Origin: Candidatus Heimdallarchaeota archaeon B3_Heim | GTDB taxonomy: Archaea > Asgardarchaeota > Heimdallarchaeia > Hodarchaeales > Hodarchaeaceae | Direction of reading: 5' to 3' | Assembly (NCBI GenBank): GCA_003144275.1 | Contig: NJBF01000009.1 | Coordinates: forward strand, 37,653-69,652 | Length of the DNA stretch: 32,000 nucleotides | Shown here: positions 1-32,000 of the stretch, piece by piece | Layout of the letters: each line of letters begins with the position of its first letter | Position numbering within the stretch: position 1 is the stretch's first letter | The notes under the pieces: generated by a model | Databases searched by the model: none | What the model saw: only the letters and a program-made list of their open reading frames with translations | What the model was told of the DNA's origin: nothing | Translations under genes and position numbers: made by a program

Positions 1-1
1 T

Positions 2-193
2 TTTAAAACAGCAGAAGCGGAGTTAGAGCAACTAAACCAAATTCAAACATTTTTTGGGCCACTCACGAGATTTCTCTCCTCATATCAAGATCGTGGTTTG
101 GAAATTGTCAAAAGTCTAAAAGAAATTCATGAGCAAAGTCAAGAGTTAGTAAAATCGATTGAACAAATAGAGAACCGACTCCAATCAAGTTAG
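2..193 (+). CDS. 3' end of a helical/coiled-coil protein (partial, runs off the window start; not in the ORF track)
   Basis: Open frame from position 2 to TAG at 191-193: FKTAEAELEQLNQIQTFFGPLTRFLSSYQDRGLEIVKSLKEIHEQSQELVKSIEQIENRLQSS*. Heptad-like pattern; converges on the GGR stop with a 4-bp gap. Confidence 0.6.
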   Translation, partial: FKTAEAELEQLNQIQTFFGPLTRFLSSYQDRGLEIVKSLKEIHEQSQELVKSIEQIENRLQSS

Positions 194-197
194 CAGC

Positions 198-1463
198 TCA
201 AATTAAAAATCCTCTAAAGAAGCTGAGGCATACTTGCGGTGTCAATTTTAACCCCTTGGTAATTACTTTCGGTTGCAAGGCATAACGTAATAATCCAGAG
301 CCATGTAAATCGATATCAGTAGATTTCATACTATTATCAATTTGTGTTGTCTTGGCGATTCTAATCAAGTCATTCCAAACATTATCTGGTAAATATGAAA
401 TTGCTCTACGCAGATATTTCATAATACTGAGTTCAGGTTCAAAACACGATTTCCACTGTTTTTGATACTCTCTGCATCCCTGAAGAGGTGTAAAATCCTT
501 CGATATTATTTTACTAGCATATTTTCCAGCTAACCGGCCGCAATAACCTCCAATATTTACTCCTCCGCCTGTAGTTGCCTTTGATTGTCCTGCAGCATCT
601 CCAACAAGCATGAATTGCTCTAAGAAGGTTTTTTTAACGGGTCCAGATGCAGGTACAAACCCCCCATATGAATTAACTGGCTTTGCTTTCTTAGTACGCA
701 TTTTGATAACCGAATGCTTATGCAAGAACTTTTCCAAATATAACCGAGTTTTACCAGAGTGTACTGGACTAACTGCAATTCCAATACGTGCAGACTCTTC
801 ATTAAGGGGGATAAACCAACCGAAAAATCCTGGTGCAACATTATTTCCAAAAAATAATTCTGAACAATCGGGCTCAAAATCAACTAATCCCTTCATTTCG
901 TACTGAATCGCAGGGAAAAGCCAATTCTGATTCGGTCTATACAAACCGACTGAATGTGCTAGTCTTGCTTTTGATCCCTCTGCAGATATTAGGATATCAC
1001 AGAAAATTTTCTTTGTGTTTTTCCCCTGCCTTATTAAGAGCTTCCATTTATTTCGATCGAAGTTAATCTCTTTTACATGATGGTTTGTATATATGCTAGC
1101 TCCTGCTCTTTCAGAACTCATTGCTAAATACTGATCAAGAGACTTCCGATTGAGAACAACCAGAGAATCATTTTTTCTGTCAATTTGAAAAGAATTTCCA
1201 TTTGGGGCTACGAATCGTGCTCGTTTAATTTCATTAACCATGATCTTCTTTTGAATAATATTACGATTTACCCCTAAATTGAGTAACCCTTCTAAAGCGA
1301 TTAATCCAGAACAGTGAGTTGGACTTCCAACCTGTTTATGTTCTTCAAAAATAGCTATTGATAAGTCTGAATTATTTACTGAGGCCTGTCGACCAGCTAA
1401 AGATCCTGAGGGTCCTGCACCTATGATTGCTATATCAATTTTTTTCTGTTCCCTCAATACCAT
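198..1463 (-). CDS. Geranylgeranyl reductase family FAD-dependent oxidoreductase (DGGR-like)
   Basis: N-terminal Rossmann IIGAGPSGS, PTHCSG, GFFGWFIP (matches the YxWxFP region), and LVGDAAGQSKATTGGGV second FAD motif. Confidence 0.85.
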   Translation of the reverse strand: MVLREQKKIDIAIIGAGPSGSLAGRQASVNNSDLSIAIFEEHKQVGSPTHCSGLIALEGLLNLGVNRNIIQKKIMVNEIKRARFVAPNGNSFQIDRKNDSLVVLNRKSLDQYLAMSSERAGASIYTNHHVKEINFDRNKWKLLIRQGKNTKKIFCDILISAEGSKARLAHSVGLYRPNQNWLFPAIQYEMKGLVDFEPDCSELFFGNNVAPGFFGWFIPLNEESARIGIAVSPVHSGKTRLYLEKFLHKHSVIKMRTKKAKPVNSYGGFVPASGPVKKTFLEQFMLVGDAAGQSKATTGGGVNIGGYCGRLAGKYASKIISKDFTPLQGCREYQKQWKSCFEPELSIMKYLRRAISYLPDNVWNDLIRIAKTTQIDNSMKSTDIDLHGSGLLRYALQPKVITKGLKLTPQVCLSFFRGFLI

Positions 1464-1480
1464 CCAAGAACAACCATATT

Positions 1481-1535
1481 TAGAAAATAAAAAGAAAAAA
1501 GGAAGAAGTGAACCGTAAAGGGTTGAGCTACGGTT
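1481..1535 (-). terminator. Candidate terminator after the pilin-like gene: hairpin followed by a T-rich tract
   Basis: AACCGTA (1511-1517) / TACGGTT (1529-1535) form a 7-bp stem with an 11-nt loop starting 3 nt after the stop. On the minus strand it is followed by CTTCTTCCTTTTTTCTTTTTATTTTCT. Confidence 0.4.
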
Positions 1536-1538
1536 TCT

Positions 1539-4500
1539 TTAGAAGAGCCTCTTAACCTTTCTTTCAATTAGGAAAACTGTCTGAACTGATATTTCTGATG
1601 TAAAACGATCAGATTCTTCTGGTAAATCGCCAATTGAGGAAAAAGGACTCATAATCATGGATCCTGCGCCACCAGTTTGAGTGGTGTACGTAAAGTCCAA
1701 TATTCTGCTATTATAGGTCGAATCGCCATAATAGAAGATACCTCTCGTTCTATCTTGGTTCCATTGTGAAGTATATTCTCGTTCAGTGTAATACCAGACA
1801 GTCCATTGACCAGCCACAAGCTCCTCAGCACCTAATTGTTCTGTTACAAACTCTACAGGCCCATAAGTAGTTGCCCCTATTTGCATATATACACGGATGA
1901 CCACTGAATCTGTAGAATCAAGGGGATAATTTAACGCTAAGGTCCAATATCCAGGTTGAAGGCCACTGCCATCAGAAGTTCTATAAACCTCTGCAGCGTG
2001 TCCTGTACTAATCGGAGTCATTGATGTATCTGCTTTCCTTACCCATACTTCCATGTACCAATACACCGTTTGAGAACCAGTCCATCGACCATTTCTCTCA
2101 TTTAAAGTTAGAAAACCAGAAGATGGATCAGTTCCTAATTGTCCATCAGATCTCATGTATCTGTCGGGAGAAACAGTTTGAAAAACAGTAATCGGTGTAC
2201 TAAACTCGGATATGGCAGGGTCGTCAGAATAGCCAGAAGAGGTACCAGATGCAAATGTATAACCAAATCTTATGGTGACATTCATATCATTGAGGTCGAA
2301 AAATCCTCCACTACTATTGGCATATGTTAAGGTTAGCGTTGTTGTTTTTCCAATATCAATACTGATTGTATTGTTTAAAACGGCTGTATAGCCACTTATT
2401 CCTTCAGAAGGACTAGATATATTTGTCCAACGTGGATCCGTTCCACCAATACCCGTACCATTTGCATCAATCTGGATTAATTCCGGATCTCCAATATAGA
2501 AATCTTTAGTATTATCGGAAAGAGTAGTTGTTATGTTGGTAATGACAGCATTGGCATCTGTATCCCCAGTGAAAAGACTATAAATGTCAAATGACATAAT
2601 ATGAGAAGAGTTTCCCCAGACACTTACTGATTTACTGATATATTGGAAAGTAGGCTCATTAGCTACTGAAACTTCAACATCACTTTGTATCGTGTTAATT
2701 TGACCAGCATAATCTAAGGCTTCAACACGGATAGATACAGTTGTCAGTTGTGTGAAATTTCCTCCTTTAATGACACCTTCCCAAACACCATCTTCACCCT
2801 TTGATGAATCACCGACATCATGTGACATTTCATATGTAGAACTCCAATCTGCTGCACCGATTTTATAGCTTAACCGCACAGTTCCTGTTTCAGTAATGTA
2901 CCTTTCTGTACTAAATGAAGGATCATTATCATCAACAACTACTCGTACAGATACATCTTGACCTGGACCAGTTGGGGAAGATATTGACGGATTAAAGCTC
3001 ACAGAAGGCGCATTTCGATCATTAATTGTTATATGATAAGGCGAACTGGCTGAACCATCATTTGTATTGCCTGAGGGGTCTGTTGCATTGATATAATAAT
3101 CTATCCCATCTATTGTAACATTAGTGGTAGGGATCGAAAATGTCCATGTATTTCCCGACTGACTTATATAATTTTCAACTTGCCATGGATCTGGAATAAG
3201 CAGACCTGTATCATTTCCTTCTCTCCATACTAGGTTAACCTGATCAACAGTATCTTCATCTTCCACAGTTACTGATAGAGAAATTACTGGTGGTTGGTCT
3301 GAATCGTAATCTACTTCAGTTACTGGTGTATGTTGAGTGATATCAGGTTTTGTGGTATCTAACACTCCTGCTTCTTTATCTCCTGAAAGTGCCGAGTTAT
3401 CGTCTTCATCAATTGCCAATAAAAAGTAAGTAAGATGACTTTCCAGAGCACCAGAGTCGACAAAATCCGCTGGAATATTGCCTTGCCAGACATTTCCTGC
3501 GGTTTCATCCATTCCAATAGAAGAATAGTCAAGGCTTGTATCGTTATATTTGTAATAAATGTATGCTTCAGAAACACTTGAAACAGAAGACCCTGAATCT
3601 GTAATTGTGGCTGAAATAGCAAATGATTCTCCCACTTCGGCAAGGTCTGGACCATTTTTTATACTCGAACCATCTACATTACTGATTACTGGATCGACAT
3701 AATCATTATCAATAGTGAGATCAGCTAAAGCTGTTATCGAACGTGATAAACCAGCATAGTCGTAGACAGTTATATCCATTGAATAATCATCATTTGGAAG
3801 TCCCTCTGAACCTCCAAGAGGACTGGTCGAATTTCTTGTATTCCAAGTCCATCTCCAGAGAGGTTCAGTAACCGTTTTGGTTGTGATTGCACTTCCACCT
3901 CCAAGTGGAAGTACTTCGAAAACAACGCTTTTAACTTCAGAATTATCGAAAACAGAGGACGGAGAGACTGTGTGTGTTCTTCGTATAGTTCCCAAAGTAA
4001 CTGACCCTATAGAAGGTCTATCAGCTGCCAATTTCATATCATCTTCGTCAACGATATCGGTTGCTTTCGTTGTATCTATTGTGCTTCTACTTTTAGTTTC
4101 TATTACCATTTTATAGTAAATATCATCATCATCATTAACGTCAGGAAGGGGAAACCGAATATCAATTGGTTCGAAAGTTGTAAGAGGTTCTATAATGTAC
4201 GAATTCGATGTAGATATATCATCTATACTAGAAGCTCCACTAACTTCTGTCCACGGCCCTGTTATCAATAAAGAGTAGAATATGTTAAAAGAAACAATCT
4301 CAACGTCACCTGTACCCCCATTTGAAAGAACAAGTGTACCGAGACCATATCCATGACCATCTTCTACAGCTTTTGTCCAGGTACCATCGTAGCTGACATA
4401 TGCTTCATTTAGCTCAAGTTTGTTTGTTTTTTCAAAAAGTGGCATAACTACAAGAAATATGGCGGCACTAGCTGCGACCGCAAGTCCGATGAGTAAAATA

Positions 4501-4559
4501 ACAGCAATAACAGGGGAAATCGCTCGTTTTCTTTTATTATAAAGAGTAATTAATTTCAA
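1539..4559 (-). CDS. Very large archaeal type IV pilin-like surface protein: class III signal peptide plus multiple Ig-like beta-sandwich repeats
   Basis: N-terminus NKRKRA/ISPVIAVILLIGLAVAASAAIF fits the prepilin/prearchaellin consensus. Repeated modules begin D-x3-P (DYVDP, DTTKP, DRNAP) and end in a hydrophobic strand plus A-x-D-x-x-[GD] (AIDEDDN, ATDPSGN, ALDYAGQ). About 13 N-x-S/T sequons. TTG start is forced by an in-frame TAG immediately upstream. Confidence 0.8.
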   Translation of the reverse strand: MKLITLYNKRKRAISPVIAVILLIGLAVAASAAIFLVVMPLFEKTNKLELNEAYVSYDGTWTKAVEDGHGYGLGTLVLSNGGTGDVEIVSFNIFYSLLITGPWTEVSGASSIDDISTSNSYIIEPLTTFEPIDIRFPLPDVNDDDDIYYKMVIETKSRSTIDTTKATDIVDEDDMKLAADRPSIGSVTLGTIRRTHTVSPSSVFDNSEVKSVVFEVLPLGGGSAITTKTVTEPLWRWTWNTRNSTSPLGGSEGLPNDDYSMDITVYDYAGLSRSITALADLTIDNDYVDPVISNVDGSSIKNGPDLAEVGESFAISATITDSGSSVSSVSEAYIYYKYNDTSLDYSSIGMDETAGNVWQGNIPADFVDSGALESHLTYFLLAIDEDDNSALSGDKEAGVLDTTKPDITQHTPVTEVDYDSDQPPVISLSVTVEDEDTVDQVNLVWREGNDTGLLIPDPWQVENYISQSGNTWTFSIPTTNVTIDGIDYYINATDPSGNTNDGSASSPYHITINDRNAPSVSFNPSISSPTGPGQDVSVRVVVDDNDPSFSTERYITETGTVRLSYKIGAADWSSTYEMSHDVGDSSKGEDGVWEGVIKGGNFTQLTTVSIRVEALDYAGQINTIQSDVEVSVANEPTFQYISKSVSVWGNSSHIMSFDIYSLFTGDTDANAVITNITTTLSDNTKDFYIGDPELIQIDANGTGIGGTDPRWTNISSPSEGISGYTAVLNNTISIDIGKTTTLTLTYANSSGGFFDLNDMNVTIRFGYTFASGTSSGYSDDPAISEFSTPITVFQTVSPDRYMRSDGQLGTDPSSGFLTLNERNGRWTGSQTVYWYMEVWVRKADTSMTPISTGHAAEVYRTSDGSGLQPGYWTLALNYPLDSTDSVVIRVYMQIGATTYGPVEFVTEQLGAEELVAGQWTVWYYTEREYTSQWNQDRTRGIFYYGDSTYNSRILDFTYTTQTGGAGSMIMSPFSSIGDLPEESDRFTSEISVQTVFLIERKVKRLF

Positions 4560-4655
4560 CTATATGTCTCTCCAAGTAATTCAATAATTTTACAACTAGA
4601 TATAGAGATTGAAAGAGATTAATTGGAATATCTTCTTTTAATCTTTCTTTAATAT

Positions 4656-4670
4656 GAAATATAATATTTC
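4656..4670. promoter_or_regulatory. Candidate operator palindrome in the divergent pilin/bshC promoter region
   Basis: GAAATAT-A-ATATTTC perfect 7-1-7 dyad next to a TATA-like CTATAAAAG (4672-4680). All-AT context makes chance occurrence plausible. Confidence 0.25.
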
Positions 4671-4838
4671 GCTATAAAAGAATTTTGAAACCCCATTTTT
4701 TCTGGGAGACTTCTCAAGAATTAGTTTTTTATTCTGGGGTCTGTTTATTGTAAAATGTACCAAGGTCGTTTTAGTGCAAAAGCAATTTGAAATAGTAATT
4801 CTGATCTTCCAAGCATAACCTACTTCATAACATATATA

Positions 4839-6530
4839 ATGAGAATGATCACCTTGGTATCAAATGTTAACAGCCTCCTTGAATTATATCGTTTAGCCGC
4901 TACTGGTAATCCGAATGTTCTTACTCAGCAATTTTGGGGAAATATTCCTTCAACGTATGTGGACTTAAAGAAAAGGGTTGCAATACATCAACAATCACAG
5001 AACCTGGGGAAATTCCAAGACAATATTGAGGAATTACGTAGAATTGCATATAATCATAATCGATCAATGGGAACTTTAACACTCGCTGTTAAGGATACAT
5101 TGGATAATCTTGATTCAGGGCTTTTAGATGTGGGTCATCAACCGCTTATTTTCGGTGGTTCCTCTTTTCTCATGAATAAAATTTCATCGGCTGACTGGAT
5201 TGGTCAATTGACGGGATTGAGTACATTTTTTTTCATTGGTGATCATGATTCCATACAAAATGAATTAACAGTAACTCGGTTTCCCCAACCTAATTCTTCT
5301 TCGGGTTTACTCATTACTCCTCCCTCGTGGGGTGTACCTGACGATACACCGATGCATTACGTACCCGTTCCTTCAGAAAAATGGATAATGGACAGTAAAG
5401 AAAAAATTCAAGAGAATTTACGATTGTTGATAAAATATGCGAAAGTCTTGCCTCATAATCGTACTCTGTTGTCAGAACGGTTTCAATCTTGGTTTGATAT
5501 TATCAAGGATAGTGCATTTTCTGCTAATGATTTTTCCTCATGGAGTCAAAGAATTTGGAGTACTTTATTTATCTTAAGAAATGATTTACATATTTTTCTT
5601 ACTCCCTCGAGCAATATAAGATATAGAAAACTTATTCGACCTGCTTTTGAATTCTTATTGACCGAAAAAAATCGAGATCAATATATCGAAACTTTAAATT
5701 CCGTATATAATCAAATTATTGGTCATAATCTCACACCAGGTTTACCTCGGAGAGAAAAAAGCTATGTTCCCTTCTTCTTGGAATGCCTCAAATGCAAAAC
5801 ACATACCAGAGTAGAATTAAAAGTTTTTCAATTAGGTGTTTTAGAAGGACGGTGTCCTTCTTGTAACGAGGAATATTCATTCTCTTATAATTCAAATAGT
5901 CCAGATCTCAGTGAAATTGAGATAAATATAACTCCACGTTCCGATTCTCGAGCTATGGTGAATAATTTCACATTTCCGATTTTAGTTCATGTAGGAGGGG
6001 GAGGAGAAACACAGTACTATTCAGCTGTTATACCTGCCATGAAAAGACTGAATATAGAACCCCCTATTCTAATCAGGTCGAATAGGATTTATTATAGTAC
6101 ACCTTGGGGTGAAAAATCTGCGTCTGAGGTAGGTAAACCAATGTTACAAGAGAAGGTATATAATTGCTTTAAAGCCTACAATGAAGGACAGACAATTTCA
6201 GATAAACATTCTGCTCTGGAAGCAATGAGAACACATTTGCAACTGGTTTCCCTTGAAAATAACAAATTGTTGGTTCAACATAATGATGAACTAAGAAAAA
6301 ACCAAGGAGATAAGAAGCTGAGGAGAAAGATACGCAATCTGGAACTAATGCTTTCTCATAATTATGGTCGATTTACTGCTGGAAAAAATATTCAGGAAGT
6401 TTCGTGGAATTGGTTAGATCTTGCGCTATTAACAGGTATTCACAATCTCAGCAGCATGTATCAACGCCAGATTAATGAAAAATCTTTCCCAGGCTTTACT
6501 TGGTATATTAACACTGGAAAATATACTTAA
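4839..6530 (+). CDS. bshC: BshC-like (bacillithiol biosynthesis cysteine-adding enzyme family) protein with a Zn-ribbon insertion
   Basis: DVGHQPLIFGG (cf. TGQQxxLFxGP), FIGDHD (cf. EDHD) and HVGGGGETQYY (cf. YVGGPGExxY) occur in BshC order. The length is similar and there is a helical C-terminal region. CLKC...CPSC insertion at about 5784-5864. Confidence 0.75.
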   Translation: MRMITLVSNVNSLLELYRLAATGNPNVLTQQFWGNIPSTYVDLKKRVAIHQQSQNLGKFQDNIEELRRIAYNHNRSMGTLTLAVKDTLDNLDSGLLDVGHQPLIFGGSSFLMNKISSADWIGQLTGLSTFFFIGDHDSIQNELTVTRFPQPNSSSGLLITPPSWGVPDDTPMHYVPVPSEKWIMDSKEKIQENLRLLIKYAKVLPHNRTLLSERFQSWFDIIKDSAFSANDFSSWSQRIWSTLFILRNDLHIFLTPSSNIRYRKLIRPAFEFLLTEKNRDQYIETLNSVYNQIIGHNLTPGLPRREKSYVPFFLECLKCKTHTRVELKVFQLGVLEGRCPSCNEEYSFSYNSNSPDLSEIEINITPRSDSRAMVNNFTFPILVHVGGGGETQYYSAVIPAMKRLNIEPPILIRSNRIYYSTPWGEKSASEVGKPMLQEKVYNCFKAYNEGQTISDKHSALEAMRTHLQLVSLENNKLLVQHNDELRKNQGDKKLRRKIRNLELMLSHNYGRFTAGKNIQEVSWNWLDLALLTGIHNLSSMYQRQINEKSFPGFTWYINTGKYT

Positions 6531-6585
6531 AGTTATCTTCAACCATTTGAAGTTGTAAAAATTTTTGAATTCGCAAGAAAACGAT

Positions 6586-7899
6586 TTAAGCTTCTTTTTG
6601 AAGTAGTTTACCAAGAATTTCCATGCCCTCTAAGATCATTTGAGAGGATACGAAAGAGAAGCTAATTCGCATACCATTGGTTTTAATCCGATTTCCATGG
6701 AGTTTTGAATCACCAGCATTAATAGAATATCCTTTAATTGGATAAAATGCTTTTCCTGGTACATATAGGACGTCATTTGGAATGGCCTTATCTTGCATGA
6801 ACTTTCCTGAGTCGAAAGACTCTTTTTCCATTTGAAACCAGAAGAAAAATCCTCCAGTTGGGGTGGAGCTAAAGCCATTTGATGGAAAATATGTATCAAT
6901 CATCTTTTTCATTGCATCTCTACGTTTCTTATATATTTTCAAGTTATCAGCCAGTACATTATCAATATGGTGTTTGTAATAGATTTCAAGCATTCTTTGA
7001 GTAAACGAAGAGGTACAGAGATCAAGATATCCCTTGTCTTTTATAACTGGGGTCATGATCTCCTCTGGAAGAATTGAGTACCCAAGTCTAAGCACCGCGG
7101 CTTCCTTACTACTTGTACGGAGATATGCGACCCATTTATTCTCAGGATCATATTTTTTAATTGGAGGAGGAATTTTTCCGAACTGAATTTCTCGGTAAGC
7201 TGCGTCTTCAATTAAGAGGATTTCATTTTGAACAGCTATATCAAAAAGAGCTTTTCTTCTCTTTTCTGGCAAAGTGGTACCTTTAGGATTATCAGAATCT
7301 GAAACAACATAAATAGCTTTAGGTGTTCGTTTTAGTTCACGTTTACATACATTAATTGCTTTTTCAACATGTTCAGGTATGAGACCATCCATATCAGAGG
7401 GAACTGTAAGAACGTTTCCACCAAGTTTTGTGACAGGCACAACAAATCCGAGATAAGATGGTCTTGCCATTACTATAACATCTTTAGGACGAATTAAAGT
7501 ATCAAGAAGAGCATATAACATTTGTTGAGAACCTGTCGTAATTGCGATGTCATCAGGTCCTCGCGGAATCTCAATGCCATCAATTCTCTTCATTCTCTCT
7601 ACAAGAACTTTTTTCAGTGATAATAATCCGCTAGTTGGGCCATAGTTTAAAATATCAATTCCTGAGATATCAAGGTTGTCTGCAATCTGACGTAGTATTG
7701 TTTTGAATGTATCAATTGGTAAGGCTCCAGGTTTTCCTCCTCCAAAGTAATATTTTACATTATATAGAAGGAGTCTACGAATTTCGCTCTCTGGAACGAT
7801 TTCTGTCCATTCAGCTAAATTATCATAATAAGGGGGAGTCATTTTGATGTACTTCCTAATTAAAGATAAGTCCTCATATTTTTTTTCCTCAATTGGCAT
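6586..7899 (-). CDS. PLP-dependent aminotransferase class I/II (LysN/ARO8/MocR-like)
   Basis: YYFGGGKP, LNYGPTSG, ITTGSQQ, SDNPKGT, LIEDAAY, and TSSKEAAVLRLGY containing the PLP lysine. Confidence 0.9.
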   Translation of the reverse strand: MPIEEKKYEDLSLIRKYIKMTPPYYDNLAEWTEIVPESEIRRLLLYNVKYYFGGGKPGALPIDTFKTILRQIADNLDISGIDILNYGPTSGLLSLKKVLVERMKRIDGIEIPRGPDDIAITTGSQQMLYALLDTLIRPKDVIVMARPSYLGFVVPVTKLGGNVLTVPSDMDGLIPEHVEKAINVCKRELKRTPKAIYVVSDSDNPKGTTLPEKRRKALFDIAVQNEILLIEDAAYREIQFGKIPPPIKKYDPENKWVAYLRTSSKEAAVLRLGYSILPEEIMTPVIKDKGYLDLCTSSFTQRMLEIYYKHHIDNVLADNLKIYKKRRDAMKKMIDTYFPSNGFSSTPTGGFFFWFQMEKESFDSGKFMQDKAIPNDVLYVPGKAFYPIKGYSINAGDSKLHGNRIKTNGMRISFSFVSSQMILEGMEILGKLLQKEA

Positions 7900-8469
7900 C
7901 TTGATTTTTCAAGAATACTACACATTTCAGAGCATTATAACGAAGAAATAGATCATCTCTCAAGGACGAGTGATATATTTTTGAAGAAATTTATAACCTT
8001 ATCGAACATAGGGGTCAATCAAAAATATGAAATTAAATCTATTTATGAAATTTCAATGAATTACATCGCATAATGAGAGAAAAAAACCATTCAACTAAAA
8101 GGAATATAAATTTAATGGATTCTATGTATGTTAAATACATGAATATCGGAATATGAGAATCAAAGTCGTCACAGTTTTTTATCCCAAAAATACATTATAT
8201 TAAAAATATTGGAGTAACAACACTCGGTAGTGACGAAAATAAGTATTAACGACTATTTTTATCACAAATTGTAGGAAAATCTCATCTTTTATTAAATTCG
8301 AGTATAATTTGGTTATCTAACCAACAATAAGAATTTAAAATATTTTTGAGATCGAAGCGTCTTGAATAATACTACGTCATTTGATTAACAGGATATTAAG
8401 TAATCTTGAGGATAAACTCACTCATTGTAGGTGAGATTCTCGTTCTAGAACTGATGGTTTTTGATAATA

Positions 8470-10383
8470 ATGGAAAAAACGATAAAGAGAGTTCTAAAGC
8501 AAGTAATTAAGCCCCATATAGCTATTGACTCTAATATTGAACATTTGATTGAAAATTCAATAGAAATCCCTCCTACTTTCGAATTCGGAGAACGATCAAC
8601 AAATATAGCCTTCAAACTAGCGAGCTTTCTCAAAAAATCTCCAATGAAAATTGCAGAAGAGTTATCAGGAGAAATTAATAGCATTGTGGATGAGAAATCC
8701 CTAATTGTAAAGACCACTTCAGTAAAAGGATATATCAATTTCTTTATCAATTTTACACCGTTTTTTAATAGTCTCTACTCTCAGATCAAAAAGGAAGGAG
8801 TTAATTATGGAGAAAATCAAAGAGGAAATGGCAAAAAGATAATTGTGGAGCACACGTCGATCAATCCAGTCAAACCACTACATATTGGGAATTTGAGAAA
8901 TGCCGTTCTTGGGGATTGTATTGCTAGATTATATAAGAGGAACGGATGGGAGGTCGAAATTCAAAATCTTATCGATGATTTTGGTAGGCAAGTAGCCACC
9001 TTAATTTGGGGGATACTGAATGGGCACCATCTTGGAGTTATTCGTGAAATTAATGAAAAGTATGACGTATGGCTTGGGAAAGTTTACTCACATTGCAATA
9101 ATATTCTCGCTGAACAAGACTCATGGAACGAGGTTGACAAAATTATGATAGATATGCGTCATGATCCTCATATGTACCGGTTTATGAGAAATATTTGTCA
9201 AGCGTGTGTAGACAGCAATTTAGAAACGGCCTGGAGATACGGAATAACTTATGATTATTTGGTTTGGGAGTCAGATATTTCACGATCAGGTGTTTGGGAG
9301 GAAACTCTTCGATTATTGGAAAAAAATTCCTCCTTTCGCTGGGAAAAAGAAGGACCAAATGCTGGCTGCTTTATTGCCAACCTTGGAGAATTAGCCGAAT
9401 TTCAAGATAAAAAAAATCCAGATAAAGTTTTCATTCGATCTAATGGAATCCCGACATATGTTGCCCATGATGTTGCACTCCAATTGTGGAAATTCGGGAT
9501 AGTAAAGGCAAATTTAACAAGCCGAAGTGTTGTTAAACAGAAGAACGAAGCTGAAGAAACGAGAGATTTATGGACCAGTACTGATTTTCATGTTTCCGGA
9601 GAGGCGGAGAAAAGTTTTGGAAAGCCAGATCGTGTGTGTAATGTAATCGGGATGGAACAGAATTATGAACAAGAAATTGTACGTTATACCTTAAAGCTTC
9701 TTTCATTGAAGAAAGAATTTGTAAATTCTTTTCATATGTCATATAAACACGTTTCTGCTCCCCACGCGCGATTTTCAGGAAGGTCAGGAAACTGGCTTGA
9801 AGAACGGGCTTGGGCTGATGCAGTATTTGAGGATACTTATGCAGCTGCGTTTAAAGCAATATCCAAAAAGAGGCTAGATTTAGAAGACGACCCCATCAAA
9901 AGAAATTTGATTGTAAACAGTATTACTGCAGCAGCAATACGTTATTGGTTGATAAAGTTCTCGACTGAAACTGAAATAAAATTTCGAATAGAAGACGCCA
10001 CGTCACTTGAAGGCGACACTGGTCCCTTTTTAATGTATTCAAGTGTGCGAGCTACCAAGATTCTAGCCAAACTCTCTAAAATTAAGACTTTTTCAAAGCA
10101 TGGAAAATATGAGATTACCCAACAAGAAAAAACCTTGATTTTACAGCTTTACCGTTGTCCTGAGATTGTTAAAAACGCCGCAGATTCTTTTCAACCCCTC
10201 ATGGTTGCGAAATATGCCTATGATCTTGCTTCTTCATTTAATCGTTTCTACGAAACTTCCCGTGTAATTAACGCTAAAACTGCAAAATTGAAACAATTTC
10301 GCCTAGCCTTAGTTCAGATTTTTTCTATAGCGATGCAAAACTTACTTCATATTCTTGGAATCCCGATTGTAGACGAAATGTAA
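8470..10383 (+). CDS. argS: Arginine--tRNA ligase
   Basis: VEHTSINPVKPLHIGNLRNAVLGD (HIGH-type), RSNGIPTY, FSGRSG (KMSGR-equivalent), SLEGDTGPFLMYSSVRA and an anticodon-binding C-terminus ending DEM. ATG at 8470 preferred over TTG at 8461. Confidence 0.95.
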   Translation: MEKTIKRVLKQVIKPHIAIDSNIEHLIENSIEIPPTFEFGERSTNIAFKLASFLKKSPMKIAEELSGEINSIVDEKSLIVKTTSVKGYINFFINFTPFFNSLYSQIKKEGVNYGENQRGNGKKIIVEHTSINPVKPLHIGNLRNAVLGDCIARLYKRNGWEVEIQNLIDDFGRQVATLIWGILNGHHLGVIREINEKYDVWLGKVYSHCNNILAEQDSWNEVDKIMIDMRHDPHMYRFMRNICQACVDSNLETAWRYGITYDYLVWESDISRSGVWEETLRLLEKNSSFRWEKEGPNAGCFIANLGELAEFQDKKNPDKVFIRSNGIPTYVAHDVALQLWKFGIVKANLTSRSVVKQKNEAEETRDLWTSTDFHVSGEAEKSFGKPDRVCNVIGMEQNYEQEIVRYTLKLLSLKKEFVNSFHMSYKHVSAPHARFSGRSGNWLEERAWADAVFEDTYAAAFKAISKKRLDLEDDPIKRNLIVNSITAAAIRYWLIKFSTETEIKFRIEDATSLEGDTGPFLMYSSVRATKILAKLSKIKTFSKHGKYEITQQEKTLILQLYRCPEIVKNAADSFQPLMVAKYAYDLASSFNRFYETSRVINAKTAKLKQFRLALVQIFSIAMQNLLHILGIPIVDEM

Positions 10384-10398
10384 TCAACTATCAATGAG

Positions 10399-11451
10399 AT
10401 GCTAATAGTGCTAGAGAAAAAAAAATCCTCTATTTTCCTTTATTTGGCTACGTTTATCGTGTTACTCCTCCTCATTCTTTTCATTAATCCTGAAAATCTT
10501 ATTGACAAATTCTTCCAGATAGGATTGTGGGGAATTATCCTATTAGTTATTTTTTATATCATTGACTTAATAGTGCGCACTTATAGATGGAAATTGTTAT
10601 TGATTGCACAGGGGACTCATTTACCTCTATCATCCTTGATTCTCCCTGTCTGTTCAGCTTTAGCTATAAATTTATTCACAATTGCTCGTGCAGGAGAGAC
10701 AGTCAGGATTGTTTCGTTAAAACGAAATAATGATGTAAAATATTCTGATTCCATTTCATCTATTGTTATTGAACAGGTTTTAAGCATTATAGGTTTATTG
10801 ATTGTTGTAACTGGAAGCTTATTTTTCATAAGTTTTTCTTTCCAGACGGAAGAAAGCTCGAAAACTGTAGGTCAGCTAATTCTTCTTCTCTTGTTAATTT
10901 CAGGAGGAGGACTTTTACTGATAGGGATCATCTTAATGAAACCGAGCTTTGTTTACAAGCTTCTCAATTTTTTTCCTGAATTTCTTAAGGATAAACTCAC
11001 TTCAGCCTTTGAAGCTTTTATTCGGGGTCTTACAGATCTTCGAACTCAACCCTCCCTTCTATTTCAAGCAATTTTGACTTCTGCCGCAATTTGGACGATT
11101 GAAGGTATTATGTTACACATTATTGCTTTGTCCATTTTTCCATCCTTTACTCTGACTGATCTTCCGTGGGTAATAGCAGCTTCTTGTGTAGGAAATATTA
11201 CATTTATAATTCCTATTCTTCCTGGTGCAATGGGTGAATATGAAGCGGCCATTGCGCTAGTCTTAAACTATTCTCCAAATTATGTTGACCCTGACCCACT
11301 AAAAGTTGCGTCAGTGCCTTTTATAGATCGTGTGGTAAAATCATTAATTCTTGGAATTGTGGGTGGATACGCAACATTGCAACTAGGTGGCGCCGAGCTA
11401 CTTAAGTATCGACGAGATTACACGAAGCTAAACAAAACAGAAGAATTGTAA
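10399..11451 (+). CDS. UPF0104 / lysylphosphatidylglycerol-synthase TM-domain (AglD2-like flippase) membrane protein
   Basis: Multi-TM protein with YRWKLLL, ARAGETVR, SIVIEQV and PILPGAMGEYE motifs typical of the family. No soluble synthase domain. Confidence 0.8.
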   Translation: MLIVLEKKKSSIFLYLATFIVLLLLILFINPENLIDKFFQIGLWGIILLVIFYIIDLIVRTYRWKLLLIAQGTHLPLSSLILPVCSALAINLFTIARAGETVRIVSLKRNNDVKYSDSISSIVIEQVLSIIGLLIVVTGSLFFISFSFQTEESSKTVGQLILLLLLISGGGLLLIGIILMKPSFVYKLLNFFPEFLKDKLTSAFEAFIRGLTDLRTQPSLLFQAILTSAAIWTIEGIMLHIIALSIFPSFTLTDLPWVIAASCVGNITFIIPILPGAMGEYEAAIALVLNYSPNYVDPDPLKVASVPFIDRVVKSLILGIVGGYATLQLGGAELLKYRRDYTKLNKTEEL

Positions 11452-11528
11452 ACCTTATCAAACTTGGTGAATTATCTGTAATTGAATAGACCGATTGTCA
11501 TTTAGTTTAAGTTAAGAAGCTAGTCATA

Positions 11529-12632
11529 TTGGATGAATTAATTCTGAGCCCAATTCAAGAAATAAATGTATCAAGAAGAGTTGCTTTCGGAGTAAATGCC
11601 ATCGAAAGGTTAACAGGAATTTTTGAGGACTTAGGTATTAAGAGGTTACACATATTTAGTGGTCGCACAAAAACAAAAGAAATCACAGAAAAATTAGTTA
11701 TTCCACAAATATCAGGCAATATAGAATTTGAATATACTCCACTTCCTGATAAAATTGACCTTTCTTTCTTAAATAAAATCTCTGGCACCATTGATCGTTA
11801 TCAGACATATTTAATGGCTGTAGGCGGTGGTACCGTTATAGATTATGTGAAACTCATAGCTAACATGTCTAAAACGGAATATATTGCTGTTCCGACCAAT
11901 GCAAGTCATGACGGATTCTCTAGCCCTTACATTAACTTTTTATTGAGAACTCAAGTAGATCAATATTTCAAAAAGGAACTTTCACAGGAGTATTGCCCAA
12001 TTTCTCCCTTAGCAATTGTCGGTGACACCACGATGATTAGTAAAGCGCCTAAAGAATCTTTGAAGGCGGGTGTAGGAGATATATTATCCAAATGGGTCGC
12101 TGTGGAAGATTGGAAACTCGCTAATAGATTGAAAGGCGAAGATTACGATATATATGCTGCATCATTTTCAGAAATGACTGCAACTATGGTTGAGGAAAGA
12201 ATTCACGATTTAGGAAAGAACTTCTTCGGTGAGAAAGGAGTGAGGGCTTTAATCAAGGCATTAGGGAGTAGTGGTGTTGCAATGTGTATTGCAGGATCAT
12301 CTCGTCCAGCTAGTGGATCAGAACATCTTGTTAGTCACGCTTTAGATAGTCTATCATTCGAATATGATTTTGAAGTGTTACATGGTCATCAAACGGGAAT
12401 TAGTGCTATTTTAATGATGTATTTGCATGGAGGCGATTGGATACGTATTCGTAAGTCTCTAAAGAAGATTTCTGCCCCTTTGACCCTCCATGATATAGGT
12501 ATTGATAGAGATATAATGCTATTAGCTCTACAAAAAGCTCAACATATTCGTCCTGAAAGATATACGGTTCTTTCTGAAGGTTTAACTAGATCTGCAGCAG
12601 AAAATGCTATCGAGATGACTGGAATTGATTGA
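11529..12632 (+). CDS. egsA: sn-glycerol-1-phosphate dehydrogenase (NAD(P)-dependent)
   Basis: AVGGGTVIDYVK, VPTNASHDGFSSP, GVGDILSK, GSSRPASGSEHLVSHALD and HGHQTG Zn-binding His motifs. TTG start, with no in-frame ATG before the motifs. Confidence 0.9.
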   Translation: MDELILSPIQEINVSRRVAFGVNAIERLTGIFEDLGIKRLHIFSGRTKTKEITEKLVIPQISGNIEFEYTPLPDKIDLSFLNKISGTIDRYQTYLMAVGGGTVIDYVKLIANMSKTEYIAVPTNASHDGFSSPYINFLLRTQVDQYFKKELSQEYCPISPLAIVGDTTMISKAPKESLKAGVGDILSKWVAVEDWKLANRLKGEDYDIYAASFSEMTATMVEERIHDLGKNFFGEKGVRALIKALGSSGVAMCIAGSSRPASGSEHLVSHALDSLSFEYDFEVLHGHQTGISAILMMYLHGGDWIRIRKSLKKISAPLTLHDIGIDRDIMLLALQKAQHIRPERYTVLSEGLTRSAAENAIEMTGID

Positions 12633-13417
12633 GTTTGGGGGAGATAATCGCTGGTATTGATGAAGCTGGAAGAGGTAGTGTATTAGGACCCTTAATTATT
12701 GTTGGTTTGTCTTTAGAGAAAGATAAGATAAATTTTCTTCATCAAAAAGGTGTGAAAGATTCTAAACTATTCACTGGATTATCAGGGCGGAATAAAAGAA
12801 GTGAATTGGCAGTAGAGATACAACAACAAGCAAAGAAAGTCAAAGTAATTGAAGTTCCATCTTCAGAAATCGATTTAGCATTAAATAGACGTCCTAGAGA
12901 TAATTTGAATCTATTAGAACTTAGGTACTTCAGTAAACTTATACTGGAACTACATGCTAAGGAAATTTTCGTAGACACGATTTCTTCCCCCAGATATTCA
13001 ATGACACAAATTTCAAATTTAATTCGCTTGAATAATGAATTATTGACCTTTAAAGTAATTACTAATAATAATTCTGAGGGTAAATTTACTTTAGGTAGAG
13101 GAGGGAAATCATCAAAAAACATTCTAATTACTCCTAAAGCTGATAGTAAATATACTGTAGTAGCAGCAGCCTCATGTGTAGCTAAGCATATAAGAGATCT
13201 TAAATTACGAGAAATTGAACAAGAATGGAATTTACCCGAGCAAATTCTTGGCCATGGATATCCAAATGAGAAAGATCAAAATTTAATGCGCTTTTTTCGG
13301 GAATACTCAAATCAAATTAAGCAGCACTATTTTCCATTTATTCGGTATCAATGGGAATGGAGATGTTTACAGGAAATCTTAAGCCAACCCATGAAAAAAT
13401 TAGATCAGTATTTTTAA
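12629..13417 (+). CDS. rnhB: Ribonuclease HII
   Basis: IAGIDEAGRGSVLGPL, GVKDSK, LELRYF/VDT, KADSKYTVVAAASCVAK, GHGYP. Overlaps the egsA stop by 4 bp (TTGA). C-terminal MKKLDQYF resembles a PIP box. Confidence 0.92.
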   Translation: MSLGEIIAGIDEAGRGSVLGPLIIVGLSLEKDKINFLHQKGVKDSKLFTGLSGRNKRSELAVEIQQQAKKVKVIEVPSSEIDLALNRRPRDNLNLLELRYFSKLILELHAKEIFVDTISSPRYSMTQISNLIRLNNELLTFKVITNNNSEGKFTLGRGGKSSKNILITPKADSKYTVVAAASCVAKHIRDLKLREIEQEWNLPEQILGHGYPNEKDQNLMRFFREYSNQIKQHYFPFIRYQWEWRCLQEILSQPMKKLDQYF

Positions 13418-13473
13418 AAAAGGAAAAGTGGAAATTTATTGATTAGTAAAATTCTGAACACAGGTTATTGGTA

Positions 13474-14850
13474 ATGGTTGAGAATATTTTTCGTACCTAT
13501 GACATACGAGGGAAATTTCCTCAAGAAATTTCATTACAAACAGTAGTTAACATCGGTAGAGCGTTTGGAACATACTTTGGAATTAATAAAAATATCATAA
13601 TCGGTGGTGACGTCAGACTATCTACCCCGATAATAAAAACGGCTCTTGCAATGGGGTTAATGGAAGTTGGTTGTAATGTTAAGGACATAGGCATTTGTAC
13701 TACGCCTACTATATATTTCCTATCCGCAAATAATTCTTCTGTAGATTTTGGAATTATGGTAACAGCTAGTCATAATCCTATTGAATATAATGGAATAAAG
13801 GTGTGCGATCAAAATGGTGTTTCATTTCACATTGACAATTTTTACAGTGAAATAAAGAGAATAATGAACCAGAATGACTATACAGTGATTGAAAGTCATA
13901 CTTATGGACAAACACCAATCTTAAATGGAGTAAATAATGAACAATTTTGGAATTATCACAAAAATCGTTTTTATCCTGACAAGAAGATGAATCTGGTTGT
14001 AGATATTGGAAATGGAACATGTTATCCAATTCTACAAGTCTTAAAAGGCAAAAAAATGGAAGTTCTTGCCCTTCATCCCGATCCTGATGGAACTTTTCCT
14101 GTTATGATTCCCGATCCAGCCAAACCCGAATGTCTCAGATTTATTATTCAATCAATGAATCAAAATTCTCACGATTTAGGTATTGGTTTTGATGCAGATG
14201 GAGATCGTGTAGGATTTGTGGACGAGAAAGGAAATATCGTAAAACCTGATCAAGTAATAATGCTATTTGGTCAGTATTTAATTGAAAAAGTTCCCAATGG
14301 AGAAATTTTAATCGATATAAAAACCTCAAAAGCAACTTACGAATACCTGGAGAATCTCGGTGCTAAAGTGAAGTTCACTCGTGTAGGCCATTCTTGGATC
14401 CATGAGGAGCTTCTGAAAAGGGGTGCAATCTTTGCGGGAGAATTAAGTGGTCATTACTACTTTGGAGAGGGGTACTTTGGTTTTGATGATGCCACTTATT
14501 CATCTTTAAAGATGATTGAAATTATTGCGTCATTAGAGGAACCTCTCTCTCAAATAATAGCAAAACTACCTTCATATTTTACTTCAGATGAACTGAGAAT
14601 ACCTTGCGCTGATAGTATCAAATCAATTGTGGTAGAGAATGTTAAATCTCTTTTAGTGGCTGAAGCTCAAAATTGCATTACAATCGATGGAGTGAGAGCT
14701 GAATTTGAAGATGGATGGGTACTGGTTCGCGAAAGTGGGACTGAACCTGTAATTTCTGTTCGTGCTGAAGCAGATACAAAGCAGAAACTTATATATTACG
14801 TAGATTATATTAAAGAAATTGTTACAAATGAAATTAGTAAAAATACCTAA
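13474..14850 (+). CDS. Phosphomannomutase/phosphoglucomutase (alpha-D-phosphohexomutase family)
   Basis: IFRTYDIRG, catalytic TASHNP, metal loop FDADGDR, sugar loop GELSGH, RESGTEP. ATG at 13474 preferred. Confidence 0.92.
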   Translation: MVENIFRTYDIRGKFPQEISLQTVVNIGRAFGTYFGINKNIIIGGDVRLSTPIIKTALAMGLMEVGCNVKDIGICTTPTIYFLSANNSSVDFGIMVTASHNPIEYNGIKVCDQNGVSFHIDNFYSEIKRIMNQNDYTVIESHTYGQTPILNGVNNEQFWNYHKNRFYPDKKMNLVVDIGNGTCYPILQVLKGKKMEVLALHPDPDGTFPVMIPDPAKPECLRFIIQSMNQNSHDLGIGFDADGDRVGFVDEKGNIVKPDQVIMLFGQYLIEKVPNGEILIDIKTSKATYEYLENLGAKVKFTRVGHSWIHEELLKRGAIFAGELSGHYYFGEGYFGFDDATYSSLKMIEIIASLEEPLSQIIAKLPSYFTSDELRIPCADSIKSIVVENVKSLLVAEAQNCITIDGVRAEFEDGWVLVRESGTEPVISVRAEADTKQKLIYYVDYIKEIVTNEISKNT

Positions 14851-14918
14851 AAATTCATTTAGGAATTGAAATTAGTTTATATTTGCGACTCGTTGTGAAT
14901 TTAGAAGAGGTAAGTAAG

Positions 14919-15095
14919 ATGGATGATCGTTTAATTGGTTCATTGCTTATAGTTATAGGATTATTAATTGCAGGATTAGGAGGTACAATGAGTACGGCTA
15001 TATCTGCTTTTTATTATATTTTTGGGTTCCTTACTGCCTTTGCAGGTCTTGGGCTTTTATTGAAATATCGAAAGTCGACCCAGATAAGAGATTAA
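14919..15095 (+). CDS. Small two-TM membrane protein (58 aa)
   Basis: Two Gly-rich hydrophobic helices and a basic C-tail. SD-like GAGGT (14907-14911) precedes ATG 14919. Confidence 0.6.
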   Translation: MDDRLIGSLLIVIGLLIAGLGGTMSTAISAFYYIFGFLTAFAGLGLLLKYRKSTQIRD

Positions 15096-15118
15096 AAGAA
15101 ATTTCTGCACAAAGAGAA

Positions 15119-17725
15119 TTATTGGGGGATTTCTAGTTTATCGATAAGAAGAGTGATCTTCTTTTCACTTTTTGTCTCACCTATTGCTATTGTTATCCTC
15201 TGAATCCCTTCTAGTTCATGAATTATTCCATTGAGGAAAGATAAAATGTCCCCAGGATATATAAGAAGATCAAATTGCGAGAAACTCCGGGAAATTTGAT
15301 TAATATTCTTCCCCTCTAACCTTTTATTGACAATGAATCTCCCGATCTGCTCGGAACCATGAACACAAAATGGGTTTTCTTTACATGTGCATGTGAAGAA
15401 GTTCTGAGTCCATTTGGCGAATGTTGTCAAACACCATTTATTGAGTTCTGTTGCTTCTTTTCCTTTTAAGGAAGCGTTCATTACATCCAAGACTGGACTA
15501 TTGATCAATCGTGTTGAAAATCTCATGTGATATGTCTTCTCAAGATAAGCATGGAGTTTTTTTGACAAATAAACATTCTGTGGATGGTTCATTTCGAGTG
15601 CAATTGATAAAAAATGTTCTTTTTTCTTGATCAAGGACCTTATTGCAATTGTTTTTTCAGGGGAAAAAAAAGAGAGAGCTGAAGCCTTGCCCAAAGGAGT
15701 TACCTCTAAATAGCGATGCTTTTCTTTGGTTCTAATGGAAATTAGGTCATTACGAATTAATTTATTCGTAATATTCATGAAATTATGATTGCCAGTCCCA
15801 ATCATATTTTGGTAGATCTTTTTGACCTCAGTTGGTAACATTTTCATCTTTGTAGAACAAATAGAAATAATTTGTTCCCCACAAGCATTCTCGTCATAAT
15901 CAGGCGTTACTGGAGTAAGATCAGAATTTATTAACTCTAAAGCTATTTCTACTTCAGATTTTGAATCGAAGGAGGAAATAGAATCTCCCAAGCATAGAAA
16001 AACCGCATATCCTCGGTCGTGCTTTCCTAATCTACCTGCTCGCCCAATCATCTGAGTAAAGGTATTTGGATCAAGTATTTGATTCCCCATCATCATTGAT
16101 TCGAATATTACTTGTGAGGCTGGAAAATCTACACCAGCACCGAGTGCATAAGTAGCAACAATAGCTGTACATTTTCCCGAGGAGAATTCTAACTCAATTC
16201 GCTTTCGAAGTGAATAAGAGAGACCTGAATGATAAGCTTGAGCATTTCTTATCCCTGATTCGCGTAAAGCCTCAGAAATTTCACTTGTTTTCCTTCTAGA
16301 ATTAGTAAAAATTATTGTTTGTCCCTTAAATCCATTTTTTGATATTGTTTTTAGCTCTGCAAAGACCAAAGTAGCTATTTGTCTATTTTTCTCATGACTA
16401 CCTCTTGAAATAAGCAAATGCTGTTCTAATGGAATTGGTCTATGATCGACTGTAACTAATTTCAATGAAAGTTCATTCGCAAATTGGACTGGATTTCCAA
16501 TTGTTGCTGATAATCCTATTATTTGAACATTCTTCGAATAATATCTTATTTTCGCTTGTAAACAGTCTAAAGTTGGCCCCCGTTCAGAATCAGCCAGAGA
16601 TTGTATTTCATCAATTGCAATACAACCAATTTCATCAAAATTTATTTGTCCCCCGCGAATTAAAAGATCTAAACCTTCATAAGTAGCGATTACTACATCT
16701 GAATCTTTGATTGAGAATCGAAGTTTATAGAAATCTTTTTTCTCCTTAAAAGAATCGAAAATACGAGATCTTCCAGTACGTATACCGATCCGTAATTTAT
16801 CACCATAAAATTTTTTGAAGTCTTCATATTTTGTATTGGCTAGAGCCACTAAAGGGACAATGAAAACAAATTTTTTTCTCTTGAGTGAAGTTCTAATCCC
16901 AGCAATTTCTGCTATTAGCGTTTTTCCTGCGCTTGTATTAGCGATAATTAACAGATTGTTGTTTTCAAGTAATCCTTTCTTTAAAGCCTCTGCCTGGATT
17001 GGTAATAGACTTTCTATTCCACGTTTTTTTAAGGATTTCTTTAAAAACCTATCGATTTGTGTATTCTGAACCGAACGTACCTCACCAAGCGTATTTGTTG
17101 TCTCTACTTTCTTTATTAGTGTCAAATCACTAAGTTTTGCATTTCCCTGAGTTAATGTCTCAGTTACTGGATGTATATCATGAAAACGATCCAGAATCGA
17201 AACCGCGTATTTTTTAAAACCTGGATTTTCTAGAAGATTAATTTTTTTTGACAGAAGTTCCTTTTCTAATTCCTGCATGGCACAAGCTTTGCATACTTCC
17301 CGATCATAGGCTTTGTAGTTGCCTTCTGTTTTTAGTAATGTAATTTTTTCCGTTAATAGACAGAATGGGCAAAAATTTCGTTCTGAGAATTTTATAGGAA
17401 GAGAGAAGTCTTTACAAAATCGCTTTAATCCATCTTTTTCTTTATTGGATAGATCGGTGGTTAGAAAAATGTATTTTGCAGTAGTAATTATTTCCTGAAT
17501 CGTATTTTTTGCTGGATATGCTTTCCATTTCCCTTGTTCCTCCCAGAAAATGCGACGTGGCCGCCACATTATCTCTCTTTTGTAAAAATAGACAATCCTA
17601 CCCTTGAAGCGAGGTTTTCTCTGAATTAACCTTCCCTTTGTAAACCCCAGAATTTGGAGGGTATTTTCTTGCTTGGAAGGAGCGAATACAATAGTATAAA
17701 TAGATGAATTAGGAGACATACCCAT
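15119..17725 (-). CDS. Archaea-specific Ski2-like SF2 helicase (ASH-Ski2 / COG1202 / DUF5814 type)
   Basis: LLPIQ Q-motif, ANTSAGKT, DEIQ, SAT, AYHSGL, QMIGRAGR. N-terminal CPFC...CKAC Zn motif and C-terminal CTCKENPFC motif. Confidence 0.85.
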   Translation of the reverse strand: MGMSPNSSIYTIVFAPSKQENTLQILGFTKGRLIQRKPRFKGRIVYFYKREIMWRPRRIFWEEQGKWKAYPAKNTIQEIITTAKYIFLTTDLSNKEKDGLKRFCKDFSLPIKFSERNFCPFCLLTEKITLLKTEGNYKAYDREVCKACAMQELEKELLSKKINLLENPGFKKYAVSILDRFHDIHPVTETLTQGNAKLSDLTLIKKVETTNTLGEVRSVQNTQIDRFLKKSLKKRGIESLLPIQAEALKKGLLENNNLLIIANTSAGKTLIAEIAGIRTSLKRKKFVFIVPLVALANTKYEDFKKFYGDKLRIGIRTGRSRIFDSFKEKKDFYKLRFSIKDSDVVIATYEGLDLLIRGGQINFDEIGCIAIDEIQSLADSERGPTLDCLQAKIRYYSKNVQIIGLSATIGNPVQFANELSLKLVTVDHRPIPLEQHLLISRGSHEKNRQIATLVFAELKTISKNGFKGQTIIFTNSRRKTSEISEALRESGIRNAQAYHSGLSYSLRKRIELEFSSGKCTAIVATYALGAGVDFPASQVIFESMMMGNQILDPNTFTQMIGRAGRLGKHDRGYAVFLCLGDSISSFDSKSEVEIALELINSDLTPVTPDYDENACGEQIISICSTKMKMLPTEVKKIYQNMIGTGNHNFMNITNKLIRNDLISIRTKEKHRYLEVTPLGKASALSFFSPEKTIAIRSLIKKKEHFLSIALEMNHPQNVYLSKKLHAYLEKTYHMRFSTRLINSPVLDVMNASLKGKEATELNKWCLTTFAKWTQNFFTCTCKENPFCVHGSEQIGRFIVNKRLEGKNINQISRSFSQFDLLIYPGDILSFLNGIIHELEGIQRITIAIGETKSEKKITLLIDKLEIPQ

Positions 17726-17818
17726 TAGAATGAGGATTGTACCTAGTAAAAAAGCAAAGTGTTAAAAATTATGAGTTATTCCCTATGATCAAAGATACAT
17801 CACAATGAGGAGTTAATA

Positions 17819-18292
17819 ATGCCAATTTGTTCCAAATGTGGATCCTATTTTAGTGAAGCTTCATGTACATTTTGTACCCCCGATGATTCTCCCAAATCCC
17901 CTGTGTCGACAGTAAATGTTGAAGAAAAGAGTTCAGTGAGATTAATCGATCCAATTGAATTACTCGACTCAATAGAGAAGACTGAAGCGAGTTTAAATCA
18001 ATTAAAAGAAGTTAAAACGGTAGAAATTAAGGAAGTTAAATCTGAAATTTCTACCCTTCAAGAAAAAGAAAAAACCCTAGTTTCGGATTTAGAACCCCTG
18101 AAATCACAGATTTCGCAGCTAGAATCCTCTTTGAAGGAAAAGGAGGAGGAATATAATGTTGTTACAGGTAATAATCAAAGCTTGCTAGAAGAAACGAATG
18201 CTCTCAAAGCAAGAATTCTTAGCCTTGAAACTAACAAAGCTACATTAGAAGAAGAAGTGAATGAGCTGAAAAATACCCTCGGAGTGGAATAA
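17819..18292 (+). CDS. Zn-finger (CxxC-x8-CxxC) plus long coiled-coil protein, paralog 1
   Basis: MPICSKCGSYFSEASCTFC followed by about 110 aa of heptad repeats. SD GAGGAG at 17807-17812. Confidence 0.75.
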   Translation: MPICSKCGSYFSEASCTFCTPDDSPKSPVSTVNVEEKSSVRLIDPIELLDSIEKTEASLNQLKEVKTVEIKEVKSEISTLQEKEKTLVSDLEPLKSQISQLESSLKEKEEEYNVVTGNNQSLLEETNALKARILSLETNKATLEEEVNELKNTLGVE

Positions 18293-18294
18293 AA

Positions 18295-18756
18295 ATGCCA
18301 ACATGTCTTAAGTGTGGTTCATACTATATTCGGGCACCCTGTCCTGTCTGTTCTCCACCCGGGGTGGGACAATTAATCGAAGATTCAAAGGAAGCTAAAG
18401 GAAAATCGATTGAAGATCTTCAGAAAGAACTACAAGAATTGAATTCAAAGTTGAAGAATCAAGAAACGGAATTTGATCAGCAAATTAGAGATTTTAAAAC
18501 ACAAATTCAATCACTAGAAGACCAGATTCAAAGCCTGGAAGTTTCCAAAATCAGTTTAAATGATCAGATAGGTAATCTTCAACAGGAGATTGAAATAAAG
18601 GTAAAAAGAACGGAAGAGGTTAGAAAACGCCTTTCAGATTTAGAATCAGAAAAAGGAGTAGCCTCAGAGAAAATCTCAGTATTGGAAAATGAGAACAATG
18701 CTCTAAAAGGGGACATTCAAACCTTTAATGAGAAAATACTGGAAAAAAAAGAATGA
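18295..18756 (+). CDS. Zn-finger (CxxC-x8-CxxC) plus long coiled-coil protein, paralog 2
   Basis: MPTCLKCGSYYIRAPCPVC followed by about 115 aa of heptad repeats, including QIQSLED-QIQSLEV. Starts 2 bp after the paralog 1 stop. Confidence 0.75.
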   Translation: MPTCLKCGSYYIRAPCPVCSPPGVGQLIEDSKEAKGKSIEDLQKELQELNSKLKNQETEFDQQIRDFKTQIQSLEDQIQSLEVSKISLNDQIGNLQQEIEIKVKRTEEVRKRLSDLESEKGVASEKISVLENENNALKGDIQTFNEKILEKKE

Positions 18757-18842
18757 AGAAATTAATTAGGAAGAATTACCAAACTCTTTTCACATAATAA
18801 TTCTCTTTGAGAATGCAATAATTCCTTAGATTTCGACTGACA

Positions 18843-19259
18843 TTGATGAGAGAAATGAAGAAACTCGCACAATTCGAGAGTAATTTTGACTCTTTTCAAT
18901 TGTTTGCTAATGTATATTCAAAACAAAATGGTCTAATCATAGATGTTGTTACCCCTAATGAACATTTAGGGGGTATAGGGGTAGGTCTACCATACATTCG
19001 TGCAAATGGTGCAAAGTCAGCCAATTTTCACTGCATTTCGATCCCAGCTCATAGAGATGCAGAACTAGCTGGTAAATTAGCTCAAATAATTGCTAAAAAC
19101 ACCGAAGTACCTGTGATAGTCCTTCTTGGCATTCACATTCCAAATATTTCTAAGAGCCAAATCCTTAAGCTCTCTCAGTTCTTTGAAAAGTGGTTTACAG
19201 AAATTAGCTTTAAATTAGCTAAGGATTCCTCTTTATATTCAAATAAAGCAAACCAATGA
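18843..19259 (+). CDS. LpdD-like / proteasome-assembly-chaperone (PAC3/PAC4)-fold small protein
   Basis: EHLGGIGVGLP, ISIPAHRDAELAGKLA and VLLGIHIPNIS match the H-[IL]-G-[AG], H-[KR]-[ED] and G-I-H pattern of LpdD-like proteins. Confidence 0.65.
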   Translation: MMREMKKLAQFESNFDSFQLFANVYSKQNGLIIDVVTPNEHLGGIGVGLPYIRANGAKSANFHCISIPAHRDAELAGKLAQIIAKNTEVPVIVLLGIHIPNISKSQILKLSQFFEKWFTEISFKLAKDSSLYSNKANQ

Positions 19260-22200
19260 AGGTAATCGCCATAATCAATATCATTGCTTCATGTAGCTGA
19301 ATGATGGGACTAGGGTTAAGAGTAGATACGATTTTAAATCCAGGAGCTAAACTACCTATTTTTAAGTTTGGAGAAATTCCAGTAGTAGTATACACTGCAA
19401 TTTCATAGGTATTTGGTGCTAAACTTGCTGGAGGTATTGATAATAAGTAGATATGAGTACCGTCGTCTTCAATAGCAGATGTGATACTTGGGAGAGACTG
19501 ATTAAGCCTTCCTATTTTGCCTTGTAAATCTAGTATGCCATAAAGATTAATATTTGGGACTGGAATGTTATTAAATTCAGAATTTACTACTTCAAAGGAA
19601 ATTGTAATGACTGAAGAAGTATCAATGGCATAAACATTCAAATCTCCTTGTTTGTTTATACCATAGTACTGTGTATTAGTAATAGCGAAGTCTCCAGAAA
19701 CAGTTATGTTATAATTAATATTACTCAAAGGATCCCTAGGATCTCGGGCAAATACATAGGAATTGTTCCATACTGATCTAATTTTGAATCGTGTTCCAAA
19801 TGTTGTCTCTGCAAGATTCGGATTAATCAATGCGCTCATGAAGATGGATTCATTTGCTTGAACCATTTTGAATCGTTGTATAAATATCGTTTCGTCAGAA
19901 AAGTTCACAAGTCCACCAATCATATCAACTTGTGAATCAGTGATATTGTAGATACCCGAGGGTGTGTCAATACCTACTACAAATGTTAGATTGAGACTTT
20001 CTCCATAGAATATTGTGTAGCTTTCAGACAAGGAGAGATTCCTATTATCAGTAACAAAGACTGATTGATATAAAACAGGGGTTCCTCCAAATCGAATATT
20101 TGTAAGTGTGCTGTTGGTAACCTTGCTAATTTGATAGCCTGAGGAAGTTTTCCAACTAAAACTAACTGAAAGATTATAAAAACCAGTAACAAATTGAATT
20201 GGACATAACTGATTGAGGCTCGTATAAATGTTGTCAGAATAATGCGACAATTTAACATCAAAGGCCTTTATCTGAGTTTCATTACTGATAAAGAGTAATG
20301 TAGCATTGGCTTTAGGTGTAAAGAAACCATTTGAATATTCTAGTGAAACATTAATATTTAGAGTATTACCTGGGTAGTATACAGGTATTTTGGTAATATT
20401 TACAAGTCTGACTACATCAGAAATCTCTAGAGGAAAAACTGTTGCTATTGATGTCAAGGAGTTATTAAAACTTAATGTAAGATCCCATGTACCCAGGAGT
20501 GAGTGATTATCAAAGAGGATCTTAAACTGAAAAGAGGTTGTCGTTGCATTCAAAGGTTCGTATGAAAGAAGATTTACAATCTGGTCATCGGGTGAAGTGA
20601 TATTTGCAGATAAACTACCAGTAGTGACATTTATCGTTTCATAAGTGATAACTGATCTATTTTGATAATAGATGGTTCCATTTAATGTATCACCCGGTTT
20701 AATTAAGGTAGGTGCGAAATCATATATTGGAGCATAACCTACAATGACTGTAGAATTTTGCAGATATACCGGAGAGCGTATAACAGGGAAATTTCGAATT
20801 GATAGGTGATTAACAATTTGATGAGAGCCAAGAGTCCAGTTAAAATCTCCATTGCTGTCGTTTTCAATATTTATCTTGTAAATAGCACTAGATTCCCTTG
20901 TGAAGACTTCATTATTCTCTGAATAGGAAGGATGCGTAATATCCCAATTATCAATTGTTGTAGTTAAGCTGAGAGAACCATGGGATTGATAGTCAAATGT
21001 ATCCATCCCTAAATTGATGGATGTTATTACTCCCTGAATAAGATAATTCGATTTATTGATAAATTGATTTTTTTGAAAATATGAGGTTTCTAAATCAAGT
21101 TCTATTGATTCAAAAAGAGATAGGGATAATAAATAGACCAAAGAGGAGTAATAGGTATCATGAATGTTCACTCTATTGTTGACTTCTAGTTGAGTATATG
21201 TTACATTATTTGGGCCAAATCCTCCAATGTCTCTTGCTTCAGTTTGGATATAAGTTCGATTTTCTCGTTTCAGGAATTGAGAAGAATTAACGAAATTTAA
21301 TGCCCCTATATGATCAATATCGTCAGTAATATTCAGTAAATGACTGATTGCATAAACGATTCCTGTTTCTTTCGTTGTTGCATTCTCATAGAAGCCATAT
21401 CCTCCTTCAGTCATTCCAGTACTTTTAAGAAATAAGGGTAACCAATTCTGTATTTGTGATTGATAATCAATTAGATTTTTTGGCGATGAAATTCCCAATA
21501 AAGTGGAAAAGTGTTCAAGAACAGCAATTGATTGTAGAGCATACCAAGTATCCTCAATTGGAGTACGATAGCTTGTATTGTCATAAAAATATGTGTTATT
21601 TACTAAAGTATCCTCAATAAAATTGAAAATATTTAATGAGTAATTGGTCATAAATTCCAGAATGGTTTGATTAACGGCTGGTGTAATTGAAGAATCTTTT
21701 ACATCTGAGATTACCTTGTAAATTAAATCTAGTATTGATAAAGCTTGAAACGTTGATTTAAGGTCAGCTTCGCTATCCCTCTCATGAAAACCAAAATTAT
21801 CTAGGTCAAATGTGTCCAGAATAGTGTAATTCATAATAGTTGGAGTTAATGGCTTTAATTTAAGTGTAAGTTCATCCATTAGCCAAAGGGCGTTAACAAC
21901 ACCGAAAGTACCCTCAAGGGAAGGAGTAGAAACTATAGAGCTGAGACGAAATCCTCCCGAATCCTCTTCATCTTTTAGGTCTATGATTAATTTGTCAGCT
22001 ATGGCTACTTCGTAATCTTGCCATTTAGAGTAAAATTGATAATAATCCAAACCGAATATGCGCAAAACTGCCAATGCTTCATACGTAGCAATTGATGTAG
22101 AATACCCATCTACCGACTCAAAGAAAATTGCTTGAGTTGAATCGTAAAGACTGTCAATGTAATCCGCTAAAGCTTCTAGATCAAAGGAATAATTACCAAT

Positions 22201-22401
22201 GAAATTCTTTTCTTCTAGCATACTATACCTAATCTCATCTGAAGTTGTTTCATTAGTAAATTCATTTGATGCTTTTTGGTATTCGTACAATGAGGCATCT
22301 GAACCGGATAAAACAGTTAAAGGAAGAATCACTAAGATTATAAGAAGTGTTCCTTCGACCCTTTTCCGATATTTATTTATTTGGTTTCTACGGATGAGCA
22401 T
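19219..22401 (-). CDS. Large membrane-anchored surface glycoprotein: prenyltransferase/squalene-cyclase-like alpha/alpha repeats, Ig-like domains and a C-terminal TM
   Basis: N-terminal basic + hydrophobic signal; six T-[aromatic]-x-A-L-type helical repeats; beta-rich C-terminal half; TM HEAMILIMAITFIGLLYL then KRNP; about 35 N-x-S/T sequons. Confidence 0.7.
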   Translation of the reverse strand: MLIRRNQINKYRKRVEGTLLIILVILPLTVLSGSDASLYEYQKASNEFTNETTSDEIRYSMLEEKNFIGNYSFDLEALADYIDSLYDSTQAIFFESVDGYSTSIATYEALAVLRIFGLDYYQFYSKWQDYEVAIADKLIIDLKDEEDSGGFRLSSIVSTPSLEGTFGVVNALWLMDELTLKLKPLTPTIMNYTILDTFDLDNFGFHERDSEADLKSTFQALSILDLIYKVISDVKDSSITPAVNQTILEFMTNYSLNIFNFIEDTLVNNTYFYDNTSYRTPIEDTWYALQSIAVLEHFSTLLGISSPKNLIDYQSQIQNWLPLFLKSTGMTEGGYGFYENATTKETGIVYAISHLLNITDDIDHIGALNFVNSSQFLKRENRTYIQTEARDIGGFGPNNVTYTQLEVNNRVNIHDTYYSSLVYLLSLSLFESIELDLETSYFQKNQFINKSNYLIQGVITSINLGMDTFDYQSHGSLSLTTTIDNWDITHPSYSENNEVFTRESSAIYKINIENDSNGDFNWTLGSHQIVNHLSIRNFPVIRSPVYLQNSTVIVGYAPIYDFAPTLIKPGDTLNGTIYYQNRSVITYETINVTTGSLSANITSPDDQIVNLLSYEPLNATTTSFQFKILFDNHSLLGTWDLTLSFNNSLTSIATVFPLEISDVVRLVNITKIPVYYPGNTLNINVSLEYSNGFFTPKANATLLFISNETQIKAFDVKLSHYSDNIYTSLNQLCPIQFVTGFYNLSVSFSWKTSSGYQISKVTNSTLTNIRFGGTPVLYQSVFVTDNRNLSLSESYTIFYGESLNLTFVVGIDTPSGIYNITDSQVDMIGGLVNFSDETIFIQRFKMVQANESIFMSALINPNLAETTFGTRFKIRSVWNNSYVFARDPRDPLSNINYNITVSGDFAITNTQYYGINKQGDLNVYAIDTSSVITISFEVVNSEFNNIPVPNINLYGILDLQGKIGRLNQSLPSITSAIEDDGTHIYLLSIPPASLAPNTYEIAVYTTTGISPNLKIGSLAPGFKIVSTLNPSPIIQLHEAMILIMAITFIGLLYLNIKRNP

Positions 22402-22600
22402 TTCTCTTTCACGTCGAGTAATGACTTGACTACTGAAACTTAGACAGAAGGAGATGGCTTTCTTTGAAAATATTATCCTTTCGGAAAATACGTTTCACTG
22501 ACTCCATATTAATAAAATAACCCATTAAAGCGAAAATTCTAAATGAAAATTCATTCCTCGTTTGAATAACGATTTACGTATATTTAGGTCGATATATACA

Positions 22601-22990
22601 ATGGGTAGAAATCTAGAGGATCAAATGCGATTATCGATGAGAGGAATATTGTCTAAACAGATGATAACGGGAGGAGAAAAGAATAGAGTCGTTGCTTCTT
22701 TCGTCAGCGATGATAACGGGTTTCCACTAACTGGAATGAAAAAATCTGGTGATTCCATCATTGATATGGAGGTTAACGAGTTTGAACAAATATCTGCATT
22801 AATTCCTCAAATTTGGGGAACAACAGCTAACTCTACGCAAGATTTAGAATTACTGTCATTGAAAAGTAGCAAGATAAATCATATTACCGTTGGATTCAAA
22901 GGTGAGAAGGATGAAACTCCAAATTTTGAACTATTAATTGCTCGATTAGATGAACTATATATATCATCTCTCTTTAAATCAAAAAAATAG
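22601..22990 (+). CDS. Roadblock/LAMTOR2 (MglB-like) domain protein
   Basis: VVASFVSDDNGFPL beta-hairpin, then helix EQISALIPQIW and terminal beta strands, at a size typical of Roadblock/LC7. ATG at 22601 preferred over TTG at 22562. Confidence 0.65.
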   Translation: MGRNLEDQMRLSMRGILSKQMITGGEKNRVVASFVSDDNGFPLTGMKKSGDSIIDMEVNEFEQISALIPQIWGTTANSTQDLELLSLKSSKINHITVGFKGEKDETPNFELLIARLDELYISSLFKSKK

Positions 22991-22998
22991 GTGTTATA

Positions 22999-24249
22999 AT
23001 GTCAAAGGCTGAAGTAGAGACGAAAATAGAATTAATTCAGAAGCGTAGGAAGAAAACAATAAATATTGCATTTGATAAAAGCCAGAAAACTCGAAAAGCT
23101 ATACAAAAACACCGAAATAAAATCATTGAAGACACTCAGAAGTTAATTGATGAAACAGATCCTCAGCTCACAGAAGAGGGTGTCCAGAAAATTACTAAAA
23201 AGGGGAAGATCTATTTCCGATCTCTTAAGGCGTTTAACCCCCTCCTTCATGTCTTTAATACTCAAGTATCAAAACTTAAGATTCCTGACGAAAAGAAGCA
23301 ACTGACATCATCCGAGCTTAATCAATTTGTTAGAAATTTGTCTAGATTGGTTAATGATATTAATAAAGAAAAAGCCCAAGTGGATGCAATTATGGGTCTT
23401 GATTTTTTGCTTAAAAAGCGAGGCATCTACGCTGCTTTTGCAAAAATTACTTCTGAACTCAATGACCTCCGTGATCTACAAAAAGAAGAATATTCTGTAG
23501 TTAAAGCAATTGAAGATTTAGAATCAATTATTAGAGATATTGAAAACATACAAGTAAAGACTGAACAACTAAAAGAGGAAAAATTAGATCTTGAAGTTCA
23601 GCTGAAAGTAGCTGAAGAATCTCGGGACAATAAAGAAGACATTAGAACAGCTCTAGTAGGAAATCCGATAATAAGTAATTCTCGACAGAGAGGCATTAGA
23701 ATAACTGAAATAGAAATTGAAATGGGAACCCATCTAAACTCATTTAAGAAAAAATTCAAAAAGTATGCACGCGAAGTCCAAAGAGGAAGTGTTTCTGGAG
23801 AGTTTGGATTAGTTAACACCGCTTTAAGTTATGAAAAAAACCCAGTTCAAAAATTCTTAGATGAACCTGAGAATAATCCTGAAATATCTGCACTTCTAGA
23901 GGAATTAATCAACGTAGGCGAAAAAAGCTTGCATCTAAAACAAAAGGATCTCTCTAATCTGAGTAGAGCGCTAAAAAATATTCAAGAGGGAAAATTTGAC
24001 TTACATAAGAAAGAATGGCATGATTTACATAAGAAAAAAAACGAAGACGATGCCTCTTCTGAGTTTAAAAAGGTTAATGGCGAGCTTATTGAGTGTGAGA
24101 GTGAAATAAAAGATATTGAAGAGAAAATTTCTGGAATAAGCGAAAACATATCATTGAAGTCACGTGAGTTGTTAAATCTTTCAGAATCGCTAGAAAACCG
24201 GCAAAATCGATCTTTAGAAATTACAGAAGAAGTTATTAATCATCCATGA
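22999..24249 (+). CDS. Uncharacterised long coiled-coil protein (coil - globular apex - return coil)
   Basis: Heptad-rich segments at about aa 170-225 and 345-415 flank a central YEKNPVQKFLDEPENNPEI region. No Walker A motif. SD AGGTG at 22989-22993, 8 bp after the Roadblock stop. Confidence 0.7.
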   Translation: MSKAEVETKIELIQKRRKKTINIAFDKSQKTRKAIQKHRNKIIEDTQKLIDETDPQLTEEGVQKITKKGKIYFRSLKAFNPLLHVFNTQVSKLKIPDEKKQLTSSELNQFVRNLSRLVNDINKEKAQVDAIMGLDFLLKKRGIYAAFAKITSELNDLRDLQKEEYSVVKAIEDLESIIRDIENIQVKTEQLKEEKLDLEVQLKVAEESRDNKEDIRTALVGNPIISNSRQRGIRITEIEIEMGTHLNSFKKKFKKYAREVQRGSVSGEFGLVNTALSYEKNPVQKFLDEPENNPEISALLEELINVGEKSLHLKQKDLSNLSRALKNIQEGKFDLHKKEWHDLHKKKNEDDASSEFKKVNGELIECESEIKDIEEKISGISENISLKSRELLNLSESLENRQNRSLEITEEVINHP

Positions 24250-24266
24250 TTAAATTTGTCTGACAA
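24245..24266 (+). repeat. 22-bp direct repeat, left copy (att/target-duplication-like)
   Basis: CATGATTAAATTTGTCTGACAA is 21/22 identical to 26847-26868. It contains the coiled-coil gene's TGA stop and a TTGTC-T-GACAA dyad. Confidence 0.8.
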
Positions 24267-24283
24267 CTGGTATTTATTAGTGT

Positions 24284-24340
24284 AGGTCACAAATGATTAA
24301 TCTACCTTGTGGCCCGGTTGAAGGTGACCTTATCAACTGG
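24284..24340. terminator. Structured element in the convergent intergenic region (two adjacent hairpins; candidate terminator)
   Basis: GGTCACAA (24285-92) / TTGTGGCC (24307-14) and CCGGTTGA (24314-21) / TCAACTGG (24333-40), each 8 bp with one G-T pair. An alternative perfect 7-bp pairing is AGGTCAC (24284-90) / GTGACCT (24324-30). Confidence 0.4.
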
Positions 24341-24345
24341 AGAAG

Positions 24346-26868
24346 TCAAAGTCCAATGTAATTATTTTGAGTTCCTCTATTGAACATTTTCAATGAGAGA
24401 ATATTCCCTATACCCATTTCACTTCGTAAATTGAAAAAATAAAAAGGATAGTTCAAAACTATCGCATCAACCTTCTTAGGTGCTAAGCTTTTGGCTGTTC
24501 TCCCTTCTAAGAATTCAATCATATCGTTAGATACTGAGATGACTTTTGTTGGTGACCCAATATCAAAATCTTCTTTATCATACAAAATGAAAGATTCATT
24601 TATTTCTTGCAACCTCGAGAAGAAGTGTTTTTCTAGCTCCCAATTCCTAGACCTAATCATTTGAATCTGTGGTGGTAAATCAATGATCAGATCCTTCCCT
24701 TGTAGGCGATGTTCCTTTTGTGATTCATCTTCCATCAGAAAAGATGAGGTTTGGAATGTGTCGTTGAGTATTGCTTCTTTTAATGTCCATGGTTGAATTG
24801 ATCCATTTTTATAGAGGAACCAGTAACAATGTTTATCAAATTCCGCTAAACTTATGCCAGTTGAGCGAGAAGATATCTTCTTCTTCTTATATGTGAATAT
24901 AAACTTCTTAAATTTACGATCTTTTATCTCGACCCCTTCTAAGACAGCTCTCTTTCCTGACTTCATGAAATACTCTTGATTGGGATCAGCTATAATTAGA
25001 TCGTAATCACTTTTTTGAATCGTAATTTGGGCACCATCAGCTAATTCTAACTCAAATTCAATAGGTGAAACTATGCTTGAAGTAATTTCATATCCAATAA
25101 CTTTTCCCCATATGGTCGTTTCCTTTTTTATTTTTGGTTTTGCGAGTACAAAATGGTTAACAATTTTTTTAGCAGTCTCTTCCTCATAGGTAATTTCTAA
25201 ATAGTCTTTGATATTACCAAAGTCACGAGAGTACTTCATTGAGAGTAAACGATCCATTTCATTATGGGATTTCTGCAATTTTGCAATAGAACGGTTTCTA
25301 AATCCAGGAAGTAATAATCCCCAAATCATTAAACCCGCTCTAATCGCGCCTATCGAATGATCTGCCTGCATTGCAATTCTTATTGAAGTTAACGGATGAG
25401 AGGCAATTAAATTCATGAAACAAGTCATACGGCTAGGAGCAAGATTTTGGTACAAGTAGTAAGCTTGATCTCCCATGAAACGAATATTTTCATCTTTAGT
25501 ACGTTTCTTTCCAGTCATCAACTGAGTATTGAATCCAATTTCCCCAGCTATTCCATAATAAAATCCTTCAAGACGATATAATGATTCTGCTAATTCGATT
25601 CCATAGCCTTTTTGTCTAGTTATTTTGTCAGCTTGCCCTTCTAACATTTTAACAAATGTCAATAAGATTGCAAATAAGGCTATATTGAACAACCAAAACG
25701 ATAAAAAGTCCCAGGTTTGTTCACCAAGAAATACATATTCCCAATAGGTCGCAGGAGCATCAATAATCAATTTCACAATCAACTCAAGAGCAGTTATACC
25801 AAGTAAGATCAATGTATGCTTTTTCTTTACATGAGCTAATTCATGAGCCGTTATTCCTCGAATTTCTGTGTCGGTGAACTGATCTAAATCAGAAGCGATA
25901 TAAGCTATTCGCTGATCAAACCATGGCCCGAAGGCAAAAGCATTTAGAATCGGAGCTTCTACAATACCAATCTTACGAATCGGCGTCTTGATTTTCATCT
26001 GAACCTCTGAAATAATTGAGTGGACTCTTTCATCATCAAGAGGTTTTATTCCGTAAAGGATTGTTAGTAGAGGTCCCGAAATTAAGTAGATAAAGATATT
26101 TACTACAAAGATTGCTGGATATTTTACAATATCTGGAAAATCGAGTTGAAGAATGACTAAGATTGCGACCAAATATAATATTAAATATGTCATCTGGGGG
26201 CTTATAAACCGTGTCACTACAATGAATTTACGACCAAATAGAAGAAATGCCGTGAAAACCATTACCCAGATTATTAAATTATAACCAACGCCAACAAAGA
26301 ATTGCTGAATTTCAATTGCGTTACTAAACCCAAATGAAACCAAGAAATTCTTTAATGAAGCACCTAAAGATGGTATAACCTTTGAAGTTAAATATCCAAT
26401 TGCTACCATAATGAAAAAGAAACCATAACTTATTGTAAAGGTTCCCATCATTCGTACCCATATTGGATTTTCACGTACTTCAAATGTTCCAATAACCATC
26501 AGACCCATTATACCTGCCAGTCCTGATAATAACATGTCACCTGTTAATGCAAATAATCCTGTTGCTAACACACCTATACCAGATAATTCCATGATATCAG
26601 GATAAGAGCGATATTTCAAATACTTCCTAAGTTCTAGGAGGAATATCACAAGTAGTAGTATAGATAAAAGACCAGATAATGTTTGCTCTGTTGAAAAAGA
26701 GTCTAATAGATCTAATAGATCATTTTGTGACAACATTGTAAATTTCACCGTACTTAGAAGGTCTAAAAGGATGATAGGATGTAAGTATGCCGATATTCTG
26801 AGGATATAAATGGCTACTGACCAGTTCTTCATAGTACTATCAGAAACATGATCAAATTTGTCTGACAA
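24346..26868 (-). CDS. M48 family (HtpX/Ste24-like) zinc metalloprotease with an expanded N-terminal TM bundle and a large C-terminal soluble extension
   Basis: NAFAFG, AHELAHVK (HExxH), LEGQAD third ligand, ASHPLTSIRI. About 8 hydrophobic segments precede the catalytic domain and about 300 aa of beta-rich sequence follow it. Start is TTG 26868 or ATG 26832. Confidence 0.85.
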   Translation of the reverse strand: MSDKFDHVSDSTMKNWSVAIYILRISAYLHPIILLDLLSTVKFTMLSQNDLLDLLDSFSTEQTLSGLLSILLLVIFLLELRKYLKYRSYPDIMELSGIGVLATGLFALTGDMLLSGLAGIMGLMVIGTFEVRENPIWVRMMGTFTISYGFFFIMVAIGYLTSKVIPSLGASLKNFLVSFGFSNAIEIQQFFVGVGYNLIIWVMVFTAFLLFGRKFIVVTRFISPQMTYLILYLVAILVILQLDFPDIVKYPAIFVVNIFIYLISGPLLTILYGIKPLDDERVHSIISEVQMKIKTPIRKIGIVEAPILNAFAFGPWFDQRIAYIASDLDQFTDTEIRGITAHELAHVKKKHTLILLGITALELIVKLIIDAPATYWEYVFLGEQTWDFLSFWLFNIALFAILLTFVKMLEGQADKITRQKGYGIELAESLYRLEGFYYGIAGEIGFNTQLMTGKKRTKDENIRFMGDQAYYLYQNLAPSRMTCFMNLIASHPLTSIRIAMQADHSIGAIRAGLMIWGLLLPGFRNRSIAKLQKSHNEMDRLLSMKYSRDFGNIKDYLEITYEEETAKKIVNHFVLAKPKIKKETTIWGKVIGYEITSSIVSPIEFELELADGAQITIQKSDYDLIIADPNQEYFMKSGKRAVLEGVEIKDRKFKKFIFTYKKKKISSRSTGISLAEFDKHCYWFLYKNGSIQPWTLKEAILNDTFQTSSFLMEDESQKEHRLQGKDLIIDLPPQIQMIRSRNWELEKHFFSRLQEINESFILYDKEDFDIGSPTKVISVSNDMIEFLEGRTAKSLAPKKVDAIVLNYPFYFFNLRSEMGIGNILSLKMFNRGTQNNYIGL

Positions 26869-26880
26869 TTTTAGTCATGT
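26846..26880. promoter_or_regulatory. 35-bp imperfect palindrome at the M48/lipA divergent junction (operator or recombination site)
   Basis: ACATGATCAAATTTGTC-T-GACAATTTTAGTCATGT: 14 of 17 symmetric positions pair. Confidence 0.55.
26847..26868 (+). repeat. 22-bp direct repeat, right copy
   Basis: CATGATCAAATTTGTCTGACAA; on the minus strand it encodes the annotated first codons of the M48 gene. Confidence 0.8.
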
Positions 26881-26950
26881 AATTATAAATGAGAACCATG
26901 GACTCTTATAATCAGAGTACTTCCTCTAAATCTAGTTGTGTGATGTATAA

Positions 26951-27850
26951 GTGAAAGGATCATCAAAACCTGATTGGATTCGGGCTAAAATTCCAACTGA
27001 AACGAAATTTAAAGAGGTTAGCAATCTAATTAAAAATCAAGGACTTCATACTGTTTGTGAAGAAGCGTTTTGTCCAAATAGAACCGAATGTTGGGAATCT
27101 GGAACTGCTACATTTTTGCTAATGGGTGTTTATTGTACCAGAGCCTGTAAATTCTGTGATGTGGATACTAAAAATCCTCATCAATATCTCGATATTGGTG
27201 AACCTCTGAAAATTGCAGAAGCTATCAAAACTCTTAGCCTGAAATATGTTGTTCTGACTTCCGTGACAAGGGATGATCTTCCTGATGGAGGGGCAAGTCA
27301 TCTAGCTAATTGCATCAGGACAATAAAACAGGAAATGCCTTCTACACTGATAGAAATACTTATCCCTGATTTTAAAGGTAATGTTCAATCATTAAAAACC
27401 ATTGCTAATGCTAAACCTGAAGTAATTGGTCATAATATGGAAACGACTGAAACATTCACCCCTAAAATACGTGATCCTAGAGCCAAATATCAACAATCAT
27501 TATCAGTTCTAAAAACACTTAAAAATATCGACCCTGAAATTTTCACTAAATCTTCAATAATGTTAGGGTTTGGAGAGACTGATAAACAGATCCTTACCTC
27601 ACTTAAAGATTTAAAAGACGTACATGTTGATATCATTACCTTAGGACAATACCTCCAACCTTCTAGAAAAGCTATTCCCGTTCATGATTATATTGAACCA
27701 AAAAAATTCGCATATTGGGAAAATAAAGCCAAAGAAATGGGATTCTCTGCTGTAGTAGCAGGCCCTCTTGTAAGAAGTTCATACCAAGCTGGATTACAAT
27801 ATTCAAGAGTACGAAAAATAGTAAGGAAGAAGCTCAATGAGCAAGAATGA
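26951..27850 (+). CDS. lipA: Lipoyl synthase (radical SAM)
   Basis: HTVCEEAFCPNRTECW (CX4CX5C), CTRACKFC (CX3CX2C), LTSVTRDDLPDGGA, GHNMET, LGQYLQPS, VRSSY. GTG start directly after an in-frame TAA. Confidence 0.95.
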   Translation: MKGSSKPDWIRAKIPTETKFKEVSNLIKNQGLHTVCEEAFCPNRTECWESGTATFLLMGVYCTRACKFCDVDTKNPHQYLDIGEPLKIAEAIKTLSLKYVVLTSVTRDDLPDGGASHLANCIRTIKQEMPSTLIEILIPDFKGNVQSLKTIANAKPEVIGHNMETTETFTPKIRDPRAKYQQSLSVLKTLKNIDPEIFTKSSIMLGFGETDKQILTSLKDLKDVHVDIITLGQYLQPSRKAIPVHDYIEPKKFAYWENKAKEMGFSAVVAGPLVRSSYQAGLQYSRVRKIVRKKLNEQE

Positions 27851-28162
27851 AAAACACTATGATTTCAATATGGAAATAATTGTGAGCTTATACAGCAAGT
27901 GGAACGTGGAGAGAGCTTTTCTTGAATTGATCTAGAAAAATCGTCCTTTTATCGAACACTCTAACTAGGCCCTGAAATTAGACCCTCGATATTTACATCT
28001 TCCTTTAAAAGAAGTGAATGTCTGGAATCTGAAAATTGGAATAATAAGAAAATTCTTCAGAGTAAAGATTGAGCCTCTTCAATGCAAATGAGAATTAAAA
28101 TTGACGGAACATTTCTCTAGATAGACATTAAAACTTAAAATTGGGTGTTGGATCGATTAGAT

Positions 28163-29164
28163 ATGGGCCAAGTAAATCATGTATCACATCAAAAATGTCC
28201 AGAGTGCGGAGCGGTTGATAATATAGTTTCTGATCCAAGGTCAGGGCAATGGATTTGTGCGTGTTGTGGGGTTGTAGTAGATTCATTAATGTTTGATCAG
28301 GGACCGGAATGGAGAGCTTATGATTATCAAGAAGAACAAAATCGTTCTAGAGGCGGTTCGCCACTTTCTTTACTCCAGCCTGATTTTGGAATTAAGACTC
28401 AGATAAGTAAATCTAGAAAAGATGGGAAAGGTCGAAAATTATCTTCTAATAAAAGACTAGCTTATAATCGATTAACAAACGTCGATAATCACGCACATGA
28501 AAGCGAGATCCGCAACTTAAGAATTGCCTTGAGAGAACTTAAGAGGTTACGTAGTCAAATGGAATTGCCAGAAAGAACGGCCCAAATGGCAAGCTCTTAT
28601 TATCGCCAGTGTCTCAAGAAAAATCTGATTCGAGGACGATCAATAGATGGAATGATTGCAGCAAGTCTCTATCTAGCCTGTCGCAAGACAAAAATTCCCC
28701 TTACACTAAAAGATATATCTATTAATGCTAATGTTTCAGCTAAAGAGCTGGGCAGATGTGTTAGGACAATAATTCAACATTTAAGAACAAAACCTGACTC
28801 TGGAAGACATGAAGCCTTAATTCATCGTTTAGGGGAAGAATTGTCATTATCTATGCCTACACGGATGATTGCTGTAAAGATTGCGATTAAAACACGAGAG
28901 TGTGGAATTACTGTTGGTAAAAATCCAATGTCAATTGCTGCTGCGTGTCTGTATATATCAGGTGTAAAAACAGGAGAACGACGAACTCAACAACAAATTG
29001 CTCGAGCAGCTAAAACAACTCCTGTTACGATCAGAAACCGATTCAAGGAAATTGTACGAATCTTAGGTATGGATGATATTGAGGTAAAACGTGGTGCTGC
29101 CGCGATTCCCGTTTTTATTGAGGATCCCAGATCATTATTAAGTGCCACACAGAATGTATTCTAA
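28163..29164 (+). CDS. tfb: Transcription initiation factor IIB (TFB), probably a divergent paralog
   Basis: Zn ribbon CPECG...CACCG, B-reader DQGPEWRAY, two cyclin repeats (LIRGRSIDG; GKNPMSIAAACLY) and HTH TQQQIARAAKTTPVTIRNRF. ATG at 28163 preferred over GTG at 28145. Confidence 0.92.
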   Translation: MGQVNHVSHQKCPECGAVDNIVSDPRSGQWICACCGVVVDSLMFDQGPEWRAYDYQEEQNRSRGGSPLSLLQPDFGIKTQISKSRKDGKGRKLSSNKRLAYNRLTNVDNHAHESEIRNLRIALRELKRLRSQMELPERTAQMASSYYRQCLKKNLIRGRSIDGMIAASLYLACRKTKIPLTLKDISINANVSAKELGRCVRTIIQHLRTKPDSGRHEALIHRLGEELSLSMPTRMIAVKIAIKTRECGITVGKNPMSIAAACLYISGVKTGERRTQQQIARAAKTTPVTIRNRFKEIVRILGMDDIEVKRGAAAIPVFIEDPRSLLSATQNVF

Positions 29165-29224
29165 ATTTATCTCCATTTTCTCCCTTTTTACTTTGGAACA
29201 ATATCACTCTCATTACATGACAGT

Positions 29225-30493
29225 TCAATATTGATTTGCTGACGGAGTTTTTGATTTATACTCAAAAATCAGAAATCCAATAACTATTCCAATAGCATGG
29301 AGTCCTAGGAGAACACCAATGCCTATGCCTGCAATATCTTGATTCAAATTAAGTAGGTAGGCATTAAGAAGTTCGAAAGTGATGATTATTACTGAATTAG
29401 TTAATAGTAGAGCATTTTCTTTTGTGAATATCTTAATATTTCTCACTTTTGTCAAGAATTTGAAGAATGCGTATTTAAATTTGACTAATACAAATATAGA
29501 GAGAATAATTGTTAAAATAAATGCAATTAAGAGTAAAAAATCCAAAAAGACAGTTATTTCCGAAGCGGATGTTTCCAATTGAGCCAGTAGAGAGAAAGAA
29601 TTCCAGAAAGAATGAAAAAAAACGGCATATAATAATCCGTAACGATAGAAAATTAGTCCAAGAACTACTCCAAGAAAAAATACAACGAATAAATGCTCGA
29701 TAGTAAATCTAAATGAACCATTTTGTAGATCTGCAGGTAAGTGGTTAAGACTAAATATTGCACTGCTAAGAAGTATCACAGATACCTTTGAGGATATTCT
29801 CCCTTCTAAGAAAGAAATTACATGTTGACGAAAAATTATTTCTTCAAATAATGGTCCTATTATGATGACTAAGAGAGAAAAAAGTATTGTCACAAGAGGA
29901 TTAGCAAAGTAAACATCATAGGGAGAAGAATGGGACGGAGGAACGGCAAAATAATCCAAAATATTGTCAATAAGAGTGATACTCATTTCTAACAAAGTAA
30001 CTGAAACTAGAAAAACAATGACTAATAGGAGAACCGTTTGTTTTTTCCTTTTTACAGGATCAATCTTTATAACAGTAAATGGTACATACTTAATTAAAAC
30101 AAGAATAAAAACAAGATTTGATATGATTGTAATAAAGAGATTGAGAAACTCCATTATAACTGCATCATCAAAAACATTGAATGGTAAGAATATAATAACA
30201 ACTGTTCCCACAATTAATTGAAATATAAAATAAGAAGAGAGTATAAATATTATCAATAGACTTGAATCGAACGGTAGAAGTCTTGTAATGTACCAGGGCG
30301 TTGTTTTTATTGTCGGTATTCGTGCTTCAGCATTTATAGAGGCAGAACATATTGGACATTCTGATAACTGGTTTGAATATAGGTTACCACAATTTGTACA
30401 AGTATTAATCCCCTCTATCGTTTCTCCACAGAAGATACAATAACGATTAGCTGGAATATGATTACTACAATTAGGACAGATAACCCTGGACAT
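29225..30493 (-). CDS. CPBP (Rce1/Abi type II CAAX-like) intramembrane protease with an N-terminal double zinc ribbon
   Basis: EEIIFR, FSLNHL and HSFWN motifs in order. N-terminal CPNC..CIFC..CTNC..CPIC. Confidence 0.85.
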   Translation of the reverse strand: MSRVICPNCSNHIPANRYCIFCGETIEGINTCTNCGNLYSNQLSECPICSASINAEARIPTIKTTPWYITRLLPFDSSLLIIFILSSYFIFQLIVGTVVIIFLPFNVFDDAVIMEFLNLFITIISNLVFILVLIKYVPFTVIKIDPVKRKKQTVLLLVIVFLVSVTLLEMSITLIDNILDYFAVPPSHSSPYDVYFANPLVTILFSLLVIIIGPLFEEIIFRQHVISFLEGRISSKVSVILLSSAIFSLNHLPADLQNGSFRFTIEHLFVVFFLGVVLGLIFYRYGLLYAVFFHSFWNSFSLLAQLETSASEITVFLDFLLLIAFILTIILSIFVLVKFKYAFFKFLTKVRNIKIFTKENALLLTNSVIIITFELLNAYLLNLNQDIAGIGIGVLLGLHAIGIVIGFLIFEYKSKTPSANQY

Positions 30494-30625
30494 GGTATGT
30501 TCAACAATGGCTTTATAGGATGAGTTCCGCTAAAAAGGTATTGGTTTAGGAAACGTATTAAACTTAATGCTTAAAATTGAGATTAAGAGGTTCATTCTTT
30601 TACACGTCCAAAGACTTCGGATTAC

Positions 30626-31654
30626 TTGAACGAAGAGGGTATTTCAGTGCTACAACAATTTATTGACGAGGAAATAACGAAAAATTTAGCTAAGCAGCTA
30701 AATTCAGCAATTGAGGGACTTGAAAGCCCCACGAAAGATCGGATTCGTGAGTTTATTCTGTCCACTAAAGGAAAACAATTACGTCCAGCACTTATTGCAG
30801 TTACTACGAAACTTTTAATTCAAGATACTGAGTCACAGGAGTCGCGATTAGCTCGTGCGTATAAATTCGCAATTGTAATTGAATTACTTCATAATATGAC
30901 TCTAATTCATGATGATTTGATTGATAATGCTCCCATTCGTCGTGGAAAGGATGCATTTCATATCAGGCATGGCACTGATCGGGCATTACATGATGTTGAT
31001 GTTCTTCACGCATATGCTCTTACCCTCATTAAAGATGATCCCGCAGGGCTAAAATTAGTACTTGATTATGCTTATCAAGTAGGTTTGGGCAATGCAATCG
31101 AACTAGAAGACAGACTTGATCAGAACTTCGATTTTGAAATGTCACGCGTTATCAAAATAATGGAATATAAAACTGCGGTAGTATTTGCAGGTTGCGTTAG
31201 ATTAGGATGTTTAGCAGCTAATCGTGAAGATTTATTTACAGAGGCATTAAACAAGGCAATTATCGCCGCTGGAATCGCTTTTCAAATTCAAGATGACTAT
31301 TTAGACATTCTTGGCAATCCCGAAGAATTTGGGAAAATGCAATTTTGGGACATTCAAGAATCAAAACGAAATTTGTTCCTACATTTTTCAATGCGAACAG
31401 AACATTCTACTAAAATCAAAGAAATATATAATAAGGATATCGGGCAAAAAAACAAGGAAGATATCGATATCGTCTTAAAAGTTTTTCAGTCTATTCAAGA
31501 AAAGGTAAAAGAAGTTCGCGACCAGTACGCTAAACTAGCAATCGATGGCTTAAAATCTATTCAGGCTAATATAAATAAGGATGATTATCAAGCTGAAGAG
31601 TTAATCGATTTCTTGTTAATCCTATCGAAATACCTTATTGAACGTAGTAAATGA
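30626..31654 (+). CDS. Trans-isoprenyl (polyprenyl) diphosphate synthase family protein
   Basis: GKQLRP, ELLHNMTLIHDDLIDNAPIRRG (FARM), YKT, FQIQDDYLD (SARM), GKMQFWDIQESK. Confidence 0.88.
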   Translation: MNEEGISVLQQFIDEEITKNLAKQLNSAIEGLESPTKDRIREFILSTKGKQLRPALIAVTTKLLIQDTESQESRLARAYKFAIVIELLHNMTLIHDDLIDNAPIRRGKDAFHIRHGTDRALHDVDVLHAYALTLIKDDPAGLKLVLDYAYQVGLGNAIELEDRLDQNFDFEMSRVIKIMEYKTAVVFAGCVRLGCLAANREDLFTEALNKAIIAAGIAFQIQDDYLDILGNPEEFGKMQFWDIQESKRNLFLHFSMRTEHSTKIKEIYNKDIGQKNKEDIDIVLKVFQSIQEKVKEVRDQYAKLAIDGLKSIQANINKDDYQAEELIDFLLILSKYLIERSK

Positions 31655-31691
31655 ACAAGTAATTATCTTCCACATTAATGGATTGGCTCAA

Positions 31692-32000
31692 ATGAGCAAG
31701 CATAAGGATATTCACAAATATACGATAGAGTTTACAGAGAATTTCTGGATCAATTTATTAGAAGTAGCTGGACACGGGAACGTTAAACAATTTATTATAC
31801 AGGCCCTGAAGGTTGCCCTAGAAGCGCGTACAATCAAATCATTGATTCTTTGCGGAGGAAAAGGTACTAGTTTTCGTCCTCTATCTGTTGCTACACCAGC
31901 TGTAATGCTCCCAATAGGATATCAACCAATTCTTGAATATTCTATTGACCTACTAAGAAAGCATGCGTTAACCGAAATTTTTCTTTCAGTGGGGTATAGA
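31692..32000 (+). CDS. RHH-like N-terminal module fused to a sugar-phosphate nucleotidyltransferase-like domain (partial, runs off the window end; not in the ORF track)
   Basis: Open frame from ATG 31692: MSKHKDIHKYTIEFTENFWINLLEVAGHGNVKQFIIQALKVALEARTIKSLILCGGKGTSFRPLSVATPAVMLPIGYQPILEYSIDLLRKHALTEIFLSVGYR. Confidence 0.85.
   Translation, partial: MSKHKDIHKYTIEFTENFWINLLEVAGHGNVKQFIIQALKVALEARTIKSLILCGGKGTSFRPLSVATPAVMLPIGYQPILEYSIDLLRKHALTEIFLSVGYR

Follow-up and report, generated by a model that had tools for sequence, protein, structure and literature searches.

A tandem pair of zinc-ribbon/coiled-coil proteins in Hodarchaeales, a candidate two-chain adaptor or tether encoded beside an ASH-Ski2-like helicase gene

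ZCCHC8 of NEXT and Air1/2 of TRAMP are small zinc-binding, dimerizing proteins that work with a Ski2-like RNA helicase. A four-cysteine N terminus followed by a coiled coil is also found in Atg14 and Vps38, whose coil pairs with a partner chain, and the cysteines of Atg14 have the x8 spacing. The conserved N-terminal cysteine repeats of Atg14 are needed for ER targeting (PMC2928018). In archaea, Makarova et al. (2024, PMC10936438) described arCOG03733 and arCOG03734, adjacent Thermoproteales paralogues that combine a zinc ribbon with a long coiled coil and a CdvA-like hairpin. The Asgard Znr_CC_PH_SB family combines zinc ribbon, coiled coil, PH domain and steadiness box, and has been likened, together with the Thermoproteales pair, to the stalk of ESCRT-I (PMC10936438). 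ASH-Ski2 is an archaea-specific Ski2-like RNA helicase with four N-terminal cysteines, present in 38 of 42 Asgard genomes, and Asgard archaea are without aRNase J, its partner in Euryarchaeota (PMC10946056).

Here we describe two adjacent genes, A and B, whose products are an uncharacterized, lineage-specific variant of the zinc-ribbon/coiled-coil theme. The genes lie in a stretch of 32,000 nucleotides, analyzed as a whole and called the window below, from a Hodarchaeales (Heimdallarchaeia, Asgard) metagenome assembly of 3.95 Mb with 36% G+C and 94% completeness. We propose that the two proteins may be paralogous subunits of a Hodarchaeales-specific two-chain adaptor or tether with a helicase or RNA context, a reading to which we give an even chance.

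Gene A (17819..18292, forward strand) is an open reading frame of 157 aa, comprising a zinc-ribbon head at aa 1-20, a linker at aa 21-44 and a coiled-coil helix at aa 45-154. The head, MPICSKCGSYFSEASCTFCT, is encoded at 17819..17878 (forward strand) and reads as a Nop10-type CxxC-x8-CxxC ribbon according to profile matches. Gene B (18295..18756, forward strand, 153 aa) repeats this layout with a zinc-ribbon head at aa 1-20, a linker at aa 21-38 and a helix at aa 39-152. Because only 'aa' separates the TAA stop of A (18290-18292) from the ATG of B at 18295, the gap between the genes is 2 nt. A GAGGAG at 17807-17812, 6 nt before the ATG of A, is a likely Shine-Dalgarno sequence and would serve in ribosome binding; for B the corresponding GGAG lies within the 3' end of A (18281-18284, forward strand), 10 nt before its ATG, and could couple the translation of the two genes. 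The initial annotation, made from the letters alone, had described two genes 2 bp apart with a Shine-Dalgarno sequence and a shared MPxCxKCGSY-x5-CxxC start, and both descriptions are borne out exactly: the two translations begin MP-x-C-x-K-C-G-S-Y-x5-C-x2-C, with the cysteines at C4, C7, C16 and C19. The reading frames of A and B differ, and an in-frame read-through fusion was seen in none of the genomes. Upstream of A, a divergent intergenic region of 93 bp (17726..17818) contains, besides the GAGGAG, a BRE/TATA-like box (AAAGTGTTAAAAAT, 17756-17769) that may act as a promoter. An alignment of this region from nine relatives shows AAAGTGTTAAAA and the GAGGA box to be conserved.

That A and B are paralogous, as previously suggested, is confirmed by BLASTP (24% identity, E 5e-10) and by comparison of the two family profiles (hhalign probability 98.8%, E 8.7e-17). 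These values, together with conservation across about 20 genomes, place the observation beyond chance. Orthologues of either protein are about 35-98% identical across these genomes. Those of A are mostly exactly 157 aa long and have 33 invariant columns, chiefly at aa 1-52, where the pattern is MPICSKCGSYxSExSCPxCTPDDSPKSPVxTV..EE...RIIDPxELLxSIE. This includes the conserved linker (aa 21-44, CTPDDSPKSPV..RIIDP), and a second conserved patch, NQxLLEETNxLKARxLxLETEK, is located in the distal coil at residues 119-140. Orthologues of B range from 139 to 233 aa overall, with a variable, often acidic C-terminal tail; their conserved N terminus reads MPKCxxCGSYYIRxPCPVCSPPG..QLIEDS..KGKS, of which the linker at aa 21-38 is SPPGVGQLIEDSKE.KGKS. 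The linkers, initially called Pro-rich, do contain some proline, in moderate amount only (TPDDSPKSPV in A, SPPGVG in B).

No obvious named family accommodates the pair, as had been anticipated, since neither Pfam nor NCBIfam gave a match above cut-off. Whole-protein searches of Pfam, NCBIfam and PDB sequences returned sub-cut-off coiled-coil noise only (ATG16, SMC, Rad50, lamin, the Beclin-2 coil and others), while a precomputed annotation with Pfam PF27954 exists for B and one orthologue. Database homologues are hypothetical proteins only, from Hodarchaeales, Heimdallarchaeota or Promethearchaeota MAGs. In a HMMER search of 1.84 billion representatives, unrelated giant coiled-coil proteins crowded the results; of the best-scoring 150 proteins listed, only 17 representatives align from the first or second profile position. 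These 17 are all 114-247 aa long, and none is a fused A-B form. ESM Atlas scores for the pair proteins were all <0.9 and are used as leads only. A Foldseek search of the PDB with the B model yielded no significant match, its first row being Nop10 at E 7.9.

The distribution of the pair was assessed by searching for A in 83 genomes of the class Heimdallarchaeia. Of the 21 genomes belonging to the same GTDB genus, 20 contain A, as does one genome, G070, of a second Hodarchaeales genus; any matches elsewhere in the class were limited to the coil. B directly follows A on the same strand in 20/20 of the A-bearing genus genomes with a gap of -4 to +3 nt; the corresponding gap in G070 is 25 nt. A more distant tandem pair was found on the metagenome contig L139, a single locus from a metagenome scan, where the second head-plus-coil gene lies 24 nt downstream of the first. 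The pair is absent from a single genus genome, G057 (one contig, 96% complete), in which the orthologous helicase and phosphoglucomutase of the locus are missing too. No A-B pair was found in the other Asgard families searched. Conservation across Asgard genomes, which the initial annotation had named as a check, therefore holds for the genus and reaches a second one, but the pair was found in Hodarchaeales only.

AlphaFold2, run on the family alignments, models one continuous helix in each chain, at residues 45-154 of A (pLDDT >94) and 39-152 of B (pLDDT >91). The N-terminal element is modeled at pLDDT 57-61 in A, that is with low confidence, and at 74-78 in B, and the linker is modeled poorly. 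At about 0.15 nm per residue, a helix of 110 residues extends for about 16 nm. The predicted single helix agrees with the earlier description of about 110 aa of heptads spanning some 16 nm, although these are not uninterrupted: each coil is broken by a single stutter, some 20 residues from its start (between 62 and 70 in A, between 56 and 64 in B), and then runs for 12 regular heptads. At a positions, L/I/V account for 66% of residues in A, and I/L/V for 63% in B, where K adds 21%; Leu makes up 62-63% of d positions, and E and K dominate the e and g positions of both coils. Following the Harbury rules, beta-branched residues or Leu at a and Leu at d are the signature of parallel two-stranded coils. 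The cores of A and B have this composition, from which we infer both the oligomer state and the orientation. Furthermore, the two coils are equally long (A 45-154, B 39-148) with the stutter at matching depth, and parallel in-register pairing therefore fits.

Whether each chain would pair with the other or with itself was considered from charges and core layers. In a crude count over 20 genomes, net favorable g-e' pairs per position come to +0.21 for A-B in register, compared with +0.05 for A-A and +0.09 for B-B; none of the 24 shifted registers lies outside the range -0.17 to +0.11. This gain for A-B is small, equivalent to about 3 net salt bridges. Each coil carries a net negative charge (-4 to -16; whole proteins -3 to -27), so that A and B show no acid/base complementarity. 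Fully hydrophobic core layers number about 11.5 of 23 in A-B and about 16 of 23 in either homodimer, and polar-on-polar layers about 1.5 in A-B and about 6 of 23 in the homodimers, including those formed by invariant lysines of B at a positions (K85 and K120). Based on core composition, stutters and g-e' pairing, in themselves weak indications, and on tight gene coupling, we consider a parallel in-register A-B heterodimer moderately likely. The heterodimeric rod of the initial annotation gains from the charge-pair count and loses from the smaller number of fully hydrophobic layers; its wider reading of paralogous, coupled genes for a probable heterodimer outside any named family is upheld for the most part.

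A different outcome of the duplication would be that A and B became functionally separate, each forming its own parallel homodimers or higher homo-oligomers, with their adjacency reflecting tandem duplication and shared transcription. The more hydrophobic homodimeric layers and the acidity of both coils would suit this explanation, as would the fact that A and B differ in their linkers and in the patches conserved along the coil, and the existence of single head-plus-coil genes (for example family C, described below, and G105). We nevertheless judge it unlikely, given that gene order and close coupling are retained where the proteins are 35-40% identical as well as in two more distant lineages, that coil lengths and stutter depth match, that K85 and K120 would face themselves in B-B, and that charge pairing is best for A-B.

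The zinc-ribbon heads, which are presumed to bind zinc, most resemble the N-terminal ribbon of archaeal Nop10, a subunit of the H/ACA RNP. When the head profile was searched against the PDB, the top eight matches were all archaeal Nop10 (E 5.5e-4 to 0.04), with alignments such as iCskCGsYyirapCPvCs versus KCPKCGRYTLKETCPVCG; Spt4, eIF2-gamma and others followed at non-significant E. Direct comparison of the head with Asgard Nop10 gave an hhalign value of 93% over 21 columns, and in other Asgard genomes the head profile recovers Nop10 genes. When N termini of 40 residues are searched by themselves, their matches are confined to Nop10p and to generic zinc ribbons, DZR being matched by 4 of 16. 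The likeness resides in an 18-residue ribbon, C-x-K-C-G-x-Y-x-[ILV]-[KR]-x-x-C-P-x-C, with x8 spacing, and the heads of A and B carry the Nop10 ribbon motif CxKCGxYT[LI]Kx2CPxCG. Outside the ribbon, the only part in common, the proteins diverge: Nop10 has a C-terminal PPKFSP..Y..R helix region that binds Cbf5 and is absent from A and B, whereas in A and B the ribbon continues into the 110-residue coiled coil. As whole proteins, A and B are absent from the match list of the Pfam model Nop10p (PF04135). In this genome, that model identifies a true Nop10 encoded elsewhere (43.2 bits), and its second-best match is a third paralogue, C, at 20.2 bits against a cut-off of 27.2; the NCBIfam Nop10 model matches C at E 1.1e-3. 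Because the ribbon matches Nop10 while the genome has a separate true Nop10, the head is, by sequence, a Nop10-type minimal zinc ribbon, and A and B are not members of the Nop10 family. With a span of 18-21 residues, the likeness could also have arisen by convergence of minimal zinc ribbons.

The same head is found on other proteins. Its profile detects 2-6 copies per genome in 20/20 genus relatives searched and in both sister-family genomes, with weaker matches in four other Heimdallarchaeial families. Paralogue C represents one such family (156 aa on contig C100 of the same genome, 214-243 aa in relatives), in which the head leads into a conserved LTDR..IKPIIP.DLQE.F.EPPPP motif and, after a long poly-Pro linker, a C-terminal coil. 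Elsewhere, the head precedes a Ras-family protein (L096; 27 bits, with the cut-off at 21.6), an all-helical protein of 964 aa (L111) and, separated by linkers of about 450-700 residues of disordered appearance, two ABC ATPases (L112 and L113). Since it is always at the extreme N terminus and flexibly linked to unrelated effector parts, the head would most simply be a portable N-terminal docking or localization tag. This apparently portable Nop10-type head and the recurrent ASH-Ski2-like neighborhood described below are the two features that go beyond the initial annotation.

The occurrence of the head on an ABC ATPase and a Ras-like protein also bears on the idea that the pair builds a cytoskeletal or scaffold filament, of intermediate-filament or crescentin-like type, with the heads providing end-to-end or lateral contacts: docking explains this occurrence better than polymerization. 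Long uninterrupted helices in the AlphaFold2 models are what such a filament would need, and weak sub-threshold matches to filament and rod families exist, as for any coiled coil. All of these matches are below curated cut-offs and confined to the coil, however, and a rod of 110 residues is short and has neither the repeat organization nor the head and tail domains typical of filament formers. We consider the filament improbable and return to the adaptor or tether.

The gene divergent from A (15119..17725, reverse strand) encodes an 868-aa helicase with Pfam DEAD, Helicase_C and C-terminal DUF5814 domains. Its translation has an N-terminal cysteine cluster of the form CxxC...CxxC, and Hel308/Ski2-type models match it only partly. 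Domain set and cysteine cluster fit the description of ASH-Ski2 (COG1202; PMC10946056), and on these features we describe the gene as ASH-Ski2-like. Throughout the genus, the order is phosphoglucomutase (PGM), divergent helicase, A, B, a PAC-like gene and a 1060-aa surface protein, a synteny which by itself says little. In G070, both outer flanks differ and the divergent helicase still adjoins the pair. On L139, a truncated divergent ORF upstream of the pair is collinear with helicase residues ~20-110 (E 1e-4 and 3e-4); it is probably the helicase, which would extend the divergent layout to a third lineage. A functional link of the pair to the downstream PAC-like gene was also considered and rejected because this neighbor is not kept in G070.

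The helicase itself is widespread, being present in 186 of 201 Asgard genomes. A similar small zinc-ribbon/coil gene upstream of ASH-Ski2 was found in none of 20 other Asgard families sampled, which have unrelated neighbors at this position, and in G069, a genome of the same order, the helicase is present without the pair and has Alba-like genes upstream instead. Because these families and G069 have other upstream neighbors, the association of helicase and pair is lineage-restricted, and it may in part be synteny inherited within one order. For these reasons, we lean against a functional link of the pair to the helicase, while giving it a fair minority chance.

In the adaptor or tether that we propose, each chain would consist of a Nop10-type C4 ribbon of ~20 residues, a conserved linker of 18-25 residues and a single helix of ~110 residues. 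The helices of A and B would pair in parallel and in register to give a two-stranded rod of ~16 nm, with both zinc heads at one end and the variable acidic tail of B at the other. The heads would hold a common target, and the conserved patch of A at residues 119-140 in the distal coil would hold something else. A role as adaptor or tether is suggested because the head appears as a portable docking module on unrelated proteins. The best candidate context would be the divergent ASH-Ski2-like RNA helicase, placing the rod in RNA or RNP metabolism. In this respect, ZCCHC8 and Air1/2 may be compared as functional analogies only, as they have CCHC knuckles and A and B a C4 ribbon.

Zinc ribbons often bind nucleic acid, and the heads could do so directly, in which case the pair would be a dimeric regulator that binds RNA or DNA and not a protein adaptor. 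The RNA-helicase-like neighbor gene and the residence of Nop10, the closest ribbon, in an RNP are in keeping with this possibility. The heads, however, are not basic (see the A head given above) and the whole proteins are strongly acidic, and the ribbon of Nop10 mainly contacts protein, namely Cbf5. Direct nucleic-acid binding therefore has a low probability in our estimate.

Two described systems have a similar layout. By description, arCOG03733/03734 and Znr_CC_PH_SB are like A and B in being small, with an N-terminal zinc ribbon and a long coiled coil, and one of the two systems is likewise a set of adjacent paralogues (PMC10936438). If the pair were analogous to either, it would form an ESCRT-I-like stalk of the Vps23/Vps37 type. 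What sets these proteins apart from A and B is a hairpin of CdvA-like or steadiness-box type, joined in the Asgard family by a PH domain, and their occurrence in ESCRT contexts; in addition, only one member of the Thermoproteales pair has the ribbon, whereas A and B both have it, together with a plain helix end and a helicase neighbor. The AlphaFold2 models of A and B contain no C-terminal hairpin such as a steadiness box would form, Vps23_core (PF09454) does not match A or B, and no ESCRT genes are present within the window. Mod_r/Vps37 (PF07200) gives B 10.8 bits, with matches just as weak in 13 of 14 control genomes. An ESCRT-I-like stalk is thus very improbable.

The initial annotation had pointed to a resemblance to Atg14, while noting that the spacing is also common in generic zinc ribbons. 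A and B do have CxxC-x8-CxxC at the N terminus, but Nop10 and other minimal zinc ribbons show this pattern as well. On B, the Pfam model ATG14 (PF10186) reaches 19.3 bits by hmmscan and 13.7 bits in the genome search, its cut-off being 33.2; it aligns to nothing but the coil (residues 22-146), and comparably weak matches occur in 14/14 control genomes. Searches of the 94%-complete genome with APG6/Beclin (PF04111) and PI3-kinase (PF00454) gave no match at E up to 1, and PDB searches returned no ATG14 chains, even at E up to 10 for the head. A and B, moreover, end after the coil, without the C-terminal domain of Atg14/Vps38, and show no detectable sequence kinship to them. Despite four N-terminal cysteines, a coiled coil and a sub-threshold match on B, the notion that A and B are archaeal Atg14/Vps38 homologues, the targeting subunit of a class III PI3-kinase complex, has next to no credibility, as the scores are coil-only and shared by the controls, the partner genes were not found in the 94%-complete genome, and the heads match only generic zinc ribbons and, specifically, Nop10, an outcome that the initial annotation had itself named as speaking against this part. 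The resemblance, which it is useful to know, comes down to generic zinc-ribbon spacing and coiled-coil noise; as a targeting cysteine head joined to a pairing coil, Atg14 remains an apt analogy.

Returning to the two-chain adaptor or tether, a bolder version of the proposal can be formulated, in which the Nop10-type ribbon would be a general localization or docking tag of Heimdallarchaeia, one that gathers coiled-coil tethers, ABC ATPases, a Ras-like GTPase and a large helical protein at a single cellular hub, and the A-B rod would be a dedicated ASH-Ski2 adaptor. We see this as a long shot. If true, the rod would take the place that aRNase J occupies as helicase partner in Euryarchaeota, and would be the counterpart of the zinc-knuckle/coiled-coil adaptors of eukaryotic Ski2-family helicases. 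A link to ASH-Ski2 would bear on an open point of the published survey, namely that the known partner of the helicase, aRNase J, is missing in Asgard archaea (PMC10946056). Few known archaea are closer relatives of eukaryotes than the Hodarchaeales, whose means of positioning proteins in the cell are poorly understood. A conserved zinc-headed rod, together with a head that recurs on GTPase-like, ABC-ATPase and poly-proline proteins, would offer a testable handle on protein targeting in these organisms.

The canonical Nop10-type motif, CxxC-x8-CxxC, is better kept in the putative zinc heads of A, B and a third paralogue, family C, than in the true Nop10 of the same genome (locus L140, 1480-1680, - strand; contig C57, 13292-13438), in which the first knuckle is CxC (RKCECRYTV...CNLC), compared with CxxC in six other Asgard Nop10 genes. 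A variant is also found among the A orthologues, three of which (L021 in G064, L025 in G061 and L026 in G060) carry a second knuckle of the CxC rather than the CxxC type (SCPCTPDD, VCSCVSEED). All four cysteines are retained in these variants, and B is canonical in the same three genomes. A precomputed Pfam match, PF27954.1, is found on B and one orthologue (proteins P0033 and P0034).

Downstream of B, a PAC_bac (proteasome-assembly-chaperone-like) gene (18843-19259, +) is present throughout the genus, and its 3' end shares 41 nt with that of a convergent gene for a 1060-aa surface protein (19219-22401, -). In G070, from a second genus of the same order, the PAC_bac gene is not linked to the A-B pair. 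Upstream of A, alignment of the regions separating it from the ASH-Ski2-like helicase gene identified a near-palindromic box, ATGAAAAAACTTTTTTTATGA, conserved in several relatives (G055, G056, G065, G062 and partly G049); the box is missing from the shorter 93-bp spacer of the window and of G053. The A-B pair, the orthologous helicase and the syntenic phosphoglucomutase gene are all absent from G057, a single-contig, 96% complete genome labelled as the same genus.

Family C (L007, 1102-1572, -, on contig C100 of the window's own genome; relatives at L082-L087 and L101) shares the N-terminal head of A and B. After the head come a conserved motif, LTDR..(D/E)(E/D)(I/F)KPI(I/V)P..LQ..F.EPP(P/E)P, a linker rich in poly-proline and up to about 100 residues long, and a coil that takes up about 60 residues at the C terminus. 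Polyproline binding has been reported for the Heimdall profilin, and family C may serve as a ligand of the profilin or SH3 type. The short family C gene of G057 (L088, 497-1025, -) is broken by a frameshift, reflecting either a pseudogene or an assembly error.

The same head is found at the start of other proteins of G069 and G070. Two carry an ABC-transporter ATPase (L112, 138-2897, +, in G069; L113, 122-2164, +, in G070) behind a Ser/Thr/Pro/Lys-rich linker of about 450-700 residues, and a third is a 964-aa all-helical protein (L111, 279-3173, -, in G070) for which a Pfam search returned no match. In G069 the head is also fused to a Ras-family domain (L096, 844-1536, +), which scores 27 bits with the Pfam Ras model, above its cut-off of 21.6. 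A domain of about 200 aa in G070 (L100, 778-1509, +), without a match in the Pfam search, looks similar to that of L096 and carries 'FQIWLWDP' and 'AAILLYTS'. These last two proteins may be small GTPases anchored via an N-terminal zinc ribbon.
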